DNA of 64,000 nucleotides from an uncultured Spirochaetota bacterium (GTDB lineage Bacteria > Spirochaetota > Spirochaetia > SZUA-6 > Fen-1364), in NCBI GenBank assembly GCA_963781885.1, contig CAWAHW010000001.1, positions 256,001 through 320,000 on the forward strand. Reading direction: 5' to 3'. Position numbers and translations under genes: made by a program. The notes below the pieces were generated by a model. It was not told where the DNA came from and ran no database searches. It was given only the letters and a program-made list of their open reading frames with translations. This document shows, one piece after another, positions 1 through 64,000 of this stretch. How positions within the stretch are numbered: position 1 is the first letter of the stretch; every line of letters starts with the position of its first letter.

Positions 1-1464
1 GATGAAGCTCCCCGGGTGGGTGGCGACGTAGCGGATGACGCGGTCGATCTGGTTCGCATCCGCGGGCACGATGAGCCTGTAGCCGTAGAGATTGCCCGCG
101 AGCGACAGGTAGTCGATGCACTGGTGCGTCTTGCCATCCTGGCCGACCTCGAGGCCGGTGTGCGTGATGATGAGCTTCAGCGCGCATTTGTTGAAATCCG
201 TCATCCGGTGCTGGCCGTAGGTCTCGTCAAGGCCGAAGACCGCGAAGTCGGCGAAGAACGACACGCAGCCGTCGCGCGACAGGGCAGCCGCAATGGTCGC
301 CGCGTTGTGTTCCGCAATGCCGCACTCGACGAAGGAATCCGGATATTCATCGCGTATCGCGAAAAGGCGGGTGGATTCCGCCAGGTCGCAATCCAGCGCG
401 ACAAGCGGCGCCTTGTCCCCGCCGTCCCTGTTCTGCCGGAAAAGATCGCCGAGCGCCTTGCCGAAAGCATCGCGCGGGTCCACGCTCGCGCCCAGCGCAT
501 ACTGCCGCGGCACGCCCGGATCGACGCAGGATTCCGCGCTGACGGGCTGTTCCACGCACCGCGACGCGAGCGGGGGTTGCGCGTCGACGGAAGGCTCCCA
601 CGACCCGGCGCTGTCCTCCCGATGGCGCAGGAACCTGGCCGCCTCCTCCTGGGAAAGCTGTTTTCCGTGAAAGTGGTAGTCGTTCTCGATCATCGGGAAG
701 CCTTTTCCCATGACCGTGTGCGCGAGGATCAGGGTCGGCCGCTCTTTCTCCGCGCGGCAGGAGCGCAGCGCACCATAGATGGCGCTGAAATCATGGCCGT
801 CGATCTCCGTTACCGCGAAGCCACCCTGCCGGTACATCGCAGCAATATCCTGGGGCATGATCTCGTCGATCGGGCCCGAAGACTGGAGCCCGTTGAAGTC
901 GACGATTGCCGTCAGACCCGCCAGCCGATACTTCGCGGCGAAGCTCACGGCCTCATGGATCTGGCCCTTCTGCTGCTCGCCGTCACCCATGAGCACGAAG
1001 ACGTGGTTGGTGCGTTTCTGAAGACGCGCGGCAAGGGCAAAGCCGCAGCCGACCGACAGCCCCTGCCCGAGACTCCCGCTTGCCCATTCCACGCCGGGGA
1101 TCTCCTTGTTGGGATGCCCCTCGAATAGGCTGCCGCCCCGGCGATAGCCTTCGTTCACCTGGCGCAGGTCGACGTATCCCAGGAGCCCCAGCACCGTGTA
1201 CAGGGCCGAGGATACGTGACCGTGGCTCACGACGATCCTGTCCCTGCGGGCGTCGAGCTCCCGCCCGGGAGCGACATTCGCGCAGAGGTAGAGCATCAGG
1301 AGCATGTCCAGGGAGGAAAGGGCCCCGCCGAGATGGCCGGAGCCTGCACCCTGCAGCATGCGCACGATATTGGCCACTGCCTGGCTGCGCAGGTCGGCAA
1401 GCAAACTGCCGTGTGACGGGGACAGGGTATCGGCGGAAAAGTTTTTAAGCTCCTCAAGACTCAT
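1..1464 (-). CDS. tkt: Transketolase (N- and C-terminal halves fused), truncated by the window edge
   Basis: Not in the ORF track. Manual translation from ATG 1464 gives MSLEELKNF...GSGHLGGALSSLD...RDRIVVSHGH...GSLGQGLS...MGDGEQQKG (TPP motif)...ECGIAEHN...GQDGKTHQ. Confidence 0.9.
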   Translation of the reverse strand, partial: MSLEELKNFSADTLSPSHGSLLADLRSQAVANIVRMLQGAGSGHLGGALSSLDMLLMLYLCANVAPGRELDARRDRIVVSHGHVSSALYTVLGLLGYVDLRQVNEGYRRGGSLFEGHPNKEIPGVEWASGSLGQGLSVGCGFALAARLQKRTNHVFVLMGDGEQQKGQIHEAVSFAAKYRLAGLTAIVDFNGLQSSGPIDEIMPQDIAAMYRQGGFAVTEIDGHDFSAIYGALRSCRAEKERPTLILAHTVMGKGFPMIENDYHFHGKQLSQEEAARFLRHREDSAGSWEPSVDAQPPLASRCVEQPVSAESCVDPGVPRQYALGASVDPRDAFGKALGDLFRQNRDGGDKAPLVALDCDLAESTRLFAIRDEYPDSFVECGIAEHNAATIAAALSRDGCVSFFADFAVFGLDETYGQHRMTDFNKCALKLIITHTGLEVGQDGKTHQCIDYLSLAGNLYGYRLIVPADANQIDRVIRYVATHPGSFI

Positions 1465-1560
1465 CGGCGGTCGCCATTTGCTGAGTATCGACAGAGGCCT
1501 GTTTCGGTTTTGTTTCTAACAAGTAACGTAATCATTTGTTTGTCTTAAGGTTACGAATGC

Positions 1561-1589
1561 AGTATCAATCGGAATCTTTGATTTGTCAA
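1561..1589 (-). promoter_or_regulatory. Putative sigma70 promoter for tkt
   Basis: Minus strand TTGACA-17 nt-GATACT in an AT-rich intergenic region. Confidence 0.55.
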
Positions 1590-1622
1590 CAAAAATCGAA
1601 TCAAAAAAGCTGTATGCGAACC

Positions 1623-2327
1623 TTATGTCGTCTCCATCAGGGCAGGAAGCTGCTCCCAGGCCGTGATGACCGCATGCTCGCCGACGTCTGTCGGTATCGG
1701 GCTTCGGGGATTGAACGCAACGGGGAAAATGCCGGCACCACTTGCCCCCTCGATGTCGTAGCTGATGTTGTCCCCGGCGAACCACACCTTGTCCGCCGGC
1801 AGGCCCAGGCGGCGCAGCGCGACCTCGAAGATGATGGGATCCGGCTTCCGCACGCCGTAGTCGGCGCTGGAGACGACGAACGCGAAGTACGAAAGAACGC
1901 CCTGGCGTTCCAGCTCGCGCGCCAGGGTCACCGCAAGGAATGAGGAATTGCTCACCACGCCCATCGGCATGGACCGGGAGGCAAGGAGCGCGAGCAGGTC
2001 CCGCACCCCCTCGATGAGCTCGATCTGCATGGCGGCGCGCCAGAAGACCCACTCCGCCTCCTCCAGCCCGCGCGGGTAGCTCATGCCCAGCGAATCGCCG
2101 ACGATGCGCAGGAGCGCCGCCTGGCTGAACTCCAGCGCGGCCAGGTCCTCCCGCGATTCAAGGGCCGTGACGACCCGGCGGCCCACCTCCATCACGTCAC
2201 TCAAGGTTGCGCGGCGCGGGTTGTGCGCCGTCTCGAGCACGGCCGCGTGCCCGCGGGTGGGATCGAAACCGCGCGAGTCGATAAGGGTGCCCCAGAGGTC
2301 GAAAAGCATGGCCTGCGGTCTGTGCAT
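1623..2327 (-). CDS. HAD-superfamily hydrolase (subfamily IA)
   Basis: Motifs FDLWGTL, VVSN, KPDP.IF and GDNISYDI.G. Confidence 0.88.
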
Positions 2328-2418
2328 GATGCGACTATACCCCGCGGGCCCGCGAGGGTCACCACGCGGAGGCGCCGCGCTTGCCGCGTCGCGGTGCGAC
2401 GGCTATCATGGCCGCGGC

Positions 2419-3186
2419 ATGGCGGAGCAGCGGAAAAACTACCTCATCGACATGGATGGCGTCCTGGTCCTGGGCAGGACGATCGTGCCGGGCGCGGCGG
2501 AGTTCATCGCGCGCCTCGTGCACGCCTCCCGGGAGTTTCTCGTTCTCACGAACAACCCGCAGTTCACCCAGAACGATCTCTCCTACCGTCTGGGCAGCAT
2601 CGGCCTGGCGATCGATCCACGGAGGATCTTCACCTCGGCGATGGCAACGGTGCGTTTCCTCAAGTCGCAGCCCAGCACGGGCAAGGTCTTCGTGATCGGG
2701 GAAAGCGGCCTGACGGGTCCTCTCCACGATGCAGGTTTCATCATCACCGACATCGAGCCGTACTACGTCGTGCTGGGCGAGACGAACGCCTACAACATCC
2801 AGCACATCACGACCGCCATCCGGCTCATCGCGGGCGGCGCGCGCTTCATCGCCACAAACCCCGACCCCTCGGGGCCGGGCGACGGCGGGATCGTGCCCGC
2901 CTGCGGCGCCATGGCCGCGCTCATCGAGAAGGCCACCGGTGTCGCGCCCTTCTTCGTGGGAAAGCCGAATCCCCTCATGATGCGCACGGCCTTGAATTAC
3001 CTCGGCGTGCACTCGGAGAACACCGTCATGATCGGCGACCGCATGGACACCGACATGGTGGCGGGAGTGGAAAGCGGAATGGAGACCATCCTCGTCCTGA
3101 GCGGCGTCACCCGCGCGGAGGAGGTGGCCCGCTTCCCCTACCAGCCGGGCCGCATCGTCGGCTCCGTTGCCGACATCGATCCCTGA
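2419..3186 (+). CDS. nagD: HAD-IIA hydrolase, NagD family nucleotide monophosphatase
   Basis: Start taken at ATG 2419 ([16 protein letters not shown]); motifs LTNN, ATNPD, GKP and IGDRMDTD. Confidence 0.85.
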
Positions 3187-3198
3187 GGGAGGCGGCGA

Positions 3199-4824
3199 GT
3201 GAAGATCGAGTGCTTGCTGGATCCGGTCTTCGCTGTCACGACGTTCCGCAGGCTTGCCCTTCCCGACGCCGCTGTCACGACAGAGACGGCGGGGGACCGC
3301 GCGATTCTCCGCATCGATGCAGCGGCGCTCCGGCAGCTCGCCTTCGAGGCATTCCGCGACATCAATTTCCTCTTCCGCACGTCCCACCTGGAAGCCTGGG
3401 CCCGGATCCTGGAAGACCCCGGGGCATCGGACAACGACCGCTTCGTCGTGGCGGCCCTCCTGAAGAACGCGGCTATCTCGGCGGAAGGCATCCTCCCTTC
3501 CTGCCAGGACACAGGCACGGCCACGATTATCGGGCTCAAGGGCGAGCGCGTGCGCACGGACACCGACGACGAGGACGCTCTGTCCGAAGGAACGGCACGG
3601 GCCTACGCGTCGAGCAACCTGCGCTTTTCCCAGGTCGCGCCTGTCTCCATGCTGGACGATGCCGACACTCGAACGAATCTTCCCGCGCAGGTGGATCTGC
3701 ACGCGGTTGCCTCCGGCGGACCCGGCGGAGGGGAATATCGCCTGCTCTTCATCGCCAAGGGAGGGGGGTCGGCAAACAAGACCTCTTTCTTTCAAGAGAC
3801 GCGCGCGCTCCTCAAGGAGGAGGCGCTGGATGCATTCCTGCGCGACCGCGTGCGCGCCTTGGGTACCGCGGGGTGCCCGCCGTATCACCTCTGCGTCGTC
3901 ATCGGGGGAAGCAGCCCCGAGCAGAACCTCAGCATGTTGAAGCTCGCCACGGCCGGCGCGCTGGACCTGCTTCCTGCGGGGCCGCCGGCTCCCTTCCGCG
4001 ACGCCGCCTGGGAGGAGCGGCTCCTGCGGCACGCGCGGGAATCCCGGCTGGGCGCGCAATTCGGCGGCATGCACCTGGCGCTGGACGCACGGGTGATCCG
4101 GCTCGCGCGGCATGCCGCAAGCGTCCCGGTATCCGTCGGCGTCTCCTGCAGCGCGCACCGCAACGCATTGGCGCGCATCTCCGCCGACGGGGTGTGGCTG
4201 GAAGACTTCGACCGTGCGCCGGGCCGTTTCCTGCCGCGCGCCGCGGAGGTGCTCACCCGCGCGTCGGCCGCGGCGCGCCGTATCGATCTTGCGCAGCCGC
4301 TGGCCGGCGTGTGCGCCCAACTGGCCGCCTGTGCGCTGGGCACCCTCGTGCTCCTCAACGGGCCTCTCGTCGTGGCGCGCGACGCGGCGCATGCGCGCCT
4401 TGCCGCGCTTCTTGCGCAGGGCTCCCCGCTTCCCGACTGGTTCTGCCTGCATCCCATCTACTACGCGGGCCCCGCCGCGACGCCACCGGGCAGGGTGATC
4501 GGAAGCTTCGGCCCGACCACCGCTCAGCGCATGGATCCCTACGTGCGGTCGTTCATGGCGGCGGGGGCATCCCGAGTGATGCTTGCCAAGGGAAACAGGT
4601 CGGCGGCCGTCGTCGAGGCATGTCGGGATTTCGGCGGCTTCTCCCTGGGCACCATCGGCGGGGCTGCCGCGTTGATCGCGCAGGAAAATATCGTGGCCGA
4701 GGAGCTCCTTGCCTGGCCCGAGCTGGGCATGGAGGCGGTGCGCAGGATCGTGGTGCGGGAACTGCCCGCCTTTATCGTCATTGACGACAAGGGGGGCAAT
4801 TTGTACGGCTCTGCGCCGCGGTGA
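3199..4824 (+). CDS. fumA: Class I (Fe-S) fumarate hydratase
   Basis: Motifs PSCQDTGT, TNLPAQ, KGGGSANK, CPPYH, RHAAS, SCSAHR, GSFGPTT and KGNRS; GGAGG RBS before the GTG start. Confidence 0.9.
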   Translation: MKIECLLDPVFAVTTFRRLALPDAAVTTETAGDRAILRIDAAALRQLAFEAFRDINFLFRTSHLEAWARILEDPGASDNDRFVVAALLKNAAISAEGILPSCQDTGTATIIGLKGERVRTDTDDEDALSEGTARAYASSNLRFSQVAPVSMLDDADTRTNLPAQVDLHAVASGGPGGGEYRLLFIAKGGGSANKTSFFQETRALLKEEALDAFLRDRVRALGTAGCPPYHLCVVIGGSSPEQNLSMLKLATAGALDLLPAGPPAPFRDAAWEERLLRHARESRLGAQFGGMHLALDARVIRLARHAASVPVSVGVSCSAHRNALARISADGVWLEDFDRAPGRFLPRAAEVLTRASAAARRIDLAQPLAGVCAQLAACALGTLVLLNGPLVVARDAAHARLAALLAQGSPLPDWFCLHPIYYAGPAATPPGRVIGSFGPTTAQRMDPYVRSFMAAGASRVMLAKGNRSAAVVEACRDFGGFSLGTIGGAAALIAQENIVAEELLAWPELGMEAVRRIVVRELPAFIVIDDKGGNLYGSAPR

Positions 4825-4829
4825 TGGGC

Positions 4830-5456
4830 TTAGCGGTGGCCACCGCGGCGGTCATGACGACCGTCCCTGAAGATCCATATGGGCATGGGGAAGAAGGGAG
4901 CGACGGCGACGACCGTCGGGCTGGGCGCGGCGCTGAGCGCGAAATCCGTGTAGGTGCTCAGCTTTGAGATGGCGTCCCGCATCGCCTGCAAGGCATCCAG
5001 CCACCGAGGATACGGCTGTATGTCGATGACGGAGATCCCCCCTTGCAGGTCGGCCAGAACGTCGCGGCCGCCGCTCGCGACCGTCATGCCGTTCTGGGCG
5101 CTGGCCGCGCTGTCGTCCACGAGTCCGCCCCCGCTCGGTTGCAGGGTCGCGATCTTCAGGACTTCACCCGTCTCCTTGTCGGCTTCGATCGCGACGGCAA
5201 TCTCCACGGTCGTGCCGCTCGGTTTCAGCGCGCCGAACAAGTCACGGTGGTAGAGATCGACATCGCCTATCGCCATGTAGAAGTCGTTGCCCTTGAGTGT
5301 CGCGCTCACGCTGCCATTTTGCAGGTAGTTCGTCGCTCCCTTCGTGATTTGCGGCACGGTCGCACAACCGAGGAGCGCCAGAACGAATGCCACCGCCGCG
5401 AGCCCCTTCCAGACAAATCGGCTCGCGCGCTTCCCGTGCACGTGTACGTCCGTCAT
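4830..5456 (-). CDS. Hypothetical lipoprotein
   Basis: GGAGG RBS before ATG 5456; hydrophobic stretch ending in the lipobox LLGC; no family recognised. Confidence 0.6.
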   Translation of the reverse strand: MTDVHVHGKRASRFVWKGLAAVAFVLALLGCATVPQITKGATNYLQNGSVSATLKGNDFYMAIGDVDLYHRDLFGALKPSGTTVEIAVAIEADKETGEVLKIATLQPSGGGLVDDSAASAQNGMTVASGGRDVLADLQGGISVIDIQPYPRWLDALQAMRDAISKLSTYTDFALSAAPSPTVVAVAPFFPMPIWIFRDGRHDRRGGHR

Positions 5457-5622
5457 AGATACGCCTCCACTCTTCGCTTTCAATGATACGAGAAGATTCA
5501 TTCGGGGGAACGCGAATAATGGAATGTTCTGCATCTGTAATCGGGGGTTCATCGCCTCTTTCGGCGTGCATATGCCGCCGGGACTATGAAATCGGGGAGA
5601 TTTTAGGCATATTCGAGACACG

Positions 5623-6681
5623 ATGCCTGAAGAAAAATCGGTCCGTTCCCTGAGAGCCTTGCCGTGGATCGCGGCGCTTGTCTGCGCCGCGATCACGCTT
5701 CTTCCCGCAGCCGCGTTCGGCCAGGACGCGCCGCCGATTACGCTGTCGGCAACGACGAGCGCGGGCATCATCTATGGGGAGGCATTCGAGTACGTCTACA
5801 ATCAGGCTGTCTCGGCCAACTACAAGAACAGCGAGCTCGACTGGACCCTCCAGCCTTTGTTCTACACGGAAGAATCGCTTTCCCTTGCGACGGCCATAGG
5901 CATCGAAGCCCACGTGGACGTGAAACAGGGCATTCCGGGCAATGCGGGCACGATGACCGATTCGGACTTCCTGAACGGTAACGGCGTGCGCACACACTAT
6001 TCCCAGAGTGAAAGCTACGCGGAGCGCGCCCTTCTCCTGGACGCCACCGTCGGCTATGATCTGCCGATCGGGGAGACCGTCGTCGTCGTGCCGTACCTGG
6101 GCTTCTCCTACATGGACTTCAAGTGGTCCGCGCGCGACGGCTACTACCAATATCCCACAAGCGGCTATGAATACTCTTTCAGCACCACCGGCGCGCTTGT
6201 GTATGGCACCTTAAATCCCTGGAGCGCCTCTGAGACGGAGACGCCACTCTATGGCGCCGGCATCCTCTACGAGCAGACCTATCTCATCGGCTCCGCGGGG
6301 GTCCGGGCCTCCCTGCGACTGGACCGACTCACGGTGGGGGCCTCCTTCGCCTTCTCTCCTTTGACGTATTGCTACGACATGGACAACCACCTGCTGCGTC
6401 AGATCACCTTCACGTCGACCCTGACCGGCGGGATGACGATCGAGCCCGCCCTCAGCCTCCAGTATGCCTTCACGCAGCGGGCGTCGCTCACGCTCTCCGT
6501 CGACTATCGGCAGATTTTCAATCTCCTGGGGGACGCCACGGAGGTGAACCAGGGCACGACGGCGACAGGCTCGGACGGCAACTATTATGCCGGTCCTGAT
6601 TCCGCCAGCACGTTCACGAAGGGCTCGGGTGCGGCCGTGTGGATGCTCGACGCGAGCCTCCTGTTCAGGCTCGAGCTGTAG
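5623..6681 (+). CDS. Omptin-family outer-membrane protease (OmpT/Pla-like beta-barrel)
   Basis: Signal peptide; EYVY, SELDW, MTDSDF (D-x-D), HYS and DMDNHLLR (D-x-H) match omptin motifs; aromatic-rich beta strands. Confidence 0.75.
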   Translation: MPEEKSVRSLRALPWIAALVCAAITLLPAAAFGQDAPPITLSATTSAGIIYGEAFEYVYNQAVSANYKNSELDWTLQPLFYTEESLSLATAIGIEAHVDVKQGIPGNAGTMTDSDFLNGNGVRTHYSQSESYAERALLLDATVGYDLPIGETVVVVPYLGFSYMDFKWSARDGYYQYPTSGYEYSFSTTGALVYGTLNPWSASETETPLYGAGILYEQTYLIGSAGVRASLRLDRLTVGASFAFSPLTYCYDMDNHLLRQITFTSTLTGGMTIEPALSLQYAFTQRASLTLSVDYRQIFNLLGDATEVNQGTTATGSDGNYYAGPDSASTFTKGSGAAVWMLDASLLFRLEL

Positions 6682-6695
6682 GCCGAGGAGTGAAT

Positions 6696-7667
6696 ATGCG
6701 ATTCATTCGCGGAGGAATCTTCCCGGCAGCGGTTGTAGTTATCGCGCTGGCGCTTTCCGGATGCCCGACCCCTGCCACCTATGGACCGACGATCACGCCG
6801 ATCTATGCGGCCACAAGCGCAGGCCTGCAAATCTACAACGGGACGAGCTGGACGAACGTGACGACCGCCAATGGGCTTCAAAGCAACAGCGTCAGCTCCG
6901 TGGTCGTTTCCGGCTCCGGTTCGGGTGCCACGATCTTTGCCGGCACGGCAAATGGTCTTTCTTATTCCAGTACCAACGGATCGACCTGGACGACCTGGAC
7001 AACCGCAAATGGTCTTGGAAGCAACACGATCAAAGGCCTTTTCCTCGGCTCGACGGGCCTCTACGCGGCCACGACGGGCGGTCTTTCCGCCTACAACGCC
7101 GATGGATATCCAACCGCAACCTGGACGAACAGCGGCTCACCAATCAACAGCGTCTTCGTCTTCGGCAGCTACATCTACGCCGGGGGCGCATCGGGCTTGG
7201 CCGTTGTGAACGGCACGGGTGTCGAGAAGACATTCACGCCCGCGTTGATAGTGCCGGGAAGCACGATAGCGAGCACGACGGTGAACGCGGTGTTCGTCGA
7301 CCCGTACCAGGACGTTTTCGCGGCGACAGACCAGGGACTCAACGTTCTGTACGGGGGCTCGAATCCCTTTGCCTTCCAGACGCCGCCGATCTTAATCAAT
7401 GTTGCCGTCAACGGCATCTATCTCGACACCAACGGCAACTTTTACGCGGCGACAGACTCGGGCCTCTACAACTTGAGCGGGACCGGCACGCAGCCGATTC
7501 TTGCGGGAAAGACCCACTGCGTGTATGTCGACGGCGCGGGCACGATCTATGCTGGCACAGACACAGGTTTGGAGACTTCCACGAACGGCGGTTCAACGTG
7601 GTCGAAAAGCGCATGGAGCGCCATCGTCTACGCGGTGGTGACGACGGCGCCCCTCTACTCATTCTGA
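6696..7667 (+). CDS. Lipoprotein with beta-propeller-type repeats
   Basis: GAGGAG RBS; lipobox LSGC; repeated TTANGL.SN.V, YAAT..GL and STNG.TW blade-like motifs; Thr/Gly/Ser rich. Confidence 0.7.
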   Translation: MRFIRGGIFPAAVVVIALALSGCPTPATYGPTITPIYAATSAGLQIYNGTSWTNVTTANGLQSNSVSSVVVSGSGSGATIFAGTANGLSYSSTNGSTWTTWTTANGLGSNTIKGLFLGSTGLYAATTGGLSAYNADGYPTATWTNSGSPINSVFVFGSYIYAGGASGLAVVNGTGVEKTFTPALIVPGSTIASTTVNAVFVDPYQDVFAATDQGLNVLYGGSNPFAFQTPPILINVAVNGIYLDTNGNFYAATDSGLYNLSGTGTQPILAGKTHCVYVDGAGTIYAGTDTGLETSTNGGSTWSKSAWSAIVYAVVTTAPLYSF

Positions 7668-7694
7668 AGCGGTCCCGGGCGGGGCCTCAGCAGA

Positions 7695-9852
7695 TCATTT
7701 CACCGTCAGGTTGAAAACGCCGTCCCAGTCCTTCCCGGCGAATCCTTGCGGAACAGCGCGATACGCTTCAGGAACACGTTGCTCGTCTCGTCGTTGTAGT
7801 CCTTGGAAAGGGAATGGCAAATCCCTTCTCCGCCGAGTCCCACTTCTGCTTGCGGTAGAGCCCGAGGGAGGTCTCGAAGAGCTTCTTGAACCGCTCGTCC
7901 CGCTCCGTCGCGCCCTTCTTCTCCCGGATGATCTCGTAGATGCGCACGGGAAGGCTCTTGCCCTTCACGGTCATCAGGTCGACCTCGCGGCAGAGGTACT
8001 CCCCCTCCACCTTGTCGTATACGGCCTCGGTGATCAGGGAGCCGGTGCCGTACTGCTTGTTGGCGCCTTCCAGCCGCGCGGCAAGGTTCACCGTGTCGCC
8101 GATGCTCGTGAAGTCCATGCGGTCCTTCGCGCCCACGCTCCCGTGAACGACGGGTCCCGTATTGATGCCGATGCCGATGTCGATGACCGTCCCCGCCGAC
8201 TCCGAGGCCTTGCGGGCCTCCTCCGCCATCGCGCGGCGTATCTCCAGCCCCGCCTTGCAGGCGTTTATCTCTTTGCGCACGCCATCGAACTGCGCCATCA
8301 TCTCGTCACCGACGTACTTGTCCACGTCGCCGTCGTTGGCGGAGATGATGGAGGTCTGCAGGTCGAGGTAGTGATTGAGGAGCTCCACCACCTGTTCGGG
8401 CTCCATGCCCTCACAGAGGGTCGTGAAACCGCGGATGTCGGTGAACAGGAACGTGAGATCCTTGCTCTCCGTGGTCGGCTTTCCCTGCTCGGCGTGCTGA
8501 AGGGTGGACTGGGAGATATAGGGGATGACGCCGCGGATGACGTTCGCCATGTGGTTCACCTCCCCCGAGAGGAGCTTGATCTCGTCGTGGGTGTGCACCC
8601 GGTCCTTGTACACCAGGAGATCGGAGGAGAACCGCAGCTGGCCCCGGACCATGTTGGACAGCACGTTGGCGATTGAGTTCACGCTCATGCGCAGATAGAG
8701 GATGGGGAACACGATCCCGCGGCCGAAGAGATAGATCAGGAAAATCGATGCATACATGAAGATGGCGGCGATGACGAACACCTTCACCTGCGTGCGGAAG
8801 TAAGGCTCGTAGATCACGTCACGGGCATAGTCCACCTTCACGTAGCCGATGAATGTCGTGCTGAGGGACACGGGCGCGAGGTACTCGTACGTCTTTGCGC
8901 TCGCGTTGTAGCGGCTCGTCGTCGCCGTGAACGCGTCGAGGGCCGGCGCGGTCTGGCCGATGATCGACCGATCGGTGCTGCCCCAGACGACGAATCCGCC
9001 CGCCTTCGCATCCTTGCGATAGAAGGAAAGGGTGTTGAACTTCGTGAAGGCGGCGCCCCCCGCGCTCGGCAGATTCTTCTTCGCCTCGGCGGCGAAATAG
9101 TCGTCCAGGGAGATGCGGTCCTTGTCCGAGGGATTGGCCTTCGCGACGCTCGCCGTCCTGTCGGCCAGCCCTTCGCCGTTGGCGTTCACGGAGGCGAGCA
9201 GGGTCTGGCTGAAATCGCGCAGCAGGAGGAAGGCGAGCACGATGATGATCACGAGGATGAGGGGCACGAAGGTGAGGATCAGCTTCCTCTGGATGCCCTG
9301 CCTCTGCGCCGCGGCCGCGGGGGTGTTGGACTGCTGATCGCCCGCGCGGCGGAACTCCAGGTATTCCTGGAACGCGATGTCGCGCTTGCTGATGCTGAGG
9401 ATGAGCGTGACGATGAAATAGCCGTTAAAAGCCAGCGAGATCACGGCGACGACGAACGTGAAGGGGGGGAAGCCGGCAAAGTAGCTCGCGCTCGCCGCCC
9501 TGCTCACCAGGTCCAGGACCACCAGCGCGACGACGAGGCCCGAGGACAGGATGTTGAGGGCAGCCGGGATGGTGAGCTCGGGATAGACGGCCACGTGCAG
9601 CCGGGCGGGCATGAAGACCGCCGCGACCTTCCACAGGCAGATGAGCGGGATCAGGTAGCCGATCACCGTCACGACCACCCGTGCCCCTGCCCGCGCGGGA
9701 TCGGACCCGTAGAGCACCTCACCGAGGGTGCGCGGGTTGAAGCCCCCGAGGGCGGTGCTCACGAACGGCAGCACGTACCAGACGATGATGAGGGCGGAGT
9801 ATGCCACCTCCACCGCGTGCAATCCGATCCTCGGCCGCGGAATTTGTTTCAT
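7695..9852 (-). CDS. Membrane-bound class III adenylate/guanylate cyclase; apparent frameshifts near the C-terminus
   Basis: Multiple TM segments; FTDIRGFT, DKYVGDE, GIGINTG, GDTVNLAARLE and VKGK. The track ORF ends at 7768, but the typical tail (…DWDGVFNLTVK*) ends at 7695 in another frame. Confidence 0.85.
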
Positions 9853-9855
9853 GCT

Positions 9856-11115
9856 CTATCCTCCCACCTGGTCAATCACCTTCTGTTTTTCACGCGCCTT
9901 GTCAAGATAGTCGCCGGCCTGTTCGTAGTCGACCTGCACGCCGACGACGGTCTGCAGGAGAGTGATCGCGTCCTTGTAGTTCTCATTGCGGTACGCGTCG
10001 ACGCCCTGCGCGTAGATGTCCTTGATCTTGTCGAGGATGGCCTGCGCCCGTGTATCGAGCGCCGCCTGTTTCGTCTGGTCGGTCGTCGTGCGCGCCAGGG
10101 CGTCGATCTTGCGCTGCGCCGAGACCAGCTGGCCATCCGTGATGAGCTTGTCGACGTCCGCCACGGTGGCCTCGAACGTTGCCGCGGTGTCCGCCCTGCC
10201 GCGGATGTCGGAGATCTGGCGCTTCAGCGCCGTGGCGTCAGCGGTGCGTGACGCGGCGAGCGCCGCATCGGTGCGTGCATCCGCGTTGGGGTAGTCCTTC
10301 TGCGCGAAGTAGGCCTTCGCCCAGGCGTAGTTCAGGTTGTAGGTGGCGCTGCGCACGTCCGCGTCGTAGTTGTTGCCCGTCTTGCGGTTCAGGTCGGCAA
10401 GCCCCGTGAGCTGGGTCCGCGCATCGGCGTATTTCGCCTCGGTGAGGAGGCTCTGGAACGTCGCCACGCGCGCGGCGACGAGCTTGCCGACTGCCGTCTT
10501 CACCGTGCTCATCTGGGAGAGGGCGGGGCCATTCTTCGGGTCGATGTCGAGCGCCCGGGAGATGCTCGGGTAGGCGTCGGTGTACTGCTTCTCCTGCGTG
10601 GCCGCGGGCGTCTTGTCGTTCAGGCCGGCGAGCGAGGTCTTGGCCTTTGCAAGGTAGGAATCGGCGAGCTTGGCCCGGTCCGACGCGGTATCGACGAGCA
10701 TCTTCTGCACGTCGGGGTTTTTCGCGTCGATGCGCGACGCTGCCTGGAGAGAGACGAACAGGGCGTAGTTGTCGTCGTCCGTGCGCTTGGCCTTTGCGAG
10801 TGTCTTCGTCGCGGTGCCGATGTTCGCCTTCAGCTTCTGGTCCTTGAAGTTGTCGACGAGGGTGAGGTACTGCTGCGCCTGGGTGTTCGACGGGTCGAGC
10901 TGGAGGGCGATGCTGAAGTATTCCCGCACGCGCGGGATCTGGTCGAATGCCTGCCGGCGGACAAGGGTGAGCTGGTACTCTTCGATGCCCGCTGCCGTGA
11001 GAGCCTGCGCCTTGCTCTGGTCGTCGAGCTTCTGAATGAGGAACGTATCGCTCGTCGAGGTACAACCCATCACGACAAGCGTGACCAGCGCCACCAAAAG
11101 AAGAGCCTTCTTCAT
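9856..11115 (-). CDS. TPR-like helical lipoprotein
   Basis: MKKALLL...VMGC lipobox after an AGGAG RBS; TPR-like ALQLDPSN and ALDIDPKN segments; 3 nt upstream of the cyclase start. Confidence 0.75.
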   Translation of the reverse strand: MKKALLLVALVTLVVMGCTSTSDTFLIQKLDDQSKAQALTAAGIEEYQLTLVRRQAFDQIPRVREYFSIALQLDPSNTQAQQYLTLVDNFKDQKLKANIGTATKTLAKAKRTDDDNYALFVSLQAASRIDAKNPDVQKMLVDTASDRAKLADSYLAKAKTSLAGLNDKTPAATQEKQYTDAYPSISRALDIDPKNGPALSQMSTVKTAVGKLVAARVATFQSLLTEAKYADARTQLTGLADLNRKTGNNYDADVRSATYNLNYAWAKAYFAQKDYPNADARTDAALAASRTADATALKRQISDIRGRADTAATFEATVADVDKLITDGQLVSAQRKIDALARTTTDQTKQAALDTRAQAILDKIKDIYAQGVDAYRNENYKDAITLLQTVVGVQVDYEQAGDYLDKAREKQKVIDQVGG

Positions 11116-11213
11116 ATCCGCAGCTCCTGTGGTGTGAGTATAGCCCTGTTTCAGCCGCCGGGACAAGTGCGGCCCCGTCACTCCTTCCGCCTGACGTGCA
11201 CCGAAAGCCCCGC

Positions 11214-12017
11214 TCAGGCCATGCCCTCCAGTCTGCCCTCGCGCTCGGCGGTGATGTAGTTCATGCAGAACTGGTCGCGTCCCGCAAGGGCTTCGGCTGC
11301 GGCAATGTGCGCCATCATGCGCGGGTCCAGCGGGTCGACGATCGCCGAATCGAGGCCCTTGGCAATGGCCATGGCGACGAAAACCTGGTTCACCAGCTTC
11401 CGCTTCGGCAGCCCGTAAGAGACATTGGACAGCCCGCAGGTCTTATGCACGAGCGGGTGTTCGCCGCTGATCTTCTCCACGACCCAGAGGGCCGCCATCG
11501 CGGAGTCGCCGTTGGTGCTCACCGGTCGGATGAGCGGATCGACGAAGATGTGATCCGGCGGGACCCCGTCGTCTTCCAGCCTCTTGATGAGGCCATCGGC
11601 GACGGTCCAGACCTTTGTCATGTCGTCAGTCATGCCGTTGTCGTCCAGGCTCAGGGCGACGACGCGCGCGCCGTACTTCTTGAGGAAGGGAATGAGGGTC
11701 TTGTAGCGGTCGGCTTCCGCGGAGATGGAGTTCAGGAAGGGTTCCCGTCCCGCCAGGGCGAGCCCCGCTTCCACGGCCGCGGGACGGGGAGAATCGATCG
11801 ACAGCGGCGCGTCGGTCACCTGCCGGATCGTCCCGATGAGCCACTGCATCTTTTCCACTTCGTCGGTCGGGAAGGCCCCGGCGTTCACGTCGATCCAGCC
11901 CGCGCCCGCCTCGACCTGATTCTTCGCGAGCGTCTGGATGGCGGCGGCGTCCTTCTCCTCGATGGCCTTGCGGATCTGCTTGCGCGTGGAATTGATGAGC
12001 TCGCCGATGATGAGCAT
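11214..12017 (-). CDS. acsE: Methyltetrahydrofolate:corrinoid methyltransferase (AcsE / pterin-binding family)
   Basis: MLIIGELINSTRK, IDVNAG, PLSIDS, NSIS, DPL, GLSNVSYGLP and GLDSAIVDP. Confidence 0.8.
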   Translation of the reverse strand: MLIIGELINSTRKQIRKAIEEKDAAAIQTLAKNQVEAGAGWIDVNAGAFPTDEVEKMQWLIGTIRQVTDAPLSIDSPRPAAVEAGLALAGREPFLNSISAEADRYKTLIPFLKKYGARVVALSLDDNGMTDDMTKVWTVADGLIKRLEDDGVPPDHIFVDPLIRPVSTNGDSAMAALWVVEKISGEHPLVHKTCGLSNVSYGLPKRKLVNQVFVAMAIAKGLDSAIVDPLDPRMMAHIAAAEALAGRDQFCMNYITAEREGRLEGMA

Positions 12018-12057
12018 GCAGCACCTCTTTGTTCAAGAGCGATGGGGGATACGTGGC

Positions 12058-12086
12058 ATCATAGGTGGCGGCCCGCCGAAGGTCAA
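12058..12086 (-). promoter_or_regulatory. Putative sigma70 promoter for acsE
   Basis: Minus strand TTGACC-17 nt-TATGAT. Confidence 0.5.
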
Positions 12087-12130
12087 GCTTGGCGCGGCGT
12101 CAGATGGAAGAATCGCCCGCGGCGAAACGG

Positions 12131-13378
12131 CTACCGGCCGGCGTCGAAGGAGTAGCCGACCTCCTGAAACTGCGCGCGGAACTCCTTCACCTCGTCGCCC
12201 ACGAACTTCTTGTCGATCAGGCAGCGCTTGAAAAGCTCCGCGATGCGGTCCATCTCCGGTTCCTTCATGCCGACCCTCGTCATCTCCTGGACCCCGAGCC
12301 GGATGCCGGCCGGGCTCGTCGCATGGTCCAGCGGCTCGAAGGGCAGGAGATTCATGTTCACGATTATCCTGTTGTCCTTCAGGTCGCGGGCGGCGGCGTC
12401 TCCGCCCCCGTGCGCACTCATGTCGATGGCCACCTGGTGGCTCTCCGTGAAACCGAACTTCTCCGCCTGCACGGCGAATCCGCAGTCGTAGAGCTTGCGC
12501 GCGAACTGTTTCGCATTGGCGATCACCTGGCGCGCGTAGTCGACGCCGAACTCCAGCACCTCGTACGTTGCGGAGGTGAGGGCGACAAGTGTCTCCAGGT
12601 GGTGATTGGACGAGGAACCGGGAAACGCGCCTTTGTCGATCCTTCGCCATTCCTCGTCGTCAAGATTGGACAGGATCACGCCGCGCTGGGAGCCGAAGAA
12701 CGTCTTGTGCGTGCTGCCCGTCACGATGGCCGCGCCGTCTCCCAGCGGATCCTGGAACTGCCCGCCGGCCACGAGGCCCAGCACGTGGGCCGCGTCATAG
12801 ATGAGGTGGATGCCTTTCTTCCGGCAGTAGGGCGCCAGCTCTTTCACCGGCTCGGGAAACAGGAAGAGGCTCTTGCCCATGATGAGGACCTTGGGGTCGA
12901 AGGACTTCAGGATGTCCAGCGTATGATCCACGTCGATGTGCCAGCCGTCGGCGGTGAGCGGGAAATTCACGATGTTCTTCGTGTACTTTCCCACCGAGCC
13001 CGCCTTGTGGTGGCTGATGTGCCCGCCGGCCGGGGTGGAGTTCACCATGACGATGTCACCCCAGCGGATGTAGCGGCTGAACACGGCGTCGTTGGCGATG
13101 GTCCCGCTGATGGGCCGTACGTCGGCGTGCTTGCAGTGGAAGAGCGACTTCATCTGCTGCTTCAGGAGGCTCTCGATCTCGTCGATGATCTCCGTTCCCT
13201 GGTAGTAGCGCTCCCCCGGGTGTCCCTCGGCGTAGCGGTGGGCGAAGTCCGATCCCATGAGGCCGCGCACGCGGCGGCTTGTGACGTTCTCACTGGCGAT
13301 CAGGTTGATGCACGACCCGCGCCAGTCATTCTGCTCCTTCACCAGCGCTTCGATGTGGGCCGCGTTTCGCTCGTACAT
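12131..13378 (-). CDS. glyA: Serine hydroxymethyltransferase (archaeal-like sequence type)
   Basis: LIASEN, YAEGHPGERYYQG, GGHISH, DAAH, GSTHKT (PLP Lys), FPG..SNHH and GIRLG. Confidence 0.9.
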   Translation of the reverse strand: MYERNAAHIEALVKEQNDWRGSCINLIASENVTSRRVRGLMGSDFAHRYAEGHPGERYYQGTEIIDEIESLLKQQMKSLFHCKHADVRPISGTIANDAVFSRYIRWGDIVMVNSTPAGGHISHHKAGSVGKYTKNIVNFPLTADGWHIDVDHTLDILKSFDPKVLIMGKSLFLFPEPVKELAPYCRKKGIHLIYDAAHVLGLVAGGQFQDPLGDGAAIVTGSTHKTFFGSQRGVILSNLDDEEWRRIDKGAFPGSSSNHHLETLVALTSATYEVLEFGVDYARQVIANAKQFARKLYDCGFAVQAEKFGFTESHQVAIDMSAHGGGDAAARDLKDNRIIVNMNLLPFEPLDHATSPAGIRLGVQEMTRVGMKEPEMDRIAELFKRCLIDKKFVGDEVKEFRAQFQEVGYSFDAGR

Positions 13379-13390
13379 GAATCTTCCTTT

Positions 13391-14350
13391 CTACAGGGCC
13401 GCGAGGAACTCGTAGGCGCGGTCATCGACGCCGGGAATCCCCTCGTGCCCGAAATCGGGGTAGACGAGCATGCTCTTCTTGCACGTCAGGCGGTTGTAGG
13501 CGGCAAACTGGGTCGATGCCGGGCAGATCGCGTCCATGAGCCCGGTGGCGAAGCACGTCTCCGCGCGGATGCGCGGCGCGAGGTACTGCACGTCGATGTA
13601 TCCCAGCCTCGTGAAAACGTCCTGCTCGCGCTCGTGGAGGGGGTCGTAGGTGCGGAAGTACCAGGCAAGCTCCTCGTAGGCCTGCTCGGCGAGATCCATC
13701 TCCCAGACGCGCTTGTAGTCGCAGAGAAAGGGATAGATCGAGAATGCCCGCCGGATGCGCGGCTCCAGCGCGGCGCAGACGAGCGTCAGGCCCCCGCCCT
13801 GCGATGCGCCGGTGGCGCCCACCCGGTCGGGATCGACGTCCGCCATGCCCATCACGATGCCGGCAAGCTGCGCCGTGTCCAGGAAAACCTGGCGGAAGAG
13901 AAGCTTATCCGGCTCGTCGTCGAGCCCGCGGATGAAATGCCCCTTCCACGTCGAGCCCTTCACGCCGCCCTTGTCCTCGGAAAGGCCGCCCTGGCCGCGG
14001 CAATCCAGCGCCGCTGCCGTGAAGCCCAGGGCTGCCCATCGCAGCTTGTCCGCCCAATCCCCGCTGTTCACCGTGTATCCATGGAAAAGGAGAACCGCGG
14101 GGTGACGGCCCTTCGGTTTCGCGGGCCGCACGAGCTTGGCATGGATGCGCGCGCCGCCCACGCCGGTGAAATAGAGATGGAAACATTCGGCATAGGGAGC
14201 GCTCATGGCGACGGGAACCAGCTCGATCTTCGGATCCACGGCCTGCATCTCCGCGAGCGCGCGCGCCCAGTAGGCGTCATGATCGCCCGGCCGGGGGCTC
14301 CTGCCGTGGTAACTGCGAAGCTCTTCCAAAGGCATGTCGATGAGCGGCAT
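13391..14350 (-). CDS. Acetylxylan esterase / cephalosporin-C deacetylase (CE7)
   Basis: MPLIDMPLEEL, FHGY, DCRGQGG, GASQGG nucleophile motif and YPDFGHE. Confidence 0.88.
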   Translation of the reverse strand: MPLIDMPLEELRSYHGRSPRPGDHDAYWARALAEMQAVDPKIELVPVAMSAPYAECFHLYFTGVGGARIHAKLVRPAKPKGRHPAVLLFHGYTVNSGDWADKLRWAALGFTAAALDCRGQGGLSEDKGGVKGSTWKGHFIRGLDDEPDKLLFRQVFLDTAQLAGIVMGMADVDPDRVGATGASQGGGLTLVCAALEPRIRRAFSIYPFLCDYKRVWEMDLAEQAYEELAWYFRTYDPLHEREQDVFTRLGYIDVQYLAPRIRAETCFATGLMDAICPASTQFAAYNRLTCKKSMLVYPDFGHEGIPGVDDRAYEFLAAL

Positions 14351-14428
14351 AGCCCAAGAATATAGGCGGTTGCGCCGATCTACGCAAGAACGCCGCCTCC
14401 AGCTATGCCGCGGAAGGCGGCACGCGGG

Positions 14429-15685
14429 CTAATGCTTGAAGCACCTCTGGCCGGTATACACCATGGCAACGCCTGCCTCATTGCAGGCCTCGATGGATTC
14501 GAAATCCCGGTCAGACCCCCCAGGCTGCGCAATAGCCGTGACGCCTTCCCGGATGCCGACATCCACGCCGTCGCGGAAGGGAAAAAAGCCATCGGATATC
14601 ATGCAGGCGCCGCTGATGCCGCCCTTCTGCCGCGCGACCTCGCGGTCGATCTCGGCGCGCGCCTCGGGCTTTTCAAGCGATGCATACGGCGTCTGGAAGC
14701 TCTCCCAGGCAAGACGATCCGCCAGCTTGCGGAAGGCCTTGTCGCGCGCGATCTCCGCCACGCCCACCCTGTCCTGCTCCCCGGTCCCGATCCCGACCGT
14801 TGCCCCGTCCTTCACGTAGATCACGGAATTGCTCGTGATGCCGGTCTCCAGGAGCCAGCCGAAGAGAAGATCGTCGAGCTCCTTTTCGGTGGGCCGTCGT
14901 GCAATCTCATAGTGCTTTCCCTTGAAGGTGGCGGCCGCGGGAAGGAAGTCGCCGACGGCGAGGGTGGTCGGCACAAAAGCGGTCTGCGCGATGATACCGC
15001 CGTCGATGAGGCTCTTGAAGTCCACGTACTGTGTGCCGACGAACGACTCCAGACGGGACATGGCCCCGATCTTCATGACGCGCAGGTTTTTCCACCGGGC
15101 AAAAATGTCCAGCACGCCCGGGCCAAAGTCCGGAGCGACCACGACCTCGGCGTACGACGAGGCGATCAGCTCCGCCGTCTCCCGATCCACCTCGCGGTTC
15201 AGCGCGACGGCCCCGCCGAATGCTGCCAGCCGATCCGCGCTGTATGCCTTGTGGTAGGCATCGGCGAGCGTCGCGCCTTTTGCCGCACCGCAGGGATTGT
15301 TGTGCTTCACGATGATGGCGCACGGCGCCTGCGCGAAGTAGCGCAGCACGTTCAACGCATTGTCCACATCGGTGATATTGATCTTGCCCGGGTGCTTGCC
15401 GGACTGGAGGAGCTCAATGTCCGATGCAAGGGAGCGCCCCGGCGCGATCGTCGTGACGCTGCCGATCGTGAGATTGCCGTTGAGAAGGCGATAGAGCGCC
15501 GCTTCCTGCCCGGGGTTCTCCCCGTAGCGCAGGCCCTTCTCCTCCCCTCCAATGACCCACGTTGCCTTTTCATAGACAAGTGTCTGCCGCCCCGTCTCGC
15601 CAATGAAGCTGATCTCCATCCGGTCGGGGAAATGATCGTCCATGATACGCCTGTAGGCGCTCTTGAAGTCGGGCGTGCCGGGCAT
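14429..15685 (-). CDS. purH: Stand-alone PurH C-terminal (AICAR transformylase-like) protein
   Basis: LRYGENPGQEAA, IVKHNNPCG, AFGG, SN, GIGTGEQDRV, SDGFFPFRD, QPGGS and RCFKH. Confidence 0.85.
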   Translation of the reverse strand: MPGTPDFKSAYRRIMDDHFPDRMEISFIGETGRQTLVYEKATWVIGGEEKGLRYGENPGQEAALYRLLNGNLTIGSVTTIAPGRSLASDIELLQSGKHPGKINITDVDNALNVLRYFAQAPCAIIVKHNNPCGAAKGATLADAYHKAYSADRLAAFGGAVALNREVDRETAELIASSYAEVVVAPDFGPGVLDIFARWKNLRVMKIGAMSRLESFVGTQYVDFKSLIDGGIIAQTAFVPTTLAVGDFLPAAATFKGKHYEIARRPTEKELDDLLFGWLLETGITSNSVIYVKDGATVGIGTGEQDRVGVAEIARDKAFRKLADRLAWESFQTPYASLEKPEARAEIDREVARQKGGISGACMISDGFFPFRDGVDVGIREGVTAIAQPGGSDRDFESIEACNEAGVAMVYTGQRCFKH

Positions 15686-16368
15686 CAGCTCCCCCTATTG
15701 ACGGTGTAGGCGGCAAGGCCGGCGCCGGGGTCGGCCGCATCCAGGTAAGTGGTTATTGCCGCGTCGTAGCGGGCGATGCGCCGGAAGGCCGCCCGCGCCA
15801 GGCGGAACCGCGTCTCCAGGCCGAGCGTGCCATTTGCGGCTGCCAGCTCCTGGAGCACGCCGGCGTATTCACCCGGGTCCGTGACGGCAGCCACGCGGTG
15901 GAAGTTCTTCGCCGCGGCGCGGACCATGCACGGCCCGCCGATGTCGATGTTGGCGCGCGCGTCTTCCAGCGTCGCACCTGCCGCGGCGGACGCCTGCTCG
16001 AAGGGGTAGAGATTCACGACGACCATGTCGATGGCCGCGGCGCCGGTCCGGGCGAGGTCCTGGGTGTGATCGGGGTTGTAGGTTTCCGAAAGAAGACCGA
16101 GGTAGATCTTGAAGTCGAGCGTCTTCACGAGGCCGCCCTGCATTTCCGGCTGGCCGGTGTAGGCGGACACCTGTTTGAGGGACGACGCCGCGTCGCTGCC
16201 GAGTGCTTTTTCCAGGGCCTGAAATGTCCCGCCCGTGGAGAGGATGAGCGCGTCCGGGACGGCGGCCAGAAGCCCTGCCGCGAATGACGCAAGCCCCGTC
16301 TTGTCGAAGACGCTCACCAGGACGGTCTTCACCCTGACACGATCGTCTATCCTCTGGACCTTATTGAT
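15685..16368 (-). CDS. purH: Stand-alone PurH N-terminal (IMP cyclohydrolase / MGS-like) protein
   Basis: LVSVFDKTGL, STGGT, YTGQPEMQGGLVKTL, VVVNLYPF and NIDIGGPCMVRAAAKN. Start is uncertain: ATC 16368 after AGGAGG, or GTG 16332. Confidence 0.82.
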   Translation of the reverse strand: MNKVQRIDDRVRVKTVLVSVFDKTGLASFAAGLLAAVPDALILSTGGTFQALEKALGSDAASSLKQVSAYTGQPEMQGGLVKTLDFKIYLGLLSETYNPDHTQDLARTGAAAIDMVVVNLYPFEQASAAAGATLEDARANIDIGGPCMVRAAAKNFHRVAAVTDPGEYAGVLQELAAANGTLGLETRFRLARAAFRRIARYDAAITTYLDAADPGAGLAAYTVNRGS

Positions 16369-16435
16369 GGCGGCCTCCTGGTGCCGGCATGCTAAGAGTT
16401 TTGGCAGGGATGCGCAAGGTCGTGGTCCGCGCGCG

Positions 16436-17861
16436 TCAGTTGCCGGAGGCTCCCGCGGCGCGGCCCTGTTCGGCGATCTGCAGCTCCGTCTCGACGGCAT
16501 CGGGCGCCCCCCGGCCTTCGATCTGGGCGAAGTAGGTCGCGGCGACCCGCTCCGGGCCGTTCTGCCCGGTAGACGACGGCGACGTAAAAGAGCATGCGCG
16601 CCTTCAGCGCCTGGTTGTGTTCCCGATCGATGCGCGCCAGGAGAGGGGCCTCGCCGCTTTTGTCCTCGAGGCAGCGCGCCACATCGTGGTACCAGGAATC
16701 CGCGGGCGCGCGGTCGAGCACCGGCGCCACCAGACCGGGCACATCGTCGGGCTTTCCCTGGCGCAGCGCGCAGAGTGCCGCGCAGAGCGGATAGGCGTGC
16801 TCTGTCTCGACGAAATCGTAGGCGCGGAGAAAAGCGGCCCGCGCCTGCGCCCAGTCGCCCGCCTTCCAGTTGAGAACGGCAAGAGGCTCGTAGGCGGCGC
16901 CGTATGACGGCTTCAGGCTCACGACGCGCTGCCAGTCGTTGATGGCGTCTGCCGTGTCCCCCCGCGTGCCGCGCGCTTCCGCACGCAGCGCGTAAGACTC
17001 GAACTGGTCGGGATCGAGCCGGATCGCCATGGAAAAATCCGCAACGGCCTCCGTGAGCAGGGACTGCGCGCGGTAGAGCTTGCCGCGATCGATGTACGAC
17101 CAGGAATAGGACGGGTCGAGCGCGATGGCCTTGGTGAGATCGTCGATCGCGCCCTTATTGTCGCCTGCGGCTTCGCGCACCCGGGACCGGTCGATGAAGG
17201 CAAAAGAATAGTCGGGCGCGGCGGCGATTGCGCGGCCGTACAGGTCGTCGGCCGCCTGCCATTCGTGCGCCTGGGACTTCAGGTCGCCCTGGCCGAGCAG
17301 CGCCGGCACGTTCGCGGGATCGCGGCTCAGGGCCTGGCTGAAATACCCTTCGGCTGTCGCGGAATCACCGCGGGCAAGGACGATGTTTCCCAGGGCCGCC
17401 AGCGCGTCAGGGTGCCCGGCGTCCACGGCGATCACCTGTCGGAGAAGGGCCTCCTGCTCGTCCTCGTGGCCGTCCATGCCGGCGACCAGCGAAAGACTGT
17501 ACAGGGCGTCGGTATTCTTCGGGTCATCGGCGAGGATCAGGTTGAACTCTTCGCGCGCCTCGGCGAGCTTGCCGGCCACCATGAGAAGACGGGCATGGAG
17601 GAGGCGGGTGTCGACGCCTTGCGGCTTTGCGGCGAGTGACTTTTCGTATGTCTCCAGCGCCTGCTCGGGTTTGCCAACCTCGATCGCCGCTGCCATGCTG
17701 TCATAGGGGACCCCCGATTCCGCGGGGGCAGTCTTCACGGGCGCGCGGGCGGGCGATATGCACGCGAAGAGGCCAACGAGGAGGGCGATGCATGTCGCAA
17801 CGAGGGCCGCGACGCTGTACTGCGCGGCAAAGGACGGGCGCAGACCTTTCACGGGAGCCAT
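16436..17861 (-). CDS. Tetratricopeptide-repeat exported protein / lipoprotein; apparent frameshift near 16565
   Basis: N-terminal hydrophobic segment with LFAC and about 9 TPR units. The track ORF runs to 16392, but a more natural tail (…VAATYFAQIE…GASGN*) ends at 16436 in another frame. Confidence 0.78.
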
Positions 17862-17926
17862 GGAACCCGCATGTGATAACGCGCAACGTTGAATCTTTCA
17901 AGCCCCCCTGATAGAATCCGCGCGCA

Positions 17927-19759
17927 ATGCAGAAATCCTCCGCACGGTCCGCGCTCCGTTTCGCCGTCTACGGCGGGGTCGTGCTCCTCCTCCTCGCCCT
18001 GGCTCTCTTCTTCCGGCCCGTCAATGCCGCCGTGGGCGACGCGCGGGTGACGGGGCGCTACGAGTTTCTGCCCCTCTTCCAGTCGCGCGACCTTCGCGAT
18101 CTCACCCTTTCCTGGAACGGCATGTCGCTGCGATTCTCCGATGCCACGAGTCCCGCCTTGAAGGGCTTCGAGACCACGGACAATGGCACCGACATCGTCT
18201 TCGACGCGGACATGCGTCTGCGCCTGTCGCCGGCAAGCGATGTCGGGGGATCTCTTGCCATCACGCGGATCGGCGCCGCAGCGGCCGGCTCCCTCACCGT
18301 CCCCTTCAGCGTGAGCGGGGTGGAGGAATCGCCGGCAGCCGGCACGCTGGGCTGGCGACGCGCGGGGCGCAGCTACCTGCTGGAGCTGCCCGCCGGCGCG
18401 CAGGTCGATGAGGCGGCACGCACGCTCCTCCTGCCCACGGGCGCCGCCGGCTGGACGGCGCGCCTGCGCACCGAGGGCACCCCCGCGGTGGCCGCCGCGA
18501 TTTCCACCGCGGTGAATACCGCTCCGGTCCGCGTCACCGCGGCGCCCACGCGTCTTCCCGATGAGAAGGCCATGCCCACCGACGAGCAGCTCCGCGCCGG
18601 CATGGCGCACTTCGTCGACGCCGCGTTCGCCGGCTGGTCTGCGACGCGTCTTTCCGCCGCGGATGCAGAGTGGAAGATGCCGGATGGCACGCTCGCGTTC
18701 TCTGAGGACATCGGTGTCGGCCTTCTTGCAGAGGCGATCGCGCGCGGCTCGTGGCAGCAGTTCCTCCCGCTATGGTCCGACGCCCTGGCGCGCGCGCAGA
18801 AGCGCGCACCTGAAACGTCCCTTTCCTTTGTCACGAGTCCATACCTCGGCGGGGTGAGGGATTACGCCCGCAGCCTGCAGGCGCAAAGCGCCACGCTTGT
18901 CGACAAGGCAGGCGCCCTGCTTGCGAAGTCCGACGACGCCGTGCTTTCCATCCCCGGCCTCGTGCCCCTCTTGCTCGATCACGGCAGCGCAGAGCTCCTG
19001 AAGAGCGCCGGATCATTCCTCACGTCGCACGGCAGCGCGCGGCTGGATGCCGGTCCGGCGGTGGGTCTGCTGGAAGCGCTGCTTGACTACGACAGGCTCG
19101 TCGACGCCGGGGACGGGGTGAGCCGCGGCCTGAAGGACGCGGTGGAGAAAGGCATCCTGCCGCGCGTGCGCACCGCGGACGCCGGCGTGTACGTGGACAA
19201 GGGCGATGGCACGTCAGACGTGGAAACCGACATACGCGGCGGGGCCCTTCTCATCCGCGCGGGCGGCATCCTCTCCTCATCCATGGCTTCGGCCGTCGGC
19301 AGAGGCCTTCTCTCGTCGGCGCTTGCCCTGGCCGGGAATGACGGGATGCTTCCTGCAAGCGTTGCGATCGGCGGGGGCCATGTCGGCCAGCGCAAAGGCA
19401 CCCTGGCGCCGGAGGGCGTGTACGCCCTTCTTCCGATCGACAGGTACCTGCCGCAGGAAATACCCTTGCCGCAGCTCGGACAGGGAGCCTGGATCTGGAC
19501 CGCGGCGCACGTGATAAGCGCGCAGAAGACCGATGCCCAGATCACGCTCGTGCTCGGCTATCCGCAGGGAGTGGCGCACAACTTCATCATCCAGGGCGCA
19601 AAGCCATTCACCCAGGTGCGGCTGCACGGCATCCCCTGGCACACCGATCCGACGTACTTCAAGTACTCCGACGGCTGGGCCTATGACACGACAAGCCAGA
19701 CTTTCTTCGTGAAGCTCACGGGCAAATCGGACCGGGAGGAGATGGATATCCTGTATTAG
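17927..19759 (+). CDS. Hypothetical membrane-anchored/exported protein
   Basis: 610 aa, N-terminal TM/signal, genome-typical codon usage; no family recognised. Confidence 0.7.
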   Translation: MQKSSARSALRFAVYGGVVLLLLALALFFRPVNAAVGDARVTGRYEFLPLFQSRDLRDLTLSWNGMSLRFSDATSPALKGFETTDNGTDIVFDADMRLRLSPASDVGGSLAITRIGAAAAGSLTVPFSVSGVEESPAAGTLGWRRAGRSYLLELPAGAQVDEAARTLLLPTGAAGWTARLRTEGTPAVAAAISTAVNTAPVRVTAAPTRLPDEKAMPTDEQLRAGMAHFVDAAFAGWSATRLSAADAEWKMPDGTLAFSEDIGVGLLAEAIARGSWQQFLPLWSDALARAQKRAPETSLSFVTSPYLGGVRDYARSLQAQSATLVDKAGALLAKSDDAVLSIPGLVPLLLDHGSAELLKSAGSFLTSHGSARLDAGPAVGLLEALLDYDRLVDAGDGVSRGLKDAVEKGILPRVRTADAGVYVDKGDGTSDVETDIRGGALLIRAGGILSSSMASAVGRGLLSSALALAGNDGMLPASVAIGGGHVGQRKGTLAPEGVYALLPIDRYLPQEIPLPQLGQGAWIWTAAHVISAQKTDAQITLVLGYPQGVAHNFIIQGAKPFTQVRLHGIPWHTDPTYFKYSDGWAYDTTSQTFFVKLTGKSDREEMDILY

Positions 19760-20460
19760 GCGGAGCGCTTCCGGGGGTGCTCGTGTGTGCTTTCAAGCGT
19801 CCGGTAGAGACGGAGGACGGAGCTTTCCAGCTCGTTCTTCAGGCGCTGCTTCTCCTGCGGAAAGGGTCGGGTCACGTCGAAGCGTATGGGTGTGCCGACG
19901 AGGATGCCGTGCATCTTGCGGTTCACGGCCACGGGCAGAAACTGTATGGCCTTGCGCGTCTTCTCATAATAGAGCTTGCCGATGTGGATGAATCCCGTGC
20001 AGAACTCGCACAGGACGTCGTTGATCTTTTTCGTGGAATCTTCCGCGAACACGAGGATGTTCTTCCCCTGCTCGAGCAGCGACAGGCTGCGCATCACGGT
20101 GGCCTTGATCTGCTTGCTCTGCTGGTAGACGGGGATTGCGCCGATGTCCTTCATGATGGCAACGCAGATGCGGCCGATGATTCTCGAGAGATAGGCGCTG
20201 AGCGGCGGCTTCAAATGCAGCTCCTGCTCGAGGAACTCCATCTGAATGCGCTGGGAGACCGTCTTGAGGTCCGTGACCTCGTGCGAGACCCAGGGGTACA
20301 TTTCCACCGGCATGGATGTGATCACCGAGACGGGGCCGAAGGAGCCCGCGTGATTCGCGACCATGATGACGGGCTCGGTCGAATCGATATTCTTTGCGCC
20401 GTGCAAGTGCGCGTTGAAGAAGAGGCGACGAAGCAACTTGTAGAAATGCTGTGCCACCAT
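19756..20460 (-). CDS. PlsC-like lysophospholipid acyltransferase
   Basis: VIMVANH, GAIPVY, ILVFAE, F.TGF and FLPVAV blocks; the HX4D Asp is replaced by Gly. Confidence 0.7.
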   Translation of the reverse strand: MVAQHFYKLLRRLFFNAHLHGAKNIDSTEPVIMVANHAGSFGPVSVITSMPVEMYPWVSHEVTDLKTVSQRIQMEFLEQELHLKPPLSAYLSRIIGRICVAIMKDIGAIPVYQQSKQIKATVMRSLSLLEQGKNILVFAEDSTKKINDVLCEFCTGFIHIGKLYYEKTRKAIQFLPVAVNRKMHGILVGTPIRFDVTRPFPQEKQRLKNELESSVLRLYRTLESTHEHPRKRSA

Positions 20461-20552
20461 TGCTGCCCACCCTGAGACCGTCTTTGCATAGACAGCCTAT
20501 GCTAAGGGTAATGCTCTCACCCACATTAGTCAAGCAAAACAGCGGAGGCCGA

Positions 20553-21530
20553 TCAGGACGGGAGCGCTTCCTTGGAATGATCCTGTCCGACCATGGCCCT
20601 GAGAAGAAGCGGGATGGTGAGGAAGAGGAAAAGGCAGATCGAGATCGCCACCAGGCGGAAAAAGCCCAGGCCTCCCCAGAGGGAGCGAAGGGCGAACGCG
20701 CTTCCCACGATGCCGACCGCGATCACGGCAATCACCTTCCAGGCCCGCTGACGGATGCGGACAAAGAGGGCAGTGGTCACGCCCAGGGCCGCAAAGAAAT
20801 AGGCCATGGCGGAGTCCCATCGGCTGAACCGGCTTTCCAGGCTTCGCAGGGCGTTCACGAGGAAACCAGCGCTCTGTGTCACGGTGAGGACCCATATGGC
20901 AATGACCGGCAAAGGCAGAAGCATGAGGGAGAGCAGGATCCAGTCACGCCGGGCGACGCGCACGGCTGTGGACGCGATCAGCCAGACGGTGAATGCATAG
21001 AGCAGGCCAAGCGCCGCAAGGTGCCAGAACGGCGCAGGGGTGCCGTGCCCGCTCAGAAGGAATCCCACGGTCTGCGCCAGGGGATCCATCGACACGTAGC
21101 TCAGGATGAGAAGCGGCAGGAGCGCGTATCCCACCCAGGAATAGAGCCACGCGTGAGAGCCTTTGCGCCAGCCCATCATGGCGATGATGGCGATGGCGGC
21201 GAACGCGCCGCCCAGGAGCACGGGGTAGCGCCAGATGTGCGTGGCAAAAAGTGCGGCAAGGATGAAATGGGGCTGGCAGCTGATGAGCGCATCCGTCCAG
21301 CTTCCGCGGCTGTGCGCCTCATACATCAGCCGGGCGATGAACCGGGCATCGCCGAAGGACGCAAGCGCCGCGCCGGTGGCCTCCTGTTCACCAAGGCCCT
21401 GGTAGAGCAGGTCATCGACCTTTTCCTGGAAGTGGCTGGAGAGCTCATTGATGACCCGGCGCTCCGTGCGCGGGTCGAGATGAAGATGGGCGCGAACCTC
21501 CTCGAGGTATCTGCCGACCTCGGGCCGCAT
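20553..21530 (-). CDS. Membrane protein with N-terminal HAAS / permease-prefix-type domain (PadR partner)
   Basis: YLEEVRAHL...INELSSHF...ALASFGDA followed by about 8 TM helices; directly downstream of padR. Confidence 0.75.
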   Translation of the reverse strand: MRPEVGRYLEEVRAHLHLDPRTERRVINELSSHFQEKVDDLLYQGLGEQEATGAALASFGDARFIARLMYEAHSRGSWTDALISCQPHFILAALFATHIWRYPVLLGGAFAAIAIIAMMGWRKGSHAWLYSWVGYALLPLLILSYVSMDPLAQTVGFLLSGHGTPAPFWHLAALGLLYAFTVWLIASTAVRVARRDWILLSLMLLPLPVIAIWVLTVTQSAGFLVNALRSLESRFSRWDSAMAYFFAALGVTTALFVRIRQRAWKVIAVIAVGIVGSAFALRSLWGGLGFFRLVAISICLFLFLTIPLLLRAMVGQDHSKEALPS

Positions 21531-21538
21531 GGACCGCC

Positions 21539-21892
21539 TCAGCCCCCGGAGGGTTTCATGACGAGTGCCATGGCACTCGCGAAGCTCTGCCACATGTCGA
21601 GCTTCTTCTGCAAGAGCTCCCGGCCCTGGTCGGTAATCGCATAGTACCGGCGCTCCTGGCCATTGGGGAGCTTCTTCCATTCGCCGCTGACGAGCCCGTC
21701 ATTTTCGAGCTTCCGCAGGGCCGGATAGACCGTGCCTTCCTTGAACCGGAAATAGCCGCCGCTGCGCTCCTCGATCTCCTTGATGAGGCGATAACCGTAC
21801 GTCTCACCCTGCTGGTTGATGAGGAAGAGGAGGAGGGAATCCGTGTTCCCCCGCAGCAGGTCGGAATCATAGGCACGCGAAGATTCTGCCAT
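21539..21892 (-). CDS. PadR-family transcriptional regulator
   Basis: YGYRLIK, EGTVYPALRKLE..GLV and RRYYAITDQG. Confidence 0.92.
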   Translation of the reverse strand: MAESSRAYDSDLLRGNTDSLLLFLINQQGETYGYRLIKEIEERSGGYFRFKEGTVYPALRKLENDGLVSGEWKKLPNGQERRYYAITDQGRELLQKKLDMWQSFASAMALVMKPSGG

Positions 21893-21945
21893 TCAGCACC
21901 CCTTGTGCATGCGCCGCGGCCCGCCGCGGATGCCATGCTTCCATA

Positions 21946-21975
21946 ATTGTAGTAAGGGCCCGCGGAAACTGTCAA
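21946..21975 (-). promoter_or_regulatory. Putative sigma70 promoter for padR
   Basis: Minus strand TTGACA-18 nt-TACAAT. Confidence 0.5.
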
Positions 21976-22051
21976 GCGCGGTGGACCAGGGCATGGGCGG
22001 GCACAAGCGTAGGCGCGGCGCGTCCAGTTGTCAACAACGGGCGCTTCTCGG

Positions 22052-23704
22052 CAGCAATTCGCATTATGGCCAAAGACGTTTGGTTGGCATGAGGGAATCT
22101 ATGGCGTATATGCGCCCAGGTGGGAATCCGGGATTAGGACTTTGGTGGAGGAGAAAGTTTGAATGGAGGTCCGCCGGAGTTGTGAGGCGCGGAAGGGGAC
22201 TTACAGCAAGCACCCGTCCAAGGTTGGCCACGCAGGAGGGAGGGTGGTTCTGTAGGGGTGTTATGAAGGCAGGCAGGATCGGTGAACTATCCGTCTGGGT
22301 CAGGCAGGTGCAGCCCATTCACCATGAACTGCATCAGAGCCACCCAACTGTCAAAGCACAGATACTGGGTCAGTGTGGCAACGTGTTGAAAAAAGGTATC
22401 CCGACGCGGCAGTGTCGAGCGAAGCAGGGCACAGCGGCTATCCATGAGCTGTAAAAGGGTGTGAAAAAGAAAGGCAATCACATTCAGCGATAGCAGTGTC
22501 TGCGACAGATACTGCTGGCCATGGCCGAAATTGTGCTCGAAGTGGTATCCCTTCGTCTTCAGTGTGTTGAAGTTCTCGTTCTCAACCTTCCAGCGGCATC
22601 GACCCGCGTTCACCACCTCCACCACCGTCTGTTCGCTGATGGGGTGGCTGGTGACCCAGCAGTTGCGATAAGTGACCTTGCCCTTGTCGTCGAGAATCTG
22701 CAATTCCACCCATGAGACCACCGGGCTATCCTTCTCGGCGGTCAGGCTGACATCGTTGATCCAGCGGTAGTGGTAGTGACGGTGATCCTTACCTGTCCAG
22801 GCGCTGCGTTGCAGGGTGTGCACCCCGCCCAGTTTCTCCAAGCCCTCAATCTCCTCAAACAAGTGCTTGTGCATGACCGGCTTGGCAACAAAGATGAAAT
22901 CCAGCTCCTGCTGCACGGCGCGAGTGATGATGGGGGTTCGCGAATACAGGTCATCTCCCAGCAGCGTCACTCCTAAGGGGCTCAATCGCGCAGCGTAGCG
23001 CTCGATCCAGCGCAGGGCCGCTTGAAACTCGCAGTCCTGCCGATCATGGCCATCCTGGGGACTGAGAAACTCCGGCTGCAGCGCCACCACATGGGCCTGT
23101 TGGGGACTGACCACCGCGGGAAGCAGCACGGAGTGTGTGTAGGTGACTCGTCCGTCACGGTGATTGCTTACCATGCAGGAGGGACAGTGGATGGATTCCG
23201 ACAGGAAATACCCTGTGCCGTCCAAGGCCACCAGAAGCGAGTTGGCAAAGGACCTCATCGGTTGCATAAGCCCGCGCTGCTGCATCAGATCAAAACACTT
23301 CTCGTAGACTGCATTCAACAGTGAGGGATCCACGGGGTCCAACAAGGCTCTGATCTGGTTGTCCGAGGGAATCTGCTGGACCCCAAAAAGGCTCCGTGCG
23401 TTGTTCTTACCCTGCTGTTGCTGCATCAACTCTTGGAAGGCCAGAAAGGAGGGACTCTGACAGAAGAACACTCCGAAAGCCCCGCGCGTCACATCTTCAA
23501 GGGAGAACTGCGTATTCTTGCCCGTTCGTCGATCTGGAAACCTCTCGACGCATCCCATGAGAAGGGACATCAGGGCCTCAAACGTCTCCCCTCCTGACAT
23601 TCTGAGGGCAAGTGTACGGCATGCAACTCATAGCGAATACTAGACGGGCGTTCCCGGTAATCTACGGCATTGCGTCCCGTACAGACCCATAGTTAGAATT
23701 GCTG
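22052..23704 (-). mobile_element. ISNCY-type insertion sequence (about 1.65 kb)
   Basis: Terminal inverted repeats CAGCAATTC (22052) and GAATTGCTG (23696-23704); flanking direct repeat GCTTCTCGG at 22043-22051 and 23705-23713; lower GC than the flanks. Confidence 0.88.
22287..23600 (-). CDS. DDE transposase (ISNCY / IS4-like)
   Basis: ALDGTGY...HCPSC, QDCE, LGDDLY and RCRWKVENENFNTLKTKGYHFEHNFGHG. Confidence 0.9.
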   Translation of the reverse strand: MSGGETFEALMSLLMGCVERFPDRRTGKNTQFSLEDVTRGAFGVFFCQSPSFLAFQELMQQQQGKNNARSLFGVQQIPSDNQIRALLDPVDPSLLNAVYEKCFDLMQQRGLMQPMRSFANSLLVALDGTGYFLSESIHCPSCMVSNHRDGRVTYTHSVLLPAVVSPQQAHVVALQPEFLSPQDGHDRQDCEFQAALRWIERYAARLSPLGVTLLGDDLYSRTPIITRAVQQELDFIFVAKPVMHKHLFEEIEGLEKLGGVHTLQRSAWTGKDHRHYHYRWINDVSLTAEKDSPVVSWVELQILDDKGKVTYRNCWVTSHPISEQTVVEVVNAGRCRWKVENENFNTLKTKGYHFEHNFGHGQQYLSQTLLSLNVIAFLFHTLLQLMDSRCALLRSTLPRRDTFFQHVATLTQYLCFDSWVALMQFMVNGLHLPDPDG

Positions 23705-23814
23705 GCTTCTCGGGCAGCAGTTCTGATATGATGTGCCCCCGTCAAGCTCTAAAAGCCTCCTTTTTTCTTTAGAACTCCTTCTGAACATCGAGGCCAACCC
23801 GAAGAGATGGAGAA

Positions 23815-23960
23815 GGGCATAACCGACGATCGACCAGTCTGATATGCGTGGATTGGTTACCGCAGGCCAATGTGATCGTCAGGAGCTTGCCTCCGTCTCA
23901 TTACCAGGATCAGACCATAGTCTGCCTGCAGAACCGCTCGAGGATTCTCCGTTCGCCACG
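23815..23960 (-). ncRNA. Putative bridge RNA / seekRNA of the IS110 element
   Basis: Two stem-closed internal loops (GGAG/CTCC with inner CAGAC/GTCTG; GACGATC/GATCGTC) whose strands match the target site and the element-end junction. Boundaries are approximate. Confidence 0.75.
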
Positions 23961-24007
23961 AACCTTCCCCATCCGTCCCGGTTGCCTCGATTGCATACGC
24001 AGCCTCC

Positions 24008-25102
24008 TCAAGCCACCCGATCAACCATCGCGCCCCACAGGAACCCCGAGAGCTCTCGCGCCACCGCCGTCACCACGGTCTGAGAAGCTTTGCCGCGAAA
24101 AAGCAGACGCAGAAATTTCTTGTTTAGCCGCCTGCACGCACGGTTGGCATAGCTGACCAAGGATGGAGAAAGACCCTCGCGTCGTTTCATCAACCGAGTG
24201 CTACTGGGATGGTAGCTGCGGTATTGCCAGGCGGCCTCCACCAGAAGTTTGCGCAGGTGGGAATTACCCGCCTTTGTGATTCCTCCCAAGCGCCTCTTGT
24301 TTCCGCTGGATCGCTCGGAGGGCACCAACCCCAAAAACGCCATGAATTGATCCGCACCTGCAAAGCGCCGAAAGTCCCCGATCTCCGAAACAAGCGACAA
24401 GGCGATCAGCGTCTCCACGCCCTTGAACGCCTTCAGCTTGGCTACAGGTTCGGCATAGCTTTTACGTGCCGCGATCTCTTCGATGCCCGCCTTGATCCGC
24501 CGACACTTCTCCTCCAGCTCGTCGACTTGGCAGCGGTACTCGGTGAGAGTCAACTGCTCCAGCGGATCCTCCAACTCAAGAGCCTGCAACCATGCTCGAT
24601 GCGGCTGCGTCCATGTGGCTCCTTGTTCATAACGTATCCGCCTCCGCAGAAGAAAACCCAGCACGCGCTGCTTGGCCTTGCGCAGATCGGACTTCATGTC
24701 CTCCAGCATTCGTAGATAGTCGCGAACCGCTTCGTCTTCCCGCGTGGGTACATGAACGGCACTCACATCCCCGCTCCGAAGTGCGCGAGCAAGCATCACA
24801 GCGTCCCTTCTATCGGTCTTTATGCGATCTCCCGGACGATGTGGAATCTGAGACGGAGCCAGCACCGCACACGGCACACCCAGTTCCGTCAATTGTCGAT
24901 ACAGGGAATACCCTAGACATCCCGCCTCGTAGCATGTCACCAGGTCCCCCGCGGACTGGAGCTTCTTGAAATAGGCCTGGATTACGCTCTTTTCATTGCG
25001 AATCACCGTCTCGGCCCTCGGCTTCTGATCGCGCCCGCTCAGGATCGCTATGGCGATCTTTTCTTTGTCGACGTCCATGCCAACGTAATGTACAATACCC
25101 AT
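24008..25102 (-). CDS. IS110-family DEDD recombinase/transposase
   Basis: VGMDVDK, CYEAG, IKTDRRDA, GLVPSERSSG and ITKAGN; ATG 25102 follows an AAGGGGG RBS. Confidence 0.92.
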   Translation of the reverse strand: MGIVHYVGMDVDKEKIAIAILSGRDQKPRAETVIRNEKSVIQAYFKKLQSAGDLVTCYEAGCLGYSLYRQLTELGVPCAVLAPSQIPHRPGDRIKTDRRDAVMLARALRSGDVSAVHVPTREDEAVRDYLRMLEDMKSDLRKAKQRVLGFLLRRRIRYEQGATWTQPHRAWLQALELEDPLEQLTLTEYRCQVDELEEKCRRIKAGIEEIAARKSYAEPVAKLKAFKGVETLIALSLVSEIGDFRRFAGADQFMAFLGLVPSERSSGNKRRLGGITKAGNSHLRKLLVEAAWQYRSYHPSSTRLMKRREGLSPSLVSYANRACRRLNKKFLRLLFRGKASQTVVTAVARELSGFLWGAMVDRVA

Positions 25103-25350
25103 GACTGCCCCCTTGTGCGTTGTTTGTGGCGTGCCGCATCGAGACGCCAATCTCATGATACGGCCGATCCACGTTGTAGCAACCACCTGGGGGCACTTCA
25201 TATTGTCTCATTTTGGACCATCCGGAGCTGACGACCGGGCATTTTTGCTCAAAAATGGCTTATTACCATAGGACAAAATGAGAACTGCATCGTTCGGTTG
25301 CCAAACTGAGAATTGCTGGCTTCTCGGGGGCATCGTGTATACTTGGTTCC

Positions 25351-25836
25351 GTGAAACCGAAAAGGATGGACCCGCGGCGCACGAAGCTGGAGAAGGAGCT
25401 GCGCGACGCGGTCAAGGAAGTCGACGAGCAGGGGCTGCTCTTCCTGCTCCGCCAGGCCCAGGTGCTCATCCACAACGCGCGCGTGGAGCAGGTTGCCGCA
25501 CGGACGGAAAAGAACGCACCGGCGGGAAAGGCCGTCCGGACAAAGCCGGACAGGGCACAGAAACCCGTGTCCATCGAAGACGCCAAGGACGGAAAGGCCA
25601 TCTTCCTCAACCTTGGGAAGGCGCGCAGCGTCCTCACCCCTGAGGAGATGAAGAGGATCGTGCGGATCTGCTACGCGGCGGAGACCAAGAGCGAGGCGCT
25701 GCGCCGGCTCTTCACCGTGCTCGCCCGGGAGAGAAAGGACATCCTCGCCGATGCTTTTGTCGGAAACCCCGACAATCCGCTCCTGGAAGAGCTGTTTCGC
25801 GTCGTGCGCGCCACCTATCACCTGAAGGACCGGTAG
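25351..25836 (+). CDS. Hypothetical protein
   Basis: 161-aa ORF with genome-typical codon usage; start may be ATG 25366. Confidence 0.65.
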   Translation: MKPKRMDPRRTKLEKELRDAVKEVDEQGLLFLLRQAQVLIHNARVEQVAARTEKNAPAGKAVRTKPDRAQKPVSIEDAKDGKAIFLNLGKARSVLTPEEMKRIVRICYAAETKSEALRRLFTVLARERKDILADAFVGNPDNPLLEELFRVVRATYHLKDR

Positions 25837-25880
25837 GCGCGCTTGCATCGTGCGGGCTTTCCTTTTATCGTACACCCATC

Positions 25881-26426
25881 GTGACCGGCACGGATGGGGC
25901 GGGCAAGTATTTCCTCTCCTACGAGCATATTCACCTGAGCGTGCGGGCGCTCGCCGCGAAAATCACCGCCTCCGGTTTCGATCCCGACCTTATCGTGGCA
26001 ATCGGAACCGGCGGATTCATCCCGGCGCGAATTCTTAAAACCTATATCAAGAAGCCCATTCTCACCGTGGGCATTTCCTATTACGGACCCGACAATCTGC
26101 CGGCAAAAAGCCCCCGCACGATACAGTGGATCGACGAGGTGGAGAAGAAGCTCGCGGGCAAAAACGTGCTCCTTGTCGACGAGGTGGACGATTCCCGCGT
26201 CACGCTGGAATACTGCCTGCGCGAGCTTCTCCTGCACCGGCCCGCGGAGATCGCGGTCGCGGTGCTCCACAACAAGAAAAAGGAAAAGAAGGGCAGGATA
26301 CCCGCCGAGGTCCGCCGCTACTTTGCCGGCGAGGAGCTCGACGACAGGTGGATCTGCTACCCCTGGGACGCGACGGACATCACGGCGCACGAGAAGATAT
26401 CCCGGTCCGGCATCGTGCAGTCGTAG
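25881..26426 (+). CDS. Purine (xanthine/hypoxanthine-type) phosphoribosyltransferase
   Basis: VAIGTGGFIPARIL, PRPP-binding motif VLLVDEVDDSRVTL, and WICYPWD. Confidence 0.85.
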   Translation: MTGTDGAGKYFLSYEHIHLSVRALAAKITASGFDPDLIVAIGTGGFIPARILKTYIKKPILTVGISYYGPDNLPAKSPRTIQWIDEVEKKLAGKNVLLVDEVDDSRVTLEYCLRELLLHRPAEIAVAVLHNKKKEKKGRIPAEVRRYFAGEELDDRWICYPWDATDITAHEKISRSGIVQS

Positions 26427-26448
26427 CAAAGCGCGAAGGGTGGGCCGC

Positions 26449-28271
26449 ATGGGCATGGAGAGTTTCCGCCACTTCGATGCGCGCGCGCTGGTGGACGTCG
26501 CCATGGGGCGTCGCGCCGCGGACATCGTGCTCCATGACGGCCGCTGGGTCTGCGTGCAATCCGGGGAAATCGTGCCCCATACGGACGTGGCGATCGTGGA
26601 GGGCCGCATCGCGTACGTGGGCAGCGACGCGCGCCATTGCATCGGGCCGGAAACGACGCTGATCGAGGCAGGCGGCCGGCACCTCGTCCGGGGCTCCTGG
26701 ACGGCCACATGCACGTGGAGTCGGGCATGCTCACGGTCAGCGAGTTCGTCCGGGCCGTGCTGCCGCATGGAACGACCGGCATGTTCGTCGACCCCCACGA
26801 GATTGCGAATGTCCTGGGGCTGCGCGGGGTGCGCTACATGGTGGACGAAGCCGGCCGACAGCCCATTCACGTCTTCGTGCAGGTGCCAAGCTGCGTGCCC
26901 TCGGCGCCCGGCCTGGAAACTCCCGGCGCGGTGATCGGTCCCGCGGACGTGGAGGAAGCCCTGACCTGGCCGGGCATCATCGGGCTGGGGGAGATGATGA
27001 ACTTTCCCGGGGTCATCGCGGGAAACGACAAGTTGCACGCGGAGATGGCGGCGACGCGCCGCGCGGAAAAGGTGATCGGCGGTCACTATGCATCGCCCGA
27101 CCTGGGAAATGCCTTCCACGCCTACGCGGCGGCCGGGGCCCAGGACGATCACGAGGGGACCCGGCCGGAAGACGCCCTGGCGCGCATCCGGCAGGGCATG
27201 CACGTCATGCTCCGCTATGGATCGGCGTGGCACGACGTGGCAGCCCAGATCCCCGTCATCCGGCAGCAGGGGCTCTCCGCGCGGCATTTCATCCTCTGTA
27301 CGGATGACTCCCACTCCCAGACCCTCGTGAGCGAGGGCCACATGGACAGGGTCCTGCGGCATGCCATCTCCCAGGGCCTTCCGCCCATGGACGCCGTGCA
27401 AATGGCCACTCTCAATACCGCCGAACATTTCGGTGTGGCGCGCGACATGGGGCAGATCGCACCCGGCCGATTCGCCGACGTGCTCCTGGTGCCCGACCTG
27501 GCTGACTTCCATGCGGAGCTCGTGATCGCGCGCGGGCGGGTCGCCGCCGAAAAGGGGAGCCTGCTGCTGGAGCTTCCCACCGTCGCTGCCCCAAGCTGGG
27601 CGCGGGACTCCGTGCACCTCGGCCGGGTCGTCATGCCGTCCGATTTCCGTCTGGACGGTCGTCGATTCGGCGCAACGGCGTCCGCGCACGTCATCGGCGT
27701 GATCGAGAACCAGGCGCCCACCCGGCATCTGCACGTGGACGTGCCCGTGCAGGATGGCGAGGTGCGGGCCGATCCGTCGCGCGACCTTGCCAAAATCGCG
27801 CTCCTGGACAGGCATCACGCCTCGGGCGCGATGCAGGTCGCCTTCGTGCAGGGATTCGGGTTCACGGCCCGGTGCGCCGTGGCGACGACCGTGGCCCACG
27901 ACTGCCACCAGATGATCGTCGTGGGCACCGACGATGCGGACATGGCGACCGCGGCAAACGAGCTGGCCGCCTGCAAGGGCGGGCAGGTCGTCATCCGGGA
28001 CGGAGAAGTGATCGGCAAGGTGAGCCTCCCGGTCGCCGGCCTCATGTCCGATCAACCGGCGCCCGTCGTGGCGCAGGCCGCGGCTTCCGTTCTGCAAGGA
28101 TTCGCAGCGTGCGGCTGCCGGCTTTCCAACCCCAACATGCAGCTGAGTCTCCTGGGACTCGTCGTGATCCCCGAGCTCCGGCTCTCCGACAAGGGCCTGA
28201 TCGACGTGCGTCGCTTCGAGATCATCCCGCTGCTGGAGCAGGCAGGCGATGCGCGCGCGCAGGCAGACTGA
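26449..28271 (+). CDS. ade: Adenine deaminase with an apparent frameshift near 26690
   Basis: N-terminus (VAMGRRAADIV...) lies in ORF 26173+ and the rest (PGLLDGHMHVES, DPHEIANV, EMMN, DHE, CTDD, VAHDCH) in ORF 26637+; GTCCGGGG appears to lack one C. Confidence 0.88.
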
Positions 28272-28294
28272 TGTTGCCGCCGCGGAACCGCTCC

Positions 28295-28323
28295 TTGACC
28301 GCGCGGGAAGGCGTACCTACATT
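28295..28323 (+). promoter_or_regulatory. Putative sigma70 promoter
   Basis: TTGACC-17 nt-TACATT, 11 nt before ATG 28335. Confidence 0.45.
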
Positions 28324-28334
28324 TTCAGGACCCC

Positions 28335-28901
28335 ATGAGACCGTTTTTCAATTCTCTTGCAGAGTCGACCAGCTCCACGTGGCGGCTGCTCTCCGACACG
28401 ACGAACTACCTGAGCAGGGTCAAGCTCCTGGAATCCTACGAGACGGAGCTTCGTCAGTGGCGGGCGCTGCTTTCCCAGAAACGCACCGACCCGCAGGTCT
28501 TTCGCAGCGTGCGCCAGGAAATCGTTGCCCTTCGCCGCCTTCTGCGCGAGCAGGGCTACGATCTGCGGCTGGGATCGAGGGACATCGCGCTGGAGGGATT
28601 TCGCGCCGACGACGCAATGGGGGAAGGATTTCAGCGCATCGTCATCGGCGTGGCAGACGATGACGTCTACTACGTCGCGGGCGCGGCGAACCACATCGAG
28701 CTGGATGGAATGCTGAACGCCCAGTGCCGGCAGAAGCGCGCCTGCAAGCCATACCGGCCCCACTACCTGTGGTATCGCTGGAGAAACAACGTGCTGGTGC
28801 TCTCCGGTGCGGCATCAGAGACCGCTGAAATGTTCGAGGAGCTGAAGGTCTGGTTCGGCCCCAACCGGGAGCTGCTCTTGAAGAAGCTGTCCCGGCTTTG
28901 A
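28335..28901 (+). CDS. Hypothetical protein
   Basis: 188 aa with AGGA RBS and a candidate promoter; no family recognised. Confidence 0.65.
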   Translation: MRPFFNSLAESTSSTWRLLSDTTNYLSRVKLLESYETELRQWRALLSQKRTDPQVFRSVRQEIVALRRLLREQGYDLRLGSRDIALEGFRADDAMGEGFQRIVIGVADDDVYYVAGAANHIELDGMLNAQCRQKRACKPYRPHYLWYRWRNNVLVLSGAASETAEMFEELKVWFGPNRELLLKKLSRL

Positions 28902-28926
28902 AGGCGCGCCCGCAGCCGAAGACCGC

Positions 28927-30285
28927 CTACCGCGAGGCGTCCTGGAGCTGTCGGTAGGCGTCCGTACTGTCCAGCGCGTCGTTGTCCTGGGCGTAGTCAA
29001 AGGCGGTCTTTCCGTCACCGTCCTGCACTTTCACGTCCGCACCGGCCTTCAGGAGGGCGGTGATCACCTCGGGGTTCTCGCTGTTGTCCGCGGCGTATAT
29101 CAGGACTGTTTTGCCGTCCTGGTCCTGCGCCTTCAGATCCGCGCCCGCTTTCAGGAGCGTCCTGATCACCTCGGGATTCCTGTTTCCCTCCGCGGCGTAC
29201 ATCAGCACGGTCTCGCCATTCTCGTCCGCGGCTTTCAGGTCCGCGCCCGCCTTCAACAGCGTCGTAATCACGTCAGGATTCCTGTTGTTCCCCGCCGCAT
29301 ACATCAGGACCGTCTTTCCACTCCCATCCGGAGCCTTGAGGTCCGCGCGTTTCTTGAGGAGAGCGTTGATCACCGCGGGGTCCCGATTGTTCTCCGCGGC
29401 GTACATCAGCACGGTCTCCCCGCTCTTGTCTTTCGCCAGGGGATCCGCGCCCGCCTGAAGCAGGGCCGTCATGACGCCAGGATTCTTGTCGTTGTCGGAA
29501 GCGTACATGAGCACGGTCTTCCCGCTCTTGTCCTGCGCCTTGGGATCCGCGCCCGCCTTCAAAATTGCCGCAATGACTCCCGGATCCTCGTTGCTGCCGA
29601 CCGCATGCATCAGGACGGTCTCTCCATCCTCGTCTTGGGCGTTGACGTCCGCGCCTTTGGTGATGGCGGCCTGCACATCCTCGAGCGTTCCGTTCTCCAC
29701 AAGGTCGAAAAAGTCGTTTGCCTTCGCGGTGTCGTCCGTGGAAGGCGCCGCCTGCTGAAGCTGTCCATAGGCGTCGGTGCCCTTCAAGGCGTCGTTGTCC
29801 TGCGCATATTCAAAGACGGTTTTTCCGTCATTGTCCTTCGCGGCGGCGTCGGCGCCCGCCTTCAGAAGCGCGACGACCGTCCCGGGCTCCTGGTTTCCCT
29901 CCGCGGCGTACATCAGCGCGGTCTCGCCGTTTTCGTCCTGCGCCTCGAGGTCCGCGCCGGCCGTCAGGAGTGTGGCGATCACCTCCGGGTTCGGGTTGCT
30001 CTCCGCGGCATACATAAGCGCGGTCTCGCCGCTCTCGTCCTGGGCTTTCAGGTCTGCGCCGGCCTTCAGAAGCGCCGCGATCACGCCCGGGTCCTTGTTG
30101 CTGGCGGCGGCGTACATCAGCATCGTCTCGCCGTTTTCATCATGGGCATTTACCTTGGCGCCCTTGGCGATGGCTGCCTTCACCTGCTGCGCGGTGCCGC
30201 TGCTTGCAAGGTCAGTGAATGTCTGCTGCGCGCCAATCGCGGTCGCCGCAGAGAAGATGAGCAAGACGACAAAAAGCCGTTTCAT
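28927..30285 (-). CDS. Secreted ankyrin-repeat protein
   Basis: Signal peptide; about 11 repeats of 34 aa (GETVLMYAA..N.NPEVI..LLKAGADLKAQD), visible as 102-bp DNA repeats. Confidence 0.92.
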   Translation of the reverse strand: MKRLFVVLLIFSAATAIGAQQTFTDLASSGTAQQVKAAIAKGAKVNAHDENGETMLMYAAASNKDPGVIAALLKAGADLKAQDESGETALMYAAESNPNPEVIATLLTAGADLEAQDENGETALMYAAEGNQEPGTVVALLKAGADAAAKDNDGKTVFEYAQDNDALKGTDAYGQLQQAAPSTDDTAKANDFFDLVENGTLEDVQAAITKGADVNAQDEDGETVLMHAVGSNEDPGVIAAILKAGADPKAQDKSGKTVLMYASDNDKNPGVMTALLQAGADPLAKDKSGETVLMYAAENNRDPAVINALLKKRADLKAPDGSGKTVLMYAAGNNRNPDVITTLLKAGADLKAADENGETVLMYAAEGNRNPEVIRTLLKAGADLKAQDQDGKTVLIYAADNSENPEVITALLKAGADVKVQDGDGKTAFDYAQDNDALDSTDAYRQLQDASR

Positions 30286-30451
30286 CCGAACCTCTCAATC
30301 CCACACGGTGAGTGTGGTGAACGTTGTGATGTGTCTCCTCGCTGCCTGCTGCGGGACTCATACAAGAACGCTCGACCGGGCGGCAGCATCAAAGTCATCG
30401 GGCTCCACGATAGCACCCCTGTTAGGGGAAAGGAATGAATCAATGCGCCAA

Positions 30452-31711
30452 TCATTGCGTCGGGTGGCCCGGGGCAGCGGAGGGCCCCCTCTGCAGCCGC
30501 TCCAGGTAGCGGAAGGTGATCCGCATGCACGCCTCGATGACCGAAGGCTCGATGTGCTCCACGGTATCGCGCGCGGTGTGGTAGACCAGGTCGGGTCGCA
30601 CGAGCTCCGTGGGCATTGCAATGATGGTGGCGGCTTCGATACCCCGGCGAGCGCTTTCCGCAGCGTCCGTGCCCCCCGCGCCAAAAATCATGCCGAACGG
30701 CCGCATCTGAAGGCCCTCGGCCGCGGCGCTTTGCACGAGCTCGTCCGCCATGCTGCGGGAGAGCGGAACCGTCCCGTTGACGTCGCTCACGAGACATTGC
30801 AGGTCGCGAAGGTTGTAGAGTGAATCGAAGTTGAGGTGGTGGCAGGGAAGCTGAAGCAGCTCGGCCGCATGCACGCGAAACCACGCCGCCGCGCCCCGCA
30901 GCCCCGCTTCCTCGGCGTCGAAGCTCACGATGCGAAGCCTCGTTCCTTTCAGGCGCGACCTGTCGCCGGCAAGGTCGCGGGCAAGACGCGCCACCATCAC
31001 CGAGGAGACGAGATTGTCCCCGGCGCCCGGGCTTCCCCGGCGCGTCGCGACGAGGAGAAAGTAGCCCACGGTCGCCGGCAGGCCCGCGGCAAGCAGCGCG
31101 AAGACCCAGGCGGGCGGCGGCGCGAAAGCGCCGGCCAGCCGGGCAACGACCACGGCAAGCGCAAAAAGGAAGAAGGCGTAAGGCAGAAAGATCGCCAGGA
31201 CATAGAACCGGGCAAAGGGGCCGTCGAATATGCGCGCAACGGGCGCGCTGTCATGGTGGCCCGAGAGTATGAGCTCTCGCTGCGCGGGGCCTTCCGGTTC
31301 GATGACGGCCGACACATTCCATCCGGTGCGGCGCGGAAAGAGAAAATCCGGGACGTGCACGTAGAAGGCGAACTGGCAGAGCATGACGAGCATGCCCGCA
31401 GTCAGTGCAAACGCGGCAATGACGGCGAATACCGGCGGGAAAAAGAGCGACGCGATTGCCAGGAAATAGGAGACGGGCAGGATCTTGGTGTACGAATAGA
31501 AAGAACCGGGATGCACCCTGAAGGGCTCCAGGCGTGCCGCGCCGCAGGAAAGCGCGAGTGAGTCCCTGATCGCCTCGGCCGTTGCGTGAGAGGCTGCGCT
31601 TCCCGGCAGGCGCGGACCGAAGCGGCGGATGAGTTCCCCGGTTTCCGCCAGGCATTCGCGCGCGGCCTCGGAGACCCACGACCGGTCGCGCGGTGGCTGC
31701 GGGGGCTGCAT
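30452..31711 (-). CDS. M28-family peptidase with membrane insertions
   Basis: SGHHDS, PGAGDN, DAEEAGLRG, NFDS, GTD and YHTARD zinc-ligand motifs plus 4 TM helices. Confidence 0.82.
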   Translation of the reverse strand: MQPPQPPRDRSWVSEAARECLAETGELIRRFGPRLPGSAASHATAEAIRDSLALSCGAARLEPFRVHPGSFYSYTKILPVSYFLAIASLFFPPVFAVIAAFALTAGMLVMLCQFAFYVHVPDFLFPRRTGWNVSAVIEPEGPAQRELILSGHHDSAPVARIFDGPFARFYVLAIFLPYAFFLFALAVVVARLAGAFAPPPAWVFALLAAGLPATVGYFLLVATRRGSPGAGDNLVSSVMVARLARDLAGDRSRLKGTRLRIVSFDAEEAGLRGAAAWFRVHAAELLQLPCHHLNFDSLYNLRDLQCLVSDVNGTVPLSRSMADELVQSAAAEGLQMRPFGMIFGAGGTDAAESARRGIEAATIIAMPTELVRPDLVYHTARDTVEHIEPSVIEACMRITFRYLERLQRGPSAAPGHPTQ

Positions 31712-32688
31712 CAATGCCCCAGGACCCGGTGCGGCCTGTAGGGTGCCTCCAGGGAAGCGACCTGGTCGGCGGAGAGCCTGATGGAAAGCGCCTCCACGGC
31801 CTGCTCGAGATGCTCCATACGGCTTGCCCCGACGATGGGGGCCGTGACGTACGGCTTGGAAAGCATCCAGGCAAGCGCGGTCTGCGGCAGGCTCCGCCCC
31901 ACGTCCGCCGCAACGCCCTTCAGCCTCTCCACGACCGCAAAATCATCCTCCTGGTAGTACATGCGCTGGGCGAACTCATCCGACTTGCCGCGGGTCGTGC
32001 CGCTCTTCAGGTCGCGGCTGCGGTTGCCGGCCAGGAAGCCGCGCGCGAGCGGGCTCCACGGGATGACGCCCAGGCCCTGGTCCACGCAGAGCGGTATCAC
32101 TTCGCGCTCCTCCTCCCGGTAGACCAGGTTATAGTGGTCCTGCATCGTCACGAACCGGGCCCAGCCGTGACGCTCTGAAATCGAAAGCGCCTTCATGAGC
32201 TGCCAGGCGAACATGCTCGATGCGCCGATGTAGCGTGCCTTGCCGGCGCGCACGACGTCGTTGAGGGCTTCCAGGGTTTCCTCGATCGGCGTCTGATCGT
32301 CCCAGCGATGGATCTGGTAGAGATCGACGTGATCCATGCCCAGCCTGCGCAACGAGGCATCGATGCCGTCCATGATGTGCGTGCGGGAGAGGCCGGCGGC
32401 ATTCGGATCAGGACCCATGCGGCTGTTCACCTTTGTCGCCACGACAACCTCGTCGCGGCGGGCAAAATCCTTGAGGGCGCGGCCCGTCACCTCCTCGCTC
32501 GCACCGAGAGAATAGACGTCGGCGGTGTCGAAGAAGTTGATGCCCAGATCGAGCGCGCGCTTGAAGAAGGGACGCGCCTCCTTTTCCTCCAGCACCCAGT
32601 CCCGCCACTTCGGCGTGCCATACGTCATGGTGCCCAGGCAGATGCGGGAAACCTTGAGCCCCGTCTTTCCCAGCCTCACGTAGTCCAT
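31711..32688 (-). CDS. Aldo/keto reductase
   Basis: GLKVSRICLGTM, FDTADVY, ATK, DLYQIHRWD and PWSPLARG. Confidence 0.92.
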   Translation of the reverse strand: MDYVRLGKTGLKVSRICLGTMTYGTPKWRDWVLEEKEARPFFKRALDLGINFFDTADVYSLGASEEVTGRALKDFARRDEVVVATKVNSRMGPDPNAAGLSRTHIMDGIDASLRRLGMDHVDLYQIHRWDDQTPIEETLEALNDVVRAGKARYIGASSMFAWQLMKALSISERHGWARFVTMQDHYNLVYREEEREVIPLCVDQGLGVIPWSPLARGFLAGNRSRDLKSGTTRGKSDEFAQRMYYQEDDFAVVERLKGVAADVGRSLPQTALAWMLSKPYVTAPIVGASRMEHLEQAVEALSIRLSADQVASLEAPYRPHRVLGH

Positions 32689-32808
32689 GCAGCCCCCACG
32701 GGCACAAGCTACCGCCGCGGGAGGCAGGCGTCAATGCAACCGGCCGCGCCGCCCGCGAGGGCTTTTTCCATTGAACTGATGCCTGATGACTGTTAGCTTG
32801 AAACCACG

Positions 32809-33477
32809 ATGCAAAAGACCCAGGCAAGGATATTGATCTGCGGTCTTGCCGCCCTCTGTTCTCTGCCCGTGGGGGCTCAGGAGAAATACATCTACCGGGA
32901 GCGCACCCGGGATCAGGAAATTCGCACGACGATCTGGGAGACAAAGCTGCCTGGTGGATCGATCGTCAACTCCGCCATGAGCGATGGCGATGCGCACCGC
33001 GTGCAGGTCGATGAGTCCTTTGCAACGCAGAGATACACCTTCGAAAGCCCGAAGCGAAACACCGCGTACGTGGTCGTGCGCCAGGGAAACACGCTCCGCC
33101 TGGAGGGCACGCTGAACGGCCGGCCCCTGCTTCGCACGGTCCAGATCGACTCCCGTCCCTGGTACGAGTCCCTCGAATGGACTCTGCAAGGATATGTCGC
33201 CGCATCATTCGACTCGGTCGTCTTCTGGATCGTTCACCCTTTCGAAGCAAAGGTGTACCTCATGAGGGCGCATGCGGAGGCGCACGAAAGCATCCCGGTG
33301 AACGATCGCAGCACGGATGCCGTGAGGGTGCGCGTGGGCCTTGCCGGCATCGGCTCCATCCTCTGGAGCTCGCTCTACTGGTTTCGACCGATGGATGGCG
33401 AATTCCTCAAGTCCGAAGCCGTGCGCGGTTTCCCGGGAACGCCCCTGACTGTCGTGGAGCTGGTCAGCGCCCCGTGA
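32809..33477 (+). CDS. Hypothetical exported beta-rich protein
   Basis: Signal peptide ending VGA-Q; no family recognised. Confidence 0.65.
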   Translation: MQKTQARILICGLAALCSLPVGAQEKYIYRERTRDQEIRTTIWETKLPGGSIVNSAMSDGDAHRVQVDESFATQRYTFESPKRNTAYVVVRQGNTLRLEGTLNGRPLLRTVQIDSRPWYESLEWTLQGYVAASFDSVVFWIVHPFEAKVYLMRAHAEAHESIPVNDRSTDAVRVRVGLAGIGSILWSSLYWFRPMDGEFLKSEAVRGFPGTPLTVVELVSAP

Positions 33478-33506
33478 GCGGCGGCCTATCGGAAGCGCCG
33501 CGAAGC

Positions 33507-34505
33507 TCACTCCTTCTCGAAGGGCGTTCCCAGGGCAGAGGGCGGTTTGACATTCAGCGCGCGCAGGACCTTCGCGACGCGTTTGCGGGCCCGTTCGGGC
33601 AGGCGCGCGAGCGACCTCTCCACCCACTCGGCGTTGCCGATGTTCACGAAAAGAAGCGTCAGGATCATGAGGGGAAACGGGGCCACTTGCAGGACCTGCG
33701 ACGGGATGCCGGGCAGGGCAGGCTGCAGGACGAGCCCCAGCCATTGAAGGAAGGAGAAAAGGTAGGCGCCAAAGGCGGCCCGGAACGGGTTCCAGCCGCC
33801 GAAGATGGTGATCGCAAGGACGATCCATCCCATGCCGTCCAGGCCGCTTATGGTTCCCTTCCACCCTGCCTTGACTGAAAGCGAATAGATGGGACCTGCC
33901 AGACCCGCGATGGCGCCGCCTGCCACCGTGTAGAGATAGCGCAGCCTGTTCACGTTCGCGCCCCGCACATATGCCGCGGAAGGCCGCTCACCGATGCCGC
34001 GCAGCAGAAGACCGGGCCGCGTGCGGAAGATGAAAATCCATGCGCCAACGATCAGGAGGAAGCTGAGATAGGTCATGATGTCCTGCTGGAAAAGGAGGAC
34101 GCCAAGACCGGGGATGTCTGCAAGAAAGGGGATGCGCAGCGTGGAAAGGCGCGGCCCTGTTTCACCCATGATGGGATTGCCCAGGAAGTAGGAAAGATCG
34201 CGGCAGAGGAGCGTGAGCACGAAACCCACGGCCACCTGCGACTGGCGCAGCGTGATGCTCGCGAATGCGAGCACGAGGGCCACGAGTCCGCCGATGAGCG
34301 CCCCCGCAAGGAATCCCAGCACGATGCTCCCGGTGGCAAGCGTCGCGGCAAAGCCGCCCATCGCGCAGAGCAGGATCTTCCCGTTCATCGACAGGTTGGT
34401 GACGCCGGCCCTCTCCGAGATGGTCTCCCCAATGGCGCCGAAGATCAGGGGAGCGGCGGATGTGAGCACGCCGGCAAGCCCGACAAGAATGACGGCCAGG
34501 CTCAT
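33507..34505 (-). CDS. ABC transporter permease (nucleoside/purine type)
   Basis: PLIFGAIGETISERAGV.NL, GERPSAA..RG and GMGWIVLA. Confidence 0.88.
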   Translation of the reverse strand: MSLAVILVGLAGVLTSAAPLIFGAIGETISERAGVTNLSMNGKILLCAMGGFAATLATGSIVLGFLAGALIGGLVALVLAFASITLRQSQVAVGFVLTLLCRDLSYFLGNPIMGETGPRLSTLRIPFLADIPGLGVLLFQQDIMTYLSFLLIVGAWIFIFRTRPGLLLRGIGERPSAAYVRGANVNRLRYLYTVAGGAIAGLAGPIYSLSVKAGWKGTISGLDGMGWIVLAITIFGGWNPFRAAFGAYLFSFLQWLGLVLQPALPGIPSQVLQVAPFPLMILTLLFVNIGNAEWVERSLARLPERARKRVAKVLRALNVKPPSALGTPFEKE

Positions 34506-35548
34506 GAGGCGCCCTTTCCCATGAGCTTCTGGCGCACGCCCTGGCCCAGAAGCACAAAGAGCACAAGCGTGCCCTGGAGCACGCCGGCGAGGGAGGAATC
34601 CTGCCGCAGCACGATCGGCAGCTGGATGCTCCCCACGTTGAGCGCGGCAAAAAAGAGCGCCACGGGCGCGGCGAGTGCCGCGTTGAAATTGGCGAGCATC
34701 GCCACCATGAGACCGAGGTAGCCGTAGCCGCTGGAGATGGAAGGGATGAGGCGATGATAGACCGACGTGACCTGTATCGCGCCGGCAAGACCGGCAAAGA
34801 TGCCGCACAGCGCAAAGGAGAACATCATGTGCTGCCAGGTCGGGACGCCCAGGAGGTAGGCTGCCTTCTCATTGCGGCCCACGGCCTTCAAACGCAGGCC
34901 GAAATGCGTGCCGCGCAGCATGCCGTACACAAGGCCGATGCCGAGCACCGCGATCACCAGCGCCGACACGCTGAGGCGCGACTGCGGGGTGACCGTGATC
35001 ATCCACAGCGCGGGCGGGAAGGGCACCGTGCCGGACATCGAGGCAACACCCGGTCTTTTCCAGGGCCCGAAGATGAGCCAGAGGTTCAACGCCGAGGCCA
35101 CGAAGTTCAGGCCAAGACCGCCGAATATCTCGTTCACGCCGCCGAACGTCTTGAGCGCTCCCGCGAGCATCGCCCAGAGCGCTCCTCCCGCCATGCCGGC
35201 GACAACCGCGCAGGCCAGGATGAGCGCGGGGGGCACGCTGCTTGCCAGGAGCGTGCGCAGCATCCAGGTGGTGAAGACGGCCCCGAGGGTGATCTGCCCC
35301 TCGATGCCGATATTCCACAGCCCTGCCGTGAAGGTGACCAGAAGGCCCGCCGTTGAAAGCAGGAGCGGCACCCAGGCAACCAGGACATTCGCCGCGACAT
35401 CCCAGGAGCCGACGGCACCCAGGACGATATTCGCGTAGGCGGCAAGCGGCGGCGCGTGCGCGGCAAGCATGACGAGAGTCGTGAGGAGGAGGGCGAGTAC
35501 GATGGCTGCGACGCGCAGCGCGGCACGGGAAACGCCCGCCTTATGCAC
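34502..35548 (-). CDS. ABC transporter permease (nucleoside/purine type)
   Basis: WNIGIEGQ, GVNEI, LKAVGRN..AA and SSGYGY. Confidence 0.88.
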   Translation of the reverse strand: MHKAGVSRAALRVAAIVLALLLTTLVMLAAHAPPLAAYANIVLGAVGSWDVAANVLVAWVPLLLSTAGLLVTFTAGLWNIGIEGQITLGAVFTTWMLRTLLASSVPPALILACAVVAGMAGGALWAMLAGALKTFGGVNEIFGGLGLNFVASALNLWLIFGPWKRPGVASMSGTVPFPPALWMITVTPQSRLSVSALVIAVLGIGLVYGMLRGTHFGLRLKAVGRNEKAAYLLGVPTWQHMMFSFALCGIFAGLAGAIQVTSVYHRLIPSISSGYGYLGLMVAMLANFNAALAAPVALFFAALNVGSIQLPIVLRQDSSLAGVLQGTLVLFVLLGQGVRQKLMGKGAS

Positions 35549-37034
35549 GGACGGCCTCGCCGGTGAATGCTTCCCACCCCTTGCCGCCGATCAGCTCTCC
35601 GAGCCGCTCCACCGAGAGACCTTCGGCAGGGAGGGGAGGCGACATGCGCCCCGCGAAGAAGACGAGCACCCTGTCGCTGTACTGCAGCACCTCGTCCAGA
35701 TCGGCCGAGATGAAAAGGATCGCGGCGCCCTGCGCGCAGCGCTCCTTGAGCTTGCCCCAGATGTAGAGTGTCGACTCGATGTCGAGGCCGCGCGTGGGAT
35801 GCTCCAGGAGGATGAGGGCGAGCTCCTTTTTCAGGAGCGCCAGGAGCATGCGCTGCTGGTTGCCGCCAGACAGCGCTTCCACGGCATGGGACGGGGACCC
35901 CTTGATGTTGTAGGTGCCGATGCGCTCCGCTGCGACCGCCGCCGCGGCGCGCCTGTCGATGAAGGGACCGGCCCTGCCTTCCGAAAGCACGAAGTGCTCC
36001 GCGAGGCTGAGGCCGGGCACCAGCCCCTGCTCCAGCCGGGCAGCGGGCAGGTAGGCAACCCCTTTGCGCATGAAGGCATGGTAGGAGTGACCGGTCATGT
36101 CGCAATCCATGATGCCCACGCGTCCGGCCACCGTGCGCGCAAGACCGGCGCAGCTTGAGAGAAGGAGGGATTGCCCCGAGCCTTCCATGCCGGCAAGCCC
36201 GATCACCTCTCCCGCACGGGCGCGAAAGCTCACGTCCCTGATCTGGATCCGGGCGCTGTCGATGCTCACCGCCTCCAGGGAAAGGATTTCCCGCCCGGGC
36301 CGCGCCGCCGTGCGCGCACCGATGGACACATCCTTGCCGAACATCATGCGCACGAGCGCGCTCGTCTGGTACGGCGGCGCGGCCGCGCCCGCCAGTTGTC
36401 CCTGGCGCAGCACGGCGACCCGGTCACAGAGGAACTCGACGTCCTCCAGCTTATGGGAAACGAAGACCACGGTCATGCCCTGCCCGGCGAGCGATTTCAG
36501 CGTAGCAAAGAGCTTCTCCTTCTGCGGCTGGCTGATGCCGGTGGTGGGCTCGTCGAGGATGAGCACCCGGGCGCCCAGCCACAGGAGACGCAGGATCTCC
36601 AGCTGCTGGCGCTCCCCGACGGTGAGCGTGTCGACCCACGCGTCAGGATCGAGGTCGAATCCGAATTGCCCCGCGAGCGTTTTCAGGTCCCTCCCGGCGC
36701 GACGGCGGTCGGGAAAGAAGCCCCCTTTTCTGCCCAGGATGAAGTCATCGATGATGCGCAGGGGCGGGAAGTCCAGCGGGTCCTGGTGCAGCATGCCGAT
36801 GCCCAGCCGGATGGCGTCGGCGGGTGACGTGATGATCGTGCGGACCCCGTCCAGCAGGATGTCCCCTTCATCGGGGTGAAAGAACCCCGAAAGTATCTTC
36901 ATGAGCGTGCTCTTCCCGGCCCCGTTCTCCCCGAGGATGCCCTGGATGCACGCGGAAGGCACGGAAAGGCTGATGCCGGCATTGGCCTGTATCGTGCCGA
37001 AGGTCTTTCGGATGGAGCGGAGCTCGACGTTCAT
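35541..37034 (-). CDS. ABC transporter ATP-binding protein (two ATPase domains)
   Basis: GENGAGKST, ILDEPT, SHKL, LSGGNQQ and PTRGLD. Confidence 0.92.
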   Translation of the reverse strand: MNVELRSIRKTFGTIQANAGISLSVPSACIQGILGENGAGKSTLMKILSGFFHPDEGDILLDGVRTIITSPADAIRLGIGMLHQDPLDFPPLRIIDDFILGRKGGFFPDRRRAGRDLKTLAGQFGFDLDPDAWVDTLTVGERQQLEILRLLWLGARVLILDEPTTGISQPQKEKLFATLKSLAGQGMTVVFVSHKLEDVEFLCDRVAVLRQGQLAGAAAPPYQTSALVRMMFGKDVSIGARTAARPGREILSLEAVSIDSARIQIRDVSFRARAGEVIGLAGMEGSGQSLLLSSCAGLARTVAGRVGIMDCDMTGHSYHAFMRKGVAYLPAARLEQGLVPGLSLAEHFVLSEGRAGPFIDRRAAAAVAAERIGTYNIKGSPSHAVEALSGGNQQRMLLALLKKELALILLEHPTRGLDIESTLYIWGKLKERCAQGAAILFISADLDEVLQYSDRVLVFFAGRMSPPLPAEGLSVERLGELIGGKGWEAFTGEAVRA

Positions 37035-37050
37035 TGCCGCCTAAAAACGA

Positions 37051-37078
37051 GGGGCGAGACGGATCCGCCTCGCCCCCG
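37051..37078 (-). terminator. GC-rich hairpin between the binding-protein and ATPase genes
   Basis: GGGGCGAG…CTCGCCCC inverted repeat, followed on the minus strand by TCGTTTT. Confidence 0.5.
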
Positions 37079-37096
37079 GTATGCGCATGCCCTCGT

Positions 37097-38296
37097 CTAT
37101 TTCTGGACGGAGAGCCCTTCCATGCCCTGAAGGAGCTGGGGCAGGTACCAGATCTGCTGGTCGGTCGCGGCCTTGCCGCTTGCAAGGTACGCGGTGCCGT
37201 CCTGGAGTGCCAGCGGGCCTTTCCAGAGGTTGAGGCCGCCCGCAAGCTCCTTGATGAACTTGTCCACCGTGGTGGAGGCGGTTGCGGAAAGCGCGCCGCC
37301 CTTGTTGAACCCGACCGCGGTCGTGTCGGGGGCGTTGATGTTCTTCCAGTCGGGCGCGTTCCACTCGAAGTGGGATTTCCAGCTGCCGCTCATGGCGCTC
37401 TTCACGACGTTGACGTAGGCAGGGCCCCAGTTGAAATAGGGGACGCCGAGGTTGACGTTCGGCGCCATTTCCGAGGCCTTGTAGTAGTCGTAGGCGACCG
37501 CCCAGACCTTCTTGCCCTGGGCCGCGTACTTCACGGCTTCCGTGACGGCTTCCGTGGTATCGATGCCCGACACGACGACGTCATAGCCGCTGTTGAAGAA
37601 ATCATCCGCGACCTGCGACGGATCGGAGGTGACGCCGGGGATGTTGAACCAGAACCCGATCCAGGTGACCTTGAACTTCAGCTTCGCGGGGTCCTTCTTG
37701 AGATAATTCGTCCACGCGTAGCGCGCGCCGAGGTACACCGAGGAGGCGAGCCTGCGGGTTTCATCGTTGATGAGCGGCCCGAGGTAGCCGATCTGCCCGG
37801 TCTGCGTCGTCATGGCCGCGGCAACGCCCGCGATCATCTTGCTGAACTCCATGCGGCCCATGACGTTGATCATGTTCGGCATGTCCTGGTAGGTCTTCCC
37901 GTCCTTCCACACCTGGCTGCCCGAGCTCATGATGACGAAGATGTCCTTGTGCGCCAGGGCGAACTTCACGGCTTCGTCGGCCATGTCGTCGGAGCTGAAA
38001 ATGATGAGCTTCGCGCCCTGCGTCATGAGGCTCTCGGCGAGCTGGGAGACCGTGGTCCCCGGGCGGTCCGACGAGTTCGCCTTGTCGATGTACACCATCT
38101 TGGTGCCCGGGACCTTGTTGGTGACGTACTGGACGGCGTCGTAGTTCGCCTGACTCCAGCCCTGGTCGTTGTACGGGCCGACCATCACGAGCCCGATGGT
38201 GAGCGACGAGCCCGCCGCGGGCATGGCCTGTCCCCAGGCTGCCGACGCGGCCAGGACAACGGCCAGAATGAGAATGAGTGTGCGGAACCTCTTCAT
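37097..38296 (-). CDS. BMP-family ABC substrate-binding protein
   Basis: Signal peptide; GPYNDQGWSQA, IGYLG, WIGFWF and PYFNWGP. Confidence 0.88.
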   Translation of the reverse strand: MKRFRTLILILAVVLAASAAWGQAMPAAGSSLTIGLVMVGPYNDQGWSQANYDAVQYVTNKVPGTKMVYIDKANSSDRPGTTVSQLAESLMTQGAKLIIFSSDDMADEAVKFALAHKDIFVIMSSGSQVWKDGKTYQDMPNMINVMGRMEFSKMIAGVAAAMTTQTGQIGYLGPLINDETRRLASSVYLGARYAWTNYLKKDPAKLKFKVTWIGFWFNIPGVTSDPSQVADDFFNSGYDVVVSGIDTTEAVTEAVKYAAQGKKVWAVAYDYYKASEMAPNVNLGVPYFNWGPAYVNVVKSAMSGSWKSHFEWNAPDWKNINAPDTTAVGFNKGGALSATASTTVDKFIKELAGGLNLWKGPLALQDGTAYLASGKAATDQQIWYLPQLLQGMEGLSVQK

Positions 38297-38431
38297 GAAC
38301 CCCCCCTTTTGTGGTGCGTCGTCCATCTCCTCACGTCATTGCGAAAACACCTCGACACGAGGGAATGCACGACTCGTCTGTTTGAATATGCATGAATATA
38401 CAACGATCGAGTGACGCGTCACAAGCGGGCG

Positions 38432-39706
38432 CTATGGCCGCGTCCGCTTCCGATCGCGCGGAAAAAGGGTCGCCTCTTTCACGCTCGCCAGGCCCAGTAT
38501 CTTCTGCGTGAGCCTCTCCATGCCAATGGCAAAACCCCCGTGCGGCGGGCAGCCGTACTTGAAGATCGAGAGGTAGTCCGCAAGACCTTCCGGGTTCAGA
38601 TCGAAGGCCTGAAGGTTTTCCATCAGCATGTCGTAGCGATTGATGCGAATGCTCCCCGACGTCACCTCCAGGCCGCGGAACAGGAGGTCAAAGGACTTCG
38701 TACGATTGTTCTCCGCGGGGAAGGTGTAGAAAGGCCGTGACTTGCGCGGGTAGGCAAAGACAAAGACTGCCTCCACGCCCGCCGACTTCATGGCCCAGTC
38801 GCACAGTGCGCGCTCGCCCTCCGGGCTTATCTCGTAGACCTTCTTGCCCGTCTCCTTGCTCACGATCTCCTTCGCCTCGTCGTGGGAAACCCGGGGAATG
38901 CGGGAGCAGAGGTCAGGATCGGGCACCGTTGCCTTCCATGCGTCGAGGTCCTTCTGATTGGAGGAACGGACCCCCGCGAAGATGGCCGCGAGAATGCCTG
39001 CCTCCAGGTCCATCAGCTCCTGCTCGGACTCGATGAAGGCCATCTCCACGTCCAGTGACACAAACTCGTTGATGTGCCGCGGCGTGTCGTGCTTCTCGGC
39101 CCGATACGCCGGACCGATCTCGAAGACGCGCTCCAGGCCCGCGGCGATCATGACCTGCTTATAGATCTGCGGCGACTGGGTGAGGTAGACCTTCGTGTCG
39201 AAGTAATCCACGGAGAAAAGCCCCGTCCCGCCTTCCGTGCCCGTGCCGATGAGCTTGGAGGTCTTGATCTCCGTGAAGCCCTGGCTGCGCAAATATTCGG
39301 CAAAACAGCGCAGGACCGTGGACTGCACGCGAAAGATGGAGAGGATCGAAGGGTTGCGCAGCGCGATCATCCGGTTGTCGAGTATCGATTCAAGCGACGT
39401 CTTTCCCGGGTCCTGGTTGACGGGGAAGGGCAGGTCCGGGGCGGCAGGGGAGACGACCTGCATGCTCTGCACGCGCACCTCCACGCCGCCAGGCGCCTTC
39501 TCATTCGCGGCGACGGTTCCCTGGACCTGGATGACCGTTTCCACCGTCACGTCGGGCTTCGCGTCGAAGACGAGCTGGCCCATGCCGCTTCTGTCCCGCA
39601 AGAGCACGAATGAAACGCCCCCCAGGTCCCGGATGCGATGCACCCAGCCGCTCAGGCTGACCGTGCTCCCCACGGCGCTGGGAAGCTCAGAGACAAGCGT
39701 CCGCAT
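38432..39706 (-). CDS. aspS: Non-discriminating aspartyl-tRNA synthetase (short, AspRS2/archaeal type)
   Basis: [15 protein letters not shown] loop, [18 protein letters not shown] and [12 protein letters not shown]; 424 aa; operonic with gatCAB. Confidence 0.9.
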
Positions 39707-42101
39707 TTCCCTGCTCCATTCGTGAAAGCATTTCCTCATCCGTGTCCGAGAAGGACGCGCAGACCACGAGCTTCGTCCACGCAGACTCCGTGGTGAGCGG
39801 GCCCAGGGGAATGGCCCCTTCGCGCCACAGCTCGTGGGAGCTCGTGTAGCGGGAGAAGTCCACGATGCCCTCCTGCTGCGAGGTGCAGAATATGTGCACG
39901 CCCTTCTCCCGCGCGGCAAGGAGCGCACGTCGCAGCGAGTAGGGGGAGTCGCGGAGATTTGCCGTGCCCGTGTCATAAAGCTCGAGCACGAAGTTCTTCA
40001 CGCCGCGATCCATGAGCTCGATGAGATGGTCGCCCCGCATGCCCGGGTAGACGCGGAGGATGAGGGAGGTGTCGATGGCGGCCTCCAGGCGCGCGCGCAA
40101 CGCGTCGCGGTCCTGCGCGAAGGGCACCTCCGCAAAGAGCGGGCTCCCGGTGTGACAGGGTTTCGCCATGTTCCAGTTGCGAAACCCGTCGGCAGCGATG
40201 CGCTCGAATTTCAGATTGACCGGCGAAAGGATCCGGCCCCCGAATGCGACATACACCCCGGGCTCCATCTCCTCCGCGGCCTGTATCGCGCGGCGCAGCG
40301 TGGGAATGGCGTCGCTGCCCGGCCAACCCGCCGGCTGCAGGGCTGCGGCAAGCACGATGGGCACGGGAGGCCGGGGGAAAAGCCAGTACACGAGCGACGC
40401 CGTGTAAGACAAGGTGTCCGTGCCGTGCGTCACGACGATGCCCGCCGCCCTTCCGCCGCGCAGCCTTTCGTCGATGAGGGAAATGAGCCGCGCCCAGTCA
40501 TCGGGGGTGATCTCTTCCGAAAGGATGCGGCCGACCTCACCCTCTTCGAATGCGATCTTTCGGGAAAAGGCGCCTTCCGCTTCCAGGAGGCGCATGATCT
40601 CCGCGGGGTCGCCTGCCCCGACGTCGCCTTGCGCGGAGGTGGTGCCCGCAATGGCGCCGCCCAGGGAAAGGATCTGGATCACCGACACGGCGAGCTTCTG
40701 CTTCACCAGGGATTGCACGCGCGCGGGGTCGGCGCGACCCGAGGTGGCGTGCATGATCTCACCGATCAGGAACGTGGTGGGCCTGCTGTCGCCGCCGCGG
40801 ATGGTGGCCACCGCCGCCGGGTGAGCAGCCATGACCTTTTCAATATAGCCGGCCAGGACGCCGGGGTCCGTGATCTGTTCCCAGCCCTTTTCCCGGATTA
40901 TCGCCGCGGGATCCTTGTCCTCCGCGAATATCGCTTCGACCACGGACTTGGCGATGCGGCCGTGGATGCGCTTGTCCGCCAGGAGCTGGAGCATTTCCGC
41001 GAAGCGCTCCGGTGTGAGCGGGCTCTGGGAAAGAGACGCCCCTGTCCGATTGAGATGCTTCTTCACGTCGGAGGCAAGCCAGAGCGCCGCGCTTTTCGCA
41101 TCCGCTCCCCGCTTCACCGAGGCTTCGAAGAAATCCGCCGTTTCCCTCTCTTCGCAGAGGAAGTCAGCCTGGTCCTCCGACAGCCCCATCGCGTCGATGA
41201 AGCGCTTCTTGCGCGCCTCGGGAAGCTCCACGAGTGCCCTCTCCACGCCGCGGAGGAAGTCCGCATCCGGGGCGAAGGGCGGCAGGTCGGGCTCGGGGAA
41301 ATAGCGGTAGTCGGACGAGCTCTCCTTTGTCCGCATGCTCTCCGTCACGTCGCGGTTCTCGTTCCACAGGCGCGTCTCCTGCGTGACGGTGCCTCCCCGG
41401 CTCAGGATCTCCGTCTGGCGCTCGATCTCGAACGTGATCGCTTTGCGGACGAACTTGAAGGAGTTGAGGTTCTTCACCTCGACCTTGCACCCCAGTCCCT
41501 GCCCCTCGAGATTGACGGACACGTTGGCATCGCAGCGCAGCGAGCCTTCCTCCATGTTCCCGTCGCAGACCCCGAGATAGCGCACCATGCGGCGGAGCTG
41601 TTGGAGGAAGACCTCCGCCTCTTCCCCGACCTCCAGGTCGGGCTGCGTGACGATCTCCAGGAGAGGCGTACCGGCCCGGTTGTAGTCCAGGAGAGTCATG
41701 TCCCCGGCATGGATCATCTTGCCGGCGTCCTCCTCCAGGTGCACCTCCCGGATGCGGACGCGCTTGCGGCGCTTGCGCAGCTCGATGTCCACCCAGCCGT
41801 CGGTGCCCAACGGGGAGCGGAACTGCGAAATCTGGTAGTTCTTCGGCAGGTCGGGATAGAAGTAGTTCTTCCGCTCGAAGAGCGTGGAGGCGGCAAGGGT
41901 GCAGTTCAGCGCGCGCGCAACGACGTAGCCCATGCGGATCGCTTCCGCGTTCAGGGCGGGGAGCACCCCAGGATAGCCCATGCAGACGGGGCAGACATTC
42001 GTGTTGGGCTCGGAGCCGAAGGCGGCGCGGCAACCGCAGAAGACCTTCGTCCGCGTGAGAAGCTGGGTGTGGACCTCAAGACCGAGGTAGGAGACGTACA
42101 T
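39687..42101 (-). CDS. gatB: GatB fused to a C-terminal L-asparaginase/GatD-like domain
   Basis: GLEVH, RKNYFYPDLPKNYQISQ, HLEEDAGK, EVKNLNS, YRYFPEPDL and a YqeY-like tail; then about 330 aa with LGGAIA, HGTDT and LTTESAWTKL. Confidence 0.9.
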   Translation of the reverse strand: MYVSYLGLEVHTQLLTRTKVFCGCRAAFGSEPNTNVCPVCMGYPGVLPALNAEAIRMGYVVARALNCTLAASTLFERKNYFYPDLPKNYQISQFRSPLGTDGWVDIELRKRRKRVRIREVHLEEDAGKMIHAGDMTLLDYNRAGTPLLEIVTQPDLEVGEEAEVFLQQLRRMVRYLGVCDGNMEEGSLRCDANVSVNLEGQGLGCKVEVKNLNSFKFVRKAITFEIERQTEILSRGGTVTQETRLWNENRDVTESMRTKESSSDYRYFPEPDLPPFAPDADFLRGVERALVELPEARKKRFIDAMGLSEDQADFLCEERETADFFEASVKRGADAKSAALWLASDVKKHLNRTGASLSQSPLTPERFAEMLQLLADKRIHGRIAKSVVEAIFAEDKDPAAIIREKGWEQITDPGVLAGYIEKVMAAHPAAVATIRGGDSRPTTFLIGEIMHATSGRADPARVQSLVKQKLAVSVIQILSLGGAIAGTTSAQGDVGAGDPAEIMRLLEAEGAFSRKIAFEEGEVGRILSEEITPDDWARLISLIDERLRGGRAAGIVVTHGTDTLSYTASLVYWLFPRPPVPIVLAAALQPAGWPGSDAIPTLRRAIQAAEEMEPGVYVAFGGRILSPVNLKFERIAADGFRNWNMAKPCHTGSPLFAEVPFAQDRDALRARLEAAIDTSLILRVYPGMRGDHLIELMDRGVKNFVLELYDTGTANLRDSPYSLRRALLAAREKGVHIFCTSQQEGIVDFSRYTSSHELWREGAIPLGPLTTESAWTKLVVCASFSDTDEEMLSRMEQGNADACL

Positions 42102-42103
42102 CG

Positions 42104-43487
42104 CTACCTCCATCCTGCCGGAAAGCCCGGAGCATCGGGGGACGGGAAGGCCTTCTCCAGCTCTCGGCAGGCAGCGAAAAGCGCGTCCTCCCCGAAGGCA
42201 GGAGCGAGGAACTGCATGCCGATGGGCAGCCCCGCCTCCACCGCGGCGGGAAAGGAGAGGGCGGGCAGCCCCGCGAGATTGGCGGCGCAGGTGAAGATGT
42301 CGGCGAGCTTCTGCGTGAAAGGATCCGCATCGGCGCCTCCCCGTGTGAAAGGCGGCACCGGATAGACGGGCATGAGCACGAGGTCCACGCCGCTGAATGC
42401 CTTCTGGAAGTCATTGCGGATTGCCGTACGGATCTTCTGCGCCCGCAGGTAGTACTCGTCCTGAAAGCCCGAGCGCAGGACGTAGGTGCCCAGGAGGATG
42501 CGCAGCTTCACCTCGGGCCCCAGCCCTGCCGTGCGGGAGGCAACCGTCATGGCATCCGGCGTCTCCGCGCGCGGCGAGCGTTTTCCGTAACGCACGCCGT
42601 CGAAACGGGCCAGGTTTGCGCTCGCCTCTGCCGTGGCAATGACATAATAGGAGGAGACAACGTGGTCCAAGGTCGGAAACGATATCTCGTGCACCGCGTG
42701 GCCCAGCTCTTCCAGCCTGCGCCGTGTCTTTTCGAAGGTCTTCTTCACGTCGGCATGCATGGGCACGTCGGCGCACTCCCGCGGCACGCCGATGGAGAGC
42801 TTCCCCCGGGGCTTGCCTGCCCGGCTGCCACGCGAGGGACGACTGGTCGAGCGCATCGGCGCCGCGCATGAGGGAAAAGGCCTTCTCCGTCATGTCCACG
42901 GTCTTTGCCATGACGCCGATCACTTCCAGGGACGAGGCGTAGGCGACAAGCCCGAATCGGGAGACTGCTCCCCAGGTAGGCTTCAGGCCGTAGATGCCGC
43001 AAAAGGAAGCCGGCTGCCGGACGGATCCGCCCGTGTCGCTTCCCAGCCCGAATGCCGCAAAGCCGGCGGCAACCGCCGCGGCAGACCCGCCGCTTGAGCC
43101 CCCCGGCACCCGGTCGGGGTTCCACGGGTTTCGCGTGACCTTGAGGGCGGAGTTCTCCGTGGACGAGCCCATGCCGAACTCGTCGAGATTCGTCTTTCCG
43201 GCAACCACCGCGCCCGCCTTCTGCAGCCGTTCCACCACCGTGGCCGAGTAGGGAGAGACGAAATCGGAGAGCAGCCGGGAGCCGCAGGTGAGTCGGAAGC
43301 CGCGGACGGCGATATTGTCCTTGACGGCAAATGGAACGCCCGCAAGCGGACCCTCCGGGGCGGAATCCGCCGCGCCGAGAACGGGATCGAACTGGAGGAA
43401 GCTGCCCACGGCGTCATCGCGCGACGCGACGAAAGCCTTCCACCGCTCCCGTGATTCCGCATGTGCCGCCAGGCCCAGCCAGTCCAT
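42104..43487 (-). CDS. gatA: Glu/Asp-tRNA amidotransferase subunit A with an apparent frameshift near 42800-42830
   Basis: [28 protein letters not shown] and GSDTGGS in ORF 42411-43487; [14 protein letters not shown] and GLPIGMQ in ORF 42104-42856. Confidence 0.88.
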
Positions 43488-43522
43488 TGTTCCTCCGCCG
43501 CGAATCGGCGCGTCGCGATGTT

Positions 43523-43807
43523 TCAGAGTACGTTCGGAATGACGATGAAGCGGTCCTCGCGCTCGGGAGAGCTGTCGAGGAGCGTGGCGGAGAGCGACGG
43601 CCCGGTTTCGACGTCCGCGCGAAGGCGATTCTCGCGCAGAAGCGGGTGGGTGGTCGGCTCCAAGCCTTGAATGTCGATCTCTTTCATGTGGGAGAAGTGC
43701 TGGAGCATCTGCTCGACGGCGACTCCGAGCCTGCCAAGCTCATCATCGGTCAGGGACAGGCGGGCCATGCGTGCCGTGAGCTTGAGCTCCGTGGCGTCCA
43801 TGGACAC
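43523..43807 (-). CDS. gatC: Amidotransferase subunit C
   Basis: [17 protein letters not shown] and FIVIPNVL; directly upstream of gatA. Confidence 0.9.
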
Positions 43808-44014
43808 AGTTAACCCGCGCCCCCCTGTCCTGTCAAGGCGCGGGGGGTGTGCGGCAACGGCGCGACGTTAGCTGACGTTCGACGCTTGACGCCACACGGT
43901 CGGTATCCGTACATTCTCTAGGGGGATTCTCGCTCCCATCACACAAGGACCTTCTTTCGCGCAACGCACGGCACAGGAAGATGCGATTTTACACCTTCCG
44001 GTCGAAAATTGCGT

Positions 44015-44042
44015 TTGACGATGAGCACATGCATGGTACAAT
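44015..44042 (+). promoter_or_regulatory. Putative sigma70 promoter with extended -10
   Basis: TTGACG-16 nt-TACAAT, with TG one base before the -10. Confidence 0.5.
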
Positions 44043-44068
44043 ACTGCGCGCAAAAACGAGGAACATGA

Positions 44069-45490
44069 GTGGTAAAAAAGGATTTCCCCAAGATACATTT
44101 CTACGATCAGGATCTCGTATCGCTCTATGATGAAACGTGGCTTCTGATCAAGGACTATTGGAAAAAGGGCACCGAGGCAAACGGGTTTCACGGCCGCTAC
44201 TTCGCGCACCCCGACAGCGTGCGCATCAACCAGTTCGATGCCTGCTTCGCCACTTTCTTCCTCGTCTATTCCAATCGCATATTCCCCGTGATGTCCTGCC
44301 TGGACAATTTCTATTCCCGGCAGGAGGAGTCGGGCGCCATCCGCGGCGAATACCGGGAATCCGACGGCAAGCCCGTCCACTCGAAGGACAATCCCAAGGG
44401 CGTTCTCCCGCCCCTTTTCGCCTGGGCGGAGTTCAATATCTACCACAAGCTCGGGGTGAAGAAGCGCATCCGCGAAGTGCTGCCGGTGCTGGAGAAGTAC
44501 TTCCGCTGGATCGAAGAGAACTTCAAGACGGCCAGCGGCATGTACTCCGTGCCGCTCGCCGCGACAATGATGGAAAACTCGCCCCGGGACGGCATGTTTT
44601 ACCCCATCGATTTCAACTCGCAGATGGCGCTCTCCGCGTTCTATATCTCGGAGCTCGCCGACATCATCAATGACAAGGAGACAAACTATACCTACAAAAA
44701 GGCCTACTTCTCGCTGAAGACGAAGATCAACGCCCTGATGTGGGACGAGCGGGACGGCTTCTACTACGACCTGGACGAATCGGAAAAGCGGCTCAAGGTG
44801 AAAACTATCGCCTCGTTCTGGCCGCTGATCGCCGAGATTCCCAACGAGGCGCGCGGGGAAAGGCTCATCGAGCACCTCGTGGATCCCCACGAGTTCGGCA
44901 TCGAGAACCCATTCCCCACGCTGGCCGTCAAGGACAAGAGATTCGACACGCAGGGGTCGGGATATCGGGGATCCGTCTACCCGCCGTACAATTACATGAT
45001 CATCAAAGGCCTGGAGAAATACAAAAGGCACGACCTCTCGCGGGAGTTCGCCATCCGGCACCTCTATCACGTACTGGACGGGCTGTACACGACCAGCGGC
45101 AAGAAGGGCTCCCTCTACGAGGCATATGCCCCGCACACGGAAGGCCCGGCGAAATGGCCGGGGAAAAAGGGCTTCCCCCGCACGATGTTTGCGCCCTACA
45201 CGGCGCTCACGACCATTTCCCTCATGCTCGAGAATATCATCGGGCTTGATATCTCCCTGCCGCGGAAGACCGTGGACTGGACCATCCCCACGCTGGAGGC
45301 AATGGGCATCGACGACCTTGCGCTGAAACGCAACCTCATCTCCATCCTTAGCGCAAAAAGCAGCAGGGGCTGGGAAGTGCACCTGGAAAGCGAAAAGCTG
45401 TATTACCTGACCATCGACCTTTTTGGCGCGCGCAGCAAAACGTTGCCCATTCCGTCAGGCAGATGCTCCATCCTGGTGGATAAGCTGTAG
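44069..45490 (+). CDS. GH63/trehalase-like (alpha/alpha)6 glycoside hydrolase
   Basis: QFDACF, PPLFAWAE, MENSPR, MWDERDGFYYD, YRGSVYPP.NY and LYEAYAP resemble MGH1/GH63 motifs. Confidence 0.7.
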   Translation: MVKKDFPKIHFYDQDLVSLYDETWLLIKDYWKKGTEANGFHGRYFAHPDSVRINQFDACFATFFLVYSNRIFPVMSCLDNFYSRQEESGAIRGEYRESDGKPVHSKDNPKGVLPPLFAWAEFNIYHKLGVKKRIREVLPVLEKYFRWIEENFKTASGMYSVPLAATMMENSPRDGMFYPIDFNSQMALSAFYISELADIINDKETNYTYKKAYFSLKTKINALMWDERDGFYYDLDESEKRLKVKTIASFWPLIAEIPNEARGERLIEHLVDPHEFGIENPFPTLAVKDKRFDTQGSGYRGSVYPPYNYMIIKGLEKYKRHDLSREFAIRHLYHVLDGLYTTSGKKGSLYEAYAPHTEGPAKWPGKKGFPRTMFAPYTALTTISLMLENIIGLDISLPRKTVDWTIPTLEAMGIDDLALKRNLISILSAKSSRGWEVHLESEKLYYLTIDLFGARSKTLPIPSGRCSILVDKL

Positions 45491-45560
45491 CCGCGGATGG
45501 CGAAATCGGCCGAGGCCGTGGATGGCCGAGAGGCCGATTAGGGAGGGGCAAGGCTCTTCG

Positions 45561-46148
45561 CTAGAAGGCGTTGCGTCCCTTGAATGAACGCATGAGGGTC
45601 TGCTTGTCGGCGTACTCCAGATCGCCGCCAACGGGAAGCCCAAAGGCAATGCGTGAGACCTTGACGCCCGTTTCCTTGAGCGCCTTCACCATGTAAAGGG
45701 CCGTGGTCTCGCCTTCAACGGTCGGGTTTGTCGCGAGTATCACTTCCTGCACGCCGCCTCTTTTCACCCTTTCGACGAGCGAGCCGATGCGGAGGCTGTC
45801 AGGTCCGATCCCATCGATGGGGGAGATCGCTCCCATGAGGACGTGGTAGAGCCCGTGGTGCTCGTGGATGGATTCGATGGTGAGCACGTCGCGGGGCTCC
45901 TCCACGACGCAGATCGACGCGCGATCGCGCGACGCGTCCGTGCAGATGCTGCACGGGTCAACGTCTGTATACGTTCCGCACATGCTGCACGGCCGGATCG
46001 TCTCCCGCAGCCGGCCCAGGTCTTCCGCGAGCGCCCGCACGAGCGATTCGTCGGTGCGCAGGAGGTAGTAGGCGATGCGCGACGCGCTTTTTCTCCCCAG
46101 GCCGGGAAGACGCGCGAGATTGCCCATCAGCCTCTCAAGGGCATTCAT
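45561..46148 (-). CDS. recR: Recombination mediator RecR
   Basis: LPGLGRKSA, C4 zinc finger, ATNPTVEGE and GLPVGGDLEYAD. Confidence 0.95.
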   Translation of the reverse strand: MNALERLMGNLARLPGLGRKSASRIAYYLLRTDESLVRALAEDLGRLRETIRPCSMCGTYTDVDPCSICTDASRDRASICVVEEPRDVLTIESIHEHHGLYHVLMGAISPIDGIGPDSLRIGSLVERVKRGGVQEVILATNPTVEGETTALYMVKALKETGVKVSRIAFGLPVGGDLEYADKQTLMRSFKGRNAF

Positions 46149-46150
46149 GC

Positions 46151-46474
46151 TCAGAGCCCGAACATCCCCGGCGGCAGGCCCAGCATCCCCGTTGCCTGGG
46201 AGACCTCGTCGCGTATCTTTTCCTTTAGCCGTGCAAGCGCGTCCGTCATGGCGGCCAGCACGAGGTCCTGCAGCATCGGCACGTCGCGTGGGTCCACCGC
46301 CTCCGGGGCGATGGTCACCTTCTCCACCAGCATCTGGCCGTTCATCTCCACGGTCACCATGCCGCCGCCGGCGGAGCCGGTGACGCGCACGGTCTTCAGC
46401 TTCTCCTGGATCTCCCCGACGCGGGATTGCAGCCCCTGGAGCTGCTTCAGCATCTCAAACGGATTTGTCGCCAT
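46151..46474 (-). CDS. ybaB: YbaB/EbfC nucleoid-associated protein
   Basis: GSAGGGMV.V..NG and LQDLVLAA; located between dnaX and recR. Confidence 0.92.
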   Translation of the reverse strand: MATNPFEMLKQLQGLQSRVGEIQEKLKTVRVTGSAGGGMVTVEMNGQMLVEKVTIAPEAVDPRDVPMLQDLVLAAMTDALARLKEKIRDEVSQATGMLGLPPGMFGL

Positions 46475-48008
46475 GCCCTTCCCCTTTCACGACCTCGCCG
46501 CGGAACACCTTGCGGAGCAGCTCCACCCTCTGGTCCACCTTCACCGGTTCCACGTGCGCTTCGCTATAGACCGAGCGCACGCGCTTCACCGTCGGCAGAA
46601 ACGCCGCAACGCGCGTCGTGAGCATATCCTTGTCCGTCTGCACGACCTCGCCCTGGAATCGGTCCCGTGCAGAAAATGTCATGACGAGGTCTTCCCCTTC
46701 CAAGGACGCGGAGAGGACCCGGTCCAGGGCCGAGGAGAGCGCCGGCTTCTCCCGGCGCAGCGCCTCGCCGATCTTTTTGATCACCTGCACGGGCTCGATC
46801 GCTGCCGCATCCACCTGCACCGGCACGGCGGCAGGCGCCGCGGCCGCGATGTGCACCCCCGGCGTGCCGACGATCTGAGCGCGCATATCCTGCAAAGCCT
46901 GGCGCATCTCCTGCGGGCTGATGAGCGCGTCCAACTCTGAAAGGCGCGTGAGGAGAAGCTCGAGCTCGAAACGCTGGTTGAGGGAAAACCGTATGTTGCG
47001 GTACAGGCTCAGGAGCAGCTCGATCGCCTTCTCGATCTGCTCCGCCCGCAGGGATTGGAGGACGCCGGCGTCGAAATCCTCCGGCGCATAGCCCAACAGG
47101 GTGTCCTTCGTGATGCCGCTCTTCAGGAAGAGCAGGTTGCGGAAATACTCGGTGAGGTTGACGACGAACTGCTCGAGGGAGACCCCCGACGCGAGCACGG
47201 TGTCCACGCGCTCGAGGACCTTGCCGACGTCTCCTGCGCGCAAAAGACGCGCGAAATCGTTCAGCTCGTCGATGCCGAGCACCCCGAGCTTCTCCCGGAT
47301 GCGGTCCAGCGTGAGGGAGCCGTCCGCGAAAGACGCCACCTGGTCGAGCAGTGTGTACGCGTCGCGCAGGGACCCGGTCGCCTCCTTCGCGATCCAGATC
47401 AGCGCGCGGTCCTCCGCCTGGAGACCCAGCTCACCGGCCGCCTCGCGCAGCTTCTCCTTGATCTCCCCCGTGGAGATGAGACGGAAATTGTACTGCTGGC
47501 ACCGGGAGCGGATGGTGGCAGGGACCTTGTGGACCTCGGTGGTGGCAAAGATGAACACGATGTAGGGCGGCGGCTCCTCGATGGTCTTCAGGAGCGCATT
47601 GAAGGCGCTGTTGGAGAGCATGTGCACTTCATCGATGATATACACCTTGAAGCGCCCCACATTCGGCGCGAAGAGCACCTCGTCGCGGATGGCCCGCACG
47701 TCGTTCACGCTCGTGTTGGAGGCGCCGTCGATCTCGATGACGTCGAGGCTTGCCCCGCGCGCGATCTCCGTGCAGCTCGCGCAGACCCCGCAGGGTGAAT
47801 CCGTCGGGCCCTTCTCACAGTTCAGCGCGCGCGCGAGGATCCGCGCGACGGAGGTCTTCCCCACGCCGCGGGGGCCGGCAAAAAGGTAGGCGTGCGCGAT
47901 GCGCCCCTGGCGGATGGAGCTGGTGAGTGTGGCGGTGACGAACTCCTGGCCGACGAGCTGGAGAAAGTTCTGGGGCCGCTTGCGCGTCGAGGTGACTTCA
48001 TACGACAT
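46455..48008 (-). CDS. dnaX: DNA polymerase III gamma/tau subunit
   Basis: GPRGVGKT, EIDGASN, IIDEVHML, LLKTIEEPP and SRC. Confidence 0.95.
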   Translation of the reverse strand: MSYEVTSTRKRPQNFLQLVGQEFVTATLTSSIRQGRIAHAYLFAGPRGVGKTSVARILARALNCEKGPTDSPCGVCASCTEIARGASLDVIEIDGASNTSVNDVRAIRDEVLFAPNVGRFKVYIIDEVHMLSNSAFNALLKTIEEPPPYIVFIFATTEVHKVPATIRSRCQQYNFRLISTGEIKEKLREAAGELGLQAEDRALIWIAKEATGSLRDAYTLLDQVASFADGSLTLDRIREKLGVLGIDELNDFARLLRAGDVGKVLERVDTVLASGVSLEQFVVNLTEYFRNLLFLKSGITKDTLLGYAPEDFDAGVLQSLRAEQIEKAIELLLSLYRNIRFSLNQRFELELLLTRLSELDALISPQEMRQALQDMRAQIVGTPGVHIAAAAPAAVPVQVDAAAIEPVQVIKKIGEALRREKPALSSALDRVLSASLEGEDLVMTFSARDRFQGEVVQTDKDMLTTRVAAFLPTVKRVRSVYSEAHVEPVKVDQRVELLRKVFRGEVVKGEGHGDKSV

Positions 48009-48022
48009 GTTCGTAGGCCTCC

Positions 48023-48070
48023 GCGCCGCGGTATTCCGCGGATTCTGGCGCCGCGGTATTCCGCGGATTC
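48023..48070. repeat. 23-bp direct repeat, two copies, in the dnaX leader
   Basis: GCGCCGCGGTATTCCGCGGATTC at 48023-48045 and 48048-48070. Confidence 0.85.
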
Positions 48071-48104
48071 AGCCGACGGCCGGAAAAGCAACCCCTCCAG
48101 CTCC

Positions 48105-48200
48105 GTCCAAGCCTCTTACGGCTCATGAACACGCTGCTTACCGCTGCTCCCTTCCGGGCCTGACGGGGTTAGGCAACAGCCCATAGCGTATGACCTGAAC
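48105..48200 (-). ncRNA. ffs: Signal recognition particle (4.5S) RNA
   Basis: Contains the domain IV motif GTCAGGCCCGGAAGGGAGCAGC; ends GTTCAGG/CTTGGAC can pair; upstream of dnaX. Confidence 0.92.
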
Positions 48201-48221
48201 ATCAACGCCAAAGGGGTTGTA

Positions 48222-48308
48222 CGGAGAGAGTGGGATTCGAACCCACGGTACCCTTACGAGTACACACGCCTTCCAAGCGTGCACCTTCGGCCACTCGGTC
48301 ATCTCTCC
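48222..48308 (-). tRNA. tRNA-Ser(GGA)
   Basis: Anticodon arm CACGC-TTGGAAG-GCGTG, long variable arm and GTTCGAATC T-loop; CCA not encoded. Confidence 0.95.
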
Positions 48309-48456
48309 AAGCACCTTCCCGCGCCCGTGCCTCCGGCGGGCTCTCGTGCGGTCTGACGGTGCGGGGGCGGCTGCGGACGGGCAGGCGCCCGGGCACCCCG
48401 GACGAGCGTGCGGACGCTCGGATACCGTTCGTGGTGCCGGCGTGAAAAAGACCTCG

Positions 48457-48543
48457 CGGAGAGAGTGGGATTCGAACCCACGGAGCCGCAAGCGGCTCAA
48501 CGGTTTTCGAGACCGCCCGATTCGACCGCTCTCGCATCTCTCC
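48457..48543 (-). tRNA. tRNA-Ser(CGA)
   Basis: Anticodon arm GCGGT-CTCGAAA-ACCGT with long variable arm. Confidence 0.95.
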
Positions 48544-48554
48544 CTTTTCGACTA

Positions 48555-48628
48555 CGTGCCCAAGAGGATTCGAACCTCCGGCCTTTGGATCCGCAATCCA
48601 ATGCTCTATCCAGCTGAGCTATGGGCAC
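48555..48628 (-). tRNA. tRNA-Arg(GCG)
   Basis: Anticodon arm TTGGA-TTGCGGA-TCCAA; D-arm AGCTCAGCTGGATAGAGC. Confidence 0.93.
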
Positions 48629-48767
48629 CTGATTCCATGAGCACCTCGGTCTTCAAATCTACGGGCTCGCTTCCGTCCATCCCTGGACTCGCTCGCCCTC
48701 GTCTTCCATGATTACGCCGCGCCGTTCGTGCATCCTTGCACGCGGCGCGGCTCGACTTCCCTGTCTA

Positions 48768-48855
<88 letters not shown>

Positions 48856-48942
48856 AGATCCAGCACCTCCCCGGAAAATCCTTTGCACGCCGGGGGTCCC
48901 CTCAACGAATCTCCTGGTGACCGGGGGCAGGAGAAAAGTGAC

Positions 48943-49030
48943 CGGAGAGGGAGGGATTCGAACCCCCGGAACCGCGGAGCGGCTCAACGGTTTTCAAGAC
49001 CGCCTCCTTCGACCACTCGGACACCTCTCC
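48943..49030 (-). tRNA. tRNA-Ser(TGA)
   Basis: Anticodon arm GCGGT-CTTGAAA-ACCGT with long variable arm. Confidence 0.95.
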
Positions 49031-49109
49031 CGAGCATAAAGAAATGCGCCCCCAGCCCGTCTGCATCATGACGAGCGACAGCGCATTGCTCTCCTCTACT
49101 GGCAGGCTC

Positions 49110-49138
49110 ACTATAATCATCGACCCGCCCTTTGTCAA
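49110..49138 (-). promoter_or_regulatory. Sigma70 promoter for the tRNA/ffs cluster
   Basis: Minus strand TTGACA-17 nt-TATAGT. Confidence 0.7.
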
Positions 49139-49172
49139 CAAAAGGGCACGCCCCACCAGACGCCACGCGTCC

Positions 49173-50036
49173 TTATGCGAGGATTTGGAGGATTCTTTCC
49201 AGGTCGTCGGAAGAAAAATAGGATATCTGTATTCGCCCCTTGCTTCCCGTGCCATGCACTTCGACCTTTGTTCCCAGCTTTTCTATAAGCTTCTGCTCCA
49301 GCTCCTGAATCTCGGGTTCTTTTCGGATGCTGGACGCAACGCCGCTGCCCGAAGACCTTCCTTTGCCCTTCTTTCCCTTGTTGAAGGATGCGGCAACATC
49401 TTCGGCTTCTCTTACGGAAAGACCGTTTTCCACGATGCGTCGGAGCAGCACGTGCTGGTCGCCGGTATTCACCAGCGCCAGGAGGGCGCGCGCGTGACCT
49501 GCCGTGATCAGGCCGTGGGAAAGCGCCTCGCGCGATTCCTCGGGAAGCTTCAGCAGGCGCAGCGTATTGGCAACGGTGGACCTGTCCTTGCCCACGCGCG
49601 CGGCGACCTGCTCCTGGCTCAGCTCGGCGATATCCATGAGCCGCCGATAGGCAAGCGCCTCCTCGATCGGCGTGAGGTCCTCCCGCTGGACATTTTCGAT
49701 CAGCGCGATCTCCAGTTTTTCCTGCGCGCTGAAGCGGCGCACGATGACGGGTACCTTCTGCATGCCCGCGAGCCTTGCGGCCCGCGCCCGCCGCTCGCCC
49801 GCGACGATGATGTAGCTGCCGTCGACGTCCTGTTCGGCGAGTATGGGCTGCAGGATGCCTTTTTCTTTTATCGACTGCGCGAGCTCCTTCAGCGTCGCCT
49901 CGTCGAATGACTGCCGCGGCTGCTGGGGACCGGGCTTCAGCGACCCGAGCGCGACCTCCGTGACCGGCGCTTCATCCTGGGCGTCGTTCTCGCCGAGCAG
50001 GGCGCCAATGCCCTTGCCGAGCGCTCTCTTAGACAT
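49173..50036 (-). CDS. parB: Chromosome partitioning protein ParB
   Basis: ALGKGIGALL, QPR..F, AGERRARA, IENVQREDL, RSTVANTLRLL and GHARALL. Confidence 0.95.
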   Translation of the reverse strand: MSKRALGKGIGALLGENDAQDEAPVTEVALGSLKPGPQQPRQSFDEATLKELAQSIKEKGILQPILAEQDVDGSYIIVAGERRARAARLAGMQKVPVIVRRFSAQEKLEIALIENVQREDLTPIEEALAYRRLMDIAELSQEQVAARVGKDRSTVANTLRLLKLPEESREALSHGLITAGHARALLALVNTGDQHVLLRRIVENGLSVREAEDVAASFNKGKKGKGRSSGSGVASSIRKEPEIQELEQKLIEKLGTKVEVHGTGSKGRIQISYFSSDDLERILQILA

Positions 50037-50784
50037 TGAGGAGCACCTCCTCGGCGAGCTTCTGGTAGCTGCGGGCGCCGATGCATTCGGGGTCGTACTG
50101 GTTGATCGGCTTGGCAAATGAAGGGGCTTCGCTCAGCCGCACGTTGCGGGGGATGATCGTGCGGAACACCTTTTCCTTGAAGTAGCCCGTGACCTCCTGC
50201 ACGACGTCGTGGGCGAGCTTCGTGCGCTGGTCGTACATCGTGAAGAGGATCCCGCCGATCTTCAGCTCCGTGTTCAGCGCTTTCTGCACCCTATTCACCG
50301 TTTTCAGGAGCAGGCTCAGCCCCTCCAGGGCGAAGTATTCGCACTGCAGCGGGATGATGACGGAGTTGGCCGCGACAAGGCCGTTCAGCGTCAGGAGGCC
50401 CAGCGATGGCGGGCAGTCGATGAAGATGTAGTCGAAACGGTCGCAGAGAGGCGCGAGAGATCGCTTGAGGAAATACTCCCGCTCGTCTTGGTCGACGAGC
50501 TCCACCGTGGCGCCCGTGAGGTCGATGGTCGAGGGGATGATCGAGAGATTGGGCACCGAGCAGGTCTGGATGGCATCGTCCACCGACGCCTTTCCCATGA
50601 TCACCTCGTAGATGCCCTGCCGGTCACGGGCGGCGCCGACGGAGCTCGTCGTGTTACTCTGGGGATCGAAGTCCACGAGGAGGACGCGCTTGCCGGCCTC
50701 AGCAAGGTAGGCGCCGAGATTCACCGCCGTGGTGGTCTTTCCCACGCCCCCCTTCTGGTTGGCAAAAACTATCGTCTTCCCCAT
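50029..50784 (-). CDS. parA: Chromosome partitioning ATPase ParA/Soj
   Basis: NQKGGVGKTTT, DPQ, IDCPPSLG, PLQCEYFALEG and IPRNVRLSEAPS. Confidence 0.95.
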   Translation of the reverse strand: MGKTIVFANQKGGVGKTTTAVNLGAYLAEAGKRVLLVDFDPQSNTTSSVGAARDRQGIYEVIMGKASVDDAIQTCSVPNLSIIPSTIDLTGATVELVDQDEREYFLKRSLAPLCDRFDYIFIDCPPSLGLLTLNGLVAANSVIIPLQCEYFALEGLSLLLKTVNRVQKALNTELKIGGILFTMYDQRTKLAHDVVQEVTGYFKEKVFRTIIPRNVRLSEAPSFAKPINQYDPECIGARSYQKLAEEVLLNV

Positions 50785-50966
50785 CGCAAGAGGAATATCC
50801 CATTTTCCGGGCGGTGGCAATAGAAGTAGACACCTGTATGCTGAACCTTCGTAGGGCATTTCCACGCCGTTTCCCGAAAAAAAATGGCTCTTGCGTCCGC
50901 AGGGGACTTGCGTTATACCAATGCTTCGCCAACAATCAGTTTGCAGCATCTCTGGGAGGGGAAAAC

Positions 50967-53069
50967 GTGTTTGTATCGATTAAAAAGCGCAATGGCGTCA
51001 TTGCTTCCTTTCGCCCTGACAAGATTACAACAGCGATCAAACGAGCAGGCGAAGCGACCGGAGAGCTCGACGAGGAGACAGCCGCACGGCTCACGCTGCG
51101 CGTGCTGAATCTCGCCCAGCAGGCGCTTCCGGGCAGCATCCCGTCCGTCGAGCAGATCCAGGACATCGTGGAGGAGGTGCTCATCTCCTCCCAGTTCAAG
51201 CGCACGGCAAAGGCCTACATCATCTACCGCGAGCAGCACGCCCGCATCCGCGAGATCGTCTCTCGCGCGGACGTCGACCTGATCGACCGCTATCTCGACA
51301 GGGCCGACTGGCAGGTCAATGAAAACTCGAACATGGGCTACTCCCTGCAGGGACTGAACAACTACGTCTCTTCGGAGATCAGCAAGATCTACTGGCTGAA
51401 CAAGATCTATCCGCCGGCAATACGTCTGGCCCATTCCGAAGGAGATTTCCACCTCCACGATCTGGGCATCCTTTCGGTCTATTGCGTGGGATGGGACCTG
51501 GAGGACCTGCTCGCGCAGGGATTCGGCGGCGCGGCGGGCAAGGTGGAGAGCAAGCCCGCGCGCCATTTGAGAAGCGCGCTCGGCCAGGTCGTGAACTTTT
51601 TCTACACGCTCCAGGGCGAGGCGGCGGGCGCCCAGGCCTTCTCCCACTTCGACACGCTCCTCGCTCCCTTCATCCGCTACGATCGCCTCGGCTTCGACGA
51701 GGTGAAGCAGGCGCTCCAGGAGTTCGTCTTCAACATCAACGTGCCCACGCGCGTCGGCTTCCAGACCCCTTTCACCAACATCACGATGGACCTCAAGGTG
51801 CCCTCGATGTTCCGCGACAAGCCCGTGATTGTGGGCGGCGAATACCAGGAGGCCGCCTACGGGGAGTTCGAGAAGGAGATGGCGGTCTTCAATCATGCTT
51901 TCCTGGAGGTGCTCGCCGAGGGGGACGCCAAGGGGCGCGTTTTCACGTTCCCCATACCGACCTACAACATCACCAAGGACTTCGACTGGGACGACCCGGC
52001 GCTCGACGTGCTCTGGCGCGTCACGGCGCGGTACGGCATCCCCTACTTCTCCAACTTCGTGAACTCCGACATGTCCCCCGAGGACACCCGCTCGATGTGC
52101 TGCCGGCTGCGTCTGGACATCCGCGGCCTGGAAGGCGAGAAGTCGCTTGCGAAGCGCGGGGGCGGCCTCTTCGGCGCCAACCCGCTCACGGGGTCGATCG
52201 GCGTGGTCACCATCAACATGCCGCGCCTGGGCTATCTGTCCGCTGACGAGGGCGAGCTCCTTCAGCGCCTTGGCGAGCTCATGGATCTCGCCAGCACATC
52301 GCTGGAGATCAAGCGCAAGATGCTTGAAAGCTTCACGGATGGGAACCTCTATCCTTACACGCGATATTACCTCCGCGGCATCCGGGAGCGAACCGGCCGG
52401 TACTGGAAGAATCACTTCTCCACGATCGGGCTGGTGGGTCTCAATGAGGCCTGCGTGAACCTCACGGGCGTCAACCTGGGCTCGGAGTCGGGCCAGCTCT
52501 TTGCCCTGCGCGTGTTGGACTACATGCGGGAGAAGCTCCTTTCATACCAGGAAAAAACGGGCAACAACTACAACCTGGAAGCCACCCCTGCCGAAGGGAC
52601 CTCCTACCGGCTTGCGAAGATCGACGCGGAGAAGTATCCCGGCATCAAGTTCGGAAACGACGGCGAGGCGTCGCAGAAGCCGTTCTACACGAACTCATCG
52701 CAGCTTCCCGTTCAGTACTCGGATGACCTCTTCGAGGTGCTCGACCTGCAGGACGAGATCCAGACCAAGTACACCGGCGGCACGGTCGTGCACCTCTTCG
52801 TCGGCGAGGAGATCTCCGACCCGCGCAATGTGCGGAAGCTCGTGAAGCTCATCTGCGAGCGCTACCACCTGCCCTATTTCACCATCACTCCGACATTCAG
52901 CGTCTGCCCGACGCACGGGTACCTGGCGGGCCGGCAGGAAAAATGCCCGACCTGCGGTGCAGTCTCCGAGGTGTATTCGCGCGTGGTGGGTTACCTTCGG
53001 CCCGTCAATCAGTGGAACGAGGGCAAGGCAGAGGAGTTCAAGGCGCGGAAGACCTTCAAGCTCGCCTGA
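50967..53069 (+). CDS. nrdD: Class III anaerobic ribonucleoside-triphosphate reductase with ATP cone
   Basis: GTG after GGAGG; IKKRNG ATP cone, SMCCRL, EATPAEG, CPTHG..CPTC and the glycyl-radical motif YSRVVGY. Confidence 0.93.
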   Translation: MFVSIKKRNGVIASFRPDKITTAIKRAGEATGELDEETAARLTLRVLNLAQQALPGSIPSVEQIQDIVEEVLISSQFKRTAKAYIIYREQHARIREIVSRADVDLIDRYLDRADWQVNENSNMGYSLQGLNNYVSSEISKIYWLNKIYPPAIRLAHSEGDFHLHDLGILSVYCVGWDLEDLLAQGFGGAAGKVESKPARHLRSALGQVVNFFYTLQGEAAGAQAFSHFDTLLAPFIRYDRLGFDEVKQALQEFVFNINVPTRVGFQTPFTNITMDLKVPSMFRDKPVIVGGEYQEAAYGEFEKEMAVFNHAFLEVLAEGDAKGRVFTFPIPTYNITKDFDWDDPALDVLWRVTARYGIPYFSNFVNSDMSPEDTRSMCCRLRLDIRGLEGEKSLAKRGGGLFGANPLTGSIGVVTINMPRLGYLSADEGELLQRLGELMDLASTSLEIKRKMLESFTDGNLYPYTRYYLRGIRERTGRYWKNHFSTIGLVGLNEACVNLTGVNLGSESGQLFALRVLDYMREKLLSYQEKTGNNYNLEATPAEGTSYRLAKIDAEKYPGIKFGNDGEASQKPFYTNSSQLPVQYSDDLFEVLDLQDEIQTKYTGGTVVHLFVGEEISDPRNVRKLVKLICERYHLPYFTITPTFSVCPTHGYLAGRQEKCPTCGAVSEVYSRVVGYLRPVNQWNEGKAEEFKARKTFKLA

Positions 53070-53095
53070 GTGGGTCGGGTCCGTCCTAAGAAGCA

Positions 53096-53785
53096 ATGCG
53101 AATCGGTGGCTTCCAGAAATTCTCACTCGCCGATTTCCCGGGGCGCATCTCCTCGATCATTTTCACGCTCGGCTGCGGATTCCGCTGCCCATTCTGCCAC
53201 AATCCTGAGCTCGTGGATCCTGCCCGGGCGCCTGCGGAAATACCGCTGGAGACGGTGCTCGCCTTTCTCGACTCGCGCAAAGGCATGGTCGATGGGGTGG
53301 TCGTGACCGGCGGCGAGCCGACGCTCCACACGGACCTACCCGATCTGCTGGGGAAACTGAAGCAGCGGGGCTTCGCCGTGAAGCTCGACACCAACGGCAC
53401 CAACCCCGCCATGCTCGAAAAGCTCGCGAGCGAAGGTCTGGTCGATTACATCGCGATGGACATCAAGGCCCCGCTCGCGGCTTATGACCGGGTCGTGCGC
53501 GCCGCGGTGGACACCGAGTCGATTCGCAGAAGCATCGATATCGTCCTGGCCGCGGGGCTCGCCTATGAGCTTCGCACCACTTACGTGGAATCGCTTCTCT
53601 CAGTTGAAGATATGCTGGGGATCGTGCCTCTCGTGCGCGGCTGCGCGCGCTACGTCCTGCAGCGCTTTCAACCGACAAAATCGCTCGACGCCGCAATGCT
53701 TGATCAAGAGCCCTCTGCAGAAGCCTCTCTTTCCCACATCCAGGGCCTGATGGAATCTGCCGGCATCCCTGCAAGCGTGAGGTAG
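53096..53785 (+). CDS. nrdG: Anaerobic RNR activating radical-SAM protein
   Basis: CGFRCPFCHN, TGGEPT, KLDTNG and AMDIK; follows nrdD. Confidence 0.92.
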   Translation: MRIGGFQKFSLADFPGRISSIIFTLGCGFRCPFCHNPELVDPARAPAEIPLETVLAFLDSRKGMVDGVVVTGGEPTLHTDLPDLLGKLKQRGFAVKLDTNGTNPAMLEKLASEGLVDYIAMDIKAPLAAYDRVVRAAVDTESIRRSIDIVLAAGLAYELRTTYVESLLSVEDMLGIVPLVRGCARYVLQRFQPTKSLDAAMLDQEPSAEASLSHIQGLMESAGIPASVR

Positions 53786-53820
53786 GCAGGGCGAGCCAGG
53801 CGCGGCGGGAACGAGGCCCC

Positions 53821-55341
53821 TCAGCCCAGCACCACCTGCTCCGCGGTGACGATAGCGGCATGCAGCTCGGCCGGGGTCGCCGCGTCCTCGAGCCTCCCCT
53901 CCAGGAAATCGCTTTCGAATATGCCGGCGATATGAGACAGCAGGATCTGGTGGATGCGTGGGGTATCCGCGGGTGTCACGAGGATGAAAAGCAGGTTGAT
54001 ATCTTCGCCGGGCACGGGAGCCGGCATGGGTGTCTTCATGCGCGCGACGATTACCATGGGGTTTGCCAGGCGCTGGAGACGTGCATGCGGGATGGCGAGA
54101 CGTTTGCCGACATAGCTGCTGCCCAGTCTTTCGCGGTCGGCAACCGAGAGGATGATGGCATCCCGTGACACCGGGAGGTCGGAGACCTTTATCCGCTGCA
54201 GAGCGTTGCGTGTCGCGGCAAGCACCGTGGTGCCTTCCACATCGAGCAGTGTGTGCTCGGGCGTGAGGAGATCGGAAAGACGGATGCTGGGCTCCGTCGG
54301 ATATTCCTCCTCAACGGTCCCGATCACTTCCTCTATCGCGTCCTCCAATGTGATGATGCCCGACCACTTGCCTTCCTCCGCGTAGACAATCGCCATGTGT
54401 GCCGCCTTGCGCTGCATCTCGGAGAGGCGCTGCTCCAGCGGATCCATCTCCCGGAATTTCAGACACGGCCGTACGAATGTCCGCAGGTCGTCGCTGTGCC
54501 GGCCCGCGAGCTCGGCGAGCAGGATGTCCTTCACGTGGATGAATCCCAACGGCTCGTTCGGGTCGTTGCCGATCAGCGGGTAGCGCGAATAGCGATACTC
54601 GGCGATCAGCGCGTCGTTTTCCGCCTGGGTCGCCATGAGGCTGAGACAGCGCACGAGCCGCCGGGCCCGCATGGCGTTCCTGACCGTCAGAGTGCCCATG
54701 TCCAGCACGTTCTCCATGTGCAGGAGCCTCCGGAAAGAGAGCATGCCGCTTTCCTGCGACTGGTCGAGGATGATCTTGATCTCTTCCTCAGAGTGCCCTC
54801 CCGCGGAAGTGGCCAGGGGAACGCGCAGCAGCCACAGCAGGGCCCGCACCGACTTGTTGAGAAGCCATATGGGCGCGATGAAGATGTAGCGGATCATGAT
54901 GAGCGCGCGCGCCGTCAGGAGCGCCGCCCGCACGGTCCCGCGGATGGCAAGGGACTTGGGAAAGAGCTCACCCAGCACGATGTGCAGATAGGAGACGACA
55001 AGGTAGGCTGCCACGATCGAAACCGAATGGGCAGTAATCCGTGCGGCGGTGACGGGGATACCCACCCAGAGCACCGCCGGCATGAGAAGCTCCGCGAATG
55101 CCGGTTCTCCAACAAAGCCCAGTCCGATGCTCGCGAGCGTTATGCCTACCTGGAAGACCGGCAGGTATGCGTCGAGATTCGCCTGAATTTTTTCCACCAA
55201 CCGCGCGCTGCGGTGCCCCGACTCGACAAGGGCCTCGATCTGGGTGGGCCGCACCTTGACGATGGCGAACTCTGCAAGCACGAAGAAGGCGTTGAGGAGG
55301 ATGAGGAGAAAGGCAAAGATGATGTACCAAGCGAGCGGCAT
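53821..55341 (-). CDS. CNNM/hemolysin-type CBS membrane protein with C-terminal PTS EIIA-type-2 domain
   Basis: NAFFVLAEFA, QVGITL, HIVLGELFPK, YSRYP and GIITLED; tail RERLGSS..G..LAIPHAR...HQILLSHIA. Confidence 0.85.
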   Translation of the reverse strand: MPLAWYIIFAFLLILLNAFFVLAEFAIVKVRPTQIEALVESGHRSARLVEKIQANLDAYLPVFQVGITLASIGLGFVGEPAFAELLMPAVLWVGIPVTAARITAHSVSIVAAYLVVSYLHIVLGELFPKSLAIRGTVRAALLTARALIMIRYIFIAPIWLLNKSVRALLWLLRVPLATSAGGHSEEEIKIILDQSQESGMLSFRRLLHMENVLDMGTLTVRNAMRARRLVRCLSLMATQAENDALIAEYRYSRYPLIGNDPNEPLGFIHVKDILLAELAGRHSDDLRTFVRPCLKFREMDPLEQRLSEMQRKAAHMAIVYAEEGKWSGIITLEDAIEEVIGTVEEEYPTEPSIRLSDLLTPEHTLLDVEGTTVLAATRNALQRIKVSDLPVSRDAIILSVADRERLGSSYVGKRLAIPHARLQRLANPMVIVARMKTPMPAPVPGEDINLLFILVTPADTPRIHQILLSHIAGIFESDFLEGRLEDAATPAELHAAIVTAEQVVLG

Positions 55342-55400
55342 AGGACCCTGGCTCGATTGTAGCGGATTCAGGGCCCGCTCGTCACCGCCGCCATGCCGTA

Positions 55401-55416
55401 TGTTTCACGTGAAACA
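55401..55416. promoter_or_regulatory. parS site (perfect palindrome)
   Basis: TGTTTCACGTGAAACA matches the canonical parS. Confidence 0.92.
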
Positions 55417-55459
55417 TTCCGGTGTGCCACTATCAGGGACGGTCGGGGCACACCTGCAA

Positions 55460-55475
55460 TGTTTCCCGTGAAACA
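55460..55475. promoter_or_regulatory. parS site (one mismatch)
   Basis: TGTTTCCCGTGAAACA. Confidence 0.85.
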
Positions 55476-55510
55476 TGCGGCCCCGCCGCGGCCTGCGGCG
55501 AGCGCTTCCC

Positions 55511-57967
55511 TCAGCTCTCCGCGGGCGTTTCCCCGTTCTGCTCTTCCTTCACCACGCGCGCCACGCCCACGACGACATCAGGTTTCGTGATGTTGACGAT
55601 ACGCACGCCCATGGCGTTCTTGCCGAGCGTGGAGACCTCAGCGAGCCGGAGCTTCAAGGCATTGCCCTGCGAGGTGATGCAGACCAGGTCATCCCGGTCA
55701 CTCACGGAGAGGACACCGACGAGCTCCCCGGTCTTTTCCGTCACCCGGTAGCAGATCTGGCCGCGCGTCCCTCGACCGTGGGGCGAGAAGTTGTCGTACT
55801 CCGTGCGTTTGCCGAAGCCGAACTCGCTGAGGAGAAGCATCTGCTCCCCTTCCGTCACCATGGCGACGCCGGACAGCTCATCCTTGTCGGAGAGCCTGAT
55901 GCCCTGCACGCCGTGGGAGGCGCGGCCCATGGCCCGCACCGATTCTTCCCCGAAACGCAGGGCATTGCCCTTGCGCGTCACGAGCACCACCTCATTCTTG
56001 CCGGAGGTGAGGAGCGCCGTCACCAGGCCGTCTCCCTGGTCCAGATTGATGGCGACGATGCCGCGCGTCTTTGCATTTGCAAAGTCGGAGATGGCAACCT
56101 TCTTCACGACGCCCCGTCGAGTGGCCATGAGCACGAAGCGTTCATCCGTGAAGTTGCGCAGGCTCACCACAGCGGTGATCTCCTCCTCGCTTCCCAGGGA
56201 CAGAAGCACCTTGATGCTCTGGCCCTTTGCCTGACGGCTGCTCTCCGGTATCTCGTGCACCTTCACCCAGTACGCCTTGCCCTGGTTGGTGATGAAGAGC
56301 ACGAAGTCATGCGTGGAGGCGATGAAGAACTGCTCGATGAAGTCGTCTTCCTTGAGGAGCGCCGAAGACGAGCCCTTGCCGCCCCTGCCCTGCCTGCGAT
56401 AGGCCGTGACGGGAATGCGTTTGATGTAGCCGCGGTTGGAGATGAGGATTGCCATGTCCTCTTCCGTGATCAGGTCCTCGACATTGATCTCCTCCGCCTC
56501 TTCCTCCACGATCTCCGTGCGCCGGTCATCCCCGAACTTCTTCGAGATCTCCTCCGTCTCTTCCTTCACGACGCCAAGGATCTTCTGCTCGCTTGAAAGC
56601 AGGTCTTTCAGGTGCTCGATGAGGGCCAGCACCTCGGTGAGCTCGTCGACGATCTTCTGCACCTCGAGGCTGGTCAGGCGCTGGAGGCGCATGTCAAGAA
56701 TGGCCTGCGCCTGCTTCTCCGAGAAGGCGAAGCGCTCCATGAGGGCCAGACGAGCCTGCTCGGTGTTCGCCGACTTCTTGATGATGGCGATCACCTCGTC
56801 GATATTGTCCAACGCGATCTTCAGGCCCCGCAGGATGTGGGCGCGTTCCTCCGCGCGCGCAAGGTCGAACCGTGTGCGCCGGGTGACCACCTCCTGGCGA
56901 TGGGCGATGAAGTACTGGAGCATCTCCCGGAGCGACAGTGTCTTCGGAAGGCCTTTCACCAGCGCGAGATTGTTCACGCCGAACGCCGTCTGCATCTGCG
57001 TGTGGGCGAAAAGCTGGTTGAGGATGACCTTGGGCGAGACGCCCTTGCGCAAATCTATGACGATCCGCATCCCGTGCCGGTCCGATTCATCGTTCAGGTC
57101 GACGATGCCGTCGATCTTCTTTTCCTTCACGAGGTCCGCGATGCGGATGATGAGGGCCGACTTGTTCACCTGGTAGGGAATCTCCGTGACGATGATGGAG
57201 TCACGGCCGGCGCTTGAGCTTTCCACTGTGACCTTCGAGCGCACAATGACCTTGCCGCGCCCGGTCAGGTACGCGTCCCGGATTCCCTTGCGCCCAAGGA
57301 TGATGCCGCCCGTGGGAAAGTCCGGTCCCCTCACGAGCTTCAGCAGCTCCTCCGCGGGCGCCGCGGGGTCGTCGATCAGCCTCACGAGCGCCGCGCAGAT
57401 CTCGCGCAGATTCTGCGGCGGGATGTTCGTGGCCATGCCGACCGCGATGCCGCTGGAGCCGTTGGCAAGCAGAAAGGGAAATGCCGCGGGCAGGACAAGG
57501 GGCTCGGTCTGGGAGCCATCGTAGTTGGGGCCGAAATCGACGGTGTCCTTGTTGATGTCGCGGAGCATTTCCTCCGCGATGCGGTTCATGCGCGCCTCGG
57601 TGTACCTCACCGCGGCGGGAGGATCCCCGTCCACGGAGCCGAAGTTGCCCTGCCCGTCCACCACCGGGTAGCGCATGTTGAAATCCTGGGCCAGGCGGAC
57701 CAGGGAGTCGTAGACGGCGAGGTCTCCGTGCGGGTGATATTTGCCCAGGACGTCGCCGACAATGCGCGCGCACTTTTTGTGGGGCTTGTCCGCGTGCAGG
57801 CCCATCTCGTTCATGCCGAAGAGGATGCGGCGGTGAACCGGCTTCAACCCGTCGCGTACGTCCGGAAGGGCGCGCGAGACGATGACGGACATTGCATAGG
57901 TGAGATAGGAGGTCCTGACCTCTTCCTCGATGGGCGTCGAGATGGTGCGGGATTTCACATCAGACAC
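55511..57967 (-). CDS. gyrA: DNA gyrase subunit A
   Basis: [26 protein letters not shown] (catalytic Tyr) and the GyrA-box QGRGGKG. Confidence 0.96.
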
Positions 57968-57989
57968 GATTCTCTCTCCTCAGGGCGCC

Positions 57990-60080
<2,091 letters not shown>

Positions 60081-60104
60081 CTACACTGCGGACACGAAAG
60101 GCCG

Positions 60105-60344
60105 TGTGAATAAACTGTGGATAGGCGATGACATATCCCACCCGCCAGACCGGAAAATGCTGGAACACTCGCTATGATACAAAATGTTATATATTTTTCA
60201 GGGACAGTCTTTTAATTAATTGTATAGAATACAATTATAAGCAGCATAGTTTCCGCCGCGATCGCGGCCAGGGTTTTCCCGACATAATTGTCGCCTTGCG
60301 GAAAGCGGCCCGCGTGACCCCCGCTGTTGACAACCTGTGCATAA
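60105..60344. promoter_or_regulatory. oriC part 1 / dnaA promoter region
   Basis: DnaA boxes TGTGAATAA (60105), TGTGGATAG (60116) and TGTGCATAA (60336); AT-rich tract at about 60174-60240. Confidence 0.75.
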
Positions 60345-60370
60345 TCTGGCGATAAGAAGGGGAAAATCTG

Positions 60371-61738
60371 ATGGAGTCGGGCAAGAGAAGCTACGAGAGC
60401 TTCTGGAAGCAGACATTGAAAGACATCGCAGAGGACATTTCCGACCAGGAGTTATCCACCTGGTTTCGGGGCATCGAGTATGTGAGCGGCAGCGACACTC
60501 AGATCACCCTTTCCGTTCCTTCTTCCTTCATCAAGGATCAGATATCACAGCGGTATCTCGCAAAGATGGAAGAAAAGCTGGCGGAATTGGCCGGGCACGA
60601 GCTCTCTGTCAAGTTTTCCATACAGAAGAAGTCGGGAAGCAAGGCTTCTCACGAGGAGCCTAAAGCCGGCGCAAAGGTGGAGGAGGCCTCGACGCGCAAG
60701 CGCCAGCATCCCCAGCTCAACAAGGAATACACCTTCGAGCGTTTCATCATCGGCGAGTCCAACTCTTTCGCGGCAAATGCCTCCCTGGCCATCTCGAAGA
60801 ACCCCGGCACCGGCTACAACCCCTGCCTCATCTACGGCGGGGTCGGGCTGGGAAAGACCCACCTCGTGCAGGCAATCGGCAATTCCGTCTACCGCGAGTT
60901 TCCCGACCTGAAAGTCGCCTACGTGACGGTGGAGACATTCGCCAACGAGTTCATCCTTTCGATACAGAAAAAGACGGGCCACCAGTTCAAGAACAAGTAC
61001 CGGCTCGTGGACGTGCTCCTCATCGACGACATCCAGTTCCTGGAGGGCAAGGAGGGGACGCAGGAAGAGCTCTTCCATACCTTCAACGCCCTCTACGATG
61101 CCAACAAGCAGATGGTGTTCACCTCGGACCGCCCCGTCTCGGAGATCCGCAGCCTTTCGGACAGGCTGCGCAGCAGGTTCGAGCGCGGCCTGAACGTGGA
61201 CCTGCAGCCGCCCAACTACGAAACGCGCATCGCCATCCTCAACCGCAAGGTGGAGGAGAAGAAGGCGAAGATACCCGACGAAGTGGTGGAGCTCATCTGC
61301 CGCAACATCAACACGAATGTGCGGGACCTGGAAAAGGCCCTCACGAAGCTCATTGCCTACGCGGAGCTCGTGAACAAGCACATCACGCTGGAGATCGCCC
61401 GACAGCAGCTGAAGGACTTCTTCGCCCAACCCAGCCAGAAGAACATCACCATCGAGCTGATCCAGAAGATCGTCTCGGAATACTTCGGTCTCACCTACAA
61501 GGACCTGCGGGGAAAGCGGCGCACGAAGGCCGTCGCATTCCCGCGCCAGGTTGCGATGTACCTCTCGCGCGAGCTCACCGAGTATTCCACCACGGAAGTC
61601 GGGGGCGAGTTCGGCGGCCGCGACCATACCACGGTCATGCATGCCTGCCAGAAGATCGAAGACCGCATGAAAATCGACCCCAACATCGAGCCGACCCTGC
61701 AGTCCCTTGTGAAGCGAATCAAGGAAAACAATGCGTGA
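60371..61738 (+). CDS. dnaA: Chromosomal replication initiator DnaA
   Basis: GGVGLGKTHL, LLIDDIQF, RLRSRF, NVRDLE and GGRDHTTVMHA. Confidence 0.97.
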   Translation: MESGKRSYESFWKQTLKDIAEDISDQELSTWFRGIEYVSGSDTQITLSVPSSFIKDQISQRYLAKMEEKLAELAGHELSVKFSIQKKSGSKASHEEPKAGAKVEEASTRKRQHPQLNKEYTFERFIIGESNSFAANASLAISKNPGTGYNPCLIYGGVGLGKTHLVQAIGNSVYREFPDLKVAYVTVETFANEFILSIQKKTGHQFKNKYRLVDVLLIDDIQFLEGKEGTQEELFHTFNALYDANKQMVFTSDRPVSEIRSLSDRLRSRFERGLNVDLQPPNYETRIAILNRKVEEKKAKIPDEVVELICRNINTNVRDLEKALTKLIAYAELVNKHITLEIARQQLKDFFAQPSQKNITIELIQKIVSEYFGLTYKDLRGKRRTKAVAFPRQVAMYLSRELTEYSTTEVGGEFGGRDHTTVMHACQKIEDRMKIDPNIEPTLQSLVKRIKENNA

Positions 61739-62001
61739 GCCCTGGGGACGCGATGTGGATAACCCGATGCAACCAGGCCGGCGGTCTGTGGCCTTCTCTG
61801 TTGACAGGAAGGCGCACATTGTGCGAAATCCCCCAGGGGGCATCGTCCAGGGGGCATATGTGGACAACCGGTGGAAAATGACGACCTCTTGTTCCACCTT
61901 GCATCTTCTTGCCGACAAGACACTTGGGCATGCTATCCACAATGCACCGGTGCTTACCGGTACTACGACCGGTTGTTTTTCCCTGAAAATCTAGAAAGAC
62001 A
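61739..62001. promoter_or_regulatory. oriC part 2 (dnaA-dnaN intergenic)
   Basis: DnaA boxes TGTGGATAA (61754), TGTGGACAA (61859) and CTATCCACA (61933), then TACTACGAC and a T/A-rich run. Confidence 0.75.
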
Positions 62002-62016
62002 ATGAAGGAGGAGACG

Positions 62017-63123
62017 ATGAAGTTCACCTGCTCACGAGACGACATACTCAAGGAGATCTCCATAGCGCAGGAGGTCATCTCTTCGAAAAACTCCCTATCC
62101 GTTCTTTCCAACGTTCTTCTCACCGCCTCCAAAGGACAGCTTTCCCTCCAGGCCACGGACTTGAAGGTCGGCTTCGAGACGAGCCTGCCCGTGGAGATCG
62201 TGCAGGAAGGGACGACCACCGCGTTCTGCGACAAGCTCCTGAACATCCTGCGCTCCCTTCCCGAAGGGGAGGTCGAGCTCGAGCAGGCCGATCCCACGAT
62301 GCTGCGCATCCGGCCGCTGTCGAAAAAAGTGGACTTCCAGCTGCGCTGCATCCCGTCGGACAAATACCCCGAGCTTGCGCGCGCGTCGGACAATATGTAT
62401 TTCGACTTTCCGCAGAAGGACTTCATCGAGATGGTCTCGCGCACTCTCTTCGCGGTGTCCGACGATGAAACGCGCTATTTCATGAATGGCATCTTCCTGG
62501 AAAAGCGCGACGACAATCTCATCATGGTGGCCACCGACGGACGCCGCCTCTCCTTCATCTCGCGCAAGATCGCCGTGCGCATGGAGAACATGAAGGGCGT
62601 GATCCTCCCGCCGAAGATCCTCACCATCGTGCGGAAGCTCTCGTCAGGTGAAGGCTCCCTGTCGCTCGCCCTCACGGACAAGAACGTGTTCATCAGGCTC
62701 GGGGCGACCCGCCTGTCTTCCAATCTCATCGACGGGCAGTTCCCCGACTATCGGCGCGTGATCCCCGACACGCAGAAACACAAGGCGCTGGTTGAAAAAA
62801 AGGCCCTCGAGGACGCCCTCCGCCGCGTGTCGCTCCTGGTCGAGCAGAAGTCGCGCAAGGTGGTCTTCTCCCTTTCCGACGGGGTGCTCACGATCATGTC
62901 CAAGGAGAGCGAGCTGGGAGTGGCAACGGAGGAGCTTCCCTGCGAGTACCAGGGGCCCGAGATGTCCTTTGCCGTGAATTGCCTCTACATGAGCGAACCC
63001 CTGCGGGAGATCGGGAGCGACAAGGTGAGCCTGGAGTTCAGCGACGTGAACAAGGCCATCACGCTGCGCCCCGTTCCCGACGAGGGCTATACGAACATCA
63101 TCATGCCCATGCAGCTGGACTGA
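62017..63123 (+). CDS. dnaN: DNA polymerase III beta clamp
   Basis: MKFTC after AAGGAGG; ATDL, DETRY..NG, VATDGRRL, LIDGQFPDY and IIMPM. Confidence 0.96.
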   Translation: MKFTCSRDDILKEISIAQEVISSKNSLSVLSNVLLTASKGQLSLQATDLKVGFETSLPVEIVQEGTTTAFCDKLLNILRSLPEGEVELEQADPTMLRIRPLSKKVDFQLRCIPSDKYPELARASDNMYFDFPQKDFIEMVSRTLFAVSDDETRYFMNGIFLEKRDDNLIMVATDGRRLSFISRKIAVRMENMKGVILPPKILTIVRKLSSGEGSLSLALTDKNVFIRLGATRLSSNLIDGQFPDYRRVIPDTQKHKALVEKKALEDALRRVSLLVEQKSRKVVFSLSDGVLTIMSKESELGVATEELPCEYQGPEMSFAVNCLYMSEPLREIGSDKVSLEFSDVNKAITLRPVPDEGYTNIIMPMQLD

Positions 63124-63136
63124 TGCCCCCATTTGC

Positions 63137-64000
63137 ATGGGCTTCGCGCAGCTTCGGTTCTTCAATTTCCGCAACCTGAAGGACCGCGAGCTCGCCCTGG
63201 GGGCGCGCGAAGTATTCCTCGTCGGCCGCAACGGCCAGGGAAAGACGAACCTGCTGGAGGCGGTGCACCTGCTCTCGATGGGCTCGTCATTCCGCGAGAA
63301 GCGCGACGCCGCCCTTCTCCGCGACCCCATCCAGGCAATGAGCCTGGGCGGCCGCTCCATCACCGCGGCCGGTGAGACCGGCTTCAGCCTTCAGATCGCG
63401 CCCGGCGGCGGCAAAGAGCTGCGGCTCAACGACCGGCCGATCCTGCACCGGCGCGAGCTCTTCTCCGAGGTCCTCTGCATCTGTTTCGTCCAACAAGACA
63501 TGGAGTTCGTGAGCGGCACACCGGAAGACAAACGCCGCTTTTTCGACCAGACCCTCATCCTCTCCGATCTCTCGTTCCTCGATACCCTGCGCGACTACCG
63601 GTTGGTGCTGAAATCGCGCAACCTGTGCCTGAAGGAGAAGCGGGACGACCTTCTGGACGTCTACGATGCCCAGCTCGCCGTCCTGGGCCTTGCCCTGCAG
63701 GCGCGCCGCGCGGAGCTCGTGCGGGAGTTCGATGCCGTCTTCGGACCCCTTTTCCGCCAGATCACCGGAGCCGATGTCGGCATGAGCATCCGCTACCGGC
63801 CGTCCTGGGAAGGCCTTCCCACGACCGACGATGTCTGTGCCCACCTTGCGGCCCGCCGGGAGCGCGACAGGCTGCTGGGGGCGACCACGTCCGGGCCGCA
63901 CCGGGACACGTGCCTTTACCTCCAGGGCGGCAAGGACTTCTGCCACGTCGCCTCCACGGGCCAGCTCCGTCTCTGCGCCCTCGTGCTGCGCGTCGCGCAG
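63137..64000 (+). CDS. recF: DNA replication/repair protein RecF, truncated by the window edge
   Basis: Not in the ORF track. Manual translation gives MGFAQLRFFNFRNL...VGRNGQGKTNLLEA...RRFFD...T.SGPHRD...ASTGQ. Confidence 0.92.
   Translation, partial: MGFAQLRFFNFRNLKDRELALGAREVFLVGRNGQGKTNLLEAVHLLSMGSSFREKRDAALLRDPIQAMSLGGRSITAAGETGFSLQIAPGGGKELRLNDRPILHRRELFSEVLCICFVQQDMEFVSGTPEDKRRFFDQTLILSDLSFLDTLRDYRLVLKSRNLCLKEKRDDLLDVYDAQLAVLGLALQARRAELVREFDAVFGPLFRQITGADVGMSIRYRPSWEGLPTTDDVCAHLAARRERDRLLGATTSGPHRDTCLYLQGGKDFCHVASTGQLRLCALVLRVAQ

Follow-up and report, generated by a model that had tools for sequence, protein, structure and literature searches.

IS4321 and IS5075, two IS1111-family elements, reportedly insert into the inverted repeats at the termini of Tn21-family transposons, an observation ascribed to Partridge and Hall in 2003. 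In those cases, large plasmid-borne transposons of the Tn21 family (Tn3-type) serve as hosts through their 38-bp repeats, whereas the host of the insertion sequence described here is a chromosomal MITE of ~120 bp with 9-bp duplications. A MITE also harbors IS1111 of Coxiella burnetii, after which the group is named and of which 20/21 copies lie in a palindromic part of QMITE2; the QMITE2 copies are described as older than the IS1111 insertions and were used as a timeline (Wachter et al. 2018, PMC5896051). According to that account, IS1111 uses a GTAG palindrome in the interior of QMITE2 as its site, whereas here it is a terminal inverted repeat and a matching internal copy is left unused. A first, sequence-only reading of the present locus did not recognize its target as described, but targets of this kind are already in print, in the form of the terminal repeats occupied by IS4321/IS5075 and of IS1111 in QMITE2 (PMC5896051). 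No description of the present particular target was found in the literature by searches of text rather than of sequence, and supplementary target or bridge-RNA tables might list a relative.

Further close relatives in kind are the seekRNA-bearing IS1111 elements ISEc11, ISKpn4, ISPst6, and ISPa11 (Siddiquee et al. 2024, PMC11187229) as well as ISPpu10 (Durrant et al. 2024, PMC11208160). As far as these elements are portrayed there, the present one shares with them a DEDD transposase with PF02371 and the GL-P----SG motif, 7/3-bp extensions at subterminal repeats, a long downstream non-coding region, a top-strand guide placed 5' of the bottom-strand guide with a two-base core overlap, and insertion that keeps to a single orientation and duplicates nothing but the core (PMC11187229, PMC11208160). 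Unlike them, it has other guides and another target and is known from sequence alone. With IS621 as described (Durrant et al. 2024, PMC11208160; Hiraizumi et al. 2024), it has in common two internal loops whose 5' and 3' segments address, here by prediction, opposite strands and cover a CT core, and the arrangement and core are the same when the element is read on the + strand of the window, that is, of the whole 64-kb stretch of DNA analyzed. However, the RNA of IS621 is reported upstream of the gene, at the left end, with subterminal repeats of 2-3 bp, whereas here the RNA is downstream and the strand-match order is reversed relative to the gene. Moreover, MFE folding predicts a long outer helix that would enclose both loops here, unlike in IS621.

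Boundaries, gene, and termini of the insertion sequence

The element and its parts lie at the following window positions.

23725..25208, minus strand: IS1111-group (IS110 family) insertion sequence of 1,484 bp, one CT/AG core counted; the second core copy is at 23723-23724
24008..25102, minus strand: transposase gene, encoding 364 aa when read from the ATG at 25102, in an open frame that extends to 25201 (397 aa)
23728..23740, unstranded: right subterminal inverted repeat ATGATGTGCCCCC (+ strand letters), with 3 bp outside it (23725-23727) and then the core
25189..25201, unstranded: left subterminal inverted repeat GGGGGCACTTCAT (+ strand letters), with 5 bp outside it (25202-25206) and the core at 25207-25208

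Read from the letters, the left junction is CAGCAGTT-CT followed by GATATG, with CT at 23723-24, and the right junction is CATATTGT-CT followed by CATTTTGG, with CT at 25207-08. The span of 23723-25208 given in the sequence-only reading therefore includes both CT cores, of which the length given above counts one.

The transposase matches the Pfam models PF01548 (N-terminal DEDD, RuvC-like; 50.0 bits against a cut-off of 29) and PF02371 (C-terminal domain; 78.6 bits against 21.3) as well as the NCBIfam model NF033542, "IS110 family RNA-guided transposase" (236.8 bits, cut-off 140). The GL-P----SG motif, defined for IS1111 transposases in PMC11187229, is present in the translation as GLVPSERSSG in its GL-P----S(T)G form, with S265, S266, and G267 invariant across nine relatives. 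The nearest relatives found are 40-60% identical to the protein, and their alignments start at the same ATG. While only ~100 nt lie upstream of this ATG, the non-coding tail from the stop codon (24008-24010) to the right end measures 283 nt.

The subterminal repeats of 12-13 bp pair at 11/12 positions (ATGAAGTGCCCC vs ATGATGTGCCCC), and the terminal extensions are AGACAAT on the left (7 bp with the core) and ATC on the right (3 bp). The IS1111 layout given in PMC11187229 has the same 7-bp left and 3-bp right extensions and a long non-coding region downstream of the gene; members of the group typically have subterminal repeats of about 11-13 bp, with 7 or 6 bp outside them on the left and 3 bp on the right. 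The same repeat and extension geometry placed the left end in 54/57 relatives, the left flanks of 53/54 relatives end in AG at the core, and a TTGAC-like hexamer is found 8-32 nt inside the right end at 53/57 loci, in keeping with a possible junction promoter. Protein domains, terminal geometry, and downstream tail all fit the IS110 family, IS1111 group, to which the element belongs; it is intact and recently active.

RNA structure and guide segments in the non-coding tail

The tail contains a predicted guide RNA with four guide segments.

23824..23951, minus strand: predicted bridge RNA / seekRNA core, a target-binding loop domain followed by a donor-binding loop domain
23930..23938, minus strand: 5' target guide AGCGGUUCU (LTG in the sequence-only reading), predicted to pair with AGAACTGCT on the transposase-sense strand, that is, the core and 7 flank bases, with one rG:dT wobble
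23895..23902, minus strand: 3' target guide AAUGAG (RTG in the same reading, 23902-23897) followed by AC, the left end's first two bases
23837..23846, minus strand: right donor guide CAUAUCAG(AC), sense-identical to the right end CATATCAG plus the left end's first two bases
23866..23871, minus strand: left donor guide AUUGGC in the family-shared register, 5/6 against the left end plus core G, with one mismatch

The observation made in the sequence-only reading is confirmed, and all four motifs named in it stand where it had put them: AGCGGTTCT, AATGAG, CATATCAGAC, and CACATTGGCC are the reverse complements of + strand 23930-23938, 23897-23902, 23837-23846, and 23865-23874, respectively. A covariance model (R1) was built from 51 relatives, with this element and its closest relative left out. 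It has a single match in the 64-kb window, at 23951-23824 on the minus strand, over the full model length (74.9 bits, E 5e-14), and it matches 92/96 relatives' loci, 51 of them training rows. When 53 RNAs were aligned with MAFFT alone, pairing was seen in 84.1% of the alignment cells, versus 77.2% in shuffled alignments and 30-47% with partners slid. Moreover, both-side changes occur in 16/28 pairs, with 91 such cells against 20.7 in shuffles, a number reached by 0/500, and the RNA structure is conserved. Single-sequence folding is unremarkable (z -1.59; 7/100 shuffles fold equally well), and Rfam gave no match at E up to 1 across 22000-27000 on both strands, Rfam 15 possibly being without a model for such an RNA. 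Of the two internal loops, one has the target segments on its opposite sides and the other has the donor segments. The top-strand guide precedes, in the 5' direction, the guide for the bottom strand, an order also given for IS1111 seekRNAs in PMC11187229.

The target guides covary with the flanks of the elements that carry them, which implies that guides have been reprogrammed in nature. In the window, the 5' target guide matches at 8/9 positions plus the G:T wobble and the 3' target guide at 6/6; the one non-Watson-Crick position of the 5' guide (G opposite T) is the same against every observed target. Among 51 relatives, the five core-adjacent flank positions of the 5' guide match the cognate flank in 75-88% and non-cognate flanks in 25-29%, and positions 3-8 score 4.12/6 with cognate flanks versus 1.58 ± 0.16 when permuted (0/5,000). 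Likewise, flank positions -1/-2/-3 of the 3' guide match in 94/88/62% of 48 relatives versus 54/35/25% for non-cognate flanks, the base after the guide equals the left end's first base in 100% versus 66%, and four flank positions score 2.73/4 versus 1.43 ± 0.12 when permuted (0/5,000). A structure-free best-match test of guides against flanks gave 6.98 versus 5.64 ± 0.10 (0/2,000 permutations). Both the covariance model and the guide-target covariation, which the sequence-only reading had proposed as a check, were obtained.

We also compared the window's own segments with chance by shuffling the non-coding tail 20,000 times with dinucleotide composition preserved. A 9-mer matching AGCAGTTCT with at most one mismatch appeared in 442/20,000 shuffles, such a 9-mer followed by AATGAG within 80 nt in 17/20,000, and both of these together with CATATCAG in 0/20,000.

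In the window, the right donor segment matches at all positions (10/10). Across the family, an exact copy of the 7-mer that follows the upper stem is present at the right end in 59/92 loci, which were selected by that match; in 12 of these, with six variant 7-mers between them, the loop and the end have changed together. The other 33/92 loci show no exact recurrence, some of them being cut contigs, and in four loci (L084, L094, L105, and L050) the right end is, by eye, ATATCAA and the guide ATATCAG. For the left donor, offset -2 is the only consistent register in the scan, with a small family excess (a sum of 0.90 over all positions); conservation of the left ends among family members keeps this signal weak. 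A candidate left donor segment lies in the second loop, as the sequence-only reading had it, but the family register AUUGGC (23871-23866), at 5/6, is better than the 7/10 segment noted there.

These observations support, from sequence, the reading of the tail as a bridge RNA, which would be made and bound by the transposase. The domains, the two-loop layout, and the covarying target segments support the earlier claim that the element belongs to the IS110 family, IS1111 group, and has a bispecific RNA at its non-coding 3' end.

The target-bearing MITE and occupancy of its ends

The element is flanked by the two parts of a MITE and, beyond these, by a second transposon.

23715..23724, plus strand: outer 10 bp of the MITE left terminal inverted repeat, CAGCAGTTCT, severed from the rest by the insertion; the copies' left flanks are unrelated upstream of CAGCAGTT
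25209..25318, plus strand: remainder of the MITE, starting CATTTTGG, with a right terminal repeat ending in CTGAGAATTGCTG
25274-25288, within the plus-strand MITE remainder: internal inverted copy of the target, CAAAATGAGAACTGC
22052..23704, minus strand: neighboring full-length DDE transposon with a 437-aa ORF (22287-23600) and with ends similar to those of the MITE, CAGCAATTCGCATTATGG and CAGCAATTCTAACTATGG

The target is the left terminal inverted repeat of the MITE, as the earlier claim of a target in another transposon's terminal repeat had anticipated. This MITE is non-coding and present in 13 copies of 119-122 bp with ends CAGCAGTTCTCA and CAGCAATTCTCA, and 9 of the 13 are occupied; its target duplications of 9-10 bp are readable at most copies. 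The DDE transposon, which is likely the autonomous partner of the MITE, has three copies in the genome, with 9-bp duplications and ends that begin CAGCAATTC. Its ends were ruled out as a target of the insertion sequence, since they differ from the target at 3-4 of 18 positions and are occupied in 0/6 cases. The label "ISNCY" given earlier to the target-bearing transposon found no support, the DDE protein having sub-threshold IS4-type matches only: in NCBIfam just IS4_1 (E 0.0026; 16.9 bits, cut-off 115), and in Pfam PF01609 and PF13808, both below threshold. Its homologues number at least 120, and among those listed and 7 clusters the sole informative name is "Transposase IS4-like domain".

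The genome contains seven full-length and two partial copies of the insertion sequence, all at least 99.87% identical, and all nine are inserted in the same orientation. Every assessable copy sits at CAGCAGTT-CT-CATTTTG: 8/8 assessable left flanks end in CAGCAGTT, and 9/9 right flanks start with CATTTTG. The sequence-only reading had suggested checking the flanks of other copies and had named identical guides in unrelated targets as evidence against it; in the 9/9 copies found, the site is the same, and the reading is not refuted. The target that it had reconstructed is real, an uninterrupted CAGCAGTTCTCATTTTGG with a single CT being present at C1:386452. As all assessable junctions of the nine copies are identical and the empty site has one CT, there is no target duplication beyond the core. 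In contigs of four DNA runs, searched over 23500-25430, no circle junction, other joints, or empty site at the element's own locus were seen. A MITE left end without interruption was seen in a single contig of run X2, where it belongs to a different locus. No RNA run was listed as containing the stretch.

Insertion is specific to a single site. The perfect 18-bp terminal site is occupied in 9/10 cases, and no occupied site in this genome deviates from it. Occupancy is 0/13 for the internal inverted copy in the MITE, 0/13 for the MITE right end, 0/2 for AAGCAG variant sites, and 0/1 for a variant with a 1-nt deletion; overall, 35 near-cognate sites with 1-4 base differences are all unused. Two genomes of the same genus (G005 and G019) have 11 and 6 perfect empty sites, respectively, and neither gave a transposase match.

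Proposed mechanism, alternative explanations, and significance

Taken as a whole, the data are very probably explained by a recently active IS1111-group insertion sequence whose two-loop tail RNA guides insertion into the MITE left end. In this model, the DEDD transposase would act together with a structured RNA whose template is the 283-nt non-coding tail behind the gene. In the target loop, AGCGGUUCU on the 5' strand would pair with one DNA strand and AAUGAG on the 3' strand with the other; the two guides would overlap on the CT/AG core and jointly spell AGCAGTT-CT-CATT, that is, bases 2-14 of the MITE left terminal repeat. Likewise, AUUGGC and CAUAUCAG in the donor loop would pair with the element's own abutted ends. 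Recombination at the core would then insert the circularized element in a single orientation and duplicate only the core itself, presumably from a circular intermediate with a junction promoter.

The family-wide pairing span covers only 5 + 2 + 3 bases, over which the unused internal MITE copy is identical to the used site, and pairing over this span does not fully explain the choice of site. Each MITE carries the 15-bp GCAGTTCTCATTTTG twice, at the terminus and as the internal inverted copy, and yet terminal sites are occupied in 9/13 MITEs versus 0/13 for internal ones (Fisher p = 0.0005). It is possible, though rather unlikely in our judgment, that base pairing is not the whole of specificity, with one or two extra bases read via a longer 5' guide or a feature of the terminus gating insertion; the element would be a hyperparasite either way. 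For ISPpu10, "structure-gated" targeting has been described, in which a flank hairpin raises efficiency, and specificity beyond pairing is argued (bioRxiv 10.64898/2026.03.19.712850). As in that description, the target here lies in one arm of an inverted repeat, which allows a hairpin to form in the flank next to the start of the transposase. However, the inverted repeat makes the hairpin context symmetrical, the same for used and unused arms, and hairpin gating was rejected as a sufficient cause of the unused internal copy.

The guide RNA itself could be smaller than proposed. The active RNA might be a short seekRNA with a target loop only, the second loop serving as a protein-binding scaffold while the protein reads the ends via the subterminal repeats. 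This would agree with the account in PMC11187229 of seekRNAs of 70-100 nt with two target matches only, in which subterminal repeats are stressed, and with the left donor segment, which is weak (5/6 in the window, with a small family-wide excess); in addition, strong conservation of the ends across the family limits what covariation can show, and 33/92 loci have no exact match between right donor and right end. We nevertheless regard it as improbable, as the exact right-end 7-mer at 59/92 loci would be expected by chance at only ~2% per 7-mer in 360 nt, and loop and end have changed together in the 12 loci with variant 7-mers. The second loop also shares the geometry of the first and lies in covarying stems, and two-loop bridge RNAs at the right end are predicted for 93% of IS1111 elements, as stated by Durrant et al. 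(PMC11208160).

Two other explanations would dispense with guided insertion at each site. The nine copies could descend from one IS-bearing MITE spread by the DDE transposase, the insertion sequence having hitchhiked, a possibility that the sequence-only reading had also raised; MITE and insertion sequence are indeed always in one arrangement, and the 9-bp duplications of the MITE are like those of the DDE transposon with its three copies. However, identity among the MITE halves that flank the nine copies is just 62-94.5% (median 74.8%) while the insertion sequences are at least 99.87% identical, from which it follows that the insertions are separate events and that the MITEs were old and had diverged before the insertion sequence arrived in each. 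The perfect empty sites of the two same-genus genomes, found there with no transposase match, also speak against hitchhiking, which we consider very improbable. Recognition of the site by the protein alone, with the tail segments as coincidence or remnants of a captured target, is scarcely credible. The window by itself would be compatible with it, single-sequence folding is not significant, and the tail holds a second target-like 9-mer, AGGAGTTCT (23779-23771), within one mismatch of the target and with no structural role. This 9-mer was judged to be due to chance, since among relatives a second target-like segment is no commoner for cognate guides (6/53 loci, including three artefacts due to guide strings that were very short) than for non-cognate ones (7.5%). 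Both loop strands, moreover, covary position by position with the relatives' own flanks (0/5,000 permutations), no shuffle reproduced the three segments together, and experiments on relatives, as presented in PMC11187229 and PMC11208160, favor RNA guidance.

With RNA-guided insertion as the preferred explanation, the element is an ordinary, well-preserved IS1111-group insertion sequence and a clear natural case of a mechanism already described, with nothing new in principle. It offers a natural data set of nine independent insertions, one perfect empty site, 35 unused near-cognates, and ~50 relatives with readable guides and flanks, which sets the effective guide length for this IS1111 branch at the core plus 5 flank bases on one side and the core plus 3 on the other. 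Another feature that emerges from the data set is a match resembling a handshake, in which the base following the 3' guide is the element's own first base. For practical use, the element is one more candidate recombinase-RNA pair. Each insertion probably immobilizes its MITE, as the outer 10 bp are split off. The element has nearly saturated one MITE family in this genome, with 9/10 perfect ends filled, and would in this sense be a hyperparasite: one transposon has exhausted the ends of another.

The element, its ends and its predicted RNA

The insertion sequence (IS) under study belongs to the IS1111 group of the IS110 family and occupies positions 23725-25208 on the minus strand, beside a DDE transposon.

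24008-25201, minus strand: open frame of the IS transposase, with both domains typical of IS110-family transposases
22052-23704: full-length DDE transposon with a 437-aa ORF; three copies in the genome

The IS transposase scored 50 bits against PF01548 and 78.6 bits against PF02371 (Pfam), and 236.8 bits against the NCBIfam equivalog NF033542, "IS110 family RNA-guided transposase", compared with a cut-off of 140. Its start was placed at the ATG at 25102, from which the relatives align, giving a protein of 364 aa, and a non-coding tail of 283 bases extends from the stop codon to the right end. Every motif quoted in the earlier sequence-only reading was found at its position. At the junctions, CAGCAGTT-CT is followed by GATATG on the left and CATATTGT-CT by CATTTTGG on the right. 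The proposed span of 23723-25208 therefore takes in both copies of the CT core, the dinucleotide shared by target and element ends; the element proper measures 1,484 bp. The subterminal inverted repeats are 12-13 bp long and pair at 11/12 positions, with 7 bases outside them on the left (core counted) and 3 on the right. Exactly such a geometry, together with a downstream non-coding region, is described for the IS1111 family in sections 4 and 6 of Siddiquee et al. (PMC11187229), and the IS is alike in both respects. All defining features of an IS1111-group element that can be read from sequence are present. In 53 of 57 relatives, the right end contains a TTGAC-like hexamer at a distance of 8-32 nt from its edge; the window's version, TTGACG, is located at about 23741-23746, 17 nt from the core's end. 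Once a circle forms, it would face a -10-like hexamer of the left end, an arrangement consistent with the junction promoter that these families are described as having. Assembled contigs of DNA runs showed no joints that would point to a circle.

Transposase relatives were found in 11 of 61 related genomes, and further ones were taken from a scan of one genome per species (the best 80 of 590 confirmed stretches). Their 3′ regions share a scaffold, recognised by eye. It comprises two domains laid out alike; in the first, a lower stem in two parts precedes a segment of 8-9 nt, after which come an upper hairpin and another segment. We scored a plain MAFFT alignment of 53 distinct RNAs on six hand-written helices. 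Pairing was present in 84.1% of cells, compared with 77.2% when partners were shuffled and 30-47% when they were slid by 1-3 columns. Moreover, 16 of 28 pairs changed on both sides, and 91 cells carried two-sided changes, compared with 20.7 in shuffles (0/500 reached it). The sequence-only reading had proposed a covariance model of homologous non-coding ends; we built one from 51 RNAs, with the IS itself and its nearest relative excluded. In the 64-kb window it matched exactly once (minus strand, 23951-23824; 74.9 bits, E 5e-14, full model length), and it also matched 92 of the 96 relatives' loci, 51 of these being training rows, with no match in L009, L010, L016 or L022. Nothing in Rfam matched the RNA, no RNA run was listed as covering this stretch, and single-sequence folding was not significant (z -1.59). 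In MFE folding, a long outer helix is also predicted around both domains. The comparison places the predicted RNA in a conserved structured family. Among the relatives, L088 has two tandem matches of the model (2373-2509 and 2545-2673), and in L101 a stretch comprising the 3′ end of the gene and the start of the RNA is duplicated. Partial copies, in tandem or nested, may account for both.

Predicted pairing of the guide segments with target and donor

We took the right end of each locus to be where the 7-mer directly after the second domain's upper stem recurs downstream. This succeeded at 59 of 92 loci, 57 of them with enough flank; some of the other 33 lie on cut contigs, and a few have the end ATATCAA versus ATATCAG in the loop. 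In a structure-free test, the reverse complement of the core plus seven flank bases had a best match of 6.98/9 in its own RNA, compared with 5.64 ± 0.10 when flanks were permuted among 51 distinct RNAs (0/2,000). For the 5′ segment, taken by alignment column, the two core positions matched at 88-90% in cognate and non-cognate pairs alike. The next five matched the cognate flank at 75-88% and the non-cognate flank at 25-29%, and positions 8 and beyond were at background (27%), giving a summed score of 4.12 versus 1.58 ± 0.16 (0/5,000). Left ends were placed by subterminal repeat geometry at 54 of the 57 loci, and 53 of these 54 left flanks end in AG. The 3′ segment matched left-flank positions -1, -2 and -3 at 94, 88 and 62% versus 54, 35 and 25% (48 loci; summed score 2.73 versus 1.43 ± 0.12, 0/5,000). 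There is also a handshake-like match, as the base past the core copy of the 3′ segment is identical to the element's own first base in 100% versus 66%, and the next base agrees in 67% versus 51%. Because the two segments match cognate flanks over this span, target pairing across the family would comprise 5 + 2 + 3 bases. The guide-target covariation that the earlier reading had marked for checking is therefore seen in both segments, each following its own flanks in these permutations.

In the window, the matches extend farther than the family-wide span. The 5′ guide AGCGGUUCU matches AGCAGTTCT at 8/9 positions, the exception being rG opposite dT, and the 3′ guide AAUGAG-AC matches AATGAG-AC at 8/8. 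Of the two guides, the one that complements the transposase-sense strand is on the 5′ side, which is also the order reported for IS1111 seekRNAs in section 9 of PMC11187229. Read on the window's plus strand, the layout and the CT core are the same as in the IS621 bridge RNA described in PMC11208160. At 23771-23779 (minus strand), the A/U-rich hairpin of the tail contains another 9-mer, AGGAGTTCT, that differs from the target at no more than one position; since the relatives' tails have no excess of second target-like copies, it is probably a chance occurrence. Four relatives, namely L006 from a same-genus genome and L075, L089 and L044, whose records are labelled as different phyla (Spirochaetota, Terriglobia and Actinomycetes, respectively), have a nearly identical right flank, GAGCCTGTC(G/C)G(A/G). 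The left flank ends in CCTAG in the three with a located left end (L006, L075 and L089), which suggests that all four share a widely conserved target.

In the putative donor loop, the right segment CAUAUCAGAC corresponds at 10/10 positions to the right end, the core and the first two left-end bases. Variant 7-mers of six kinds occur in both loop and end at 12 of the 59 loci, which shows consistency and not unbiased covariation because the loci were selected by that identity. For the left segment, one register alone is consistent across relatives, in which six bases would pair with the core G plus left-end bases 1-5. In the window, AUUGGC faces ATTGTC (5/6), and the excess over non-cognate pairs is small since the ends are conserved in the family. 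We consider it improbable that the mature RNA takes the form of a short seekRNA, with the element ends recognised by the protein. The predicted RNA of the IS has the two central features of a bridge RNA or seekRNA, the guide RNA of IS110-family elements: a conserved structure with two internal loops, and target-loop segments that covary with the target.

The occupied site and its history

BLAST of the IS against its own genome returned seven full-length copies (99.87-100% identical) and two partial ones, one adjoining a masked stretch and one internally deleted. The copy adjoining a masked (N) stretch is at C4:160001, and with 16,000 masked bases in this genome the census may miss copies there. 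An 884-bp deletion derivative (locus L027, C2:775982-776865) still has the right end, all of the bridge-RNA region and the 3′ portion of the gene, which is joined straight to the final 5 left-end bases and then the target-bearing element; it could be an orphan RNA source.

When the copies are placed in one orientation, each of the 8 readable left flanks has CAGCAGTT at its end and is unrelated to the others farther upstream, whereas all 9 right flanks start with CATTTTG and are alignable over about 110 bases. All readable copies therefore occupy the same site. The target is therefore the left end of a repeated element reaching rightward from the insertion, away from the DDE gene to which the sequence-only reading had related it. 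Uninterrupted copies, together with a genome scan for the 18-mer (up to 4 mismatches, 43 matches), identify this element as a 119-122-bp MITE, a non-autonomous transposon. Its left end is CAGCAGTTCTCATTTTGG, and on the other strand its internal inverted copy reads ATGCAGTTCTCATTTTGT and its right end CAGCAATTCTCAG(T/A)TGG; target duplications of 9-10 bp are readable in most copies. The IS is present in 9 of the 13 MITEs in this genome. Of the four empty MITEs, one has a perfect site (C1:386452), two start with AAGCAG, with TTTTAG also present in one of these, and the fourth lacks a single base of the site. The IS occupies 9 of the 10 perfect terminal sites. Other short inverted-repeat elements with MITE-like ends (GAGCGCTTCTCATTTTGC ... 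GCAAAATGAGAAGCGCTG), at C3:41820-41913 and C7:502397, may form a second MITE family with related termini.

The internal inverted copy of the MITE equals the terminal site over 15 bases (GCAGTTCTCATTTTG), hence over the whole family-wide guide span. None of the 13 internal copies is occupied, whereas the terminal site is occupied in 9 of the 13 MITEs (Fisher p = 0.0005). A "structure gate" on targeting is reported for ISPpu10 in bioRxiv 10.64898/2026.03.19.712850. Here, the two sites are arms of one inverted repeat and their hairpin context is symmetrical, so such a gate does not alone separate them and was rejected as the sole cause of the terminal bias. Upstream of the shared 15 bases, the terminal site has CA whereas the internal copy has AT (AC in one copy), and it is the first base of the 9-nt guide that matches the base adjoining the shared 15-mer. 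In L002, the closest relative collected, the guide matches its own target at 9/9; guide position 9 is at background level among the 11 relatives having one. Because IS621 has a low mismatch tolerance according to Durrant et al. (PMC11208160), we conjecture that a single distal mismatch added to the wobble may suffice to bar the internal copy.

The MITE halves adjoining the nine IS copies have pairwise identities of 62-94.5% (median 74.8%, 36 pairs), whereas identity among the IS copies is at least 99.87%. The MITEs were therefore old and diverged already when the IS entered each, and the insertions were independent and recent. Halves so much more diverged than the IS copies argue against the spread of MITE and IS as one composite. 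Moreover, the same-genus genomes G005 and G019 have 11 and 6 perfect uninterrupted MITE-end sites (exact 18 bp) and no IS transposase match at E 1e-30 or better, although G005 is only 69% complete and may have one. Within the genus, the MITE thus appears to predate the IS and to be more widely distributed.

The neighbouring DDE transposon is a plausible autonomous partner of the MITE, as its ends start with CAGCAATTC and its duplications are also 9 bp. These ends differ from the IS target at 3-4 of 18 positions, and 0/6 are occupied. Its earlier assignment to ISNCY found no support, the only indications being sub-threshold IS4-type matches (Pfam, NCBIfam) and the source name "Transposase IS4-like domain". 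The 9-bp sequence GCTTCTCGG occurs three times: ahead of the DDE transposon (22043-22051), between it and the MITE (23705-23713, with one extra G at 23714) and past the MITE (25319-25327). It looks as if the two elements were successively inserted into one 9-bp target that was duplicated each time.

Precedents for the target

The sequence-only reading did not recognise the target as described, but its kind is known. The particular target of the IS was not found in a literature search by wording, not by sequence, with supplementary tables outside its scope. IS4321 and IS5075 reportedly insert into the terminal repeat of another transposon, an aim that the IS has in common with them. IS1111 itself is inserted in the MITE QMITE2 in 20 of 21 copies, according to PMC5896051, and REP and attC targets are described in PMC11187229. 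Targeting of transposon terminal repeats and of MITEs is already known in this group, and the IS follows the known pattern.

Follow-up and report, generated by a model that had tools for sequence, protein, structure and literature searches.

The amidotransferases GatCAB and GatDE are independent solutions to one problem, the first drawing its ammonia from an amidase and the second from an asparaginase. The locus analysed here, on the reverse strand of a 64,000-nt stretch of an uncultured Spirochaetota genome (the window), raises the question of what an asparaginase fold does when it is joined to GatB and GatA is encoded next door. The gene order is gatC-gatA-gatB~AsnL-aspS, with a non-discriminating aspS, gatC and gatA immediately upstream of the fused gene, and AsnL denoting the asparaginase-like domain.

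A GatB subunit with an asparaginase-like domain

The fused gene is a single stop-free frame (39687..42113, reverse strand, stop codon at 39687-39689) of 808 amino acids counted from the first ATG; a second Met at 42101, the likely start, gives 804 amino acids (39687-42101) and agrees with database gene calls (P0003, 804 aa). Residues 1-475 (40689..42113, reverse strand) form the GatB half, recognised by Pfam, NCBIfam, motifs and Foldseek and made up of cradle, helical and YqeY tail domains, and residues 476-808 (39690..40688, reverse strand) form AsnL, recognised by Pfam, HMMER alignment, AF2 and Foldseek, with a linker of merely ~3-5 residues between the two (KQKLAV-SVIQIL). Pfam places GatB_N at 10-286 (1.5e-113), GatB_Yqey at 327-474 (4e-42), Asparaginase at 479-648 (1.4e-29) and Asparaginase_C at 685-794 (1.2e-11), all four above their gathering scores, and the same four domains are present in 111 of the best 120 database matches. 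Frame, Pfam and NCBIfam agree with the sequence-only reading, which had seen GatB and an asparaginase-like domain in one frame of ~804 amino acids.

The GatB half passes the NCBIfam equivalog cut-offs for GatB (NF004012, 613.6 bits vs 338; TIGR00133, 539.4 vs 314.8) and has, alongside the cradle domain and YqeY tail, the cradle motifs GLEVH, KNYFYPDxPKxYQISQ (here KNYFYPDLPKNYQISQ), HLEEDAGK and CDANVS, which we take to be catalytic. All 98 full-length class A proteins retain the His and KNYFYPD, and an excerpt of PMC2330236 describes His15 of GatE as essential. Judged by motifs and profile scores, the fused gene probably codes for a working GatB subunit of Asp-tRNA(Asn) amidotransferase.

Upstream lies gatC (94 aa; 43523..43807, reverse strand; NCBIfam TIGR00135, 58.4 bits, cut-off 47.1), followed by a gatA that occupies two frames: an N-terminal part (42822..43487, reverse strand; model positions 54-229; on its own 284.7 bits with TIGR00132) containing KDNI and a second, 14-residue motif, and a C-terminal part in a different frame (42104..42808, reverse strand; model positions 245-464; TIGR00132, 212.7 bits). 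The 1-nt frameshift dividing gatA probably lies in a C4G5 homopolymer run (42803..42811, reverse strand), within a 29-nt stretch that is 28 nt long in four in-frame relatives. The frameshift is confined to this assembly, relatives having an intact gatA beside the fused gatB, and if real would leave this copy of the pathway broken. Downstream, aspS (424 aa; 38432..39706, reverse strand) encodes an archaeal-type non-discriminating AspRS (NF003483, aspartate--tRNA(Asn) ligase, 514.6 > 353 bits; TIGR00458, 402.5 > 368.4), and its first 20 nt overlap the 3' end of the fused gene. Of the gatCAB-aspS operon first proposed for this locus, gatC, the fused gatB and aspS stand, but gatA is not one frame in this assembly. 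Of 36 operon-type loci, 35 have gatA adjacent to the fused gene and the remaining one begins inside that gene; the gatA of relatives exceeds the TIGR00132 cut-off.

Recurrence and selection

A full-length uninterrupted match was found in 16 of 41 related genomes, with both halves present in pieces in 10 more, and the fusion recurs in hundreds of Spirochaetota proteins and one Ca. Wallbacteria record; the best 80 of 582 genome-locus matches all come from Spirochaetota records. The phylogeny consists of quick SH-aLRT trees, in which the AsnL halves form one clade (support 100) against the 24 nearest stand-alone asparaginases and the GatB halves form a congruent clade (99) separate from 12 canonical GatBs, consistent with a single origin of the fusion. 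Purifying selection acts on AsnL, with dN/dS of 0.06-0.21 vs 0.06-0.16 for the GatB half. The frameshifted gatA next to the fusion might suggest an error of assembly or annotation, or a pseudogene in decay; this is extremely improbable given the identical uninterrupted frame in many independent assemblies, dN/dS far below 1 and an AF2 model that is confident across the GatB-AsnL junction. In one public DNA run, which contained a third of the sampled words, short contigs of low depth left uncovered both the gatA frameshift (bin 42768-42911, depth 0) and the fusion junction near 40688, and no RNA run was listed.

No stand-alone AsnL gene was seen among proteins of the lengths searched; four candidates (P0123, P0129, P0134 and P0141) are fragments, because their starts lie within the GatB tail. 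ESM Atlas returned generic asparaginase clusters only, and we found no description of a GatB-AsnL fusion in the literature. The same operon occurs without the AsnL domain in two genomes (G030 and G037) and as an unfused copy in a third (G041), so AsnL is dispensable for the core function, and it is secondarily lost in some lineages.

Loss of the asparaginase nucleophile

AsnL, which had been aligned to type I L-asparaginase by eye, does adopt the asparaginase fold, as shown by its Pfam matches and by Foldseek (TM 0.79-0.81 to the archaeal asparaginases 5ot0, 4q0m and 1wls; AF2 pLDDT 86), and the GatB half matches 3ip4_B (TM 0.81). The Pyrococcus/Thermococcus type I L-asparaginases (1wls, 4q0m, 5ot0) are its best solved relatives in sequence (3.4e-30) and fold (TM ~0.8), sharing with it the two-domain fold and, as predicted for AsnL, the intimate-dimer interface. 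AsnL differs from them in that the nucleophile Thr and lid Tyr are replaced and in motifs of its own (FRNWN, LELYDTGTANLR and CTSQQEG), and it misses the type I asparaginase subfamily cut-off (TIGR00519, 107.6 vs 260.5 bits).

The motifs quoted in the sequence-only reading (GGAIA, the Ser in LSEEITP, HGTDT and the Lys) are all present, as SLGGAIAG (483-490), ILSEEITPDDW (530-540), HGTDT (563-567; 40413..40427, reverse strand), which holds two residues of the asparaginase triad (second Thr and Asp), and NLKFERIA (633-640). In the HMMER alignment to the Pyrococcus horikoshii asparaginase 1wls, Ala487 (codon GCC, 40653-40655, reverse strand) sits opposite the nucleophile Thr of GGTIAS, the Ser and HGTDT also align, and Lys635 (40209..40211, reverse strand) lies opposite the triad Lys. 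The Tyr of GERGY in 1wls, which we take to be the lid-loop Tyr, aligns with Ala500.

Is the change from Thr to Ala conserved? The answer is a clear yes: the best 120 fused proteins read GGA in 113, GGS in 3 and GGT in none, whereas the 111 stand-alone-length matches read GGT in 93 and GGA in none. In the best 80 of 582 loci the nucleophile position is A in 59, S in 7, T in 6, E in 2, G in 2 and L in 1, with 3 unread; all six Thr-bearing loci belong to class B. With Thr in six loci and Ser in seven, some members could therefore be active. The same best 80 of 582 loci retain HGTDT in 76 and the Lys in 69 cases, the deep fused branches having HGLDT, HGADT or GGLDS and R, Q or H in place of the Lys. 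Conservation is at least 90% at Ser532, Glu533 and Thr717 (LELYDTGT) and complete at Asp566, and most members retain Thr567 and Lys635.

These residues bear on whether AsnL might be a GatD-like second ammonia donor that uses another nucleophile, either Thr565 or the YDTGT Thr of a partner subunit. The retention of HGTDT and the Lys would fit, as would the Thr or Ser at the nucleophile position in 13 of the best 80 of 582 loci and the conserved Thr717, which contacts Asp566 and Thr567 across the interface of a predicted homodimer (below). Even so, the second amide donor site suggested at the outset is disfavoured, and we consider it very unlikely: the nucleophile position varies (A/S/T/G/E/L), with GGT absent from the best 120 fused forms, the lid Tyr is Ala, and the deep branches lose the second Thr or the Lys. 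AsnL is attached to the tail domain, which is presumably distant from the cradle in GatB structures. GatA is kept, and since an amidase-competent GatA is adjacent in relatives a second donor is unlikely, while class B keeps AsnL on a GatB half that has no catalytic motifs and offers no competent site to receive ammonia. According to the excerpt of PMC2330236, the Thr missing here is the nucleophile of GatD and other asparaginases.

The likeness to archaeal GatDE, a Glu-tRNA(Gln) amidotransferase, lies in the pairing of a GatB-family kinase/transamidase with a type-I-asparaginase-fold module. Here, by contrast, a cis fusion places AsnL C-terminal to the YqeY tail, the partner is GatB rather than GatE, Ala replaces the nucleophile Thr, and GatA and GatC are still encoded. 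The term 'GatD-like' thus holds for the architecture but not for the sequence, which is nearer the Pyrococcus-type asparaginases: the GatD equivalog cut-offs are missed (106.5 vs 310 and 103.8 vs 324 bits), and the GatD N-terminal domain is absent, since the AsnL matches begin at model positions 67 and 52. Covalent tethering of the parts of indirect aminoacylation has precedents in the AspRS-GatC fusion (NCBIfam PRK12820) and, from a title cited in PMC2330236, a Deinococcus GlnRS-YqeY fusion; these join active or tRNA-binding parts, and neither adds a catalytically degenerate asparaginase fold.

A predicted homodimer

AsnL is predicted to form a homodimer (ipSAE 0.87; best of three controls 0.00), with at least 97% of contacts shared between three runs and a partner pLDDT of at least 84; in calibration 20 of the 30 homomers with solved structures reached the mark, as did 1 of 23 single chains. 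To our knowledge all solved asparaginases are dimers, and for this reason the pass may reflect resemblance to solved structures. The predicted interface covers the family-invariant motifs at 531-540, 565-571, 684-693, 713-726 and 746-749, and the former active-site pocket is located there in the model. Oligomerisation, one of the roles first put forward for the domain, gains support from this prediction. A GatD homodimer holds two GatE (excerpt of PMC2330236), and two GatB would be brought together in the same manner by an AsnL dimer of the predicted kind.

The conserved pocket would also suit an AsnL that is mainly an amino-acid sensor, binding Asn (or Asp, Gln or Glu) without turnover and allosterically slowing or speeding the tRNA-dependent route, by which a cell with AsnRS could close down the indirect route in the presence of Asn; such a role is compatible with dimerisation. 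Residues at substrate-binding positions are kept (Ser532, Glu533, Asp566, Thr567 and Lys635), the losses are limited to the lid Tyr and the nucleophile, AsnRS and the indirect route coexist in the genome, and, by their entry titles, the solved Thr-to-Ala asparaginase mutants 5dnc and 7c8x have Asn bound in the site. The conservation of HGTDT and the Lys seems to exceed what a pure scaffold needs; they are, however, part of the predicted interface, so their conservation may be structural. Since, moreover, the second Thr and the Lys are replaced in deep branches and the presence of AsnL shows no pattern with that of AsnB, we regard sensing as a credible but doubtful main role.

Paralogues with a degenerate GatB half

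The class B (Treponema-type) paralogue has a GatB half without catalytic motifs, retains AsnL and is encoded away from gatCA and aspS. Its YqeY tail scores well (126.7 bits), whereas its cradle is degenerate (GatB_N 137 bits vs 379 bits), and a separate gatA-gatB pair is present in four of the five class B genomes checked, neither gatA nor a second gatB being found in the fifth (G044). Class A and class B are more alike in AsnL (39-53% identity) than in the GatB half (31-44%). The context of class C is that of one locus (L123), and a metagenome scan with P0152 returned its own contig and ordinary GatBs only. Class B occurs in cultured termite-gut spirochaetes, under the NCBI name 'asparaginase domain-containing protein', and Treponema primitia and Breznakiella homolactica are among the species that have it.

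Pairing of active GatCAB units alone leaves class B unexplained. The job of AsnL might be unrelated to amidotransfer, the domain acting with the GatB scaffold on tRNA(Asn) or an aminoacyl-tRNA, or sequestering it, for example as a regulator or deacylase, with class B as the specialised and class A as a bifunctional form. The retained tail and AsnL on a degenerating cradle, the coexisting gatA-gatB pairs and the greater identity of AsnL between classes would all be in keeping with this. However, the proposal is wholly inferential, a domain without its nucleophile has no evident chemistry, and the acidity of AsnL (median pI ~5.0, net charge -10 to -13) makes direct RNA binding unlikely, and we set that aside; a tRNA-acting role is in our estimate quite unlikely. 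Unlikely, too, is a scenario in which an asparaginase was fused to GatB once and then lost its chemistry, AsnL becoming an Asn-gated feedback hub at the dimer interface and class B, inactive in both halves, a dimer that binds tRNA(Asn) and regulates canonical GatCAB/AspRS.

The asparagine pathway and the role of AsnL

The genome additionally encodes AsnRS, GlnRS and a bacterial AspRS; AsnA was not found in it, and a search for AsnB gave only a 25.7-bit Asn_synthase fragment. With the extra non-discriminating AspRS and GatCAB and no detected AsnA or AsnB, this inventory resembles that of tRNA-dependent Asn biosynthesis in Thermus thermophilus and Deinococcus radiodurans, in which GatCAB and a second, archaeal-type non-discriminating AspRS stand alongside AsnRS (excerpt of PMC2330236), and by this analogy it is best read as a pathway of that type. 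The Thermus/Deinococcus GatBs lack the extra domain, however, and here, unlike there, all four genes lie in one operon with overlapping reading frames. AsnB is found in some fused-operon genomes (G023, G031) and absent from others, so a sole-route setting is not general; the fused operon as a marker of AsnB-less genomes is not borne out by this distribution.

The fusion, its conservation, the loss of the nucleophile, the retention of GatA and purifying selection are established by these data. As to the role of AsnL, we favour, with slightly better than even confidence, that of an accessory module without hydrolytic activity, by which two GatCAB units would be paired in an Asn pathway of the Thermus/Deinococcus type. 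Standing directly after the tRNA-binding YqeY tail, AsnL would no longer hydrolyse amides, and GatA from the adjacent gene would stay the ammonia donor. The domain would form an intimate asparaginase-type homodimer, by which two GatCAB would be joined as (GatCAB)2, an assembly that would be in keeping with the non-discriminating AspRS, itself dimeric, whose overlapping gene downstream is co-translated. Because Ser532, Thr565, Asp566 and Lys635, at substrate-binding positions, are kept, the AsnL pocket may still accept an amino acid as ligand and modulate the pathway.

The locus thus belongs to a bacterial lineage whose GatB has both GatA as a partner and an asparaginase fold, one that lost its nucleophile long ago and yet remained under selection. 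The operon form is at present annotated as plain GatB, which hides the extra 330 residues, and class B, degenerate in both halves, is an additional unannotated protein family. If AsnL pairs GatCAB units or senses Asn, no built-in module for regulation or assembly would have been described before it in a bacterial transamidosome, and it would exemplify the natural conversion of an enzyme into a structural or sensing component.

A GatB–asparaginase fusion within a gatCAB-aspS operon

The fused gene (39687..42113 on the minus strand) is a single stop-free frame of 808 aa. Read from its second Met (42101), 2 nt past the gatA stop, it gives a product of 804 aa, the length proposed in the sequence-only reading and in database gene calls (P0003). 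Four Pfam domains score above gathering: GatB_N (residues 10–286), GatB_Yqey (327–474), Asparaginase (479–648) and Asparaginase_C (685–794). With NCBIfam models, the first 475 residues are GatB (613.6 bits, cut-off 338), whilst scores stay far under the cut-offs for type I asparaginase (107.6 bits) and for GatD (106.5 and 103.8 bits with two models). The fused protein belongs to GatB and carries an asparaginase fold, and its asparaginase-like domain (AsnL, residues 476–808) fails the defining tests of both an active asparaginase and GatD. An antisense 843-aa ORF across the gene (39834–42365, plus strand), without family signal in its make-up, was read as a shadow frame of G+C-rich DNA.

The proposed operon setting held, the order being gatC (43523–43807), gatA, the fused gene and aspS (38432–39706). 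The product of the latter matches NF003483 (514.6 bits, cut-off 353) and is thereby an aspartate--tRNA(Asn) ligase of archaeal type; the aspS ATG lies inside the end of the fused gene, a 20-nt overlap. gatA is in two frames in the window (model positions 54–232 and 243–464), with a C4G5 run at 42803–42811 (minus strand) in a short variable stretch that is 29 nt long in the window vs. 28 nt in four in-frame relatives. As gatA beside fused gatB is intact and over the family cut-off in relatives, and as many frame breaks in these genes also occur in related few-contig assemblies (G009, G014; L022), the break is probably an indel error of the assembly; alternatively, it may mark a very recent pseudogene. 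The single public sequencing run located has no coverage at this site. Elsewhere in the window, 28927–30285 (minus strand) encodes a 452-aa protein whose translation was judged ankyrin-like by eye; it starts with what resembles a signal peptide and contains very regular ~33-aa repeats.

Distribution of the fusion

Uninterrupted full-length matches to the fused protein occurred in 16 of 41 related genomes (60–100% identity), and 10 more had both halves, broken up where contigs end or the frame is interrupted. With the same uninterrupted frame present in related genomes, an artefact can in practice be dismissed. The asparaginase part returned 670 matches within 444–1414 aa among 5.8 billion proteins, and all four domains were present in 111 of the best 120. 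Among 1.84 billion cluster representatives, 39 matched below 1e-30: 14 are proteins of 743–817 aa matched C-terminally, the others are fragments, and all four fragments inspected (P0123, P0129, P0134, P0141) start within the GatB tail. The next tier comprised stand-alone asparaginases no longer than 396 aa and ~30% identical, with no GatD-length protein among the 150 matches listed. Eighty genome loci were kept from 582 matches, all in Spirochaetota records, including Treponema, a Gracilinema caldarium MAG, Alkalispirochaeta and Treponematales; a Candidatus Wallbacteria record falls within a deep branch of fused proteins. Full-text literature searches, reaching few subscription journals, turned up no description of the fusion; in public annotation it goes under no other names than 'GatB' and 'asparaginase domain-containing protein'.

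An apparently preserved pocket lacking its nucleophile

All motifs quoted in the sequence-only reading were found. HMMER alignment to the Pyrococcus horikoshii asparaginase 1wls places Ala487 at the Thr of GGTIAS, pairs Ser532, HGTDT (563–567) and Lys635 with their counterparts, and sets Ala500 opposite the lid Tyr. The suggested check on whether the Thr-to-Ala change is conserved had a positive outcome: in 120 fused proteins this position is Ala in 113, Ser in three, Thr in none and unmatched in four, vs. Thr in 93, Ala in none and 18 unmatched among the 111 stand-alone-length matches listed. The 80 loci have Ala in 59, Ser in seven, Thr in six, Glu and Gly in two each and Leu in one (three unread), with HGTDT retained in 76 and the Lys in 69 (Arg instead in seven). 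In an alignment of 51 diverse fused proteins Gly485, Gly486, Asp566 and Thr567 never vary, conservation reaches at least 90% at Ser532 and Glu533, and family-specific motifs are conserved likewise: FRNWN (644–648), LELY..GT...R (710–721), CTSQQ (743–747) and G..P.G.LT.E (766–776), none of which was seen in ordinary asparaginases.

Judged from these residues, the pattern fits a pocket preserved after hydrolysis was lost. It disfavours the second amide donor site suggested earlier; that AsnL survives as an amidase is highly improbable, as the nucleophile Thr was read in none of the 120 fused proteins and the position varies across the 80 loci. A retained amino-acid pocket adding regulation, which would be compatible with a pairing role, we regard as unlikely.

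Predicted fold and dimer

For six close genes of class A (the window's kind, see below), dN/dS between pairs was 0.06–0.21 for AsnL and 0.06–0.16 for the GatB half, values that are rough as dS is about 1–2. With a median pI of about 5.0 and a net charge of −10 to −13, AsnL is acidic; the corresponding values for the stand-alone outgroup are 6.4 and −2. An AlphaFold2 model from a 51-row alignment (mean pLDDT 86, pTM 0.57) resembled, by Foldseek, GatB 3ip4_B in its N-terminal part (TM 0.81) and Thermococcus and Pyrococcus asparaginases in its C-terminal part (TM 0.79–0.81), a part that also matched GatD 1zq1_A (TM 0.61).

Two copies of residues 476–808 were predicted to pair with a median ipSAE of 0.87 over three runs, where none of three controls scored above 0.00; the high value may mirror likeness to known structures, since solved asparaginases are all dimers. 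The runs share at least 97% of contacts with partner pLDDT of at least 84, and in calibration 20 of 30 solved homomers attained the mark, as did 1 of 23 single chains. The predicted interface is formed by the conserved motifs surrounding the former active site.

We somewhat favour a normal GatB that would act with GatA and GatC in the usual way, AsnL being a non-hydrolytic accessory whose dimerisation would pair two GatCAB units. Such pairing would imitate the GatD2-GatE2 layout and would suit a dimeric non-discriminating AspRS made from the overlapping gene. The resemblance to GatDE would be one of layout and not of chemistry.

Classes and domain loss

Thirty-six of the 80 loci make up class A, which shares the window's gatC-gatA-gatB~AsnL-aspS arrangement, its GatB half being 60–85% identical to the window's; aspS is present in all 36 loci and gatA beside the fused gene in 35, the last locus beginning inside the gene. 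The other 44 loci form class B, without gatC, gatA or aspS within the flanks covered, and 31–44% (GatB half) and 39–53% (AsnL) identical to the window. Class B keeps the asparaginase-like domain and YqeY tail, and the motifs of its cradle have degenerated: xLExR stands in place of GLEVH, KNYFYPDLPKNYQISQ is gone and CDANVS becomes CNAYVA. All 98 full-length proteins of class A have the His and KNYFYPD; none of the 96 proteins of class B does, the His site being unmatched by the search pattern in 36 of these 96. A separate gatA-gatB pair was found in four of five class B genomes checked: in three the unfused GatB is above the GatB cut-off and the fused paralogue below, and in G045 both exceed it; in the fifth, G044, neither gatA nor a second gatB was found. 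Class B, which NCBI names 'asparaginase domain-containing protein', is carried by cultured Treponema primitia and Breznakiella homolactica, and this paralogue class (loci L027–L096; P0307, P0371) also occurs in a Gracilinema caldarium MAG and many termite-gut and rumen MAGs. It argues for an AsnL role requiring the GatB scaffold and not GatB catalysis, something that a pure scaffold reading leaves unexplained; the rival reading, in which the job of AsnL has nothing to do with amidotransfer, we hold improbable.

Class C (P0151, P0152, P0155, P0156, P0160) reads HGLDT, HGADT or GGLDS in AsnL, with GatB motifs retained in the four checked (P0151, P0152, P0155, P0160), and the one locus recovered has the class A operon. 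Directly upstream of gatC in this locus (L123:2276–4243, plus strand) is a 655-aa protein with permuted asparaginase motifs, HGTDT ahead of GGTID, preceded by an N-terminal region of ~170 aa without assignment.

In quick maximum-likelihood trees (SH-aLRT support, no bootstraps, long branches present), all AsnL halves form one clade (100) against the 24 nearest stand-alone asparaginases, with class C basal and A and B sisters. The GatB-half tree is congruent: fused proteins of all three classes group together (99), separate from 12 canonical spirochaete GatBs, in a clade that also takes in three unfused operon copies (G030, G037, G041), and class B is one long-stemmed clade (100). The unfused copies are class-A-type GatBs without the extra domain in a gatCAB-aspS operon, an absence that looks like secondary loss; G041 also has a class B paralogue elsewhere. 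As the G030 operon (L107) is complete, gatC-gatA-gatB-aspS, without AsnL, the domain is accessory. The simplest reading of the trees would be one fusion event, at least two later AsnL losses and one duplication leading to class B.

Pathway setting

Also present in the source genome, which is 92.55% complete, are genes for AsnRS (464.9 bits), GlnRS (671.8 bits) and an AspRS of bacterial type (723 bits); AsnA was not found in it, nor a second GatB with the fused protein as query, and Asn_synthase gave just one 64-residue match (25.7 bits). This setting is not general for the family, since AsnB exceeds the cut-off in G023, G031, G030 and G037 but in none of G029, G038, G041 and G043. The genome's contig C1 (about 132.6–133.1 kb; L002:1489–1986) also encodes a 165-aa protein with only the asparaginase N-terminal domain, GGT and HGTDT intact, and weak matches in open frames of 120–352 aa (mostly 165–198 aa) occur in most genomes of the genus. 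In three related genomes (G023, G031, G038) the amidotransferase genes come as two sets: one is the fused operon with its aspS, the other a canonical gatA-gatB pair lying separately. This may reflect a division of Asn and Gln duties.
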